This document shows, piece by piece, positions 1 to 64,000 of a stretch of 64,000 nucleotides of DNA. The stretch is from Girardia tigrina. Taxonomy: Eukaryota. Each line of letters begins with the position of its first letter. The first letter of the stretch is position 1. Location: the NCBI GenBank assembly GCA_001938485.1, contig MQRK01226569.1, forward strand, positions 1 to 64,000. Reading direction: 5' to 3'. The translations under genes and the position numbers were made by a program. The notes below the pieces were generated by a model. It saw nothing but the letters and a program-made list of their open reading frames with translations, was not told the origin of the DNA and ran no database searches.

Positions 1-224
1 AAAATTCTGTATTTAATATGAAAAACATCAATTTATTATGAAAAATTCTGTATTTAATGTGGAAAAATATCAAATTATTATGAAAAATTCTGTTATTATT
101 TCAAAAATTTACCTTACAGCATTAGTGAGGCAGTGAGGCAGGCAGTGAGTGACTTGGGCTTTTATAATATAAAAAAATTGAACCCCCGGCAAGAGAGGGC
201 CGCGAAGCGGGCCGAGCGCGCTAG
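1..224 (+). mobile_element. 3' end of a non-autonomous Helitron/Helentron-like element (with an internal ~38-bp minisatellite at 1-95)
   Basis: GC-rich hairpin ccgc-gaa-gcgg followed by terminal CTAG|T. Near-identical copy at 16419-16533. Confidence 0.7.
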
Positions 225-229
225 TTATT

Positions 230-1130
230 TATAATGGTTATCATTCATCAATATGAGTATTATTACTATTATTTCTATTATTTAACCAGTGTTTTTTTTA
301 AGAAAATTATATAAAATGAAAGTAAATATATGTATTTAAAATTATATAAAATAAAGCTTCTCACTGTTAAAAATGCTAGAGGAAGGATGTTTGTTCAAAA
401 GTATAGTTATAGTCATCATTATTGTCAATATTATTAATATTAGTATTTGTCATTATTTAGTATTATTAAAATAATCTATTAATATATAATTATTGTCATT
501 ATCATTATCAATATTATATTATTATTGTTATTGATTATTATTATTCATATTATTATTATAATTTTTGTTGTTAGTCGTAATATTATTATTTATTATTATC
601 ATTGCTATTATTCATTGTTATTAAAAGGATCTATAATTATTGTTAGTTTTATGCAATATAATAAAAACAAAATAAAACAAATAAATGTATTTAAAAAAAA
701 ATTATCCTGCTCATCGGAGTCCTCGTCAACATCCTCATCGGCAATCGCGATCGGTGGAGGGGTGAATGAAAAATATATTAATATCATTATTATTATATCA
801 GTAAAATGTTTTTCATTATTATTATTGACTTTCATTTATTGTTGGTGAAAATATTATTAATATTATTATTGTTATTATAATTATTGCTATTATATATACG
901 GCGACACAAATTTTATTATTATTATTTTTATTGTGAAAATTATTTTTAATATTATAACCATATTTATTATCGTTACTGCTCCATGATATTATTATTATTA
1001 TTGTTTTTAATATAAAATAAAAAAAATTTTTATTATCATTATTATTATTCTACTATTATCATTATTAGTAATGTTATTTTTTTAATATTATTATTATTAT
1101 TGTGTTGATAGTCATACAATTATAATTTAG
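230..1130. repeat. (ATT)n-rich low-complexity region
   Basis: Degenerate ATT/TAT triplet runs; the poly-Ile ORFs here are compositional artefacts. Confidence 0.7.
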
Positions 1131-1534
1131 CGTTTATTTTCTAAAATTCATTTTTCTAAAATATTTCAAGTATATTTGATATCATCATTTTTTAAATATC
1201 ACTTATTTAAAATTTTAACATCAATCCTTATTCTTACTTTTAAAAATACTAATCCTGTTTAAACAACCGAATATTGTAAGTATAATAAAACACCAATTTT
1301 CCAATTGTATGGGAGAGTCACAATTCAAAATTTTATACTATCATATCACAAACATTTGGTCGCCGGTGACCCTTTAGTTGAACCCAACATTTTAATTTAA
1401 ATAAGAAAAATTAATTAAAGTAATTAAATTAAAGAAATCAAATTAAATAATTATTTAAAGTAAATTTAAATTAATTACAAATAAGTAAAATAAAAGCAAT
1501 TTAAATAAAAAAAAATAATTAAATTAAATATATT

Positions 1535-3447
1535 GTATCTATAAGTATATATTGTTATATATATAATCATCACGTTCATAAGGTCTTGTGATGATTTATT
1601 GTCGCCAGTTTGATCTTTTGCCGCTTCGAAAACGATTGTTATTTCAAAGGAATATCGATTTTCGACTGCCGGGAGATCGTTCTGTCGATCGATTTATCGG
1701 AACTCGATTCAACGAGAGAATCATCACTGTCTGAGTCGACAATAAATTTACTCAATTTTGAATCGATATATTTTAAGGTGATTTTCGACTTTGTTGACGA
1801 ACTAATTCTGTGAAAGCATCGAAATCGTTTTCGGAACTTATTCATTATTGACGAAAATATGGTTAAATTTAAATCACTGATTTAAAATCAGATTGTAAAC
1901 AATTTGAATTTCGTTATTTACAATTCAATTTGAATGAACCAATTGAGTCTGAATTATGAGTGTGTTGCGTGTGGATTATCTGTAATGGGTTTGTGTGTGT
2001 AAAAATGAATAATGTAAATGTGTTTCTGTGAATTTTAATTAGTTAAAAAATTGTATATGTATGTAAAGACTTTTGATAAAAATTTATCACAATTTTGCGT
2101 AACAAAAAAATACTTGAATTATTTTTGTTTAAATTTATCAAATGATTATTGTTTGATACGTGACTAAAAGGCCCAATTTCAAATTTTTAGTGAATTAAAA
2201 AGCAGTGGTGTAAAAATATTTAATCACAACAAAAAATAGTGAATTTGTTTAAATACAAATATGTTCTCTTTCGTCTCGTTAAATTCGTTCAAAAGGGAAA
2301 TTTGAAAAAAGCTTTGTCTGAAATATGAATTTTTCCCTGATTAAATTAGTTGTTGTTTTTACCAAATCAAAAATAGAGTCATTACAAATGGATAATTCAA
2401 AAATCGAAGAATTAAAGCTCCATGAATCATTGGAAAGTTCTCTAATCAAAGTCCTATCTCATAATTCGAATTGATTGATCAATTCGTCTCCGAGTTGTAT
2501 AGTTCTAGAAGTATTTGATGAAAATAAAGAGAATTCCGAGATGGTTCGACATTCGAAAAAGGTCAAATAGAAATTTTCGTTCAGTCAAGATATATGAACA
2601 ATGTCAACGAAAAGAAAGTCAATACCGCTACTTTTAACTCTATCGTTGGAGCCTAAAAAACAGCAAAATAAAAAGTCTATTCAGACTTTAGGAAAAACAT
2701 CTGCCTTTGGTATGGAAAAAGGTTCGATAACTAATGTTCAAAAATGTACAGATTCCAAGGGTTCTAAAAATGCTTTAAAAGGAAATCAAGAAACAAATAT
2801 TAAAACCGAACTTGACATGGACTATTGCCAATATGTACAAAGTTTTTAAATCAAAAACTTTTTTAATAATGCTATTAATGTTCAAAAATCTCCAAGTCAG
2901 CCAGGAGACTAAAAATGGTGATATTGATGTCCTGAAGTTCTTTTCGGATTTGAATAAGGATGTACTTAAAATGAATAATTTGATAAAAACAGTTCGAAAA
3001 TTTGAAGAAACTGAACTTCAATATAAAATCAAATAAATATATCTCATCTTCCTCTGAGATACAACAGCATTTATAAATAAAAATATTCTTACACTTAATT
3101 TTTCGAATTTATTTGTTTAGGTTGTTGTTAATTTTGGTTACATTTTAGATGGTAGTGATTTGGTTGTTGTTTCACAGGTGACTTTTTTGTTTTATTAAAT
3201 CGTTTGAAGCTTTGGAAAAAATAATTTTATTATTTTAAATTGGTCTTCAATAAAAAAAAGTCTGAAAAGGTTTTTCATGATTCGAATGTTTATTCTCTTA
3301 AAATATAACTCTATGAAAACATTCTTGTGAAAGTTTCACTATTATAAATTTAAAGTTATTTTCATAATTCAAAAATAATTGGTTTTCAATTTATTTTTCG
3401 ATTATTCAGAATTAATATTCCTTATGATTATTTCAATATTTTTAGAA
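1535..3447 (+). repeat. Unclassified ~1.9-kb dispersed repeat, copy 1
   Basis: Colinear with the reverse complement of 22996-24912, sharing ORF remnants FRKRFRCFHRISSSTKSK and MDNSKIEELKLHESLE. Confidence 0.85.
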
Positions 3448-3694
3448 AAATAATAAACATTTAATTAGAATATCCGTGTTAATATAATTTGAATTAAATT
3501 TTAATAAAATAATTACTCATTATTTTAATCATTAAACGGATGACTTTTTAATAATATTTTTTTAATAATTTACTTTAAATAGATACAAAAAAATAATTAC
3601 CTCAATATTTTTAATTGCGTTTTGTGTTTCTATAGAAATGTAACTTTGTATATAAACGAGTATTAAAATTTCACAAAGATCAGAATCATTAAAA

Positions 3695-4102
3695 ATGACT
3701 ATTAAAATTTATATATTGTTATATATTTTGTCTTTGGCATCCTTGTATTGGACCCAAGATGTGAATCCAGACTTGAATGAAGATTGGAACCCCTTTGTGA
3801 GAAAGTTCGGCAAGAGTTATGCAAACCAAACGAAAGAAACTCGTCGTCGTAGATCTTGGGAAAGAAATATAAAATTAATTGAAAAACATAATCTTGAATA
3901 TTATCTCGGTCAAAAATCGTATTCGATGGGTATAAATAAGTTCTCCGACATGACGCAAGAAGAATTTGCGGCGATATATTTACGTTCGAACATCACCGTG
4001 ACACTACCAAATGATACGTCGACGGTTAAACTAAAAAGTCTGTCACTACCGTATAGCGTCGAGTGGAACAAGCAAGGATATGTGACCCCCGTGAAATATC
4101 AA
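3695..4102 (+). CDS. Cathepsin L-like paralog A, exon 1 (signal peptide, I29 prodomain, start of mature enzyme)
   Basis: Signal peptide, ERFNIN-like ETRRRRSWERNIKLIEKHN, GINKFSD, SVEWNKQGYVTPVKYQ, then GT donor at 4103. 408 nt, same length as exon 1 of paralog C. TATATAAA at 3649-3656. Confidence 0.9.
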
Positions 4103-4455
4103 GTATATTTTGATTAAAATGGCATTTAAATTGATATGATTGATTAATATTAAAAGCTAACAAATTAAAAAATTCTAAAGTATTTATTTAATTATTTATT
4201 AAATTTTATTTTTGAAAAAAAATTATGTTATTTTAATTCTAGAATAATTAAAGGGAATAATCAGATTCTTTACATTTTATCCATATGATCACAAAATTTC
4301 GATTTTAAAACGCATTCTTAAAAAGGAAAAATAAATAATAATAATAATTAATTACACAATCTTTAAAAGATTAATAATATTATCTTTAAAATAAAATGTC
4401 TGATTTGTAAATATGAAGAGAACTTCGTATATATCTAATATATATTTATATTTAG

Positions 4456-4674
4456 GGAAACTGTGGGCCTTGTTGGGCATTTTCTGCTGTGGGAGCACTG
4501 GAGAGTCAATATTACAAGAAAACGAATACCCAACTTCGGTTTTCAGAACAACAGCTTGTTGACTGCAATTCCTCGAATTACGGATGTAACGGAGGATGGA
4601 TGACTCGCGCTTTTCAATACGTTACCAATACAGGAGGAATTCAAATGGAATCAGATTATCCATATGAAGCAAGG
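4456..4674 (+). CDS. Cathepsin L-like paralog A, exon 2 (catalytic Cys region); later exons not found on the + strand
   Basis: tttag|[10 protein letters not shown]...SEQQLVDC...GCNGG...YPYEAR|gtaatt. 219 nt, phase 0. Confidence 0.9.
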
Positions 4675-5099
4675 GTAATTATTTATTTCTATTTGAATTT
4701 GATAATTTCCATAAGTACATTAAAGAATACATAAAAAACTATTTACGTATTTATTAATTTAAAATGCGCTGTAAATAAGAGAAATAAATAAGAGAAAGAT
4801 TAATGCACTTTGTGTTTAGTAAAAAATTATTTATGGAGAGAAAGAACACTAAATTTATAAATTTTAACTATTTACTCTTTTGTTTGGGATTGAGTAAGTG
4901 AAATATTGCAAAATAACAATTGTTTTGATATATAAATGATATTCTATAATAAAATCTATACCTTTAATAAAACAAAATTAAATTAAAAAATTAATTAATC
5001 TTGGTTTTGTTTTGACTGTTCCTTACTCTGAGGGTTTCAGGAAATTCAAAAACTCTATTATGAAACATTATGAAAATAATTTATTAAATGTAAAAATTA

Positions 5100-5590
5100 T
5101 ATCTAGAACATATAAGATAGGAAATTTGTTTACAATAAATCTGTCACTCCAACTGGTTTATGCTCAAATTTAGTTGATCAATATAAATGCAATGGGTGTG
5201 ACGCCACATACATCGGAGAGACTTGTCGTCATCTCTGTAAACGAATTCAGGAACATAATCGCAGGGAAAGTGATAGCAATATTGCTCAACATAAGAAGAA
5301 CTGTTTGAATAGTAAAGTTGATGTAAGTAATTTTAAAATTTTGTGTTCACAATTTGATAATTACTAGGAGAGGGTGATGTGTGAAGCATTGTTGATCAAA
5401 TCCTTTGATCCTAAAATCAATGTCCAAACACCATCCTCTTCAACTTTATTGAAAGTATTTTCATGATTCAAATTGCATGATAATTACTTAAACATTGCTT
5501 TGATATATAAACGCAAGTATATCATTGTTAATTCAGTCTGATGATGACGGTTGATCCGTCAAAATTAATAACAATATCTTCTGATGAAAA
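5100..5590 (+). mobile_element. Penelope-like element 3' fragment (GIY-YIG endonuclease remnant plus 3' pLTR)
   Basis: Translation QYKCNGCDATYIGETCRHLCKRIQEH...EALLIKSFDPKINVQ; homologous to 46065-46370. Confidence 0.85.
5524..5575 (+). ncRNA. Minimal type I hammerhead ribozyme, probably inactive (G12A)
   Basis: CUGAUGA-U, stem II gacgg/ccguc, AAAA in place of GAAA, UUAA palindrome, UA; stem I gt/ac with a possible attgt/acaat extension. Confidence 0.7.
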
Positions 5591-5814
5591 TTTTTTGTTT
5601 TTGAAAACATAAAAAATATATAATAAAACTATTTTTTCTTTTTATAAATTAAAAAAATAAGTTAACAGAAATTACTATAAATTCAGTTTATTTATCTGTT
5701 TATATTATAAAAACAAAAAGGTAAATTTCGGAACACGGCATTTTTTAAAATAATTATCATTCTATAAAATAGTAAGAAAATCAGTCATAATCAAATAATT
5801 ATTAAAACAACGTT

Positions 5815-6831
5815 TTATCTTACTTCTCTTTTAGTTATAATTTAGGATGCGCTTCAACCATTCAATTCCTCTTGGTTTTGGTTTTCCTGGAAAGTTAATC
5901 AACACTTGATGTGGACTTAAAAATTCAAGAATTTGAAAAGGACCATCATATCTGTTTCCATTTGTCTTCATATTGTGAGGTTCTTTCTTTATTAAAACTT
6001 TTTCACCGATCTGAAAATCTCGTCTGTATCTTCTGCTTGCTTATGAAATTCGAAGTTTGTCTGCCGTATTTCCTGATTCACATTTCGTTTCCAAAATTAT
6101 TCTCTCGTGATCAGTCCTGCTTAATGGTGGTAACCCATTTAAATTACTTTCCTCCAAAACACAATTTAGTTGAGCTCTGATATGTTGCGTTTATTGAAAA
6201 CTCTATTTTTTGAATCATCTTCTCCCACGCTATTTTTTCTTTCTTACTCATCAAAGATGTAACCAAAACATCTCGTACCGTTGGAATGGCTCGCTCTACT
6301 AATCCATTTGCTTGATGTTGATACGGAGAAGTAAATTCTTATTTAATTCCAAATTTTTCTGTTAGTTTCCTTAAAATAGCTCCTTCAAATACTCGGCCTC
6401 GGTCTGACAATATAGATTTAGGCTTCCCAAACTTGTAAAGCCAGTGATCTTTTATAGCTTGTGCAACACTCAATTCATCTTGTTTTGTCAAAGGTACAAG
6501 ACTCACTAGTTTGCTGAAACGGTCTATCATCACAAGTAAATATTTGTACCTGGATTTTAATTCTGAGAAGTATGCTACATCAATTATCATTTGTTCAAGC
6601 AGCCCAATATCTTCTCGTGGTATCAATAACTATTTTGTACGCCCCGAATATGTTTTCCTTTTTGCACAGATTTCACATCTCTGTACCATGAGTTCGATAG
6701 TTTTACTCATGTTTGGCTAATAATAGCTTTCCTGAACATATTCAACTAACTTTTTGCTTCCAAGATGACACAACTCCTCGTGAATATACTGGGTTAACTT
6801 CTCTGTATAATTTTCTGGGACTAATATATGC
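5815..6831 (-). mobile_element. Ty3/Gypsy integrase fragment (element A), decayed
   Basis: HEELCHLG...C..C zinc-binding remnant, IDVAYF, LLVMIDRFSK, ILSDRG, SPYQHQANG. Confidence 0.9.
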
Positions 6832-6948
6832 AGTAAGAACACAATCGAAATCCATCAAGAATAAATATATTTAAATTCTAACACAAATAATCAAATATTA
6901 AAACAACAACAATAATTGAATATTAAAATAACATTCAATTATCCAACT
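6832..6948 (-). repeat. Short (117-bp) 3' LTR of Gypsy element B, AGT...ACT termini
   Basis: Directly follows a polypurine tract (minus-strand aaagaggcgga, 6949-6959) after the integrase stop. The same sequence recurs as a solo LTR at 45019-45246. Confidence 0.75.
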
Positions 6949-9480
6949 TCCGCCTCTTTAATTTGAAGGTCTTGTATACTTTTTCAACCATTCAATGTGG
7001 CGCGGTTTCAAGGATCTTGGATACTTCAGAACCACTTGATAAGGAGTGAGGAATTTTACAATTTTATATGGCCCTTCATATCTGAATCCTTCTTTCCTCA
7101 ATTTGTGAGGTTCCACCTTTACTAATACTTCCTCTCCCACCTGAAAAATCCGATGTCCTCGGTTTTCGTCATCTTGCATCTGTAATCGATAGGCAGACTT
7201 AGAAATATGTTCAACTGTCATCGGATTTGATTGTGTATGGGGTAATCTATTGAATGTACCATGTAAATTCAGCTTCTGTCTAAATAGAACCTCAAATGGA
7301 GTACATCCGATAGAGCTTTGCCGAGTTGTATTCAGAAGAAATTCAATTTTTGGAAGTAGTTCTTTCCAATCTAGAGAATCATTTTGAGACGGACTAGAAG
7401 TAACTACCATATCGCGCAATGAACGAATCGTGCGCTTTGCTAATCCATTGAATTGATGTTGGTATTGAGACGAAAATTCTTGAGTTATATTGAAGGTTTA
7501 CACATCTCCCGCAACTTGATGCCTTCAAAAGTTTTTCCCCTGTCTGATAAAAATGATCTGGGTTTCCCGAATCGATAAATCCATCTATTTTTAATAGCAG
7601 CAATCAACGTGTTTTCATCTTGATTACGAACTGGTACCAATACAACGACCTGGCTAAATCTATCAACCATCACAAGTACATATTTCTTTCCGTTTTAGAA
7701 GTTAAAAAGTGCAATATCCATTACAACTTCTTCAAATAATGTTTTATCATCTCGAGGTAAAAATATCTCCTTAGATGGTGTTGTTAGTACCTTTCGTTTG
7801 CACAAATAACACATTCTCTAGAAATATTCTCGATTGTATGTCGCATTTGTAGCCAGAAATAAATATCCAGCATATATTCATACAACTTCTTATATCCTAT
7901 GTGACATAAATCTTGATGAATGTACTTAATTAATCGATGTTGAGCAGCTTCTGGAACAACAACGCGTTTTATATGTCCATCCCCATAGCACAGCAATTCA
8001 TCTAATATCAAGTGATTAATGTGTTCCCACGAGGGACCTTGTGACTGATCTATTGAAGTTGGTTCATTAAGTTCTAATGAAGTAATAATTTCCAGAATAT
8101 TTTTATCTTCTTGTTGGATGTCCTTGACATGGTGGAGATCCATAGTGCTACAAGTGTTTAAATACTTTACTTTACTCTTACTTGTTTTAGCTCCGACATG
8201 TTTCGTCATACATTGAGCGCACAATGCTTCTGACAATCTTGAGATCCCATCTGCATTTGAATGTTCTGATCCTTTCCTGTACTGCAAGTCATATTGAAAA
8301 CCCGACAGATCTTCAATCCATGTCTGAAATTGAGAACTGAGTGGTTTGCTTGTCTGGGACATAAATAAAAGTGCTGTATGATCGGTACGAGCCAAGAACT
8401 TTTTTCCATATAAATAATGCTTGAAATGCAGCATGTAATCTCTTAATGCTAGCAATTCCTTTCTGGTAACACAGTAGCCCTTTTCGTGCTCACTCAGGAT
8501 TCTCGATCCGTAAGCTATCACGCGTTCCGATCCATCTTCTTGAATTTGAATAGAAGAGAAGCTGGCATCTGTATCTAGGCACCATGTTTTGGTTAATATT
8601 AGGGAAGCATAATACCGGACTTGTAGAAAGACACTTTTTAAGTTCATCAAAACTGTCTGCACACTCCTGTGACCAATAAAATTTCTCTTTAGCGGCACTN
8701 GCCGCATATAAAGGCTTTGATATTTTAGCAAAATCTTTGATAAATCGCCGGTAGTAATTGGAAAGACCCAAGAAAGAACGCAATTGAGTTGCAAATTTTG
8801 GAACCGGTGCTTCATTAATCGATTTGATTTTATCCTCACATGTTTCTATTCCTTTGCTGCTTACAACATGTCCTAAAAATCTAAACTTCAAACTCCTTCA
8901 AACGGCACTTCTGAGGATTGATTTTAAGACCGGCACTTGCAATACGACTAAAAACTTCCTCAAGCAGAACATCATGATTCTTCTCAGAGGAACTGTACAC
9001 TAAAATATCATCCAAATACACAATAACTCCTTTATACAACATATCGTGAAATATTTGATGCATTAAAGCTTGAAAAGTTGCTGGAGCAGTGCACAATCCA
9101 AAAGGTAAGCGATTGAAGAAACATTGCCCAATTTTGGTACTCAAAGCGGTTTTTAATTTTGACTCCTGTCAACTCCACTTGGTAGTAAGCACTACCCAAG
9201 TCGATAGAAGAGAACATAACTGCTCCACTCAGTGCATCCAAAAGGCCGTAGATATCTGGCTCCGGAAATGTGAATTTTTCTGTGATTGCGTTTGATGGTC
9301 GGAAATCCAAGCACATTCGAATATTATTGTCCTTTTTCTTTACTACTACCAGCTGAGAGTTCCATGGACTTTGAGACGGCTTTATGACTTGATTTTCTAA
9401 TAACTGCTTTATCAGGATATTCACTTTAGTTTCCAAATGTAGAGGTAATCTTCTCTGATTTATGGCCACTGGTGAACTAG
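6949..9480 (-). mobile_element. Ty3/Gypsy pol (RT, RNase H, integrase) of element B, frameshifted; abuts and probably interrupts element A
   Basis: SPWNS, RMCLDFR, LPFGLCTAPATFQ, YLDD, FLGHVVS, TDAS-like LDTDAS, RTDH, IDRFS-like MVDRFS, GPY motif. Confidence 0.93.
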
Positions 9481-10074
9481 TTAAACTCTGAGCACATTTC
9501 TTGTTCGTCTTTTATCTATTGAATTGTAGACTGAATCACCACTGTATTGATGTGTTTCACCCTTGCTTTTGTTGATTATAATCCTCATCATGTAGATATA
9601 TGTGCTAAAACATAATATAACTGAACTAAAACAGTGAAACTTGACCATATATTCTATGGATAAGCGTTACATACCGTCTTCGTGATTTCTTCATCATTAA
9701 TTGATTGGTATTTCAATTACACTGTGTTTCATACCGTGAACCACTAGATATAAAAGATAACCTTTAATGAGACTAAATTATTTGACAAATATGTGGTCAC
9801 AATTATTAAAAATATTCTGAAAGTATGACATATTATTTCTATCTTGAGATCAAAATAGGGTCATGTTATTGTTTAATAAAAATAAATAACAACATGATGA
9901 CAGAGGATTTCTCCAGATAAACATCATGATTACAGACACAGAATTACTTTCATTTATAATTTTCATTTTTTCGACTTAATTTGGAATAAAGATTTTGAAC
10001 AAAAGTCAATCTTTATAAAAAATCAATTTTTAGTGTTTAAACTTTATTTAAGTGGGACTGGGAGATATGTGCTT

Positions 10075-10310
10075 GTATGAGTATATACCTCTCACCTTCT
10101 CGATGAGTCCTCATCGCAGTCATGATTAACCAACCAAACTCGAGAAGGGGGGGCTCTCAGCAAGGGCTTGCAATCCATGAGTTCACATCTTAAAATCCAA
10201 TGTAACGAAAAATTTGTAGAGAACACTGATATCGCTCTTGCTTTAAAGTTCTGTACATGGAATGTGAGTCGTTTCGATGATTGGAAAATATTAGGTATTG
10301 CAAAGACTTT
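10075..10310 (+). mobile_element. 5' remnant of an APE-type (RTE-like) LINE
   Basis: GC-richer leader followed by LKFCTWNV, the start motif of the APE endonuclease. Confidence 0.45.
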
Positions 10311-10424
10311 AAAAAAACTTAAATTCTGACGAAAAATAATAAAATAAATAAATTAAATTAATAATTAAATAAAAAAATTAAATTAATAAAATTTCAAAAT
10401 ATACTTAAATTATTATTTTAATCA

Positions 10425-10935
10425 CAGAAAATGAAAATGAACCTACTCATTATTCGGTTCGAATTCAGAATTGGTAGGGTCAGTGTGGAGAAATAGCGAT
10501 CGGAATTAAATATGATTGTTTATCTGGATTAAATACTTGCGGGAACTTTGAGCCGGTGGATTTTCGTTCGGAAAAATAAATCTTTGCCATCAGCTTTGAC
10601 TTATCAGTCAGTTTTCCATTACAGTTATGGCATGCAGAAAATGTCTTTAATTTTATGTAGAAAGTAAAATATGAAGATCGTGTTTTCAAAAATTCCTTAT
10701 GTTGACGAATGGTGAAACCATTAGGAGAAAAAGGAAATATGTGTATTTTAACGAAAAACTAATAGCTTTTTTAATAGACCGAGAAAATAGAAATCCAGAA
10801 ACATATATTTTGGAATTGGCTGGTTTTCTTTATTATTATTAAATCGTTTTTCGACGTTTTTTATGATGTCATACTTTTTCGACCTTTTTAAATGTTTTTT
10901 TCGACGTTTATTTTCGGTGTTCTAACGTGCCACGC
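10425..10935. repeat. Non-autonomous DNA-transposon-like repeat (MULE-like end), copy 1
   Basis: Shared with 16748-17082; ends in tttcgacgttt subterminal repeats and aacgt.ccacg. Confidence 0.6.
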
Positions 10936-12317
10936 TTCTTAGTACATGTAAACAACATGGGTAAGGTTAAAGATATTCAATTGAAACACATTTATGACTG
11001 TGGTTCTGATCACGATTGCGTAGTTTTGTACCTGATAAAATATAAAACAACACGTACGACTTGGAAACATTAAACAAAACTGTCTAAGAACGCTCAGAAA
11101 GATTTTGTGTTCACGTACCGAGAAAATATGTCGATCAAATTTCAACGAATCATTTTTGATGCTTAATCCGGATGGAATAATATAGAGAATGTAATTACTA
11201 CATTACTGGACAGGTACCGGAGGGTGACGAGCCTCCCCATTTTAAAGGAAATTTGTTACATGAACACAAGAAAAATCATCAAAAGATGATGATTTACTAA
11301 TAATATAGCTGATTTTCCTAATAGAACAGTGTAAAGTTTATAATCATAATATTACATGTATAGTAAGTAGTAATCAATCTTCTGAAAGGATACACTTTAA
11401 AAATTATTGCGTGTTGTTTGAAATATAAATTTTGTGGAATTTTTAGTGTTTTATTTCGATAATTTGAATTATTTTTCAAAATAATAATTTAGTTATTTTT
11501 TATTTTGTGTATCGAAAATATTTTTTATGAAATAAATTTATTAAATTTATATTGCGAAATTTGAAACCGCGACAAATTCAATTACGACAAATTGAATGCG
11601 ACAAAGTGATTGGACACCGTCATTATTAAATAAACATATTTTGTAAAAGTGTGATGAATCTCGCGGGCCATGAGTTGGTCACTCCTGCTTTAAACGATAA
11701 AATTATTAAATAAACTAAAAAGACATTTTTTATTAATAATGATTTTAAAATAGTGACGCTAATTTATGATGTTAATTTATCAATTAAGATTAATATCAAA
11801 TGTAAATATATCAAATAAACAAGTTTGGAAGATTTAAAATTTACAGTCAAACATAATGAGCCCAACGCAGTTAGAGGATGTAGGAACATTATCCCCAATG
11901 CCCCAGTCAGTCTTCTCTCCAGTTCTCACTCAAATTCATAAATCATTCAAGCATCATTAAAATGCACGTCACAAATTAAAAATAATTAATTGATCTATAA
12001 GATATTTAATTATTTTTAATTTCCAGAAAAATATTAGAGTCAATATTATCACAACTAGTGTGATTAAATAAAAATAATGTGATTATATAATAAATATATA
12101 GATAACATAACATATTATTACAAAATTTGGAATGATTTCCTAGTAAAAAAGCTTCTCTCGACTGTGACACATAACTGTGAATACATATGAAAGTTCTTTA
12201 TTTTGCATTAACACAAGGTAGTTAATAAGGGACTCTATATCGGGTGGCAACCTCTAAAATGCAAGAGATTTTAATCGTCTAATATGGCTTTGGATGCAAA
12301 AGTTCGAGCCTTATATA

Positions 12318-13551
12318 TTAAGGTTATGCATAACGTCTCGACGTTTTTATTAGATATTCATAGACGAGTTACAATATAATGATTAAGATTTAATTATCAA
12401 AATATTCCCCATTTGAATCTATTACCTTTTGTCATTTTTTCTGGCAAAAGATGAATACCCCTAGTATAAAATCATTCATCCTTGGAATCGAGGAACTCTT
12501 CTATGTAATGTCTGACCTCATCGCTATTTTTGAAGTGTCTGCCAGCCAGGGTATGTTGAAATGATCGGAAAAGATAGTAATACAATGGTGCAAGGTCTGG
12601 TGAGTAAGTTGCGCGAGAGAGAACTTGCCAGCCCAACTGCAATATTGCTTCTTTCGTTGCCGAAGCAACATGAGGTCTTGCATTATCGTGGAGCAGTATG
12701 ATCTGCTTACTATCCTGGCAGGTTAATCGTCTTTTTGCCTCGATTTCTTGTACTAAGCGCAATAATTGATCACTATATTGTTGTGCAGTGACTGTTTGAC
12801 TAGATTTCAATAGTTCATAATAGAGAGGTGCCAAAGAATCCCACCAGATGCATAAAAGGACTTTATGTTCATGAATATTTTGTTTCGGTGTTGATTTAGT
12901 TGTCTGACCTGGATCTAACCATGATTCTTTGTGCTCTGGATTGTCGAAGTAAATCCACTTCTCATCTCCGGTCACGATTCTCCATAGGAATGATTTCTTT
13001 TTGTGGCGGGCAAGGAGCGATATGCATGTTGTTAAGCGCTGGTTTGTGTTGCGCTCGGATAATTGATGTGGGACCCATTTTCCAACCTTCTAGATCTTTC
13101 CCATAGCTTTCAATCTTCTTACCACTGTTGATTGATTGATTCATCCAAGCTTCTTGGCAAGAATTGTGGTCGATTGGGTGGCATCTTTGTTAAGAAGTGT
13201 CTGTAGGTCTTCCTCGGTGTTTTCTTTTGGGCGTCCACTTCTTACTTTATCCTGGAAATCTTTCTCACCATTTCTGAACTTTATAAACCATTTGCGACAC
13301 GTTGATGCACCAATAGTTCCTTCGCCAAAAAGTTTGGTAAATCCTTTGTTTTGCTTCGACAGGGGATTTACCTAAATCAAACATGAATAATAAGCAATGT
13401 CTGATTTGATTTTTATCTTCAGCTATTTTAGACGAATCAATTAAAATATAATCAATTTTAAATATAATCAATTAAAATAAACTGTATTTTAATATAAATA
13501 TAATTTTAAGCGCCATCTATATCAGCGTCGAGAACTTATGCATAACCCTAA
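12318..13551 (-). mobile_element. Full-length decayed mariner element (1234 bp)
   Basis: TIRs ttaaggttatgcataa / ttatgcataaccctaa flanked by TA on both sides; transposase motifs TGDEKW, HDNARPH, YSPDLAP; frameshifted. Confidence 0.93.
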
Positions 13552-14420
13552 TACTTAGGCATGTTTTAGTTTGCATCTAAACAATGACTAACAATGATCC
13601 ATTGTTGCATGGTTTTGAAGGGCTTTGGCTGTATAAGTGCACGTATTGGAACGGAAAAGGGACATTTGAATATCCTTCTATTACCCAACCGAAAAGTCAA
13701 AAACATGTTCAGAATCACTTCTTGATCGTTCTCGTCGACAGTATGGCCAGATATTGGTAGCTCAATATTTATGATCGGATAAAGAATGCCCATCTGCACA
13801 GGACTCCTGAACGATAAATAAATTGTGGTTCTTATACATGCCCATAAAAAACTGCCATAAAATATATAAAACAAAAGAATGAATACAGATACATTTGTTA
13901 GGTTAGCACTGAATAAATTTTAATGATATTAATAGTACCGTAAATGCACGAAACATCTCAGACAAAAGACGCACAGATACTTTGAATCAAATTTAAGATA
14001 ATTTTTAAATCCAATAAACTTTTATGTATTCTCCTTTTAAGGCATTTTATAAGATATTAAAAAAAACAAAATGTACAAAAAATATTTTGGAATATATATA
14101 AAATCCCACAAAATGGATTACCAAAATGTAATTACTGAAAGCAAGTCTTCATTAAGTAATAATAATTATTATTTTCGACGTAATAATTATTAATAAAAAA
14201 TAATCAAATAATTTATCAATGTGATAGAAAATATCTGGTTACTATTGCAGGGAATTACATCACCGCCATTTCATCGTTATGTAATCTGGCTGAGATCATC
14301 GTGACAATTAGAAAAAATAACTTACACCGATGACATAAGCGCACCCTGGCTCTATTTGTGCTCCTATTTTACATCTCTTTTTATATATATGTCAGACGAA
14401 ATTCTAATAAATCTGAGTCA

Positions 14421-14738
14421 ATGAAAATGAATATGAAAATTTATATTGCAATATTTTGTGTATTGATCGTTAAATCTTTGTGCTCCGCCATAGACATGGC
14501 CCCTGACTTGAGCGAAGAATGGGGGCATTATAAGTCAAAGTTCAACAAAACATATTCAAGTCTTCAGGAGGAAAATTATAGAAGAACAGTATGGGAAGAA
14601 AATGTCAAATTAATTAACAAACATAATATTCAATACGATCTCGGTTTGAAAACATATGCGATGGGGATAAATAAATTTACGGATAGAACATCTAAGGAGT
14701 TGATGTTGAAACCTTTGCCCTATCCAGTGAAAGATCAG
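14421..14738 (+). CDS. Cathepsin L-like paralog B, exon 1 with an internal ~30-codon deletion (I29 prodomain only; pseudogene or stand-alone inhibitor)
   Basis: Signal peptide, EENYRRTVWEENVKLINKHN, GINKFTD, then directly PVKDQ|gt; lacks the SVDWR segment. No exon 2 found. Confidence 0.8.
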
Positions 14739-14953
14739 GTATTTGATATATATTAATCATAGAAAATTTATTTTTATTTTTTGTCTTATTGTTTGATTTG
14801 TATTGTTCAAGTAATTGCCGATCATAATTTTTTAAATTAATTTTATATTTATTAATATCAATTTCATTTTTTAACTTGAGTGCCCTTGAAGGGTCAGTAA
14901 CATTGGTAACACGTTAAAACATCAAAAAAAGTTTTAATAAAACATTAAATGAA

Positions 14954-15833
14954 ATGATGTATAAAGAAAGAATTACGATTATGGCTTGTACAAATGCAAA
15001 TGGAAACCATAAATTACCGTTAATATTCATTGGAAAATCAAACAACCCGCGATGTTTCAAAAATGTAATTCTACCTGAAATACATTATCGGGCTTCAAAA
15101 AATGCTTGGCAAACACGAGGACTATTTAAGGAATAGTTTACTGATGTATTCGTACCACAAGTAAGAAAATATCTATTAATGAAAAATTTACCTCCCAAAA
15201 CTGTCCTTCTTGATAATTCTACTTCCCATTTCAGTGAGAAGCCATTAACATCCGATTATGGAAACATAACTGTCTATTTCTTTCCACCCAATACCACTGC
15301 TATATTGCAACCATTAGATCAAAATATCATCAAAACACTGAAACAAATTAATAGAAAGAAACTTCTTTTCCATTTAACTTCGCAATCAGGAGATAACTTA
15401 AATAATAAGTTAGATGACATAAATTTGAAAGATGTTGCATACCTTGTCACATAAGCATGAAATGAAGTCGGCAACTCGATTATTTCGAGTGGATTCCAAC
15501 AACTGACACGTATTGCCAATTTAGAATCAATACCTATTGATATTAAGGAATGTGATAAGAAATCATTAATCACTTTATATCGGCATGTTGTCCCAGATTC
15601 AAATGTAGAAGGTGAAGAAATAATGCAATGGGCATCGGGAGCCCATGAAATTTCCGGTAAAATAGTCACGGAGGAAAATATAGTTGATGAAATTCGTTCT
15701 GGCTGTAAAGATCAAAACAATGAAAGCTTTAATCCAGATATTAGTATCAATATTGTTATCAAAAGCTTAAATATTACCATTGATTATGCAGAAAGAAATT
15801 CTATTTTTACGAAGAATACGCGAGAAAATTATT
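14954..15833 (+). mobile_element. pogo/Tigger-like (DDE_1) transposase remnant
   Basis: KERITIMACTNANGNHKLPLIFIGKSNNPRCF, LLDN...H, PPNTTAILQPLDQ, with stop codons. Confidence 0.88.
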
Positions 15834-16533
15834 TCTAAAATATATATTATAAAAGCCCAAGTCACTCACTGCTTCACTAACGCTGACGTAATCAAGCGAG
15901 ATAAAAAAACCCGAGTGTGTCGGGTAGTATATATATCCGGCACACTATAAATAANNNNNNNNNNNNNNNNNNNNNNNNNNNNNNNNNNNNNNNNNNNNNN
16001 NNNNNNNNNNNNNNNNNNNNNNNNNNNNNNNNNNNNNNNNNNNNNNNNNNNNNNNNNNNNNNNNNNNNNNNNNNNNNNNNNNNNNNNNNNNNNNNNNNNN
16101 NNNNNNNNNNNNNNNNNNNNNNNNNNNNNNNNNNNNNNNNNNNNNNNNNNNNNNNNNNNNNNNNNNNNNNNNNNNNNNNNNNNNNNNNNNNNNNNNNNNN
16201 NNNNNNNNNNNNNNNNNNNNNNNNNNNNNNNNNNNNNNNNNNNNNNNNNNNNNNNNNNNNNNNNNNNNNNNNNNNNNNNNNNNNNNNNNNNNNNNNNNNN
16301 NNNNNNNNNNNNNNNNNNNNNNNNNNNNNNNNNNNNNNNNNNNNNNNNNNNNNNNNNNNNNNNNNNNNNNNNNNNNNNNNNNNNNNNNNNNNNNNNNNNN
16401 NNNNNNNNNNNNNNNNNTACCTTACAGCGTTAGTGAGGCAGTGAGGCAGGCAGTGAGTTACTTGGGCTTTTATAATATAAAAAAAATTGAACCCCCGGCA
16501 AGAGAGGGCCGCGAAGCGGGCCGAGCGCGCTAG
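15834..16533 (+). mobile_element. Non-autonomous Helitron/Helentron-like element spanning an assembly gap
   Basis: 5' TC start; subterminal inverted repeat tattataaaagcccaagtcactcactgc versus gcagtgagttacttgggcttttataata; 3' hairpin and CTAG|T. Confidence 0.7.
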
Positions 16534-16747
16534 TTACAATATAAATAAATTGTTGTTTCTTTTCATTCTCTCTTTTTTCAGATTCATTTTGTCTTTTGCT
16601 ATTATAAATTATTTTTATACACCAATTTCACAAATTGCAACTTTTTTGGATAAATTGTTTCAAAAAAGTTGCAATTTGTGAATTTACTGTATTAATAAAT
16701 GCTTATATGAATGAATAAATAAATAATTAAATTAATATTTTGATCAC

Positions 16748-17082
16748 CGAAAATGAAAATGAACTTACTCATTATTGGGTTCGAATTCACAATTGGTAGG
16801 GTCAGTTTTACATTGTATTTATGACATGCAAGAATACGTCTTTTTAATTTTATGCAGATAGTAAAATTTGAAGAAAGATCGTGTTTTCAAAAATTCCTTA
16901 TGTTAACGAATGGTGAAAAAAATTAGGAGAACAAAGAAATATGTGGTTTTTACCTAAAAATTAATCACTTTTTTAATTGACCGAGCCAATAGAAATCCAG
17001 AAACATTTTGGAATAGGCTGGTTTTATTTATTATTAATAAATCTTTTTCGACGTTATTGTTCGGTGTTTTAACGTTCCACGG
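16748..17082. repeat. Non-autonomous DNA-transposon-like repeat, copy 2 (internally deleted relative to 10425-10935)
   Basis: Direct sequence match to copy 1. Confidence 0.6.
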
Positions 17083-18302
17083 TAGAAAATTATATCATGA
17101 TTTATAACAATGTTTATTAATGGTTAATTTTTGATACAATTTTCTTAGATGCATCGCAAGAAATCAGGACACTCCAAACCGAAACTGTCCCGTCCGAAAA
17201 AGAACAAGAAGCATAATTCATGAAGATTTAGTTGGGAAATCCAACCCAAGAATTTTTTTAAGAAATTTGATAAAATATAATTTTTTGAATAAATTTAATA
17301 AACAAATTTTGTAATGTTTGACATATTTTTCATTTCTCAAGTTTATTTATTTTTTTGATACGAACCTTATATTTTGTACATCATTACATCGTTTGAATCA
17401 TGTATTAGTTAATGTAACACGTTTTAAATTTGTGGTATGAACCCACATATGCATTCATTTAAATAAACCTATTGAAATATTCCTGGATTCATGAATATGA
17501 TGTTACACAAACTGCAAATTGTATTAGTAAAGAAATTTGGTGTCAGTAAGATATACATTGGCATTACGGTTATATGTAGTGATGTCGTAAGGGGATGCGG
17601 ACTGCACCGGGTAAAACCAAAGGAAAAATACAGATCAGGTGCTTATAAATTCATAGTTGAATAAATACGCGACAAAAAGGAAGCTCAGTGTCAGGGACAC
17701 TGGGTGTCATCAGTTTGCCTACAGAACATCTGGGTCACATTTTAAGCCTTCATTTATTTCGATATTTGAGAGAGCACTGGGACATCGGGTTTCATGCCAG
17801 CACTGAGGCCCACTATTACGATCGTTCATCCTTCTCGGTAATCAGGACCAATCAGGTATTGAAGCAAATATCGAGCCGAGTAATATTGGGTTATGTCTCG
17901 AGAGATCTATAATTCATAAAAAGTGGGTCCCTACCTCCGCCATATATAACGATACCATCTCAGTGAACACACTAGAATGGGGTCATTGATCTTCAATTAA
18001 GTGCATCTGTCATAATTGACAGTACCCACAACAGCGAACACGCTGATGTGGAGTCGGGGAACCTTATATAAATCATCATACACACTGATCTTTCTGCTTA
18101 TATGAATCCTCAATATCATCAATAAGACTTTACCACAAACCATGACCAGCCATAAAGACCAAGTCAGAGTCACAATCATCAAAGATTGTCCCCTCTTGCA
18201 GCGCCTCCAATGTGGTTGTTTGGTCGTGGATCTCGTCATTGAATTTGTGTACGTTTCTTCTCTCCTACTGTCCTCGAATGCCGTCCATTGTTTCTGACTC
18301 CA

Positions 18303-19620
18303 TCAAATATTGGACTCCACACAGGCGTTCGTGATCGATTTGATTCTATGTCCTAAATTTAAACCATTAAGGATAGTTTTATTATTGGGTATCCATGCAC
18401 CAAGTGCACCACCAATGAAAGTATATAATGTAACTGTAAACCCATAACTTTCGGTAATTTCCTCAAGAACATAAAAGTACTTGTCAAAATTCCTGATGTC
18501 AGCGACCTCAAGATTCTGCATCGTATCGTAAGGACGCTTGACATCAACAAGAAACAAAGTATTTTTATTCTCAAAATAAATCTGCAGATCAACACGATAC
18601 GTAGAGGCGTAGTACCTGCATGTCCCATTCACATGAAGAACTGCTCCAGAGTTCATTCTGATTTCAGCTACAACGATATCAAGCACAGCATTGTGTCTTG
18701 CACTCCAGAAGTTGTTCATTGGCATGCAACCAACAAGAACATCTGAAAGAGTTTCATCATCGGAAGAACCCCTGCGACAGTGTACGTGATAATCCATCCA
18801 GGAACGACACCTCACAGGGATCGTGTATGATCTGGCCTGATGAATAAATTCCCATTCAGCATTTGTAAGTCGACTAGCATAGAGTGGTGAGTTGAAATAT
18901 GCATATTTAGGTAAGGCAGGCGAATACCTTCCAGCATTTTTGAGCTTATACCACTGTACCAAAATATGAGTTCGAGATACAATTACAAAGGGTTTTAGTA
19001 AGTTTGTCCCTATTATTCGGAGTAAAACATTCGCTGGTATAGACGTCACCTACATGTTGATACACACTCAGTACGCCATCCGGGTTGGTATAAAGGAATT
19101 TCACAGTAATATTGTGAATTTCCTTGATATCGCGTATGGCGTGCTGAGTTTTATACCACCAACAATTAAGTTCATCTTCATAGTGGTTATTGAGCGTGTC
19201 AAAAACAGCATTGTCGTCTACTGTTCGGTCGGGTAAAGAGTGTCTAAGAGTTACATTAGCAGCTTCTACAATGTTCAAATCAGTCGGGTTGAGCATGTAG
19301 AAAGGATGACTAATGGATTGTATTCTGTATTCATCCACTGTAGAAGTGAGACCAATCCCCCTATTTTCTCCAGACACATAAATGTATGATGTGGATTTGT
19401 TGTCCGGAACACCTAAAATAGGTTTAATAACCATCCTTATCCTAATATCCCATCCTGTGACAAACTCAGTCAGTTTCCCAAAGGGAATGAATGTATTCCT
19501 AAACTGAAAAGTGAGTTTTGAGTGCTCAAAGAGCATATATGCATACAATTTCTGCCAGGGGGACAGCAGGGACATGTTGATGTGATTCGCATTCGATGGG
19601 AGTTTGTATAACTAGGAAAG
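18303..19620 (-). mobile_element. C-terminal part of a non-LTR retrotransposon with restriction-like endonuclease (R2/NeSL group), frameshifted
   Basis: RGIGL thumb region, degenerate CCHC (CRRG...ETLSDVLVGC), RHNAV, RVDL, LVDVKRPYD, KY, GALGAW. Confidence 0.8.
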
Positions 19621-19655
19621 AACTTTTGGGCATTTATTACTTCTGTCAACATTTC

Positions 19656-19922
19656 TGTTAGGAATATTTTAAATTTGGTATGTTTAAATTGGTTTGTTGA
19701 ATTTTGTATGTTGAGTTTAGTATTTGGAAATGTGTTTCTCCCACCCACATGGAAAATTGATATTTTAGATGTTCACGATAGATAATTTCGAGTATAATTT
19801 ACTTTTTAAAGTACAGCATAAGATATTTAAAAACATTAAAAATATTAAATCGTTTCAAATTTTCATATTAAAATTTAAATAAAATAAATAGTTTTAACTA
19901 AGTTTTGAATTAAATAAATGTT
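19656..19922 (+). repeat. LTR of the TGTGAGGA...TCTTAACA Gypsy family, truncated by a gap
   Basis: Near-identical to 56398-56666. Confidence 0.75.
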
Positions 19923-19973
19923 NNNNNNNNNNNNNNNNNNNNNNNNNNNNNNNNNNNNNNNNNNNNNNNNNNN

Positions 19974-20008
<35 letters not shown>

Positions 20009-20089
20009 ATATAATATAAATAGTAATGTATGAGTTAATTTTCCTCAAAATTTTCATAAAAAAAATCACGAAATGCCTAGTACGAATCA

Positions 20090-20327
20090 TTCAAATCGGC
20101 GTTGATTTACCAATTTAACGTTCTGTACGGTTTTTGGACGATTTCTTCGGCTTCCCAGGGTCTTTCGGCAAAGACGTATCTCTTGAACGACTTTGATACG
20201 GGCTATCAAGTTTGACCACGTCATTACATGGATACGCCAGTTTTCTTCAGTAATTTGACATTTCGATCATAGCGTAACCGACAAACAAACAAACAAACAC
20301 ACTTTTTAGAAAGTATATAATATATAG
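20090..20327 (-). mobile_element. Probable 5' end of a Helitron/DINE-like element
   Basis: Minus strand begins ctatatattata followed by a (GTTT)n microsatellite, typical of non-autonomous rolling-circle elements. Confidence 0.45.
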
Positions 20328-20713
20328 TTTAATTTATAAATATTCATATATTAATTATTCTCACAAAGCATTTTTATCCATTAATAAAACCAAACTTTAT
20401 TATCAATTAAAAATATTACAAGGTGTCATGAAAATATAAATAATATATATTAATTTATTAAATCATCTCTTCAGTCAACAATCATTTGATAATAAAAATA
20501 AACAATATTTTTTAATATTTTTATAATTAAAATGTCAGTTTCACATACGTATACTATAATATGAATAATTTTAACAAAAAGGGTAAGAAATTGAATGTCG
20601 GACATTATAGGATAATATGAAAAGAGTTATGGCTTTTATAACTAAACACCAAACCGATATTGAAGAATCAGTGATAATATTATAAATATAACTATTAAGA
20701 ATTTTAAAGATTG

Positions 20714-20906
20714 TCATTTATTATTTTGGTATTTATTATCTGTAATGATAATGATTTTGGAATCTGTTGCTTTGGTTATTGTTTTTGTTGTAGGAAATAC
20801 TTTTACATTTATTGTTGGATAACTCGCCATTGAGGCCACTCCACATTGATTATTTTTACCTTTTGACATCAAAATATATCCTGATTGTCCCCAACTTGTC
20901 CCCCAA
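20714..20906 (-). CDS. Orphan cathepsin L terminal exon with a C-terminal extension
   Basis: attaag|[31 protein letters not shown]; same splice phase as the exon at 26359-26458. Confidence 0.8.
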
Positions 20907-21417
20907 CTTAATGACATTTATTCTATAAATATATTTCTGTCATTTTACCTATTAGTATAAAAATTAGTATATAAGCAATAGTTATTTCAGTTACAATTCA
21001 CACAAATTATTACACAAAGAAGATTTAAACCTGAATGTACGGTAAATTAGATTTTTGTTAATATTAAGAAATATTTAAGTATCCTGTAAAGGAGAAAGGT
21101 TAAGTTTATAAAATAAATTGTAACATTTCGAAAATATCAGTATCCTATAAAGGAGAAGTTAAGTTTTAAATAAAATATTTTAGCATCGCTCGAACTAAAA
21201 AGTTGTTGTAACTGTTTAATCGAAGTTTGATCTTTGAATTGAAGTGTACTGAAAAGGTTGAATTTATATTTGTACTTCAATTGTTGTTTGCAGAATAAAT
21301 TATTATTAAAAGGTCTTGTTCATTCTTCATATATTATTGTTGGAAGAAACCTTTTGAAACCCATCTCAAAATCAGTCTGAAGATCCACATGGTCAGAATA
21401 ATAGCCCTCAGAGATTT

Positions 21418-21768
21418 ATGAAAATGATAGCAAAGGAGTTTTATAATAAGTGTAGGGGTATTGCCCCGCCGAATCCGGAGGTTCTCTGTCCCGGCGCATG
21501 TTTCTGTTGTGGAGACATAATCCATCAAAGAAGAGAATGTCCCTTGAGACATCGTTGTTTAATATGTGGTAAGCACGATCATAGATTCAAAGATTGTTAT
21601 TTGGCAAAAAAACGAAATAAAATTTTCCCAAGACGAATAATATGCATTCATGATGATGAAACTGATGACCCGATCGTGGAAAAATTACAGGAAATTGAAG
21701 AAGATAACGACGAAAAATATCGATATCAACACCTCGTGTCTATCTCGTCAGTGGGGTTGAGTCAGTAA
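21418..21768 (+). mobile_element. LTR-retrotransposon gag remnant with two CCHC zinc knuckles
   Basis: CFCCGDIIHQRREC and CLICGKHDHRFKDC (C-x2-C-x4-H-x4-C). Confidence 0.7.
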
Positions 21769-21907
21769 ATATGATTGAAGGAAGAGAAAGAGGATGAAGA
21801 ATGAGATAGGTTATGAAAGAGGGGATGTTCCAGAAGGCAGATGGTAGAATATGGAGTTTGATGAATTGATGTCAAAAGCATTGCATTTCATGTAATGTCC
21901 AAAGTAA

Positions 21908-22250
21908 TGCCGTACCGATATCCGCAGCAGGTCTCCAAGGTGAGCAGCATCTAGTGTTAGAACAGTGTAGGTAAGGGAAGTCGGAAAATTAGATCCATAC
22001 CTTCGGTAAAAGGATTGGCTCTAGGGATCGGGTATGATGGGCTTTATTGAGAAGTTGATTGGATGGGACTTGAGCTTTCTTCGGTAAATGGCAGGAGTAA
22101 CTATGACTCTGTTGTGGTTGTGCCTAAAGTTTATTGGTTTTGGCGCTTTTTCCGACCGATTGATGGGCAAATTTAGCTAGATGACTTATTTTTCGGAATT
22201 TGTTGTCGTCGTTATACAATTAGCGATCAACTTAGAACTGGAACGGACTA

Positions 22251-22285
<35 letters not shown>

Positions 22286-22375
22286 CGATCGCTGGTGAAC
22301 GGCTTTGACGCAATGTGATTTCTGCCCAGTGCCATGAATGTCAATGTGAAGAAATTCAATTAAGCGCTGGTAAAT

Positions 22376-22435
<60 letters not shown>

Positions 22436-22518
22436 TGCACGAATGGATTAACGAGATTCCTACTGTCCCTATCTTATATCTAGCGAAACTACAGCCAAGG
22501 GAACGGGCTTGGAACGTA

Positions 22519-22559
<41 letters not shown>

Positions 22560-22680
22560 ACTTTGTGAAGAAACATTAAAGGTGTAGTATAAGTGGGGAC
22601 TTTGGTCAGCAATGAAATACCACTACTTTGATCGTTTCTTTACTAACTCAGTAATGCAGTAAAGTTAACTTCGGTTAATT
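21908..22680 (+). rRNA. 28S rRNA: 28S (LSU) rDNA orphon, pseudogenic fragment
   Basis: Universal LSU blocks tccgcagcaggtctccaaggtg, gtaagggaagtcgg, gactgtctaattaaaacaaagcattgcga, gagtaactatgactctcttaaggtagccaaatgcctcgtcatctaattagtgacg and gcggggaaagaagaccctgttgagcttgactctagt, with scattered substitutions; no flanking rDNA unit. Confidence 0.95.
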
Positions 22681-22734
22681 TATTTAATGAGAAAATAATT
22701 TCAATTATGTTTATGTAATCATTATGTAATTTAA

Positions 22735-22983
22735 ATCATGAAAATACTTTCAATAAAGTTGAAGAGGATGGTATTTGGACATTGATTTTAGGATCAAATG
22801 ATTTGATCAACAATGCTTCACACATAACCCTCTTCCTGTAATTATCAAATTGTGAATACAAAATCTTAAAAATACTTACATCAACTTTACTATTCAAGCA
22901 GTTTTTCTTATGTTGAGCGATATTGCTATCACTTTCGCTGCGATTATGTTCCTGAATCCGCTTACAGAGATGACGACAAGTCT
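22735..22983 (-). mobile_element. Penelope-like GIY-YIG 3' fragment
   Basis: Reverse complement is closely similar to 5220-5465. Confidence 0.85.
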
Positions 22984-22995
22984 AAAAGATTGATA

Positions 22996-24912
22996 TTCTA
23001 AAAATATTAAAATAATCATAAGGAATATTAATTCTGAATAATCGAAAAATAAATTAAAAACCAATTATTTTTGAATTATGAAAATAACTTTAAATTTATA
23101 ATAGTAAAACTTTCACAAGAATGTTTTCATAGAGTTATATTTTAAGAGAAGAAACCTTCGAATTATGAAAAAAACTTTTCAGACTTTTTTATTGAAGACC
23201 AATGTAAAATAACAAAATTATTTTTTCAAAGCTTCAAACTATTTAATAAAACAAAAAAATCAAAAAAAAACAAAACCAAATCACTACCATCTAAAATTTA
23301 ACCAATAATAACAACAACCTAAACAAATAAATTCGAAAAATTAAGACTAAGAATATTTTTATTTATAAATGCTGTTGTATCTCAGAGGAAGATGAGATAT
23401 ATTTATTTGATTTTATATTGAAATTCAGTTTCTTCAAATTTTCGAACTGTGTTTTTATCAAATTATTCACTTTAAGTACATTTTAAGTATTTCAAATCCT
23501 TATTGAGGACATCAATATCACCATTTTTAGTCTCCTGGACGATTTTCAAAATTGGAGATTTTTGAACATTAATAGCATTATTGAAAAAGCTTTTGATATA
23601 AAAACTTTGTCAAGTTCGGTTTTAGTATTTGTTTCTTGATTTCCTTTTAATGCATTTTTAAAACCCTTGGAATCTGTATATTTTTAAACATTAGTTGTCG
23701 AACCTTTTTCCATACCAAAGACAGATGTTTTTCCTAACGTCTGAATAGACTTTTTGTTTTGCGGTTTTTTGGCTCCAACGATAGAGTTTAAAGTAGCGGT
23801 ATTGACTTTCTTTTCGTTGACATTGTTCATATATCTTGACTGAAGGAACACTTTCTGTTTGACCTTTTTCGAATGTCGAGCCGCCTCGGAATTCTCTTTA
23901 TTTTCATCAAATACTTCTAGAACTATACAACTCGGAGACGAATTGATCAATCGATTCGAATTGTGAGATAGGACTTTGATTGGAGAACTTTCCAACGATT
24001 CATGGAGCTTTAATTCTTCAATTTTTGAATTATCCATCTGTAATGACTCTATTTTTGATTCGGTAAAAACAACAACTAATTTAAATCCGGGAAAAATTCG
24101 TATTTCAGACAAAGCTTTTTTCAAATTTTCCTTTTGAACTAATTTAACGAGACGAAAGAGAACATATATTTGTATTTAAACAAATTCACTATTTTTTGTT
24201 GTGATTAAATATTTTTACACCACTGCTTTTTAATTCACTAAACATTTGAAATTGGGCCTTTTAGTCACGTATCAAACAATAAACATTTGATAAATTTAAA
24301 CAAAAACAATTCAAGTATTTTTTGTTACGCAAAAATTGTGATAAATTTTTATCAAAAGCCTTTACACACATACACAATTTTTAAACTAATTACAATTCAC
24401 AGAAACATATTTACATTAATCATTTGTACACACACACAAACCCATTACAGATAATCCACACGCAACACACTCATAATTCAGACCCAATTGGTTCATTCAA
24501 ATTGAATTGTAAACAACAAAATTCAAATTATTTACAATCTGATTTTAAATCAGTGATTTAAATTGAACCATATTTTCGTCAATAATGAGTTCCGGAAACG
24601 ATTTCGATGCTTTCACAGAATTAGTTCGTCAACAAAGTCGAAAATCGACTTAAAATATATCGATTCTCCGGTATTACAAAAAATCGATTCAAAATTGAGT
24701 AAATTTATTGTCGACTCAGACAGTGATGATTCGCTCGTTGAATCGACTTCTGATAATTCGATCGACAGAACGATCTCCCGGCAGTTGAAAATCGATATTC
24801 CTTTGAAATAACAATCGTTTTCGAAGCGACAAAAGATCAAACTGGCGACAATAAATCATCACAAGACCTTATGAACGTGATGATTATATATATAACCATA
24901 TATACTTATATA
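22996..24912 (-). repeat. Unclassified ~1.9-kb dispersed repeat, copy 2 (inverted)
   Basis: Reverse-complement match to 1535-3447; retains a 146-aa ORF (23684-24124). Confidence 0.85.
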
Positions 24913-26076
24913 CAGTCCACCCTCGTTTCCGGGCATTCTTTATGGTGGAGCATCTTGATTTATGGGGAAATTTTTGTTTATGGGGCAAGTTTTAAGATAA
25001 CCGTATTATTATATATTATTTATATTGTATTTTTATTCAAAAAGTACAATTATGTTTCGTTTTTTTTGGCATATTTTTTTACCTAAAAATAATATTTAAT
25101 CTTGGTCTGAAATAAGTATTAAAATTTCCCCAAATTTAAAATAATGCAATCTTTTTTTTTAAAAGTAATGAATAAACTTTTATTATTCTATTAATTAACT
25201 GTTAATTTTTTTAACTTGTGCTTTTGTTAAACATTATGCCAACTATCAGAAGTTCAAATCATTATTAATTGAATATTATTACAAAAATATTTCTAACTTG
25301 GTGATTATTATTCAAAAAGTTAATTTGAAAGTAACGAAAGACAAAGGGGCCGAATTTTATTATCGGATTGTTGTTGGAAGTGTGTGGTAATTTATAAAGA
25401 AAAAGCATTAGTTTGGAAACACAAGACAAAAAAACAACAAAGTTAAAGTCAAACTGTGTATTCTAACAGTTGAATAGACATGGTTTATTAAAACGAAAAC
25501 TTGATAACAAAAAATGAAGAGTATAATAAAATAAAGAATCAATTAACAATTAAATGCTTTTATTATATATAATGATCATTTGATTGTAAGTTAATTTTAT
25601 ATTAAATTTTGTAAAAAAAAACATTATTCCCAATGACGAAAAAAATTTGGAATTGCGAAATGTTTGAAGTATGGAAAAACAACAGAGAGAAAATTAATTG
25701 AAAAATTTTCTACAAGTAAAGGTGCCATTTTTAGAATTAAAAAGAATTTAGACAATATTCTTAACATTTGGGATGAAAGAAAATGTGAAACGAAAATCGG
25801 AAGAAACTATGAAAGAAAATCAATTTAATAAATATAAAGAGTTTAATGGTTTGGTCTTGGAAGTTTTTAATCGCCTAAGATCTTCATCGATTTCATTAAA
25901 TGTAACGATAATCAAAACCATCGCTGTGAAAATTGCAAAAAAAACTTGGATTAGAAAACTTCAAGGCGTCTAATGGGTGGATGGAGAATTTTAAAAAAAC
26001 GGAATAAATTGGAGTTTAAGCGAATTGCCGGTGAATCAAGATTTGCTGATTTGGAACATTTAGATGAATTTTACGA
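24913..26076 (+). mobile_element. Tigger/pogo-like element, 5' portion (CENP-B-type HTH remnant)
   Basis: TA|cagtccaccctcg TIR-like start; degraded ASNGWMENFKKRNKL...IAGES motif. Confidence 0.7.
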
Positions 26077-26166
26077 TGTGAGATTATTTTGCGTCCCCCG
26101 TCTCGGAAACTCTGATTTCCCAACCCAGGACCCCGCAGTCATGGTGCGCCCGCTCTCATACCAACA
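26077..26166 (-). repeat. Short GC-rich TG...CA LTR-like fragment
   Basis: Related to 50325-50413 (acccag.accccgca...ctcata.caaca); TG/CA ends. Confidence 0.45.
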
Positions 26167-26358
26167 CTGTTGTTTATCGTTTAGAATATTTATAATCGTT
26201 TGGTGTTTATGATATACAATAACATTGTTTGCAAATATTTTCTGTAATATTATTTTTAAAACAAGTTTTATCAAATAAAAGTTGAAAATCAAATTTTTAT
26301 TTAAACCTCTTTTAAAAGATAAATTTATAATTTTTAAAGAATTTCTAAATATTCCTTA

Positions 26359-26458
26359 TCAAACAATAGGATAGGTGGCCATAGAGGCTACCCCACATTG
26401 ATTATCTTCATCCTTCGTCATCCATATGTATCCCTCTTTACCCCAGCTTTTGCTCCAG
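26359..26458 (-). CDS. ctsl: Cathepsin L paralog C, exon 5 (last)
   Basis: tttag|[33 protein letters not shown]. Confidence 0.92.
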
Positions 26459-26504
26459 CTAAATTTTGAATAAGCGTTATCTCAAAAGTTAATGAAATAT
26501 TTAC

Positions 26505-26618
26505 CTATTTTTTACAATCCAGTATTTTTCATTAGACGTTGTGATTCCGTATCCAATTAGTAAAACTGCATGGTCTAAATTTATATTGGAGCAGGAAGGT
26601 TCATTGTAAATTCCATTT
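26505..26618 (-). CDS. ctsl: Cathepsin L paralog C, exon 4 (catalytic His and Asn)
   Basis: NGIYNEPSCSNINLDHAVLLIGYG...YWIVKNS; flanking GT-AG introns of 44 and 46 nt. Confidence 0.92.
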
Positions 26619-26662
26619 CTATCAGTATAAATCAGACATATAAATAATAGTAATATACAAAC

Positions 26663-26820
26663 TTGTAGAATTGGAATGTTCTATGTGAAGCATCAATTGC
26701 TATTGATATTGGACCAACCTCTGCCACTGAATGAGCCAAATCTTCTTCAGTTTTTTCAACATCTTTGAATGAAGTACATGTTGTAATTGCTTCAGAAATG
26801 TCAAATGTACAAGGTCCTAC
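26663..26820 (-). CDS. ctsl: Cathepsin L paralog C, exon 3
   Basis: taatag|VGPCTFD...EEDLAHSVAEVGPISIAIDASHRTFQFY|gt. Confidence 0.92.
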
Positions 26821-28108
26821 CTATTAGAACATAATTAATACTATATGATAATAAAAAGTTAAACAAAATGCAAACTTCTTGTCATTTATTTTAGTCTTTA
26901 TCAAATAGAGCATTTATATTTGTGACATAGTTACACAATCTTGAATTTCTTAAAAGGATATTTATTTGTTTAAATAAATATTCAAAAAAGCGAATTTAAA
27001 AAAAACCTTTCGTAATACATGCTTCGATCCTCCTTGATCATCATGAGCAATTTAATATATATTAGGAAAATTAATTATTTATAAGTATAAGGAAACAGTT
27101 TTAAGATTAATTTTACTTAAATTTTATATTAATGGATGATAATTTTATTAATCTTTTATTTTTAGACATTAATCATTAATATTAAATATTAAGAAAGTTA
27201 TACGTTTCTGATTGGAGATATTAATAAATTGGTTACAGTGTTTGACTACTATTTGACTACTATGTTTGACTATTCATTTTTGATTCGCTGATCAAAATTT
27301 AAATAGTTTTAAAAAAGATTATTTTGAATTAAAATCAAATTGAAAATTTTAAAAATCAAATAAGTATTTTAAATTTGAATTTAAAAACATTCTTTATTAC
27401 TAGGGCACGGAATTTAATGACCTTAAAAATCAAAAAAATGACTATTTTATTTCCTCTCTTTCCGGGTGAGATATTATTTTGTTCTTCCCCTCTACCAAAG
27501 GAGTCACCACCGTCACCAATCCGCCGCAGTCACACCACTGCACAACCCACTCTGTTATCAATGATTATTATTATTATTAATAATAATTATTATTGTAAGG
27601 ATGACTAATTATAAATAATCTATTTTATATTTGTGAAGGAAAATTTGGAATGTTGTAAGTTTGTTGTTTGTATGCTGTTTAGATTTGTGACTCTCCTACT
27701 CAGATGGGGTTAATATGTTTATTGATTGATTATTTGAATCTAATGAAATAAATTTAATGATAATAATTTTAAGTACTAATTAATTAAAGTTTTATAATTA
27801 TGACTTTTAATAATGTAAGAATTATTCATTAAAAAATCGAAACTAGAAGAAATATTTATTTCTAATCAAAATTAAATTATGCGCGTAATTTATAATTACG
27901 ATGATTGATTCAAACAATTTCAGGAGTCTATATAATCATATAATGGATCCTTTATATATTTATAAATAGAGATATGAATTTAAATATAAATATGTATTGA
28001 TATTAATTTAATTATCCTAACAAATAATATTTTAAGTAAACGATTTTAAATAAATTGAAATAAAATTGGCAAGTTATTAAAATCAAAACTTAAAAGCCAA
28101 TTAAAAAC

Positions 28109-28147
28109 GTTTATTAATTTCGACGGTTTAACCGTCATCGTCAGAAC
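28109..28147 (-). ncRNA. Minimal type I hammerhead ribozyme with an intact core
   Basis: Minus strand reads GUU-CUGACGA-U-GACGG-uuaaa-CCGUC-GAAA-UUAA-UA-AAC: full catalytic core, perfect stem II, palindromic stem III, 3-bp stem I. Confidence 0.85.
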
Positions 28148-28869
28148 AAATGATTTTTCAAACGAAANNNNNNNNNNNNNNNNNNNNNNNNNNNNNNNNN
28201 NNNNNNNNNNNNNNNNNNNNNNNNNNNNNNNNNNNNNNNNNNNNNNNNNNNNNNNNNNNNNNNNNNNNNNNNNNNNNNNNNNNNNNNNNNNNNNNNNNNN
28301 NNNNNNNNNNNNNNNNNNNNNNNNNNNNNNNNNNNNNNNNNNNNNNNNNNNNNNNNNNNNNNNNNNNNNNNNNNNNNNNNNNNNNNNNNNNNNNNNNNNN
28401 NNNNNNNNNNNNNNNNNNNNNNNNNNNNNNNNNNNNNNNNNNNNNNNNNNNNNNNNNNNNNNNNNNNNNNNNNNNNNNNNNNNNNNNNNNNNNNNNNNNN
28501 NNNNNNNNNNNNNNNNNNNNNNNNNNNNNNNNNNNNNNNNNNNNNNNNNNNNNNNNNNNNNNNNNNNNNNNNNNNNNNNNNNNNNNNNNNNNNNNNNNNN
28601 NNNNNNNNNNNNNNNNNNNNNNNNNNNNNNNNNNNNNNNNNNNNNNNNNNNNNNNNNNNNNNNNNNNNNNNNNNNNNNNNNNNNNNNNNNNNNNNNNNNN
28701 NNNNNNNNNNNNNNNNNNNNNNNNNNNNNNNNNNNNNNNNNNNNNNNNNNNNNNNNNNNNNNNNNNNNNNNNNNNNNNNNNNNNNNNNNNNNNNNNNNNN
28801 NNNNNNNNNNNNNNNNNNNNNNNNNNNNNNNNNNNNNNNNNNNNNNNNNNNNNNNNNNNNNNNNNNNNN

Positions 28870-28990
28870 ACGGGGTTGTATACAACACCGATCAGTTTCT
28901 GTGAACCCAAATATCGTCGAAATATGATTAAAGGTCTTATTTTTCGCTCATGGGCTCTTTCATCTACATATAAAGGATGTTTTAGGTCAT
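28870..28990 (+). mobile_element. Penelope-like RT C-terminal fragment
   Basis: TGLYTTPISFCEPKYRRNMIKGLIFRSW; homologous to 45640-45730. Confidence 0.75.
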
Positions 28991-28999
28991 AAAGGATTG

Positions 29000-29827
29000 T
29001 TTTAGGTCACCTTGCTGAGCATATTCAAGCTCCTGAGCCAGGTAAAGGTCGCGCTAGGCACAATGCTCAGTTGGTTGCAACTCGTGTATCGCAGACAATT
29101 GAGGCCTCGAGGCAAATTATTCAGAATTCTAGGATTGTGATCCCACTTGACGCTGCAATATTTCTTCCAAGTTATCGTTCTAGTCAACGTACAATTTAAC
29201 GAATACGAAAACAAGAGAATGCTCCTTGGCCAAATCCAAATCAACTTTCAGAAATAAATGTTCCTGAAACTTTGAGGTTTACAATTAGAAAATAATCTTT
29301 TTTGTTATACGATTCCGGATCTAATGATGCCAACTGGATTTCAGTACAACTTCAAACATAAATCTGATGGCTTCTTTTGAAAATTGGTTTATAGATGGGA
29401 CATTCTCTGCCGCCCCTCGTTTATTTTACCAAGTTTATACTTTACATGTCTTGAAATCAAACAAAGTATTTCCTCTTGTTTATGCATTGATGACTAATAA
29501 AACTCAATTAAATTACACTCGTATGTATGAAGAGCTTTTAAGACAAGAACCAAATTTAAATCCACAAACTATTATGATGGATTTTGAAAAGGGAGTAATG
29601 AACGCTGTTTTTCACTGTATTTTGAAATGCTACTGTTAAAAAAGGCTATTTTTTTTCATCTGAACCAATTAATTTTGGAAAAAAATAAAAGAAACATCAA
29701 ATCTTCCGAATCTCTTTTTAAACAATTTAAAATCTATTTAAAAAATCCGCGGTAAAGTCGTCCGCGATAAAGCCGTCCGCGGTAAAGTCGTCCGTGATAA
29801 AGTTGTCCGCGGTAAAGTCGACGTACC
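29000..29827 (+). mobile_element. Mutator (MULE) transposase remnant with a 15-bp tandem terminal array
   Basis: WFIDGTFSAAPRLFYQVYTLH, PLVYALM, MMDFE; about five copies of ccgcggtaaagtcgt at 29747-29822. Confidence 0.85.
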
Positions 29828-32800
29828 TATTTAGGTGTATTAGAGGAGAAAATAATAAGTCTCTAACGTTATATGTCACTAACACTATCTGAAACTTGTT
29901 AATATTGTAATAAAACTTTTATCTATTCAAAGAATATTTCATTTTTTTATTTATTTCATATAGTCATGTATTTGTTGTTTTTCTGATTCATATTTATCAT
30001 TTATTCTTTTCATAAAAATATAGAAAAATGTAATCATCAATTATATTGTACAATGGAGTTAATGAAATTTGGATGAAGTTTTCAGATCAGAGTTAAAGCA
30101 AATTAGAGCCCCATTCTTCCACCGTCTTTTTGAATCATTATTAAACAAAAGGTTGATAATCATTTTTGTAATGTCCGAATCGTGAGCTAATATGACCGGA
30201 TATTTCGTTTCCCATGGTACCACATCAGTGAATATGATCCTGCTGTTCGATCGAAGCAATCCATCTGATGCCATCACTGGATTGGCTTTCAAAATACGAC
30301 TGCTCACTGGACAATCTGCCTCATTCTGTAGGAGCTTAATCTCGTTCTCAAAATGCTTCAATTGATCGTCTTTTATTAACATTTTCTCAGCCATGCGCGT
30401 CCATTGAGATTCATTTTTAGATTAAATGTTATCATCTATTACATCTTTCCTTTAAGTCTTTTTCATCTCATCTTTTAGACTTTCGGCCTTTTCCGTAATT
30501 GCCTTCGCCCACTCCGTTTCTCATTTAAGAATCCAGAATTTTGTATCGTCTAGCTCCTCTGGTTCATCCACAGAAACTACAGTCATCATTGTGAACTCTT
30601 TTCTGCGTTCTTCGTTCTTTGCCTTAATTGACATTGCTGGTTGCTTCGGCCATTCTTCACTTCCTTTTGACAGAAACTCAGGTCCACTTTTCCAGATTTC
30701 ATTGGTCGTTAATTGTTCAACCGTTGCTCCTCGCGTGAGCAGATCAGCAGGATTTGACTTTGAATTCACATGACGCCATTGAAGCCCTGTTGTTCGTTCC
30801 TGGATGTAGCTTACACGATTTGCCACNNNNNNNNNNNNNNNNNNNNNNNNNNNNNNNNNNNNNNNNNNNNNNNNNNNNNNNNNNNNNNNNNNNNNNNNNN
30901 NNNNNNNNNNNNNNNNNNNNNNNNNNNNNNNNNNNNNNNNNNNNNNNATAAACATGCCGCGACGAGCTCCAATCTTGGAATCGAGACCGATTTCAATGGA
31001 GTCACTCGAGTTTTTGCAAATACTTGATTCACAACTACTTCGTTCTCATTTTATACTCTCAACTATACTGCGGTCCCATAGGCTTCGCAAGAGGCATCAC
31101 AAAACACATGGCATGAAATCGAAGATTCTGGCGAAACTCCCAGATATCGTTTGAATTGCAATCGATCTAACCGTTCCAATTGTTCATACCAATTCCGCTA
31201 GTCCTTTCGGAATTCCTCCGGCAAATTATCGTCCCAGTCTAAGTTCATGATCCACAGTTTCTGCATCAAGATCTTTCCTTTTATGGTGACACAACTCAAA
31301 AATCCTAATGGATCGAATATCCTTGCAAGTTGACTAAGTAAAGTTCGTTTTGTCATTTTTGTTTTACCATCCACTTTTCTGGCATCAAAACAATAGATAT
31401 CTTTTGAGACGTCTCATTTCAACCTCAAAGTTTTGGTAGTCGTCGCCCCTTCTTCAAACATAATATTCTTTGGTCGCTTCTCTTTCGGAACTAACTGCAT
31501 CAATTTTTCAGAATTTGAGACCCATTTATGAACTTCCATTCCGGCGTGACCCCATATCTCTTTCAATTGTCTGAACAACTTTGTCGCCTTCTTTTCCGAA
31601 TTTACAGAATCTATACAATCATCCATATATGTCGATTTCTTTATAACTTCCACCGCGCTTGAATATTTTTCCTCAAATTGATCTGCATTTATTCTGGAAA
31701 CGAGCTGTGCTAAAAACGGCGATGAGTTTAGACCAAACACCACTCGATTAAATTCGAAAGTCTTCAATATTCCGCTCTGATCGTCCTCCCATAGGAAACG
31801 CAAGAATTTTCTGTCATCTTTACACACCTCTACTTGCAGATACATTTCCTTAATATCACACGATATTACATAACGATTTCTTCGCATTCTCAGAAGTACA
31901 TCCAATAATTCGGACTGCAGCTTTGGCCCTGTGTGTAAATAATCGTTAATACATCTCCCTTGAACTTTGGCGGCTGTATCAAACACAATTCGGAGTTTAA
32001 TTTCTCCTTGGTTACGCTTGACCACAGGGAAGTGTGGTAAGATCCATTGTTGTTCATCTCTGATCACTGATCCCATTTCTGAAATGTATCCTTTTCCGAT
32101 ATATTCTTGCAACACTCTCTGATAAACATCTTTCACTTCCGGTTGTTTATCTACCATTCGTCGGAGGGATTTCAATCTATTATTTGCCATTCCAAACGTG
32201 TTTGGCCACAATTCAACCTTGTATTTCCATGGTAATCCGACACAGTATCTCTCCCCATCATAATGAGCAGTTTCCATTGCTCGATTCAGGATCCCATTTC
32301 CTTTGGTTGCATTAACTCTTCCTCTAACATCGTCGAGATTTTCAAATTCTTCCAATTTCCAGAGAAGTTCCATGTCGCTCTCTGCTTTGATTTCGCGGCT
32401 GAAATATGTACAAATAAAATTGGATTGTGTTGATTTATAGTCTTGGTGTACCTTCCCCATACACGTCCATCCCAGTGGAGTGAGACGCGCAACTTGATCT
32501 TCCGTATGTCCTCGAACTTCTTTTAGTGCTGTTTGAAATTTCAAATAATTAGCACTGATCAACCCATCAATCACACCCTTCTTGCCGATGCTCGGAAAAC
32601 GTATTCTTTTTAAATGACTCCACTTGGATTTTGTCTGATTCCAATCAACTATTTCCATCGGCCCGGTCACATTTTTCACCGCAAGTGCTGAGACACTCTC
32701 TTTAACTCATCTTCTTTCATCACATATTTGAAATCTTACTCTCTCCACCGGTATCGACCTTCTTTCTCCTCCCAGAACTTGGACACTGATCTTGGCTTGA

Positions 32801-33075
32801 TCTCCATACAGCTGCAATTCATTCGCGAATTCAATCACGAAAGTCTCTGTGCTGGCGTCATCTAATAGAAAATTTCCTCTCAGCCATTTGTCACCATTCA
32901 TCACCCACGCGCTTACGGTTCGCAGAGCAATAACTCATTATTGCTCTCTCTTTTGACTCGGTCTGGTGCTGGTGCTCGTGATCAGTGTGTGATTTTTACT
33001 TCCAGACTCATCTTGTTCATTTTTATTTCCGTTGTAGGACTCTGCATCGTGTCGGTTTTCAGCACCGATCTTTCT

Positions 33076-33195
33076 GTGAAAATATCTGCAGTCGACCGTA
33101 TTGCACGATTGTTTGAAGATGCTCTTGCAAAGCTCTGGGTGCGAGAACCGACAATCTTGGCCGAATCTGCAATATCCTCTTTCGTAATTTTTGCA
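33076..33195 (-). other. Tandem CCCH zinc fingers within the BEL/Pao gag frame
   Basis: CKNYERGYCRFGQDCRFSH (C-x7-C-x5-C-x3-H) and CKSIFKQSCNTVDCRYFH (C-x7-C-x4-C-x3-H). Confidence 0.88.
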
Positions 33196-34275
33196 TATTG
33201 ACACAGCTTTCTTCTCGGGTCCCTGATGACTTCTCTTTGATTTTTGACACTCTGTAGTCATAGAAACAAAGGATTTTTTCCGATCGTTGTTTATGATCGT
33301 TCACCTATTTCTATCGGCACTCAACATCCCGATGCCATGGACTGTCTCGGCCACCATTCTTTGGAGTTTTGCTTCCTTCTCCAGCCACTCTTTCAAAGTC
33401 ACCACTCCTTCTCCGAGATTCAAACCTTGTCGGTGCCTCTCCCACATTAGCACCATGTAAACTGGCAGTTTTTGCAACAGACTTTGGTAGAGCAGTCCGT
33501 TGCCCAATTCTCCTACCTTCCCAATTGTCCTTAATCTTAGCACAGGGCTGTCGAGCAAAGTCACAAATTTATCTAGTTGTGCAGCGGTGACTTCGGAAAT
33601 GGTGCGAAACTCGGCTACCTCCTTCATAATTGCCGAGTAGCTGCGATTTTCGCCACCATAAAACTTTTCAAGTTTTTCTAGGATAGCTTTATAAGCTTCT
33701 CCTCCAAATCAGAAATTGTGCACAAGCTCTCGAGCTTGACCCTCCAGACACTCTTCCAACTACAGCTGCTTGTCCACATCCGGAATCTCCATCTTGTCCA
33801 CACATTCATCAAAGATCTCTCTCCATTTTGAATATTTTATGTCATTTCCAGAGAACCGGGGTAGCTGTAATCGTTTCAATCTGAACGTTCCCAACGAGTT
33901 TGTTGACGAATGATTGAAACTCTTGCTTTCTGGAGCTGCAGTTGAATTCCATTTCGGATCGGTCTGCGCTTCGAATTTCAACTGATACTCATCGTGCTTG
34001 TTCTCGATCTCTTTCATCTCGTCCATCAGCTTTGCCACTTCATCTTTGTGGCCTAATTCCTTCCCCAAATTCACGAGGTCTTCGAACCTTTTCGTCGCCC
34101 TTTCGAACTCATTTTCGTAATCTTCGCCTCTCTTCAGTACTTCTTCATTCGTTCGAAGTGCCTCCAAGGCTTGATTTCACCTCCTTGTCAATTGCCGTTT
34201 CCAGTTCGGCTTTTGGTATTTTCCGTCTTCCCATTGATTCTCCGGACTTTCTACTCCCGCGGTCTTCTTATCGCT

Positions 34276-34503
34276 TCCTCCTCGTAACCGGAGCAATAAA
34301 TGGATTGTGGCGTCTTTATGGATGTTGTATTCTCCACACATTCTACCGTTCTCGAGCTGTTTCCCGGCGAAAATCAACCTCTGTTGATCAGGAGGAACAC
34401 CTTCTTTCTCCTGGATCTTGGCCTTGATTTCGTCGATTGAGTCGCTTGGCTGAACCTCCATTACGATTGTCCTACCCGTTAGCACCCTAATAAAAATTTG
34501 AGA
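34276..34503 (-). other. Ubiquitin domain embedded in the retroelement frame
   Basis: 76 aa, 52/76 identical to canonical animal ubiquitin by manual alignment; ends LRLRGG; Met1 replaced by Ser; intronless. Confidence 0.95.
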
Positions 34504-36299
34504 CACGACATCAGATTTAGTTGATCGATCGTTAGTTCAACTGATATGACGGCGCCCGCTTCCAAATTGTCCATTTAAGAGAGCTTCTTCAACGGATTCT
34601 TCTGATTTGAATTCGATGTAAGTGGAAATTAAGACGACATTCCCGTCGCATGAGGCACAATTACAGAAAATTTAGAAAAATTCTTCTTTGTTCACGAGGG
34701 TCTCAATTACATGTAGCTGGTCCTCATAATTCTGAAATCCTTCATAGTTCAAATCGGACTGGTTTTTAAATGCTTCGAACTCTAATTGCAGTCTCGACCA
34801 CTCATCCTCTCTAATGATGCGACTCGATCTCGACCAAGATTCATCCGATAACTGCACATTTTCATTGCACCTAAAATCACAATTTCTCATCTTTGGATCG
34901 GATGCTGAAGACCAGACTCTATGATTCACCGACAGTGACATCCTCAACGAAACATTCACCGAAACACAATCAAACATGTTCAAATAATACAGTGAACATT
35001 GAGGGAAAGGTCTCGACCGGGTGCTGGGCCCAATATTTAGTCGGTGGAACTCGTTACCCAAGATTCGCAAAGACTCATCATGACAAGCGCTACAGCAATC
35101 ACTATCAGAAACCTCCCCAGAAAACTTAACGCGATTCTCAAATTGATTTATGTCATCACTCTCAATCCCCATCACAACACTCACATTCAAAACATGGAGT
35201 CTATCAAACACACTCTGACACTCATCCATCAGGGGGAAGAATGCTCGAGATTCACACACAAGCCCACGACCCAGAGGACCACTCATCAACACCAGAGCGC
35301 CGCAACCACGCTCTGCTACCAGAAATGGCGGTGCGAGAGCGAGCGCAGCTTGGTGGCCGCGGCGTCTTGACGCTGGGGGTGGACTGCGAGTCGTGGGGGG
35401 CTTAAATTATCAATCTCACGGACGTCAGGTGAGCTCCAACGTTTGTCGTCCGATATTTTTGTCATTGTCGTTGGCTGATCAGAATCCGATGAGGGTTTCA
35501 TGATGGCTTCTTCTTCCGACAGTCCGCCACAACGATCGATATGACCTCGTGATCTCCCAATCGAGCTTGAGATTCGATGAGAGAATTCTCGACTCTTGAG
35601 TCCGATCATTACCTCTCGCGAATTTATCATCACCATCGTTTGACGCTTCAATTCTCAACATCGGACTCACAGTGACAATTTCCTCATTGATCGGTAGACA
35701 ATTCGAATTCGAANNNNNNNNNNTCATTACAGTCGTTACGAAATTCGTTTTGTTCGATTCAAATTGTTGAGTTTCATTCACCAACATAGACATTCAACTC
35801 TTTTTTATTTCACGTTTTATCAATTCACACTTTAAAAAAATGTCAACCCTCCAACAAACAATAAAAGAACTTCGCGCCAAAATTTTTATTTATTTATGAA
35901 ATTCAACGATTCAAACAAATTGAATCTAATAAAAATTTTAAAATTTAAAATTAAAAAAATTAAATTTAAAATTAAAAAATTAAAATTTAAAATTACAAAT
36001 TAAAATTTTTCGAAAATCAAAAAGTGAAATTAATTTATTTTGACTAAAATATTCGAGTCATTCCCAAATTGGCCAATCTATTGTTAGATTGGCCAATTAT
36101 AGGTCCAATTCGAATTTATAGACTCGTACATTTTCCTTGAAATGTTTGAGTGTCTCGAGAAAATAATGTAACCGTTGGCAGGGGCCTCGGTCTAGGTCTA
36201 GTTTGAACAGCGGCATTATGGTATTTAACTCCGGAAACTTTATGGCGAAAGCCGCCAAGAAAAAGTTTTTTTTGTTTTATTTTTTTATAACAGTAACAA

Positions 36300-37860
36300 T
36301 TTGATTTTTTATCGTACCATCATCGAGTTGAATCGGAACAGTGAAAAAAAATCGATATGACATTTTCTTTTTCAGCCATCTTTAACACCATCTGTTGATT
36401 TTCCGTCATTTTATATTTTTTTCAACATGTTCTTCACTTTTTAATAAAACATTGGTGCTTTTATCATCAATATTGTTTACAGTTTTATCTTCTTTTTGTA
36501 ATTCATTACTTTCATCATTGTTTTGTTGATAAGTTTCTTCGTTTTGATCTCTTTTCACCAATGACTCTTTACTAATCTTCATTAAATTTTCGGGTAACTT
36601 TTTTTCTTCTTCGTCATCGATTTGTGATACATTTTCCTTATCTTCATTATCATTATTTATGTTATCCTCCGTAACTTCATCAGTAATTGTAGCATTATTT
36701 TATTTCTTCATCCAGATAATTCTCTGTGCTCTTAATTTCGGGAATTGATTCGGTAGATGGTTTATTTACATTTCCTTCTGTACCTTTATTTTCAATGGCA
36801 GATGTATCCAACTCTATGTTATCCATATCAGTTCTGCTTTCTAATTTTATTTCTTCAAGAGTTTCGACTACACGATCCTCATTTTCCTTTCTTTCTGATT
36901 CCGTTTCTTCGATTTTTTCATCAAAATTTTCTTTTCTTGCTGATTCTATTTCTTCGATGGTCTCATCAGCGTTTTCCATTCTTTCTCCATATTGATTTGC
37001 TCATTTAATTCTTTTGTTCTCGAACTCAAACACTTTATTTGATCTTTCAAATCTTTATTTTCTTTCTCAATTCGTTTCAATTGTTCCTTCTCTCTCTTTA
37101 ACTCATTCAACTCTTTGAAGAACGATCTATTTTCATTTAATAATTCTCTTAATTTATCCTTCAAGCATCCGGCAAGCCGTTAATTTGTTTATAAATTTGA
37201 AGAAATGTTTCTTCATTTATCTTTCTAGTTCGAAGAAGGCTTTTAAGGATCATTGTAGTGCGTTCAACATGCTTTGGATTCTTCTGGTTCAGTAACTGCT
37301 CGATCATTACATCATTCGGCGCTAGTAGCAACGTCTTCCCCACAGCCGTAAAAGTCCTCATGTAGGCCGGAAACGATTTCAGTTGCGATGTGACGATTTA
37401 TGTGAGTCTGATTTTTATTTTAGTCGTTTCCAACTGCGCTTTGAAGAATTTCGTTTGTTCGTTGCATTGAGTTCGTTGGAGTTGGAATTCTGTGAGCGCT
37501 TCTTTGAGACGAGGATCAACTGTGCTTTCTATTGGTTGGTGGATATTGGATTTAATGTCGATCTGTGTAAACAGGTAACCGAAATTGAATTTGGAGTTCG
37601 CTTTAGATCGTCGCTGCATTTCAACTTGCATTCGGGCGTGGTGATTCATGTTCTTAACATTATCCCTCTCCATTTCCAATATCGTTTCACTACATTCGTT
37701 ATTGATTTGCTCTCTCAACCGAGCCTCATTTTTACAATCAAACAGGTGCATACCTTGATGAATGACATAAATATTTGTATTAGTAAATTATTAATAAAAT
37801 TTGACTTTAGTTCTAAAAATTTAATACATGACGACCTAATATGATGATTCATTATCCGTG
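36300..37860 (-). pseudogene. Disrupted long ORF with coiled-coil and acidic low-complexity regions, origin unknown
   Basis: Chain of same-strand ORF fragments (37398-37751, 37161-37361, 36946-37164, 36695-36979), rich in E/K/N. Confidence 0.45.
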
Positions 37861-37978
37861 GAGGATTACAATTTGCAATGTTATGAATTATTTCATTAAT
37901 AATCAGACGATCAAGAACCCAAATATTTCCAAATCGGTTTTGCGATAATGTTATGAATGAAAAATTGATCAGATGGAT

Positions 37979-38447
37979 TGTGAGGAATATTTGGAATGTT
38001 GATGTTTTGTGTGTTGTTTGAATTTTTTTAATGTTTTAATGTTGTGTGTTGAATTGTGATTGTATCTGTCATAATCAGATGGATGATTAAAATTTTAAAT
38101 CATTATTATCTGAAAGTAGTTTATCCAAATTTAGATTTAATATTCAAATTTTTAATTTATTATATATTGTAAATTTTAAATGATTTTATTAATTTTATTT
38201 TTGTAAAGTTGTAAATAATTAAATCGAATTAAAATTTTTAAATGATAATAAAAAGTAATTTTATTTTGACTAATAAAGTTTTAAATAAATATTTTAAATA
38301 AAATATAAAGTTAATTTAGATTTTAAATGGAAATTAATAAACGTTGATTGATGAATTAAAGTGAAAGCAATATTATGGATTGTCATAAAGATGATCCAAA
38401 TTGTGAATGTAATAAATGTTCTGTCAAATTTGTGAGTTCTCTTAACA
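37979..38447 (+). repeat. 5' LTR (469 bp) of a Gypsy element, TGTGAGGA...TCTTAACA family
   Basis: TG...CA termini, immediately followed by PBS-like TGGTGAC and gag/pol remnants. Confidence 0.75.
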
Positions 38448-40430
38448 TGGTGACTTCACACCACGAGACTCCGAATATCAAAGACCAAGAAATATTTGAT
38501 GGATCAGAACACAAATTACAGGAATTCTTGATATGTTTTAACAAATATGCAAAGATTATGGGTTATCAAAAAAGAGGAAAATCCTACTGATAACACCATA
38601 CATGACTCTAGATGCGATTGTGAAGTGCTAGAAAGCACCAGGGAGTACTTGCAAAGAGAAACTGCTACTGAAATTATAAAGTCATAAAATCTATTTGTTA
38701 GACATGTCATGAGGAAGAATATATTCGAAGATAATGTCCAAACGTTAAGAGCAGCTACTGTCAAAGAAGAGGACATCTACGAACACAATGTTATGCAAAC
38801 CCGAATAGGTTTAAAGAACGTGACCAACGGAAATGTGACAATATTAAAATCGTTGCAATGACAGTAGAGATTATTTTAGTCAACGATATAAAAAACGACC
38901 GGCATATATAAGTAGGAAACAACAGTTGGCGGAGTTAGAAGATATGGATGATTAACTAGACATAAGATCGGAAATAACTGATTGAAGAGAAGAGAATACA
39001 GCAAGAGATTATTCTAGAGGTAAAGGAAGATTTAGAAACGAAGATGGGGACGAGAATTCATGATCACAAGGAGAGATAATCAGTACGCTTCATTAGGAAA
39101 TCAATGTAAATGTATGTTTGATTGTATGTATCGATGTGTGTTTGATTTGACGAATGAAAATATTCTTCGAGAGATTTAAGAAATTGAATGTGAACATATT
39201 GAAAATCTAGAGCAGTATAACAGTATGAAAAATAAAGTAAACGATTATAAACTAAATAGTACAGCGTAAATATTGAAGATATCAAAGTTGAAAAATTGAA
39301 AAGGCATATCAGTGTGGATTTTTACGTGAAAGATATAATTTTTTATTTTCTATTGGACAGAGTGAATGTAATAAAAGGATAGATAATTAAAAATGTGAAA
39401 GATAATTAAATCAAAGAAACGAAAAAAACGTATCCATTGCACCAATGACTCAGAAGTGATAAATTATGGAATCATGCAATTGAATGTGGCAATTGATGGA
39501 ACGCAGAACTTAAAAGAGTTTTGTGTGGTCAAAGAATTAGACCTCAAAATAATCACATATATAGATTTCTTGGAGATATTCGGAATAAAACTAAAAATAT
39601 TGATGATTAGAGACAACACACCAGATGAGGACAGACGAAAAAGAATAATGAAAATATACAACAAGTAACTTGATAGGCAAGTAATGAAGATTCTAACAGA
39701 TTATAATTACGTAATCGTCGCCGATAAGTGGGATATTGGGAAAACATAACTGACAAAAAACATATTAGAAATACACGGGGATCCAATACTAGTAAAGTTT
39801 TTTCGGTAACCTAAACACAATAATTTTGAAGAAAATGACATAATCGAAAAGTGTAGTTCGCCATGGATTTTTTCATTAGTATGTGTGTAGAAGAAGGAAA
39901 AACAATATATTCGAATGTATGTAAACCTTTGCCTGTTGAATAGAATTATCGTCAGACCAGCGTTTCCTGTGCCAAATGTCGATGATATACTGAACACACT
40001 GAATACTGCGCAATTTTTCTATACAATTGATCTTGGAAAGGCGTAATATCAACTCAAGTTGGAAGAAAAATCAAAGATTAAAACAGGATTCACAACAAAG
40101 AACGGACAGTATTGTTTTAAAAGAATGCCTTTCGGGATAGCAGCAGCCCCAGCAACTTTCCAAGAGCTAATGGTCAAAGTCCTAGGAGATTTGAACTGGA
40201 TAAAACTGCATAAAACATGTACTGGAAAAAATAAAGGAAGCAGGTTTAAGAATTAACTCAGAAAAGTGCCAATTTTTACCAGAAAGAACAAAAATTTAAG
40301 GATATATTGTCAGCAAAAATGGTATAGACACTGATCAAACAAAGATAAAAAATTTCCGAACCCATAATGTAATAAACTTTTGATATGTTTCTTGGGTCAG
40401 ACAAATTACTACGGAAAATTTTGGCATTGT
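38448..40430 (+). mobile_element. Heavily decayed Ty3/Gypsy internal region
   Basis: FDGS gag-like motif, SSPW, FPVPNVDDIL, KTGFTTKNGQYCFKRMPFGIAAAPATFQ. Confidence 0.85.
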
Positions 40431-40706
40431 CCTTTGAAAAGATTTTAACTTCTCTAAAGAAAATATATCATTACAAAAATATTTCAAGATTTATTCTTCT
40501 GTTTTTTGAGTATCAAAAAATCAAAAAAGATTGAAGATTATGTGTAATCAAGTTTTAAATGTGTTTAAATACCAAATCTTCATTTTTTATATTTAAATCT
40601 TTAATGTTTAAATATAAAAATAATTTCGGTTTCAAAACATAATGAAAACTGTTCAAATTTTCATAAGGAAAATTAATAATTATAATTAATATTAAGAAAC
40701 ACTCAC

Positions 40707-40925
40707 TTTAGCTTGGTATGGATAATCTTTTTCAGATTGTATTCCTCCAGCCATTCTTATATATTGAAAAGCGACTGTCATGTAACCACCCTGGCAGCCG
40801 GAGTTTTCCTTTGCACAATCAACTAGTTGTTGCTCTGATAAACTTATTAATGTCTTTGTTTTTTTAAAATATTGTCCTTCAACACTCCCGGTAGTAGAAA
40901 ATGCCCAACATGATCCACATTGACC
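40707..40925 (-). CDS. ctsl: Cathepsin L paralog C, exon 2 (catalytic Cys)
   Basis: tttag|[18 protein letters not shown]...LSEQQLVDC...GCQGG...YPYQAK|gtgagt; 219 nt. Confidence 0.93.
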
Positions 40926-40984
40926 CTAAAGGTATAAATACAAATTAAGAGAGTATAAGTCATTTGTTATTCCTACTGCAACAT

Positions 40985-42020
40985 AGAGGGGACTAAAAAA
41001 CCGCGCTTTTTTCGATAAATGTATTTCTATTGGAATTATTGATTTACAGGTACAAGTAAATTTTAATATAAATATATTATATATAAATTTTTTTGTGATG
41101 GTTGAACGTCTGTTTTTGATGAAAAAGGTTCAGGTAGGTCACGTGAAATTGGCGAAGAAATAGCGAAAAAACTCAAGAAAATCATGCAGTGTGAGCGACG
41201 AATCACCACCAGAGAACTGACAATGCGATTAAATGTCAGCACAAGTTCCATACAATCACTGCTTGCGAAAACTGGCATTAGAAAATTGTGTTCACACTTC
41301 GTGCCACGGTTTATAACAGCAGACATGAAGGATCGACGATTGATGTGCTGCCAGGAAAACGTAAACCTCTATGAACGTATTGGAGACCTCTTCTTACAGA
41401 ATATTATGACAGTGGATGAAACACTACTTGCCCTTTATGTCCCAGAATCAAGACATGAGTCTCAAGAGTGGAAGCTGCCAGGGGAAGGGTGTTCGAAGGT
41501 GTACGATCATCAACCTCTGACAAAAAAGCCATCATACTCACCACTTTTTGGGATGCAAATGGAATGATCCTCGCAGATTTTGCGGAAGCTGTAGTTCGTA
41601 TCAACAGTGAATACTACTCTCGACTCGTGCTACAGGCCAGAAAGCTGAGAAGGAAGAGCAGAGTTTGTGAGTTATATTATTTGCACGACAATGCACCCAT
41701 CTACACAACTGGGCTGTCAATGTCATCAATTGAGGGTTGTGATCTCACCCTGCTCTCCCACCCGCCATACAGTCTGGATCAGGCGCCATCCGATTATCAT
41801 CTCTTCAACCACCTCAAGCGAGCTCTCAGGGGTCAATATTTTGCTACGAAAGAAGACTTGAAGGAGGCAATCTCAAATTTCTTGGCTCAACAGTCTCCGA
41901 AATTCTTCGAAAAAGCCTTTCTGGACCTTGTTGTGCGCTGGAAAAAATGTGTTGGTGTGAATGGAGATTTCTTTGAGAAATGATACCTTTATAACTTGCT
42001 TGTTATGAAAAATAAATTTC
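40985..42020 (+). mobile_element. mariner transposon remnant in intron 1 of cathepsin paralog C
   Basis: FVPRF, TVDET, LHDNAP, HPPYSLDQAPSDYHLF; one frameshift. Confidence 0.9.
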
Positions 42021-43633
42021 ATTGGAATCGGATTATTATTTTTATGTTAGGCTCACTACTTATTGAGCGCACGACGTAATTTGACGTCGTGAAAATCTTA
42101 CCATAATGCATAGCAACGCTCAACCTCATAAAACCAATTTTACAAAGACTTTCTAGGAGCAAAATGCAATAATACAAAAAATAAGTGTTCCACAAACATC
42201 CTTCTTTCATGACATGAACCTGATGATCAACTATGTATTTATGATTTTGGAATCTAAGAAGAAAGAACAAAAGTTTAATTCCGTAGAACAATGGAAAAAT
42301 TTCTTAACTGAGTATAGTAATCAATTAAGTTTAATTTAATTTAAATAATTAATAATTTCATTAGTGTAAAAATTGATGTGTGATACCTTCCAAATTGCAA
42401 ATGAGAGAGGGCATTAATTTGTTGTGAAATTCGTTGAAGAGTGTGAACAATGAAATTTTTTTGATATTTGTTCTTTTCCGATGAAAAAGTATAAATATTT
42501 TGTATCTAGTCGTTATTATGATTATAATCATAATAACGACTAGATACAAAATAAATACTAGATACTAGATAAATCATGTCTTTATACAGNNNNNNNNNNN
42601 NNNNNNNNNNNNNNNNNNNNNNNNNNNNNNNNNNNNNNNNNNNNNNNNNNNNNNNNNNNNNNNNNNNNNNNNNNNNNNNNNNNNNNNNNNNNNNNNNNNN
42701 NNNNNNNNNNNNNNNNNNNNNNNNNNNNNNNNNNNNNNNNNNNNNNNNNNNNNNNNNNNNNNNNNNNNNNNNNNNNNNNNNNNNNNNNNNNNNNNNNNNN
42801 NNNNNNNNNNNNNNNNNNNNNNNNNNNNNNNNAAAATTATTATTTTTATTGTGTATGAAGGAAAGTTATTTTAAAAAGATTAATTAATTATTTTACTGTT
42901 AAGTATTTAAAGAATGGAAATTAATTGTTTTGTTTATATGAAATAAAATTGTTTTTTTGAGCGCTATTAGTTTCTTTTGAATTGAATTCACAGAGTCCAT
43001 TAATTTTTGGTCATAAAAGAAGATTTCGAAAATTATTTATTTCCCTTATATTAAACTGAGTTCTTGACTGAGCAAATCCGTTGAAAGCAAGGCAGTGATA
43101 TTTAAAATAATTCAATAAATGAATAATAAAATTATCAAGCAAAGTATTGGAGTAATAACTTTAAAACATTAAAATATTTAAAACATATTCATAAATCAGT
43201 TTTTAAAACTATAATTATATTTCATAAAAAACGTAATTTCAAAGTTATTAAAAATTTATTATAAAAGTAAAAGAGTATAATTTTTTAAAAAAAATTATAT
43301 GATTTTTAATACATAACACTTTTTTAGAAAATGTATAAGAATATTAAATAAAAATATTAAAACTGATGTAAAAAATCTGTTTAAATTGTGTTATAAATAA
43401 AAATATGTATTTGGATTAAACGAAGATTATATAAACACAACAAACATGGATTCAAGACACAATGTCGATCGAATCTACCCTTAACTATTTCACATTTTTA
43501 AATAAAAATAAAAAAATATCATTAACTGTATATAATTAATAGGGGTACAGGACAACTTGGCTATGTACAACTTTGAGCTGTCCGCTGCCGGGTCGTCAGT
43601 TATTCAATTAAAAGATAGAAACAAATTATATAC

Positions 43634-44041
43634 CTGATCCTTTACATCTGTAACGTAACCCTTCTTTCTCCAATCTACACTTTTCGGTAAATTAAATGAA
43701 GTATTGAAAGTCGAAAAGGTCTTCGAATGTTTCTTGTGAGGAAAAGTTACGGGAAGATAAAGTAGTTTAAATTCTTCATGAGTCAAATCAGCAAACTGAT
43801 TAATTCCTAATGAATACTTGTGATGTCCAAGATCAAACTTTATATTATGCTTTTGAATAAATTGTATATTATCCTCCCAAATTCTTCGACGATCTAGCTC
43901 ATGGTATACATCTTCGTACGATTTGTTATACTTATTAACAAACATTAGCCATTCATCATTTAATAATATATTGAGACTCTTTGTGGATTGAGACAAGAGA
44001 ATGTTTGCAAGTAACCATAATAAATAACTAGAAAAATTCAT
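43634..44041 (-). CDS. ctsl: Cathepsin L paralog C, exon 1
   Basis: Signal peptide, ELDRRRIWEDNIQFIQKHN (ERFNIN), GINQFAD, LPKSVDWRKKGYVTDVKDQ|gt. The five exons sum to 999 nt (332 aa plus stop) in frame. Confidence 0.93.
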
Positions 44042-44639
44042 TTTGAAAAGTGATAATAAATATCCGGTCGATTATTTATAAATAATGAACACAGACCTTT
44101 TCAAAGATAGCATACAAAAGAATACAAAAAAGAATACAAAAGAATATTGATTTTGTTTCTGACCTACTACAATGTGTTCAAAAGTTGTTTATGGCCATTG
44201 AAATTCAAAGACCGACCTTTGCCTGACTCATTAAATTGAGCACAAACTTAATTAAAAACGTTTACTAATTCATCTCTAACTGGAAATACATAAGTTCAAT
44301 TGAACGCAAACTTGCATTAGAAAACTCTTTTACAACATATTTTTATCTAAAACAGTTTTTTTTCAATTTAAGAATAAGGGATACAAATGAAATACAACAA
44401 AAAAAATGAATAAACTAAATAAAATAACTGACGATATTTTTGTAAATGTTATTCTTAAATCTTCTAAATACTTTTGAATAAAGAATTTATAATTTTTCAA
44501 TGCACTCTAATTTATCTTCCATCTTGATCTCGTGAGTGACGCTTTGTTCAACATTATCATAATATTAGTCTCTATTTTTTATTCATAAATTATTAAAAGA
44601 AAATCATTCGTACAAATTTAATTCTTATGGGGACAAAAA

Positions 44640-45013
44640 AGAGAAACACCAAGTGAACCAATTTCAAACATTCAGTTCAAAATCTCAGAAGCGAAGAGCT
44701 GACGTCTCGGTAGGAGGCTTTACGGGGCTAAAAGACACTTAAGTTTGAATGAACAATCTTAATAACATGAAGCTGAATACCATACTTGAGATGACAGACC
44801 AAAATTAGAGAGACATATCGTTATTTCAAAACAAAGATTTCTGAAAAATCACCGTCTATTAATACGAGCTATGTTCTTGATCACTGCAAATGTTTCAAAG
44901 ATAGAACCTCGTCAATTTCAAAGGACAAGTTCTTTATTCTTCCGACGAATTTCGATTCACATTGCGAGATGTCGCATTATGAATCATCACTGATCAGACA
45001 CTTTAACCCCTTT
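44640..45013 (+). mobile_element. Degraded Penelope-like GIY-YIG remnant
   Basis: SYVLDH...YESSLIRHFNP motif remnants. Confidence 0.5.
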
Positions 45014-45018
45014 ATTAA

Positions 45019-45046
45019 AGTAAGAACGCAATCAAAATCCATCAAA

Positions 45047-45096
<50 letters not shown>

Positions 45097-45246
45097 NNNN
45101 NNNNNNNNNNNNNNNNNNNNNNNNNNNNNNNNNNNNNNNNNNNNNNATATATATATATATATATATATTTAAATTCTATCACCAATTATCAAATATTAAA
45201 ACAACAACAATAATTGACTATTAAAATAACATTCAATTATCCAACT
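45019..45246 (-). repeat. Solo LTR of Gypsy element B family, with an internal expanded (TA)n tract
   Basis: Matches 6832-6948; flanked by 5-bp TSD ATTAA/ATTAA. Confidence 0.8.
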
Positions 45247-45599
45247 ATTAATATCCAAATAGGAAAAGTAACGCAGACTAAATATTAAATATTTTCAATA
45301 CATAGAGCAATTTTGAGAAATAGTTCATTGTCTTTGTAATATTTTTGTAATATTTGTAAAAGATTATATTTGGATGAATTGAATTCATGTAATCTAGAAA
45401 AGGAAACACATGTTCTCGAGATTATAAGACTAGAAAGATATCCACATATCTCTTATAAAGTAGTGGTTTTTTCCCCAAAAACAATTCTATTTTTTTTCAA
45501 TGGAAGAAAGAAATATAGAGAAAAAGAAATATATATATGTAATCTTTACAGTAGAACAGTAAATAAACAGAAAATTACCATTCCTTTATTTGTTAATTT

Positions 45600-46490
45600 A
45601 AAGGGAAAATGATAATTATGAAACTGAAATAAGAAAACTGATACTGGTACACCTACATAAACAGTTTTTGTGAGTTTAAATATAAAATGAATATGATCAA
45701 AGGTTTGTTATACCGTTCTTGGTCTCTTTCTTCAACGTTTTCAAAATCTATTAAAATTATTGATACATTGAGCAAGTTATTGAATAATAACGGTTACTCT
45801 AAGTTCATCATAGACAGACTCACTCATGAGACTGTAGATAAAATAATCGAAAAAGAAAAAATCAAAAATGAACAAATTAATAGTTTAAACATTGAAAACT
45901 GCTTTACATCTGGGTATACTCTAAGTTTACCTTACTCCAAGGGTTTTAAAAATCTCAAGAATTCGATCTTGAAATCAACAAATAACATTTTAAATTTAAA
46001 AATTATTTCTCAATCATTTAAAGTTGAGAATATGTTTTGAAATAAATCACATACTCCTTTAGGATTGTGTTCGGACATTGTTTATCAATACACATGTAAT
46101 GGTTGCAATGCCACGTACATCGGAGAGACTGCCCGTCATCTCTGCAAACGAGTCCAAGAACACAGTCAAAAAGGTGGAAAGAGTAATATTGCTCAGCATA
46201 AAAAAACGTGTAAATGTAATGTGAACATAAATGATTTTAAGATTTTGTGCAAGTATTTTAAAAATTATTGGGATAGAGTGTCATGTGAAGCATTGTTCAT
46301 AAGATCATGTGATCCAAAAATCAATGTTCAAACAGCACTCTCAACTAATTTGTTAAGAGTTTTCGATTAGACTTACGTAAGTGATTGCACAATCATTCAT
46401 TTCTTATATAAAAGCAATAAAAAAGAACATAATCAGTGATCTGATGATGACGGTTTAACTGTCGAAATATATTATCCTAAAATATATTTT
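45600..46490 (+). mobile_element. Penelope-like element 3' portion (RT thumb, linker, GIY-YIG endonuclease, pLTR)
   Basis: RKTDTG, MIKGLLYRSW...NNGYS, LPY, VYQYTCNGCNATYIGETARHLCKRVQEH, EALFI...PKINVQ. Confidence 0.92.
46438..46476 (+). ncRNA. Minimal type I hammerhead ribozyme with an intact core
   Basis: GAU-CUGAUGA-U-GACGG-uuuaa-CUGUC-GAAA-UAUA-UU-AUC, about 70 nt after the PLE stop codon. Confidence 0.8.
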
Positions 46491-47399
46491 TAAATGGCGT
46501 TTATTTGTTTATAATAAAAAATTGCCATCTTTTTTCAAGTTTATTTCTAAAAATTACTTGAATATTTCATTTTCTTTTAAATATTATTTGAAATTTTGAT
46601 TTTTTTCTGAATTTTACCCAAGTTTTTCATTTTCATAGCGCTATTATGTCGACGCTATTTTGTCGGGTCACCAGTTTTTATGGTAAAAACTCAATTAAGA
46701 TTCCATGTTTTTTCAAAAAATTTCATAAATCCCCAACCAATTGTCGCACCGACGAATTGTGTCCCGACAAATTTTTCCCGACCAATTGACGTGGACCCAT
46801 CCGTCATAGGGATAATATAAATGTGTTAATATTTCTTAAGTTGTTTTAAAAAAGGAAAATATGAAAAAACTGTGACCTTGGTATATTTAAAAAGGTTAGT
46901 TTTCGTTGCGATATGTTTTAAAAGTAAATAATTTTATGTGTGTTTAAAAGTTGTGAAATCTATAAATCGTTAATTTCTTATGGTTTCGGCAGACAAAAAA
47001 AATAAATTTGAGCCTGTTCCACACACTTATAAATTTTTTTTCAGTGATTGGAAAAAGACTCTTAAAAGAAGGATCGATGGATCAACAAATATACATTTGA
47101 AACTGCTGGAACATTTCAAACATTTCAAATTTGATGAGATCAACTGCGATGTCTATGAAAATAGAGATGGAGAGAGTCCAGTTCTCCTCCTGACTTGGTA
47201 TTTGTCTCGGTAAGATATTCCCCACAGTTGTTCTTAACCGACACAAAGCTCCACACCAACTCCGGACTTTTGCAACCGCTCTGCGCTCGCTTTGCTAACC
47301 CCAGAGTCAGCTTTGAAATACATGATGTATTACATTTTATCATTAATGAACAAAACTCGGAAAATCTCAGATTATAAGAACAACGAATTCAAAGAGCTT

Positions 47400-48310
47400 G
47401 AAAATAAGAAAAAGGTAATTAGAAAAAAAATCAAAATGGCTCTATGAGAAGTGTGTAATTATCGAACAACTTAGAGAAAGTAACATGATTAAAATTTTGA
47501 GAATATCGAAGAAAGTACTGGAAAAATAATTTACAATGCTTCGATCAAGAAATGATGATACCCACGTGGAAAAGGCGAAAAAATAGAAATGTGGACTGAA
47601 TAAGTCAGTGAGATTTTTTATGATTCTTTTTACGAAAAACTTTCGATTAAAAGATAAAAAGAAGGATCAAAGATTTTTAGATTTGAGGTTGTGAGGCTCT
47701 TAAAAAGAGGAAATCAATAACGCATTAAATCCAGCCAAAGTGTTTGATAGCTTGACGCATAAAAAAACTAAGGAAAATTTAAGAGAATCAAGATCTAGAT
47801 GGAAAGGATCTTAGAATATTAACCAATCTTTAATAAAGGATTTTATTAGCTAAATATATATATACTGCAAAATTCAAAATCTCCTCATAAGTAGTAAAAA
47901 CATAACTACAATAAAGGTAAGACTTCTAGAATGTTACATTTACCATGTTCTTTTATATGCCTCAAAATTTTTCTCTATCTCACAAGAAATAAAGAAGAGA
48001 ATTGATGAAACTAAGATTTAGTTCTTACGCAAAAGGATGAAGATAAGTTGGATCACTCATATTTCTAATGAAGATATATTGACATGCTTTAGCTATCAAA
48101 AAAGAGAAGAACGATTAAAAAATGTAACAACCACTGGAAAAATTGCTTGTAGGAGAGATGACAGTAGACGGTGACTAACATATTTTAAAAGTTTATACCT
48201 CATATTAAATGTTTCAACTGTGAAAGTATTTCAGAATACAAGAAATCGTTTGTTGTGGAGTCCAATGGGAGCCAATGTCCTGCAGCAATAGTGCACCACA
48301 AAACTAAGAA
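47400..48310 (+). mobile_element. Highly decayed RTE-like LINE, 3' part
   Basis: IKVRLLECYIYHVLLYA, RISW...ISNEDIL and TGKI motif remnants. Confidence 0.6.
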
Positions 48311-48989
48311 GTTATGTAGAATTTTTTAGACCTGTTGTTCCAATATTAGTAAGCCCGTAGTTCAACAGTTCAGACAATAGTAACATTTTACAAGTCAGAA
48401 ATTTAACAGCAAATTATGAATAAAGTTAATCAGTTCTAAGATTGTTAAATATGACATGATTAAAACCTTCATTCAAGTTGAGATGTAGTACAAGTTTGCT
48501 CAAATCGATTTTTATCTCTTTTATAATAAATTTTTCATGCAATTTTCTTTTTTGTCTAAACTTTTTATAGGTCTTACTTATTTCCTTACTTACTCATTAC
48601 TTTCCTCAGTCAAAAAAGATTTTCATACATTTGAAGGTCTTTGATATATTTGAAGTTTGCCACATATGAAGAATAAACAATTTCATATGCTTCTTACAGC
48701 TGTCTGAATTTTCGTCCCATAAATCTGTCTGAAAAAAAGAAGCTTGATAAAACGCAACTCATGTAATCCTGTTAGACAAAAAAAGATATTTTGTGTAATA
48801 TCTTTAACTGTGCACTCACTGAGGACTTGCATGTTTCATATCATAACATTATATATTGCATCTAGTGTTTCTTCTCGAGAAAATTTCAATGTAAAAATTT
48901 TGTTTTCTCGAGAAATATCAAGATTTCTCGAGAAAAACAATGTTTAAAATATATTAAACAAACATAACACCATTTTAATTTTAAATTTT

Positions 48990-49320
48990 TATTGGAAAAC
49001 ATGTTTCGCCACTTTTGTGGCATATACAATTCTGTATTCAATTAGCAAGTTATTGTTTATATAGAAAGATGACCATTACGTCACAGTGTGTTACGTCAAA
49101 ATACTCTAATATGATTGAACGAATCACTTGGAACATTTAGACTAGGTTTATAAAAATGTATCAAGATTGCTTCAGTAAATGTCCTTTCATAATTGTGATC
49201 AAAGTTACTAATCAAAACCCGAAAATCATTATCAAACACCTTCCTTTGAGTTCCATGACATTTCACTATGTGGTCCAAAATTGAACTTTTTCTACTTGAT
49301 TTTTCTACAAAAAACAATTT
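48990..49320 (-). mobile_element. Penelope-like GIY-YIG 3' fragment with a degenerate hammerhead (48995-49032)
   Basis: SSILDH...EAILIHFYKPSLNV; downstream gccac-aaaa-gtggc-GAAA-CATG-TT with a decayed CUGAUGA. Confidence 0.75.
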
Positions 49321-49629
49321 CATTAATCCTATCTATTCAACATTTTCATTACATTCCCTGATTCAAGAAAAGTCAATAATGACTGTAGATTCTGTGACTA
49401 AAAAGGGTGACGGAAGTCCAAATCCTTGATTAAGTTTCACAGAAGTAGAGAAAATTATATCCATGAAAGGTCAAGTAGTTATTGATTTCGCGTCTCAAAT
49501 AACAATGTTTAGCCACAGTGAAGGACCCCTGAAAACAAACATTGACATTATGAACGCTACAAACCAAATGATTCGTGAATTAGTTAAATCAAATTCAAGG
49601 CATTTACATTTTCATGTAGATTTCTCGAT

Positions 49630-50413
49630 AACCGACTGATGGCTTGCGCCTCTGCCTTCGCTTCGTCACGGTGAAGAGTTACACTCTCCTACAGGGAGAA
49701 ACTAGGGGTTTTTGACTGCGTGTGCTATTTTAACTATCGGATGAACAACACTACAGTCCGCGCGGTTCTGCAAACTAATCACAAAAATACAAAGATCGAC
49801 GCCATAAAAATTCAAATATTTGAGCTCAAACGCATTTCAATGCATGATCTGCGACCCTAAAAATGAGATTCGAAATACTTTGTCGAATCAACAAAACGAG
49901 GCAATACTCGCATTAGAGAATGTTGGCAAAAAAAGAGATGGGAATTTCTTTTGAAAACAATCTTTTAATTTCAACTATTCGTGTTTCTGTTGAAGCAAAA
50001 GTGTATCCCGATGTCAATTTCCGGGTTGATCTACAATGTCCTTGCGATAATTTGAATCCGATCGGAGAATTAGACGCGAAAATAAATTGCGATAAAAAGT
50101 GCCAATGGAATGTGAGAGACAAAATGAATTCGGATGAGATTCTCGCAGCTGAAAACCCGGCGAATGTTGGATTTCTAGGCGCGTACAACATCACGTCGTT
50201 GCTTCTGGAGCGACCGCAGGAAATCACCAAGAGAATATCGATAGAAGACATGGCGAATAAGACGAGTCAAATGAGCAGCGAGGGAGACGACCGTCGCAGG
50301 TCAGAGTTGGGTACTGGTGAGACTGAGTTGCGTTTCCTTCCCCCTGTCACAAGATCAATAATTCCCTAACCCAGGGACCCCGCACCCTTGCTGCGCCAGC
50401 ACTCATATCAACA
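49630..50413 (-). repeat. GC-richer LTR-like or unknown repeat fragment
   Basis: Minus strand starts TGTTGATATGAG; the end region is homologous to 26077-26166. Confidence 0.35.
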
Positions 50414-51184
50414 TATGCATTTTATCGTTATTTGACATTTCAGAATCCGGATACATATTGAACACAAAAATTTATTTCAGAAAATAGTACACATATTTCA
50501 ACAAATTTCTCGTTAATTTAATCATTTTAGAAAAATTCATTTATTAAATTTTCTTTAAATTTAANNNNNNNNNNNNNNNNNNNNNNNNNNNNNNNNNNNN
50601 NNNNNNNNNNNNNNAATTTAAAATATAAATTGAAATTATAAATTTTTAAAATTTATTAAAAATTTATTTTATTTATAAATTATAAAATTATTAAATTTCA
50701 TTTGTAATAAACTTTTTATTTTAAAATCATTTTGTAAAAATGTTGAACTTATAATATTAACTTATTCTGATATTTCTAAAATCTTGAATACAGTTAGTAT
50801 ATTTGTGATCTTAAAATGAAAAAAAAGTAATTTTAAAAATCAAATATTACAATTACGATCGATTTTTTCATTTTAATTTTAAAACATAATTAAAAAATGT
50901 CAATACAAAAGTAAAATTACAAAAAAATTTCGAAATAAATTAAAATGATTTTATAAAAATTAATTTAGAAGAAAACTGTTCTCAAAATCGATCGATAGAA
51001 AAACTCAATCGGTAATTGATCGAAAATGTTTCGTTGTTTAAACGCATTAATTTACACCTCAATTAAGGTTAAATGTTGCAATCGTTATAATTAAATGCTT
51101 GTAAATGAGAATTGATTTCTCCGGACAGATTGACAAATTACGATCTTGTTATTTCCAGATAGTCGCCAGTGTTGTGAACACAAA

Positions 51185-51352
51185 ATGATGAGGCGCGTCT
51201 TGATTATCCTCTGCTCAGTGATCGTTCTCGAGATCGAATGCCAGTCGGAATCACGTGGACATTTCACGGATATTTGGGCCGTCCAGATTAACGGGACGGT
51301 GGACGACGCGAGGGACATCGCGTCCAGATACGGATTCGTGTTTGTCAGTGAG
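51185..51352 (+). CDS. Furin-like proprotein convertase (S8B), coding exon 1 (signal peptide, prodomain)
   Basis: MMRRVLIILCSVIVLEIEC...HFTDIWAVQINGTVDDARDIASRYGF|gtgatt, matching the PC prodomain FTN.WAV...A...GF motif. Confidence 0.88.
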
Positions 51353-51405
51353 GTGATTGAATTTGGTGTACCGTCACGACGATTTCGTTACCGATCGCCG
51401 TTCAG

Positions 51406-51504
51406 ATTCTGCCGTCGATTTATTCCTTTAGACATCGGCGAGTGTCGAAACGGTCAGTCTTTCCGAGTAGCTACTATCAACACAACTTGTCTGACGATCC
51501 CAAG
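51406..51504 (+). CDS. Furin-like convertase, coding exon 2
   Basis: ttcag|ILPSIYSFRHRRVSKRS...LSDDPK|gtgag; internal prodomain cleavage site; 53-nt intron upstream. Confidence 0.88.
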
Positions 51505-52091
51505 GTGAGATGATTTCCATTTTGTAGATATTGATACCCTCACTACTTCAAGTTAATGAAGTAGTTCTTGCATTTAGACGACTAAAAATCCTTATAATGT
51601 AACCGATTGTATTTTATACTTAAATTTCCTTTTAATTGAGCTCGTTGAAGAATTTTTTTATGATAATAATCATCATATTGAAAAACATAATGGAATTATC
51701 TGATTCAATGCAATTAAGGTCAAGATGTGGAATTTAGATTCTGAAAAAAATAACGGGTCAGGTTTATTGTCACAATGGAAAATGTGTTATGCTGTTTTAC
51801 CTGGATAATATTGAGACAGTTTAAAATATATTTTTAATATAAACATAGAAAAACCCTTTGAAAGAGACGATGAGCCGAAAAGAAGTGTTTGATCTTTTCT
51901 TCTCTGATATATTTTTTACTCTTTCTTGACCATGTTTTTAAATTAATTATCTACTAGTATATAGTGCATTTATTTTACTATCTGGTGCTTAAAAATCAAA
52001 TGAACGAGCTGTGACAAATAATATTTTTTTAAGAAAATTGTGATATTGAGCCAGGTAGAAGTTGAGGCAAGTAAAATAATTAAGATATTAA

Positions 52092-53144
52092 CCCGGTGAC
52101 TTCCGGAGACCCGTATATGGGTTTACGGCTTATAACTTTTGAACGAAGAGGAATTTTTTAATGCGATTTTTTTTCTAAATATCACTATTAACGTTTCTAA
52201 TCCAGCTCTCTCGCTCTCTAGTTCAACTCTATTCAATTTATTGCATCAGAACAAAACTGGAGCATGTGGAACAGTGAGATAAAATCGTAAAGGATTGCCA
52301 AAATTTACTGGAAAATCACGAAAAGGAGATGTTCAATGGTTTTCGTCTTCAGCTCTTCTAGCAATCAAATGGAAAGACAAACGAGATGTCTACATGTTAT
52401 CGACTGTAAATAGTACAAATTTCTTGAACAGTGGAAAAATTGATTGATCAAACGGAACAGAAATTATGAAGCCCGCTCTATTCATGGAATATTCGCAAAA
52501 AATGGGAGCTGTTGATGAAACTGACATGCAGATATCATTCTCTACTTCAATTAGGAAAACTTTGAAGTAGTATAAAAAGTTATTCTCTCATATGTTGGAT
52601 ATGGCGATATTCAATTCGTATATTGCATACAGAATGAAGCAGAATGCTAAAGACTTACAGCTTGCTCAGTTCAAATTGCTTTTGGCTAGAGAAATACTTC
52701 AGATATATGGTCCTTCAGAGAGAAATAGGGTTGGTAGACCTTCTAATGTTCCTGCACCTTTGAGATTAGTTGCTCATCACTTTCCCGACAATGTTCCACA
52801 AGAACCAAAGAGTAGAGAATGAAGTAGAAGAAATTGTATTGTTTCTAGAGCGAAACAAATTCAACAACGAAGTTATTTCATGTGCCTTGACTGTAATGTG
52901 CCATTATGCGTATCAAATTGTTTCCGAATTTACCACACCAAGCTTCATTTTGATGTAGATGAGTGATAAAAACCAATTCTAATCAGTAAAATATAAGAAT
53001 TAATTTGTCAAATTCTACAAATGAAAAATATTCGTTGAAATCTTTGCGAATTTTCTGATCCAATTTGAAATAGTCACAATTTTTTTTATAATTTTAATTT
53101 AATTTTTCCAATTTTTTTCAGATAATTTTAGTCATGGAAAGAAG
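52092..53144 (+). mobile_element. Internally deleted piggyBac element
   Basis: TTAA|CCC start and a TTAA at the far end (TIR match weak); GTVR, WKDKRDVYMLST, MGAVDETD, LDMAIFNSYI, C-terminal Cys-rich CLDCNVPLC...CF..YH. Confidence 0.85.
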
Positions 53145-53183
53145 TTAATAACGAATTTGTAATAGAATTATTCATAATATTAT

Positions 53184-53624
53184 TATTAAGAACACCAATT
53201 TGACTTTTCATATTTTTATTTAAACAACAATTTTGATTGTCCTTAAGACAATCTTTGTCAAAGCTTTCACACGATTGCATTCTAAACTAAATTGATTAAT
53301 AAATTAATTCTTATTATTTTTTTGGTAAATGGAGAAATAAATATTTTAATAAAATATTTACTAAAAACTTATTGGATAAAAATTAAACTGATTATTAATT
53401 ATTTAAAAAATATTAATTTGATTTATTTATTAAAAATTGTAAAAACTAATTAACTTATTTAAAATTGTAAAATTATTTGAAATTAGAAATAAATTTGAAC
53501 ATTACATATTTTCAGATAATAAGAATTCAAATATTAATCATCCATGTGGGTAGGAGAGACACATTTCCAAATCAACATACAACATTCAAACACAAAACAT
53601 CAAACATTCAAAATATTCCTCACA
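53184..53624 (-). repeat. Solo LTR, TGTGAGGA family
   Basis: Family termini; 5-bp TSD ATTAT/ATTAT. Confidence 0.82.
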
Positions 53625-54286
53625 ATTATCATCAGGCAAAATCTTAATTCATAAAAATATCCAAGTTATAAAAGTGGGTGAAATTGTCACTTGAGCATTA
53701 ATTTTAGAATTGAACAAGTTAATAATGTTTTGCAAGCCTTTTTACTAAAAGAAATTTGAAAACTTTAAAAATAAATTTAAATTTTTTTTTCTATGTTTAA
53801 CAATGTTACTACTACCATAAATTTGACTGTGTTCTGAAAATTATTTGCAGAATGAGTTGACATCTCTCCAATGAGACTGGAATAGCACTAGTAAAAAAAT
53901 AATAAATTTAATTCGAGTTCTTTCTTTTAATATTTTTAATTTCTGAATTTTAAAATAAATATTTGTTTGAAAAATATAGATAATGACTTTTTAATTATTT
54001 AATTAGTATATGTTTGGAGACTTATTCTCGCTATGAGGTTGTAGAAACTTTGCTGAAAACTTAAAACTGATTTTTCTAAACTTAATTTTATTATAAAGGA
54101 ATGTTTGTTGGGAAAATTCTTTTTTTTCCGATCATATAAATATATTTTTATTTTTTAAATCCATCTTATTTGAAGAAGGGTTCAAAAAACGTTTTTAACC
54201 AAAGAACTCCTTAAAAAAGTTTTTAAATAAAAACAACTCGATGAAAATTGATTTATTAAACATATTTATACATTTAAAGTTAGAAA

Positions 54287-54693
54287 ACATCGTGAAAAAT
54301 GTGATTAACATATTATTTAAAAATTTTAATAGAAAATTAACATTCTTAAGTATTAGTTTGATTTCAAAGACAACTATCAATGGTATACTTCTTTTCTATT
54401 AATATTGTGTAAATAAAATCCGGTAAAATGAAAAAAAATATTTTAATCTTTATTTATTCTTCACTTTCTAGTAAAACATTTTTTTTCATTTTACGGGATT
54501 TTATTTACACAATATTAATAGAAAAGAAGTATACTATTGATAGTTGTCTTTAAAATCAAACTAATACTTAATAATGTTAATTTTCTATTAAAATTTTAAA
54601 ATATTATGTTAATCACATTTTTCACGATGTGTAAATAAAATCCGGTAAAATGAAAAAAATGTTTTATTAGAAAGTGAAGAATAAATAAAGATT
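54287..54693. repeat. Long near-perfect foldback palindrome with an extra inverted segment
   Basis: 54287-54443 is the reverse complement of 54474-54630; 54629-54693 is an inverted copy of the central segment. Confidence 0.85.
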
Positions 54694-54850
54694 ATTTGTT
54701 CTTCGGAGACCTCTGGGGTCACTTTATACCGCTTTTTCGATCTGTAGTTTAGGTCCAATAAACATTATGATTATAGTCTTTATCAATTTAGTGATATAGA
54801 CAGGGAATAATAAAGTTAACTCCAATATTTTATGAAAATTATTTTATAGG

Positions 54851-55150
54851 TATTAAGAAAATCAATTTGACTTTTCATATTTTTATTAACACAACAGGTT
54901 TGAATGTCCTTTGTCAACACTTTCGTACGAATGCATTCAAACTAAATTGATTAGTGACTTAATTCTTATTATTTTTTAGCAAATGGAAAAGTAAATAATT
55001 TATTAAAATATTTACTCAAAACTTATTGGATAAAAATGAAAATAATTATTAATTATTTAAAAAATATTAATTTGATTTAGGAGAGACACAATTCCAAATC
55101 AACATACACATTCAAACACAAAACATCAAACATTCAAAATATTCCTCACA
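54851..55150 (-). repeat. Solo LTR, TGTGAGGA family (internally deleted)
   Basis: Family termini; 5-bp TSD ATAGG/ATAGG. Confidence 0.82.
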
Positions 55151-56211
55151 ATAGGAATTAAGCGGTCGATATTTGAAGATTCCTGTCAATTTATAAAATA
55201 TATTAAAGCGGATGGGGACTTGTACCTTGAACCAAATAATTCATTTAATAATAATAATAATAAATACTACTTTTTTTACCAAATTTCGTCATTTGATTTT
55301 TTTAAATCGACATTTTATTTGCAAATATTATTCAAATTTATTTGTACAATAAAAATTCTTTTTATAAAAAATCTCCAGGAAAAAGTATTGAAAAATCCTA
55401 TTTAATTAAATTTAATAAATCCTCCGAAAAGAGAGATATTCCTCGTCTTGGAATTTGTCTTTTGACAGTAGAAAGTGTCCTATTTGTTTCATTTGGACTA
55501 ATTAAATTAATTAATAAAATCAAGAATTTTTTTTAATGTAGGCAGCCAATGGAAAATTTCCCAGAAATGAAATTCCTCGAGCTATTTTATTAGAATAATG
55601 TAAATATACAAAATAAACAAACTTTTATATAATGATCCGCCGATATTGGCTAATTTGTCGAATTCCGAGTGAAATTGACTCCGGCATTCGCATGAATTAA
55701 TATTAGTGCTTTTTTCCCATGTAGGTGTGGACGAGCGCCGGAATGTTCGCCTTTGCCTTCCTAATCGTTTATTCATATTTATTTTTGTGGTTTTCAGTGC
55801 AGTTTTGAATATGCAATCGACATAATGTAGGAACTAAATTTAGGAATGTTGCCCAATCGTGATTCACAGTTTTTATTGAGGATAAGATTGGGATTTCTGT
55901 ACACAAACTTGTGGATTTTCGAATGTCTTTTTTAAATTCATATGTCATGCCAAATATAGAAATTAGTTCCAAATTGGTAAAGTGCAGAAATAGCATATTT
56001 CGCCATTTAAAAAATTTGACAAAACTGTTTATACAAAGAGTGTTCTTCCACAATTGCAATTTCTTTGCTCAGAGAGAGCGATAAAAGCAATTTGGTTGAT
56101 TGATAACAATATATTATGGAGGAGTTTTTGAATCATTTTACGAAACACACACATATAATATTTAACATTCTTTAAAAATAATTTTAATAAAGCTTTTTTA
56201 AAAAATTGATT

Positions 56212-56252
56212 ATTGAACATGTTTCGAAATTTCGTTTTTCATTATCAACAAT
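56212..56252 (-). ncRNA. Degenerate PLE-type hammerhead motif
   Basis: attg-TTGATAA-t-gaaa...tttc-GAAA-CATG-TT-caat; core mutated. Confidence 0.5.
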
Positions 56253-56397
56253 GATAATCTAATATTTGTTAGTTAAAAATATAATATCTTCTGTTTCAAT
56301 GGATTTCGAATTCCTGTTTTACAGAGGAGCTTTGATTCACTTTATTAGGGTCGAATTCAGAAGTTAAGCTCATAACACAAAATGTTATTAATATTGG

Positions 56398-56906
56398 TGT
56401 GAGGAATATTTTAAATTTGGTATGTTGAAATTGGTTTGTTGAATTTTGTATGTTGAGTTTAGTATTTGGAAATGTGTTTCTCCCATCCAGATGGAAAATT
56501 GATATTTTAGATGTTCACGATAAATAATTATTCGAGTATAATTTATATTTTAAAGTACAGCATGAGATATTTAAAGACATTAAAAATATTAAATCATTTC
56601 AAATTTTCATATTAAAATTTAAATAAAATAAATAGTTTTAACTAAGTTTTGAATTAAATAAATGTTCTTTCCATAAAATAATTTTTAAATAAAATTAATA
56701 CTAAAATTACAAAATTTGAACTTTAAAAATAAAATCTGAAAATAATGAAAAATTTATTCGAATAATTGTTTATTAACAAACATTAACTAAAAGTTATCAA
56801 TTTAGAACGATGTCGAATTATGAGAGTTTTGCTGAGAGTTGTCCAAAAGACAATTCTGATTGTATTGAAAATAAAAGTTCAAAAACCCATGTTGGTGTTC
56901 TTAATA
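56398..56906 (+). repeat. Solo LTR, TGTGAGGA family
   Basis: Family termini; imperfect TSD (ATTGG/ATAGC). Confidence 0.75.
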
Positions 56907-57185
56907 ATAGCAATAACGATTTTTTAAACAAATATTTCGAGGAACCTAGTTACTTTCTTTTTACACAAACCACTATAAATAAAAATACAGATATTAATAT
57001 CTCATTTACAAAAAATACTTTTACATACCAGAAATCTCAACATACACTATGAGCGGCAGTTTTGAGAATAATTAATAATAAGACAACCAGTTAATAAACA
57101 TTCAAATCTTAAAATCTTTAAATCATTCCATTAAAGCTAATATTGAATAAAAATAACATTAAAACTAATAAATATTAAATTATAA

Positions 57186-57224
57186 TTGCTGATGATCGAA
57201 TACGAAATTCCAAAACATGTTCAA
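57186..57224 (+). ncRNA. Degenerate PLE-type hammerhead motif
   Basis: ttg-CTGATGA-t-cgaat...attc-c-AAAA-CATG-TT-caa; inverted relative of 56212-56252. Confidence 0.5.
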
Positions 57225-57387
57225 GAATCAATTCCTTAAAAAACCTTTTACAAAATTATTTTTCAAATATATTTATAAATATACAGTTGAATCTGTCTAA
57301 TCCGTCCCTCTTTAATCCGGCAGGTCCGAAAATCCCAATTTATGACAAAGCGTATTTCAACTTACATTGAATTACTATATGTATATG

Positions 57388-57884
57388 TGTGAGGAGTATT
57401 TTATATTGTTTAAATGTGGAAATGTATTGACGATGTATGTTGATTTAAGTATGTTGAATTTAGAATGGTGATTCTCCCACCCAGATGAAAATTGGTATTT
57501 TTTTTATTAAATTTAAAGTGATTGACTATTCGAACATAATCATTCGATAAAATAATAATTCAATAAGTTCATATTTTTTAATTTAAAAAATAAAATTAAG
57601 TTTAATATTTTTAGTAAACTTTAAATTAAAGGCATTTTTAATAATTTGATAACATTTTTATTATTTTGGGTTTTAATAAGAAATGGTTCAAATTAATATT
57701 TTCTTAGAAGTTAAATATTTTAAAAAATGACTTAAAAAATTGTTCACATAATCATGATTAAAGACAGAAATAACGAACCCAATTAGAAGGATGACAAACG
57801 AGGAAAGACCTTCTGAGAGTCATAATGACTCTAAATGTAATTGCAATAAAAATTCAAATGAGACTTGTGCAAATTTTCTTAATA
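57388..57884 (+). repeat. Solo LTR, TGTGAGGA family, inserted at the centre of a palindrome
   Basis: 5-bp TSD ATATG/ATATG; flanked by 39-bp inverted arms at 57341-57379 and 57892-57930. Confidence 0.82.
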
Positions 57885-58253
57885 ATATGTGTATAGTAAT
57901 TCAATGTAAGTTGAAATACACTATGTCATATTGTTTATAAAGATTGTTTCATTAATGTAATATTGTGTCTACGTATTTGAACAATATATAGGAAAATTAC
58001 CACAAAATATTTAAACGATTCGTTTTTTTACAATAAATTTTATTATATCAAACTAAATTTAAGAAAAATAAGTTACTTTAAAACAGAATAAATGTTTATT
58101 TTTAATGTAAAAAACTGATGATATCAAAAAAAAGTTTTTTTTATTTTTATTTTAATTCACACATTAAATTTTTTAAACAGGAAATTACTTTCAAAAATGT
58201 CAATAAATTAATTGTTCTTTTTTCTCTTTGTGTAATTAAAATAATTTATCCAG

Positions 58254-58346
58254 GTTGTCTGGCTGAAGCAACAGTTCGCCAAGGTCCGAGTCAAACGGAG
58301 TGTGGAAAGGTTCAATGATCCGAAATTAAAGAAAATGTGGTATTTG
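58254..58346 (+). CDS. Furin-like convertase, coding exon 3 (autocleavage site); the gene continues beyond the window
   Basis: tccag|VVWLKQQFAKVRVKR-SVERFNDPKLKKMWYL|gtgag; R-X-K-R maturation site followed by the NDP...WYL catalytic-domain start. Confidence 0.9.
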
Positions 58347-58799
58347 GTGAGATAAAAAAATTTAATTTTCGTCCTCATTTTTGTTATATTTTATATTTTG
58401 TTTGATTTCGTCTCATTAAACATAATTTTAAAATAATTTTATTACAGTTCTCCATTTATTCTGCGTTGCAGTCGTTATTTTTGGTGAATATAGCATTTAT
58501 AATTAAATGGTCTATTTTATTTATATAAACAATGAAAGGAGGTTGCTACGTTTTCGTGTCGTGATTCTGATTGATTATAGATAATAATAAAATAATAATA
58601 AAGTATTAAAATTCGTTTTGAAAAGACGAAGTTTCAAAAAATTATCAACGAAATTATCATCAAAAAGACAAGAAATCTTCCCAAATTACAAATAATTAAA
58701 CTTAAAACATAAAAATAAAAATAAATTTAAGATTTGTTTAATTTACTGTATATTAGTAAATGTTTAACAAACATTAACAAAGCTAATACTTTATAATAT

Positions 58800-59800
58800 G
58801 GGGTGGGGGACCCAAAAAAGATGTTTTTAGAAAATTAAAATTGTTACTTTTAATGCGAGAGGTAATGTATTAATTTTCGGGTCAGATTTATGCTATAAAA
58901 ATTGAACTTGATTAGATTTTTGATTTATTGATTTTATTTGCATTGACGTTGTTTTTAAAATGTTTTTTAGTTTCTATACTGAATGTAAATATGAAACCTA
59001 CAATGGAAAACATGAATTTCTTCATTGTAACTTTACGAAAGAGTGATTATAAAGCTACAGAAATACATTCTTTGTTGCTACATGGGGTGAAGAGAATGTC
59101 TTATCTATAAGATGAGTAAAAACCATATCAAAAGAATATGTATGTAGAGAGAAAGAAGAATTCACAAGAGATGCAAGTACAGAAGAAAATATCAATCGAG
59201 TACATGACTGGGTGGAGAATTAACAAATTGTACGCATAAATACGCTTTCAGATATCACAAGATTAAACTGACCAACAGACCAAAGAATTTTGATAAATAA
59301 CTCACCAAAACAAAGTGCTTACATCAGATGAGTGTTTACCTTAAATAGAAGTCAGAAGAGAGCTCGGAAGAAATGTTGTTGCAGAAGAAAAGGGGCTCTA
59401 TTTCATATTTATGTCAGCAAAGGTGGTGACCAGCCTCCACATCCTAGGCGAGTCTTATGGATAAAAAATTCATATTATTGGGGCAATAAATTTTCGTCGT
59501 GACAATTATTTTTACGTGCAAGAACACCACATAACAGTCAATGCACATGTATATATTCGTTTCCTAGAAAAAGAGGTACAAATTCGTTGGTAGCTACTTT
59601 GACAATTATGCACGATAATACCCGTCCTCACAGAGTGAAAATGACAGAAACTTTTATAGAACAAAATCTTATTCTACAAATTTTACAGCGCCCCCAAATC
59701 TCGTGAAATGAATATTATGGATCGTGTAATATTTAGAAACATGGAGACGTCAAGAAGACATCAAACCTTCAAAATGACTGAGGAAGTAAAACACACATAT
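58800..59800 (+). mobile_element. Highly decayed mariner-like element
   Basis: KATEIH...WGE HTH remnant and HDNTRPH near 59610. Confidence 0.6.
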
Positions 59801-60845
59801 ATATATATATATATGGACAGATTTATCATTTAATGTTTTGTTAAAGTATTTTCTTTCGTTCTATGGATGAAACCTTTTTAAATATTGACGTCGAGAACGA
59901 AAATCGAAGTGGATTTTAATGAATTAATAAACAATAATTCTAATGATATATTTTCTATGTTCATTTTGTTAAAAAAAGACTTGGCTAACATTTAAATTTA
60001 TATTAGGAAAAATATTTGAAAACTAAATTCTCAAAATATTATAATAATTATTATTTTATCAAATGATAAAATTCTGAGTTGATTAAAACAAACTAAAACG
60101 ACATAATCGAATATTCCAATTCAACAATATTTATTTAGTGCGCGATGTCGATCAAACTAACGATACGACAAATATCGTTCAAAATAAACATTTGCCTTTC
60201 AAACAATTATTTCTTTTATTTAATCTAAACTCGATCAAAATTGTTTGGAGTTCTCTTTGAAAATGATAATTATACAAATTATCTTATAAATTTTAAGTAT
60301 TAATCGATTTTCTGCGATGCCTCTGAAAGTAGGTGTGTCCCAGACTCGCTGCCAGAAGCTCGGGAGGGGCACTTGGTCAATTTCCAGACTATGTCCAATA
60401 TTAGATAGATTTATAGATTTTGCTCAATAGTTTTTAGGGTTTTAGGTATCATCCAACACTGAACAATGAGTAGATACATTTACGCCGGTCCAATACGCGA
60501 GCATCGCAATTATTAACAACAATTATTTACGTGAATACATTTACTGACGGCTTTTAGTTGTTTCCCCATAATTATGTATTCAAAGGCGCCCTCAGAATTT
60601 TTTCCAGGGGAGGGGCAAAACATATTTTTTAGATATAATTTTTCTAGGATGGGGCAAAATTTAAAACTTCTGGGTAGAATGTTTTTAAAATAGCAATTTA
60701 TTTAATTATTCAGTTTCGTTCTCATCAAATTCAAAATTATAAAATAAAATCACATTAATAAACAACATGCACAATAATAAAAATTGCAAATAAAATATTC
60801 AAATTGATTGATATCAGAACATACATGTTTTTTCAAAGGTATTTG

Positions 60846-61900
60846 TCATAGGATATTGTTCTTAAATAATGTGGGCCTCCCATCTCTTTCGAATGGTATT
60901 GAGGCTCTAGGCTCTTTAGAGGGTCCACCCAAATCACTAGCAGCCCCCGATAGGCCTCCTACGGGGTCGGATAGTTTCGGTTTCCGAGATCTTTTCGGCT
61001 TCCCTGTGAGAAATGACCACCAATGGGTTGTATAGCCATGGTTCTGAATACCTTTGACTGTATTCGTGGACTTCGTGCAGCCGCGAAAAGGACATCTGAA
61101 CTCTCCTCTTGCAGTTAGATCTGTAATCCTAAAAGTCAGATGTGTTTCTTCAGTACCTATCGCTTCTTCCACCGCCGTCGAGATAGTCGGGGGTCCGTCA
61201 CGGATTGAATCTGGTTGCCTGGAATGTTGAGGTTATCTACGACTCTTCTTCTGTGGTATTTGTTGTACTGGTTTGCGCTGGTCTCATTGTCGGTTCTCCA
61301 ATGTCTTCTGTCTCCTCCAATTTATGATCACGGTAGAGGTGCCTTGTCAGCCACCCCTTCGTTTCGTACAATTTTTTACATAGTGTACATGGGAATGGTA
61401 ATTGCTGTTGTTGTGTCTCGATGAGCTGATCAGGATTAGCGGAAGCGGACACCGCGTGGTCCCTTTTCATGTGTCTGTTCAACCCCTTCTTTTCGGAAAA
61501 CTCCTTGTATCATCTTTCTACTGAACATTGGTGACGTTTGTCTCTCTCGTTGATCAGCTTCGGTACAGTTGTTCTTGTCCTATTTAGTCTTCCTGATCGA
61601 ACTAAGGAGTTTATGAATGTTTCCCTCGATACAATAGGATCTTTGTGAATGTTGCGGTTAATGAAATCTCCATACACCGCATCATCCACAAATAATCACT
61701 GTATGTCCACTCGAAGGAATTCCGAAATCGATTGCTTTTTTTTCCCACTGATCTTTTTCCCAATTTGTATTTCTCCCTTCCAGATTCGTTTGATTGTCTC
61801 GTATTCCTCTGAAGTTTCCGTCTTACTGTGGAAAGTCAGCCTTTTACTCGCGATAATATCCATGAGATGCGGAAGTCCAATGTCCAGTAATAATGTATAA
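60846..61900 (-). mobile_element. Fragment with three C2H2-type zinc fingers, probably the N-terminus of an RLE non-LTR retrotransposon
   Basis: CSVER*YKEFSEKKGLNRHMKRDH, CTLCKKLYETKGWLTRHLYRDH, CPFRGCTKSTNTVKGIQNHGYTTH; intronless and disrupted. Confidence 0.55.
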
Positions 61901-62313
61901 TCTTTTATTATTATTATTTTATTAAATCCGGCACAGTCAAAGTATGAACTCAGTAAATGTATACATCCATTAATCCTATTTAATAAAAGTTAAAAAATTA
62001 TAAATGAATACTTTCACTCTTACCTTAACTATACTCAAAAATCATTTCAATGCAATTGAAATTTGTGTTTAACAAAAGTTATTTAACTTCTTAAACATCA
62101 AATGTAAAATTCTCTGTGGAATTAGACAAAAAATAATGTTTTATCCTTTTAAATGCTTTGTTAGAAATAATGATTTACAGAAAGAAAACTGATATAGATT
62201 TATACACTTATTGTGCACATAAATGTAAAAGAAATGCGTTAGCATGTTTCTGTACTTAACCACCCAAACTTGTATGTGCCTATTTATGTAAATGTGTGGT
62301 ATTTGTTTACGTA

Positions 62314-62752
62314 TATGATGAATATTTGGAATGTTTGATGTTTTTTATGTGTATGTTGTATGTTGATTTGGAATTGTGTCTCTCCTTCCCAGAAGGTTGA
62401 TCAACATTTTAATTCTTATTATTTGAAAATATGTAATGTTTAAATTTATTTCTAATTTAAATTAATTGTAAAATTTTAAATAAGTTTATTAATTTTATTT
62501 ACAATTTTTAAATAAATAAATTAAATTAATATTTTTTTAATAATTATTATTCATTTTAATTTTTAACCAATAAAATTTGAATAAATATTTTAACAATTTA
62601 TTTGATTCTTTATTTACTCAGATAATAAGATAAAGTCATTAAATAAGTAGATGGATGCAATCTTACGAAAGCTTTCACAAAGATTGTCCTGAGGACAATC
62701 AAACTTTTTTGTAATAATTAAAATATTAAAAGTCAAATTTGTGTTATTAACA
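62314..62752 (+). repeat. Solo LTR, TGTGAGGA family
   Basis: Colinear with the reverse complement of 53184-53624; ends ttattaaca. Confidence 0.75.
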
Positions 62753-63279
62753 ATATATATATATGCCCTTATATTTTGTAAAAAAGGAAAAATAAAACAA
62801 AAAATCAGAAGTAATTAATTTGGAAATATTATTTGCCAAGAAACTAACAATTATTGAAATTAAAAAAAATAATATAGCTGATTAGCTATGTTCTGGAGGT
62901 TTTTGTCCTATGGGGTTTTTTGTCATATGGGGGTTTATGTCCTGTTACTGTCCTCGAGATCATCTTTTCAGGAGAAAATCAGGATCAGAATCCAAAAAGA
63001 TTGTTCAATTAGAGTGAACATTTTTCTATTGTTTGTATTACGAAGAATTCCTTTGACTGTCTCTGGTGTGTAACCAAATTCGATTTGAATTATTATTTGG
63101 GGGTAGAGTTACCTAAGGTACTTGCATTTTAGTTGTTATTCTTTCCTCATCTCCTAATTTAATTTTCTCCATCTCCATTATTTCATGTTCTTCATACGAT
63201 TTTATATAAGTAACATTTAATGTAATTATTACTATTTTTATTTTTTTTAGTTTAACAAACCTCACCAATTAGCTTTTTG

Positions 63280-63700
63280 GGCCGTGAAGGCACCCAATTA
63301 TACACAAGCCTTCACCATATATCTCTATTTATAGCCTTTCTTCTCAGATTTTCCATGCTTAATCCACTCTATTCTTTTACATGGTCTGTCCATTATCTCT
63401 TTAGTCATCCTCTTGGTCTTTCTCCGTCCACTCTTCCTTCAATCAAAACCTTTGCTAGTGCTTGTTTTATTATCTGATGTCTGTAGAATCTCAGTTTCCT
63501 TCTTCTGATGGTCTCTTCTATCGATTCCAGTCTTTCACCTAGTATTTCTGTCACTCTCTTCAAGACAAACTCGTTCATCTTCTTTAATTCATTTAAAATG
63601 CTTTAAGTCTATCCATATTCTTCTGATTTATTGTCCAACTCTCGTATCCATAGAGAAGTGTTTTATGATATTTAATCTGCTCTTGAGGTTGATTTCTTTG
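63280..63700 (-). mobile_element. RTE-like LINE 3' remnant
   Basis: LIEGRVDGERPRG...WTDHVKE C-terminal motif. Confidence 0.65.
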
Positions 63701-64000
63701 AGGATTGATTACTTAGTTTTCTTACTTATAACAGCCAAATTTAGTCTATGGCAAAAGGTGGTCTGCTGTGACTAATTATTAATTAATATTTGAAAATGGT
63801 GTTCTGATTTTGATAATGGAAATAGATTACAAAAGGCAAATTCCTCCTTGTTTGTTTGTTTGAAAGTAACGATAATGAATTTCAATGCAATTATTTGTTT
63901 AAATTATCAATCGATTAAAGAATAGCTGGGAACAGAAAATAACTTACACTATCTCCATCATGAATTATTTATTGTTCGAGAATAAAATTATTATTTATTA

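Follow-up and report, generated by a model that had tools for sequence, protein, structure and literature searches.

What is a ubiquitin doing inside a retrotransposon, directly ahead of Gag? Polyprotein processing in LTR retroelements is attributed to a protease of the element itself (PMC8742986). Here it is probable that host enzymes cut off a borrowed ubiquitin-fold domain (UBL), as was known until now from some cattle viruses. The window, that is the whole stretch of 64,000 nucleotides of Girardia tigrina DNA that was analysed, contains a decayed BEL/Pao retrotransposon with a ubiquitin directly ahead of Gag and in frame with the reverse transcriptase (RT).

The element in the window

The features of the element are as follows.

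35326..35944, minus strand: 3' part of the 5' LTR, ending in CA at 35326; 5' boundary not fixed
35304..35321, minus strand: primer-binding site (PBS), common to the families examined
34504..35303, minus strand: variable leader in the Gag frame, including an RRM-like fragment at about 34561-34719
34276..34503, minus strand: diverged ubiquitin without initiator Met, ending LRLRGG and followed by Ser
33430..34275, minus strand: Gag, an N-terminal helical region and then DUF1759 (33430-33855; PF03564, E 3.3e-14)
33076..33195, minus strand: two CCCH zinc fingers in the nucleocapsid position (PF00642, E 2.9e-6, and pattern scan); no CCHC knuckle
32400..32934, minus strand: aspartic protease region, LLDDAST at about 32862; no Pfam match in the window copy
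31525..31914, minus strand: reverse transcriptase core with YMDD (PF00078, E 2.7e-10)
30952..31353, minus strand: Pao Peptidase_A17 / RNase H region (PF05380, E 1e-40), stopping at an assembly gap
30150..30824, minus strand: continuation of Pol beyond the gap, where the element is cut off

A single minus-strand frame running from 35400 to 30949 holds ubiquitin, DUF1759, a CCCH finger, RVT_1 and Peptidase_A17 and is interrupted by stops alone, 13 in all. The original prediction had placed the minus-strand pieces in one frame with stops between them, and all ten of its stops lie where it put them; three more occur near 31198, 31063 and 31051. Its core architecture also stands, but it missed the PBS, the LTR end, the RRM-like fragment and the CCCH nature of the fingers. 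The gene order is Gag-PR-RT-RH, with the LLDDAST motif presumably marking the aspartic protease, for which an Asp_protease_2 match was weak (E 0.26) in one sister copy. By its Peptidase_A17 and DUF1759 domains, which its database relatives also carry, the element is a member of BEL/Pao. Alignment with either repeat of other copies breaks off at 35326, and the context of this end is the same as in a sister copy with paired LTRs (97.3% identical, with TG...CA ends, a polypurine tract and a 5-bp target duplication). The PBS is of a type that we take to correspond to initiator-Met tRNA. No 3' LTR was found within the window and no integrase core in the window copy.

The 76-residue domain ahead of Gag, with its C-terminal Gly-Gly, is a member of the ubiquitin family as judged by its Pfam match (PF00240, E 2.2e-25, 88.6 bits against a cut-off of 25.4). 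The predicted identity of 52/76 holds against the commonest ubiquitin unit in the fetched polyubiquitins, and the figure against the host's own ubiquitin is 51/76. The substitutions K6R, K11R and S65A and the retention of L8, I44, K27/29/33/48/63 and R72-G76 had been read correctly, and V70L is to be added to the changes.

Recurrence and spread

A DNA search with the ubiquitin-Gag junction gave 372 candidates, 40 of which were scored, and bore out the expectation that the junction would recur: ubiquitin sequence lay upstream of the same Gag start in 30/30 excised loci, although some were frameshifted or partial. The assembly is fragmented and has gaps near the window element, as would suit a misassembly at this one locus or a processed ubiquitin copy that landed there by chance. 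However, since the junction is the same in all these loci and in the paired-LTR copy, and is spanned by contigs from two other public runs, possibly of RNA, which extend 31 letters or more to either side of it, this explanation is refuted and its probability is negligible. One copy with Gag from residue 11, lacking both UBL and PBS, is read as truncated.

The original prediction of a capture was right, but in confining it to one lineage it set the scope too small, as the radiation is genome-wide. A UBL occupies the same site in 11 RT-defined BEL families, with RT identity down to about 42%. In 10 of the 11 it was seen directly, with both main clades represented on a quick RT tree of BEL-type rows only, which has no Gypsy/Copia outgroup and weak deep support (80-84); in the eleventh it was placed by coordinates, an SDE2-type domain lying about 570 bases upstream in 6/6 of the best Gag matches. 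At the level of loci, a UBL was found upstream of Gag in 32/82 of those bearing an RT, the other 50 comprising 13 with Gag whose start had been lost or masked or fell at the end of a contig and 37 with neither match; five RT lineages whose Gag start was absent or masked fell outside the UBL scoring. Identity to host ubiquitin ranges across families from 74/76 down to 31/76. The first Gag residue after the UBL tail is Ser, Met or Ala, so that the predicted Ser applies to the window copy but is just one of three, and the nucleocapsid fingers are CCCH in the window clade and CCHC in the other UBL-bearing clade.

Two unrelated donors have supplied the site. In two sister families it is filled by an SDE2-type domain which gave no Pfam match and no PDB sequence match, but is predicted to adopt a ubiquitin fold (pLDDT 72, TM about 0.7 to ubiquitin; Foldseek E-values >0.001). 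It aligns with the UBL of host SDE2 (hhalign 95.7%, E 1e-8) over 40 columns, a match limited to the C-terminal 40 residues. An origin from FUBI was considered for one diverged UBL family with the tail KLLGG and rejected, there being no match to host FUBI and the best PDB matches being ubiquitin.

Selection, exchange and captured leaders

The suggestion that the ubiquitin is under selection inside the element is supported, and the selection is purifying: dN/dS between the window copy and three sister subfamilies was 0.15-0.19 (upper bootstrap limits 0.30-0.37), as low as that of Gag. Two groups hold a near-intact ubiquitin (up to 73-74/76) with dN 0.054 at dS of about 1.0, giving dN/dS 0.05. 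A very recent capture of these near-canonical ubiquitins was rejected at dS 1.3-1.4 to the closest sampled host gene, an unsampled donor being possible. Between subtypes B and D dS is 0.14 for Gag and 1.18 for ubiquitin; by these distances the two histories disagree and the UBL has been swapped as a cassette between Gag lineages.

The leaders ahead of the UBL vary by family and include HSP90 (E 4e-26), LRR, RRM and partial ubiquitin, with a PSMC2 fragment also among the captured pieces. The leader of the window copy gave no Pfam RRM_1 match, unlike those of sister copies (E 6e-5 and 0.004). The phase from PBS to ubiquitin is constant in 5/5 subtype-A copies despite five different leader lengths. 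It could be argued from these captures, and from an HSP90-like piece of 38-39 nt common to two distant families, that abundant mRNAs are simply captured often at the 5' end and that the UBLs are harmless passengers of no benefit to the element. Against this, other fragments come and go whilst the UBL invariably stands next to Gag as the final module, and its dN/dS is as low as that of Gag; passive cargo of this kind is unlikely, although if the UBL were harmless because it is cut off, this reading would merge with the one preferred below.

A probable host-cleaved domain ahead of Gag

We think it likely that the UBL is a pro-domain which the host cuts off so that Gag acquires a definite N-terminus, much as happens in cytopathic pestiviruses. 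Cleavage just behind the UBL is established for linear fusions of ubiquitin and for those of SDE2. A UBL with an intact tail directly before Gag and a residue other than Pro next to it has the layout of a pestivirus-type processing signal, and Pro followed the tail in 0/79 copies. Across 11 ubiquitin groups, G76 is retained in 11/11 and G75 in 10/11, compared with seven for I44, seven for K48, five for V70 and two for M1; K27, K29 and K33 are retained in 11/11. Counting against this argument, twelve positions besides G76 are likewise retained in all groups, and four of the groups are sister subtypes. Inside single families, 67/79 copies have an intact tail (34/41, 16/16 and 17/22), about what post-insertion decay would leave, and therefore only the across-family pattern counts as an argument. 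The processing reading is strengthened by the second donor at the same site, since this is SDE2, whose UBL is reported to be removed by USP5 (PMC13572447).

What counts against a mere cut site is the near-intact ubiquitin of the two groups described above, which implies constraint beyond what cutting would need. Such constraint would suit a UBL acting as an effector, attached or released, either as a decoy for ubiquitin-binding defence factors or as an ESCRT/sorting tag for particles, and planarian Burro elements are described as bearing ubiquitination- and apoptosis-related domains (PMC6431247). This alternative, raised in the original prediction, is weakened because I44, K48 and V70, and with them the I44/V70 patch, are lost in several families whilst the tail is kept; the SDE2-type domain fills the same place and an intact tail would lead to quick removal of the UBL, so that we regard an effector role as unlikely. 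Dosage control, in which an N-terminal ubiquitin cut slowly or not at all would send part of Gag-Pol to the proteasome and limit element activity, is somewhat less likely still. It could draw on the universal K27, K29 and K33 and on R74, which is altered in several families (Cys in 6/6 copies of one) in ways that may slow cutting of the UBL, a point that also tells against the pro-domain reading, but Gly-Gly is retained, K48 is gone in 4/11 groups, and none of Ser, Met and Ala is a classic destabilising first residue.

According to the pro-domain reading, translation would start near the PBS and run through the variable leader of captured host mRNA pieces, then the UBL and then Gag-Pol; host deubiquitinases would cleave after Gly-Gly, so that the freed Gag would begin at a set residue (Ser, Met or Ala) irrespective of the leader, and fusion to the UBL might also aid expression or folding. 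The cut would benefit the element, and there is perhaps an even chance that the argument extends further: that the whole BEL/Pao radiation delegates Gag N-terminal maturation to host deubiquitinases by means of interchangeable cassettes drawn from two or more host precursors, polyubiquitin and SDE2 among them, with Gag shielded by the cut from upstream captures, the 5' end becoming a free gene-capture zone and transposition depending on host proteases. If correct, LTR retroelements would have a new route of maturation, in which host enzymes remove a fixed UBL from the front of Gag; this would explain how gag tolerates repeated 5' capture of host mRNA, and through a deubiquitinase the host could control transposition directly. 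The pestivirus trick would then persist over long evolution. Deubiquitinase requirements could also be probed with the hundreds of natural ubiquitin variants (31-74 of 76 identical) that these elements would provide.

Comparison with known systems

No description of a UBL before Gag in BEL elements was listed in searches of the literature (which took in papers and not Repbase, Dfam or GyDB). Among the matches listed in two protein searches, one giving 150 matches and one 4 BEL proteins, 0/48 RT-matching proteins had a UBL; many are fragments and this is thus weak evidence of absence. One of them, P0184, an RT-only fragment, groups inside a UBL family on the RT tree. A protein database search with the fusion gave matches dominated by polyubiquitins, another gave no BEL proteins, and none of 79 ubiquitin loci in a metagenome scan had BEL domains. 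A plasmid search, which says little on this question, gave no match.

The elements resemble BEL/Pao (Belpaoviridae, Semotivirus) in their LTRs, PBS, polypurine tract, single gag-pol frame, DUF1759, PR-RT-RH order and Peptidase_A17 (PMC8742986). They differ in the UBL and captured leader before Gag and in an LTR pair of 1.86 kb, against 0.2-1.2 kb. A further possible difference is a PBS which, on our assignment of the tRNA, would not be of the Arg/Gly type; ICTV gives tRNA-Arg or tRNA-Gly for the group (PMC8742986). The BEL/Pao nucleocapsid is described as having CCHC knuckles (PMC12440569), in contrast to the CCCH fingers of one G. tigrina clade, which we take to be a derived change because the RT and Pao domains define BEL/Pao.

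The planarian Burro giant Gypsy elements are also LTR elements with a Ubi2/SUMO-like domain in the polyprotein, but they belong to another superfamily and carry the domain behind Gag in a set of accessory domains, no processing role being proposed for it in the available part of that account (PMC6431247). Host UBL-fusion precursors (polyubiquitin, UBA52, SDE2, FUBI-eS30) share the UBL-Gly-Gly-protein layout and include the donors of the element domains; in the elements, however, a leader precedes the UBL, placing it internally, and its passenger is Gag-Pol. A close parallel is with cytopathic pestiviruses such as BVDV Osloss, CP1 and CP Rit, which are reported to carry insertions of ubiquitin or of other UBLs (NEDD8, SMT3B, LC3, GATE-16) from which host hydrolases generate an authentic N-terminus (PMC8310069, PMC13517609). 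There too a captured, often mosaic or partial ubiquitin stands directly before a viral protein and several donors have been used. As described, however, the pestivirus insertions are sporadic in individual RNA-virus isolates and release NS3, whereas the G. tigrina UBLs are fixed before Gag across a diverged retroelement radiation, diverge down to 31/76 and include an SDE2-type donor.

The ubiquitin-Gag fusion and its copies

Frame 35400-30949 on the minus strand of the window runs from a leader (the variable in-frame stretch after the primer-binding site, PBS) through ubiquitin, DUF1759, CCCH fingers and a protease motif to RT and Peptidase_A17 with 13 stops and 0 frameshifts, upholding the original observation of one frame broken by stops alone; the 52/76 identity to canonical ubiquitin noted originally also holds, against the common animal unit. 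Its Pol domains and the features of its LTRs place the element in BEL/Pao, the CCCH fingers being derived; this copy is truncated near 30150 and lacks a 3' LTR.

Features of the window element
34276-34503, minus strand: ubiquitin, matching the common animal unit at 52/76 residues and host ubiquitin at 51/76
35321 (start), minus strand: PBS, from comparison of copies
35326, minus strand: end of the 5' LTR, from comparison of copies

A decayed, Glu/Lys-rich, coiled-coil-like coding stretch (36400-37500, minus) lies upstream of the LTR remnant. Elsewhere in the window are what we take to be two exons resembling cathepsin L prepro regions (3656-4117, plus; 43604-44071, minus) and, presumably, minus-strand remnants like a Gypsy element (6958-9511), two mariner transposases (12472-13089, 41106-41983) and a non-LTR element (18303-19611).

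A 901-base junction query was run against the genome contigs and the best 40 of 372 candidates were scored; ubiquitin sequence precedes the same Gag start in 30/30 loci cut out, which fall into four sister subtypes, A-D. One sister copy has paired LTRs, 97.3% alike across about 1.86 kb and bounded by TG...CA; it also has a polypurine tract and is flanked by a 5-bp target duplication, and the ubiquitin therefore lies inside a true insertion. The junction was bridged by contigs in 2 of the 4 public runs compared. Recurrence in other copies and an LTR-bounded copy, both proposed originally as checks, were found, and that the fusion is an artefact is scarcely credible. Three loci (L035, L037, L040) hold UBL-Gag (UBL, ubiquitin-like domain) between repeat pairs without an RT match and are possibly non-autonomous gag-only derivatives keeping the UBL.

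Spread and donors of the domain

The best 144 of 1950 candidates from an RT search of the genome were scored, and 82 RT-bearing loci, picked across the identity range and for presence of upstream sequence, were examined: 32 had a UBL upstream, 13 a Gag without its start and 37 neither match. In the RT tree (a quick tree with weak deep support) UBLs occur in ten families spanning both main clades of the genome, five RT lineages having been left out of UBL scoring; in an eleventh, by coordinates, an SDE2-type domain (a second kind of UBL) lies just upstream in 6/6 best Gag matches. Every family seen with its Gag start intact also had a UBL, although exceptions could be hidden by the fragmentation of this assembly. 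In the nucleocapsid of one whole RT clade, CCCH fingers stand in place of CCHC knuckles (window 33076-33195, both SDE2-type families and four more), the other UBL-bearing clade retaining the knuckles; among 40 database BEL proteins the patterns number 3 and 30, respectively.

Most UBLs are ubiquitin, 74/76 to 31/76 identical with the host protein, and one more family has diverged further yet matches PF00240 (E 4e-13). A domain with an LRIRGG tail, present in two families, has no Pfam or PDB sequence match; its predicted model folds like ubiquitin (pLDDT 72, TM about 0.7, E about 0.002), and the host SDE2 UBL matches its last 40 residues (probability 95.7, E 1e-8). USP5 is reported to remove the UBL of SDE2 (PMC13572447), so with an SDE2-type domain at ubiquitin's place one site holds two kinds of domain that, in their host precursors, are both released by cleavage behind the UBL.

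Residue 19 of host ubiquitin is Ser, and its genes fall into a GC-rich and an AT-rich class; among the same host loci (L169-L182, L189-L191) FUBI is strongly diverged and SDE2 has two loci. A ubiquitin search of the genome gave 2802 candidates, many of the best 150, which were scored, lying within long open frames; in this organism, attempts to count ubiquitin genes or to design RNAi against them could be confounded. In a nuclear COX1 pseudogene (L192) AAA codons line up with Asn/Thr and several ATA codons with Ile, codon use that fits the flatworm/echinoderm mitochondrial code; the host may be a freshwater planarian.

Modularity and selection

Between subtypes B and D, Gag is shared (dS 0.14) and ubiquitin is not (dS 1.18); among subtype A copies it is ubiquitin that is shared (dS 0.16) and Gag that is not (dS 1.16). 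Leaders variously contain RRM, HSP90 or LRR fragments or a partial ubiquitin tail. An HSP90-like piece of 38-39 nt is common to two families whose RTs are about 53% identical (3/3 pairs above all 200 shuffles, the control, the window subtype, not). The phase is the same in five subtype-A leaders, each of a different length, and in 9/14 window-family copies having a PBS. LTRs too carry captured host mRNA: in L056 an N-terminal fragment of PSMC2 (26S proteasome subunit 7; Pfam E 2e-29) lies upstream of the PBS, within the LTR and in the leader's frame. Database BEL proteins often open directly on a Gag that starts with Met and has a similar helix, so the UBL occupies roughly the place of the Gag N-terminus there.

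Pairwise dN/dS from gap-free natural copies, the proposed test of selection, put the window ubiquitin at 0.15 against subtype B, 0.19 against C and 0.17 against D, with bootstrap upper limits of 0.30-0.37; Gag gave comparable values between lineages (0.16-0.25; 10/21 copies usable, Gag frame kept). The 0.5 among subtype A ubiquitins is what post-insertion decay would be expected to give. Between two near-canonical groups dS is 1.0 and dN 0.054, and the nearest of the sampled host genes lies at dS 1.3-1.4 from them. The UBL-Gag architecture is real, genome-wide and under selection, and it is very unlikely that the UBL is harmless cargo. Copy by copy, 67/79 tails are intact, a proportion not above that expected from neutral decay. 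Near-canonical ubiquitin behind an HSP90 fragment has Cys at position 74 in 6/6 loci (L077, L079, L183, L185, L187, L188).

All 11 ubiquitin groups retain G76 and twelve other positions, and 10 retain G75; I44 is kept in 7, K48 in 7, V70 in 5, R74 in 6 and M1 in 2. The ubiquitin tail is normally unstructured, and folding therefore does not explain its retention. Ser, Met or Ala follows the tail almost without exception, and Pro in no case. A UBL acting as effector or decoy is unlikely, and a fusion serving proteasomal dosage control is less likely still.

Proposed processing and known systems

Host deubiquitinases probably cut the predicted leader-UBL-Gag-Pol chain after Gly-Gly, which would give Gag a constant N-terminus and free the leader to vary. 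The ICTV profile (PMC8742986) describes no such domain in BEL/Pao, nor does the main text of the main BEL/Pao survey, where 'ubiquitin' is absent (PMC3118150), and a UBL is absent from all 48 database proteins that matched RT. No description of UBL-Gag BEL elements was found in the literature covered; Repbase, Dfam, GyDB, subscription journals and supplements lay outside the search and could hold annotation. New here is the combination of BEL/Pao elements with UBL processing signals, each of which was known on its own. Burro Gypsy elements are described with a SUMO-like domain that is internal (PMC6431247), whereas the UBL here lies ahead of Gag. Pestiviruses are reported to process NS3 through a captured ubiquitin (PMC8310069, PMC13517609); in the BEL elements the proposed cut would do the same for Gag.

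Follow-up and report, generated by a model that had tools for sequence, protein, structure and literature searches.

Few structural features of retroviruses and LTR retrotransposons are as constant as the CCHC zinc knuckle, whose triple form is used to identify the BEL/Pao Gag. A stretch of 64,000 nucleotides from Girardia tigrina (contig MQRK01226569.1, referred to here as the window) holds an element whose Gag has two CCCH zinc fingers between capsid and protease. The locus raises the question of whether a retrotransposon lineage can exchange its knuckles for another zinc finger, where such a finger would have come from and what it would do in its new place. An earlier note, made from the letters of the window, had proposed that the knuckles were replaced by a captured host-type domain, as a second capture in an element that also carries ubiquitin.

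A decayed BEL/Pao-type element encodes two CCCH fingers in its Gag

The element consists of the following parts, given as positions in the window.

34560 to 30152 region, minus strand: decayed BEL/Pao-type element, in one frame from ubiquitin through RNase H
34276..34500, minus strand: ubiquitin domain in frame before Gag (PF00240, E 6e-27), di-glycine end intact
33880..34275, minus strand: Gag N-terminal helical region, from the alignment with relatives
33331..33879, minus strand: Gag capsid region, DUF1759 and the next helices (PF03564, E 1e-5 on the stop-free piece); the region used for the tree
32935..33330, minus strand: whole nucleocapsid slot, 131 aa without CCHC and with a net charge of +11, made up of basic linker, two fingers and linker
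33139..33195, minus strand: CCCH finger 1, C-x7-C-x5-C-x3-H, in the nucleocapsid slot (six-frame scan; PF00642)
33076..33129, minus strand: CCCH finger 2, C-x7-C-x4-C-x3-H (scan; identical spacing in P0165 and P0164)
32455..32934, minus strand: aspartic protease, LLDDAS at 32851-32868 (59% identity to P0164, which has an Asp_protease_2 match there)
31525..31914, minus strand: reverse transcriptase core, YMDD at 31618-31629 (PF00078, E 4e-11)
30949..31400, start approximate, minus strand: RNase H region, FCDAS at 31090-31104 (tblastn with P0164)
30827-30947: assembly gap directly after RNase H
30152..30826, minus strand: Pol sequence that follows RNase H and reaches the integrase zinc domain, at whose start this copy ends (tblastn with P0164 1320-1532, 49%)

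Judged by the descent of its capsid, protease and reverse transcriptase, the window element is a BEL/Pao-type LTR retrotransposon. A tblastn search with the database protein P0164 aligned residues 177-1277 to window positions 34323-30949 at 48% identity (48% over 1128 alignment columns). Pfam matched DUF1759 in the window and DUF1759, Peptidase_A17 (which Pfam itself names Pao) and DUF5641 in P0164; DUF1759 and DUF5641 we take to be BEL/Pao-type domains. The order protease, reverse transcriptase, RNase H in the window, and the full order with integrase in P0164, match the Belpaoviridae, in which Pol lies downstream of Gag in the order protease-RT-RNase H-integrase (PMC8742986). The GC content of the element was about 0.40-0.46 compared to 0.28 in its flanks, and the surrounding window is AT-rich and eukaryotic. 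Between 34560 and 30950 there are 12 in-frame stop codons, translated as X for the searches, and no frameshifts. The copy ends at the start of the integrase, and the depth of contigs from public sequencing runs falls near 30095. The window element is thus a dead, truncated copy. Belpaoviridae elements have long terminal repeats, a primer-binding site for tRNA-Arg or tRNA-Gly and a polypurine tract. In this copy, cut at its 3' end, none of the 20 repeat families listed (of 30) was a direct repeat flanking the element, and no primer-binding site was recognised by eye. At positions 35165-35554 the contig depth reaches up to about 40-fold the Pol value and many contig ends are loose; this stretch may be an LTR that also exists as solo copies, or else a repeat of its own.

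A six-frame scan of the whole 64-kb window gave two CCCH matches, both on the minus strand, separated by 3 residues and in the same frame as ubiquitin, DUF1759, LLDDAS, YMDD and RNase H. No CCHC motif, strict or loose, was found in any frame of the element, and the only CCHC pair in the window (21499-21597, plus strand) lies outside it. The scan thus bore out both the finger spacings and the lack of CCHC that had been described between the DUF1759 region and the protease. When the 440-residue Gag was shuffled 20,000 times, a single finger arose 16 times and a tandem pair never, which rules out a chance motif. An artefact of the wrong frame was also ruled out, since the frame is that of capsid and protease and the fingers lie inside stop-free natural proteins.

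The two fingers differ in quality. Finger 1 scored 36.6 bits against PF00642 (cut-off 20.5, E 4e-9), whereas finger 2 alone reached no Pfam family in the window (best PF22628, E 0.7) and is thus the weaker of the two; the assignment to zf-CCCH instead of CCHC held for finger 1. All four ligands of finger 2 are present, with an aromatic pair ahead of the His and no aromatic between Cys2 and Cys3. On a home-made CCCH profile, finger 2 scored 7.0 bits in the window, a value that 3 of 300 ligand-fixed shuffles also reached, 18.2 in P0164 and 38.9 in P0003. Pfam matched PF00642 in P0165 (34.2 bits) and over two fingers in P0003 (43.0 bits); in P0017, PF00642 stayed below its cut-off at 18.2 and PF14608 was above it (27.2 compared to 25.8). 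The best PDB sequence matches of the fingers, over about 45 residues, were CPSF30, MBNL1, YTH1 and Tis11d (E 2e-7 to 4e-3). Both AlphaFold models, one from a 3-row alignment and one of the finger pair alone, were unreliable over the fingers (pLDDT about 26-33 and a mean of 52.6). A Foldseek search for related folds gave no match at E 0.001, and its weak matches were of the capsid to PNMA2, Copia and MLV (E 0.4-1).

The CCCH pair occupies the knuckle slot in a small set of relatives

Searches with Gag-protease, one of which listed the best 150 of 2638 matches, and a cluster look-up gave 170 proteins. Four of these were dropped: P0017 and P0163 belong as fragments to the P0164 cluster, and both P0049 and P0094 have multiple CCCH fingers and no Gag parts. 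With the window added there were 167 rows, and the 159 that covered the capsid were kept. Before the nucleocapsid slot 43 of these end; 111 carry CCHC, four the CCCH pair and one neither. The replacement proposed in the earlier note implied that CCCH fingers are uncommon in BEL/Pao Gags, and at 4 of 116 visible slots they are rare. Loose CCCH matches in P0030, P0036, P0048 and P0078 overlap knuckles 2-3 of CCHC relatives and were not counted. P0110 had no fingers, and since its capsid is near-identical to that of knuckle-bearing P0091, this is probably a gap in the gene model.

The CCCH rows are the window and the three database relatives P0165, P0164 and P0003, which have the pair in the same slot, and the trait is backed by only three independent CCCH families. 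P0165 is 84-86% identical in the capsid and has no stop codon between the capsid and the beginning of the protease, a span that includes both fingers. P0164 is an uninterrupted Gag-Pol of 1926 aa with DUF1759, the CCCH pair, protease, reverse transcriptase, Peptidase_A17, integrase and DUF5641, and without CCHC; its finger spacing is identical to that of the window, and its RT-RNase H region shares 58% identity with that of the window. The pair has thus been retained in an uninterrupted Gag-Pol protein. P0003 is 46% identical in the capsid and has two fingers, 10 residues apart, that both match PF00642. Its tail is CFAP58-like, which probably makes the record a gene-model chimera beyond the protease; its close sister P0170 ends where the first finger would start. 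The triple Cys-His box (CX2CX3-4HX4C, CX2CX2-4HX4-5C, CX2-4CX3HX4H) was absent from all frames of the window and from P0165, P0164 and P0003, which keeps the window element out of the canonical triple-knuckle Gags. The named neighbours in the search, a Haliotis record and a MAG record, hint at the mollusc-rich Sailor lineage. Scans for relatives at the DNA level gave one locus in 168 candidate metagenome stretches, an unrelated CCCH gene, and none in viral (0/4 and 0/7) or genome (0/517) candidates. Metagenome contig L001 (588-791) encodes one CCCH finger with a Cys-rich finger behind it, a generic match with no sign of being a donor.

The distance from the end of the capsid to the first Cys was 43-45 aa in three CCCH proteins and 89 in P0003, compared to a median of 36 in triple-knuckle relatives (14-66, n=84). 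From the last His to the protease motif it was 60-75, compared to a median of 75 (35-119, n=69). The fingers thus sit in the slot of the knuckles, which are absent, and the replacement in place that had been proposed was upheld. The net charge of the slot was +7 to +11 in the CCCH proteins and had a median of +9 in 57 CCHC slots, so its basic charge was unchanged by the exchange of fingers. All 8 ligands are kept in the four CCCH proteins. Finger 1 is 53-60% identical between families and its adjoining linkers 10-24%; this higher conservation of the finger is a sign of selection. Finger 2, at 28-37% identity, is little above the linkers, with its ligands kept.

Contigs from three public runs cover the finger bin (33020-33214). 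Their depth there was 5994, 27406 and 143, compared to 5817, 30491 and 140 in a Pol bin (32045-32239), where contig depth is not to be equated with copy number. In X1 and X2, individual contigs join the fingers to the capsid side (32994-33473), and in X3 to the protease side (32684-33302); a fourth run, X15, had only 2 reads on the element. An insertion private to the window copy was ruled out by P0165 together with the contigs from three runs. The same evidence speaks to the concern, raised in the earlier note, that the family as a whole might have canonical CCHC knuckles here, since both stop-free P0165 and the contigs carry the fingers. The contig depth of capsid bins was 3-8 times that of the finger bin, so copies with another nucleocapsid, or internally deleted ones, may exist; the deeper bins may also reflect more distant families.

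The exchange is an old event of the lineage

For the capsid tree, 48 rows were taken from the 159, namely a complete ubiquitin-Gag clade of 15 and 33 others picked by hand; its bootstrap had not fully settled. The four CCCH rows and three truncated rows formed a 7-row clade (100/99), nested in the 15-row ubiquitin-Gag clade (100/99), to which P0166 and P0023 with their triple knuckles also belong. On this tree the nucleocapsid type need have changed only once, and a quick tree of all 159 rows recovered both clades (99 and 97). The window grouped with P0164 and P0003 in a protease tree of 73 rows (SH-aLRT 95) and with P0164 in an RT-RNase H tree of 29 rows (100/100), both built entirely from search matches. 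These two trees agreed with the capsid tree; thus, both flanks of the slot are concordant and only the nucleocapsid changed. A protein from outside the ubiquitin clade, P0034, fell inside a 4-row RT-RNase H clade with the window.

Splitting the CCCH clade was rejected (p-AU 0.007 and 0.024), and a single origin of the pair is well supported. Joining the clade to non-ubiquitin rows was rejected in three of four trials, the exception being P0034 (p-AU 0.17), and rooting is imperfect, as a quick tree of 32 rows placed the long outgroup P0099 within the CCCH group. For these two reasons the order of events, with the ubiquitin leader first and the fingers second, is likely but less firm. Capsid identity within the CCCH lineage is about 42-61%, and the finger exchange is an old event at the level of the lineage. 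Of the capture first proposed for this one element, the replacement stood and the confinement to the element did not. That the knuckles were replaced by a CCCH pair throughout this lineage we consider almost certain.

The ubiquitin leader and other features of the window

The ubiquitin of the window (34276-34500) has 52 of 75 residues identical to ubiquitin in an alignment. A ubiquitin or ubiquitin-like leader marks the 15-row clade, as observed in the window, P0164, P0003, P0170, P0166, P0023, P0143, P0063, P0055, P0104 and P0135. The earlier note had asked whether leader and fingers occur together across copies; they are not tied, as ubiquitin is also found on the triple-knuckle proteins P0166 and P0023. 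The di-glycine end was present in 10 of 11 rows checked, and its retention even where the leader is degenerate suggests cleavage by host deubiquitinases. P0164 has such a degenerate, ubiquitin-like leader with a di-glycine end, in which Pfam found no ubiquitin match. Compared to the 52 of 75 residues in the window, this means that the leader decays unevenly or is refreshed, and the window ubiquitin could be younger than the fingers.

Fragments of HSP90 lie just before the ubiquitin in P0166 (residues 22-62) and P0143 (residues 76-141) and are either a real capture or a gene-model chimera. In the window, positions 34570-34623 (minus strand), in frame before the ubiquitin, resemble what we take to be the RNP1 end of an RRM; Pfam gave no match there at E up to 1. 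The CCHC pair outside the element lies in a short open stretch just upstream of two 28S rRNA fragments (21958-22715, plus strand), and the region 21499-22715 is possibly the remnant of an rDNA-associated element. A long inverted duplication spans positions 1540-5495 and 22707-24910; it is divided into several arms, most of which are 89-97% complementary. Two overlapping frames at 41106-41983 (plus strand) are presumably of a mariner-type transposase, and a fragment at 29328-29639 (plus strand) presumably of a Mutator-type transposase. A degenerate start of a Gypsy-type reverse transcriptase was read by eye at about 39780-40000 (plus strand).

The pair was most likely taken up from outside

On knuckle profiles the fingers scored no better than shuffles with fixed Cys and His, 40-278 of 300 of which reached their score; on the CCCH profile 0-6 of 300 did. 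The CCCH profile was built from two proteins retrieved for their likeness to finger 1 of the window and thus favours that finger, so the Pfam and PDB matches are more independent. By these measures the fingers appear to be without trace of knuckle ancestry, and the PDB matches and the profile test agree with the original impression of a likeness to cellular CCCH proteins and not to re-spaced knuckles.

Re-spacing in place, with no capture, would require that the old knuckle ligands shifted and that finger 1 arose by duplication and came to resemble the cellular pattern by convergence. A starting point exists at the knuckle 2-3 junction, as its C-x5-C-x4-C-x3-H, present in 73 of 84 complete triple-knuckle relatives, is finger 2 minus two residues. 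Finger 2 of the window, P0165 and P0164 has the x4 and x3 spacings, and fingers 1 and 2 are mutually 37-50% identical. However, finger 2 scored 2.9-5.4 bits on a junction profile, inside the range of ligand-fixed shuffles, where true junctions score at least 29.2, and canonical junctions reached at most 7.5 on the CCCH profile compared to 29-54 for finger 1. In addition, a finger of MBNL1 also has the x7/x4/x3 spacing, and both fingers of P0003 pass PF00642. Re-spacing is thus very improbable, and the CCCH pair was most likely taken up from outside, once.

No donor of the fingers was found, the matches in PDB and the ESM Atlas being generic CCCH proteins or clusters with Atlas scores all below 0.9. 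The search for a host donor thus came up empty, which would also be expected if the donor was another mobile element, such as a CCCH Gypsy Gag like that of Saci-2 or a non-LTR ORF1. Such a donor would concern the origin only and is compatible with a role in packaging. The Saci-2 Gag is cited as CCCH-bearing (PMC2582038), and the 3-residue linker of the pair is far shorter than that in the aligned MBNL1 pair. On the other hand, the matches listed (best 150 of 2638) held no CCCH mobile-element protein besides these BEL/Pao Gags, and the two other CCCH matches were multi-finger proteins without Gag parts. We consider a mobile-element donor unlikely.

A probable nucleocapsid role for the CCCH pair

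The best explanation as a whole, to which we assign a probability of about 0.6 from the sequences, is that the outside-derived pair now serves as the RNA-binding module of the nucleocapsid. The ancestor of a small BEL/Pao lineage, probably already with a ubiquitin-type leader, would have exchanged its triple zinc-knuckle nucleocapsid for a tandem CCCH pair by in-frame recombination, the simplest route being that reverse transcription switched templates to a CCCH-coding RNA packaged alongside. In the Belpaoviridae, Gag-Pol is made from genomic RNA, particles assemble and the element's own protease cleaves the protein (PMC8742986). In the window lineage, host deubiquitinases would trim the leader at the di-glycine, the capsid would then assemble, and the nucleocapsid freed by the protease would bind single-stranded genomic RNA via the CCCH pair. 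In Tis11d, each finger reads UAUU and aromatic residues stack on the bases, and the knuckle of MMLV prefers words ending in G (PMC1635273). A similar stacking of aromatics in the Gag fingers may select the genome for packaging, and the basic linkers may act as a general chaperone for primer annealing and strand transfer.

Alternatively, the knuckles were simply lost, packaging falls to the basic linkers and the CCCH pair serves some other purpose, for instance to stabilise, localise or shield the element RNA or to compete with host CCCH restriction factors. The slot has kept its basic charge and finger 2 is weakly conserved, as would be expected if this were the case. LTR elements with zero CCHC arrays exist, and Tas has no triple box (PMC2774666 and PMC554778, respectively), and ZAP, a CCCH protein, is reported to restrict retrotransposons. 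Against such a passenger stand the position of the pair, exactly where the knuckles had been, and the finding that all four members of the clade with a visible slot have CCCH only. None of these four has both types or neither, as expected for a one-for-one substitution. A passenger pair is thus unlikely, and the nucleocapsid role remains the preferred reading.

In a stronger form of the nucleocapsid role, the knuckle was discarded outright and the whole nucleocapsid job passed to a pair captured from a cellular mRNA regulator. This is possible but tentative. If true, the packaging signal would have moved from G-ending words to the U- or AU-rich words read by CCCH fingers, the element might gain an advantage over host CCCH restriction factors in binding its RNA, and together with Saci-2 it would represent a repeated, convergent solution in two superfamilies.

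Comparison with known systems

The lineage resembles BEL/Pao elements (Belpaoviridae, Semotivirus; Sinbad, Pao, Roo, BEL, Suzu) in its DUF1759 Gag, LLDD-type protease and YMDD reverse transcriptase, in having Peptidase_A17 RNase H, integrase and DUF5641 within a single frame, ordered PR-RT-RH-IN, and in a basic, here putative, zinc-binding module between capsid and protease. It differs in that two CCCH fingers and a ubiquitin-type leader are found and the hallmark triple Cys-His box is not. That box is described as a BEL/Pao hallmark in PMC554778, which also states that it is lacking in Tas, the ICTV example of the family (PMC8742986); thus, the box does not define the family. Named BEL/Pao subclades are Sinbad, Sparrow, Surcouf, Suzu, Tas, Flow, Dan, BEL and Pao.

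Saci-2 of Schistosoma mansoni, placed among Ty3/Gypsy, is a possible precedent for a CCCH Gag, as its Gag is said to have CCCH instead of CCHC (PMC2582038). Since Saci-2 belongs to a different superfamily, it would be an independent event, if real. The CHCC of the CsRn1 clade and the C-x2-C-x8-10-H-x4-C of Troyka are also lineage-wide departures from the knuckle (PMC12440569 and PMC2582038). In contrast to the window module, which matches a cellular finger family, these appear to be reshaped knuckles that keep the C-x2. MBNL1, CPSF30/YTH1 and Tis11d/TTP share the ligand spacing and aromatic positions of finger 1, and the second finger of MBNL1 has x7/x4/x3. The Gag pair differs from these cellular tandem fingers in that only about 45 residues match, the linker has 3 residues, the pair is embedded in Gag and no specific orthology is seen. 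The M2-1 protein of Pneumovirus has a C-x7-C-x5-C-x3-H finger and is a transcription cofactor, not a nucleocapsid.

In a literature search mostly without subscription journals and repeat libraries, we found no BEL/Pao precedent for a CCCH Gag. The main text of the BEL/Pao surveys PMC3118150, PMC8556966 and PMC6238403 contains neither 'CCCH' nor 'ubiquitin'. In PMC2864245, 'CCCH' stands for element names and not for finger motifs.

Implications

Nucleocapsid motifs were already known to vary, and the overall working of this class of elements is unchanged by the finding. A ubiquitin-led BEL/Pao clade that collects host-like fragments is apparently undescribed. A natural lineage with an uninterrupted Gag-Pol and another zinc finger in the slot means that the knuckle itself is dispensable, and suggests that the core RNA-gripping part of these elements can be replaced more readily than had been assumed. 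With CCCH and CCHC sisters side by side in one clade, a ready pair is available for asking what a nucleocapsid must do, be it genome selection, chaperoning of reverse transcription or the two together, and whether a change of finger is matched by evolution of the packaging signal.
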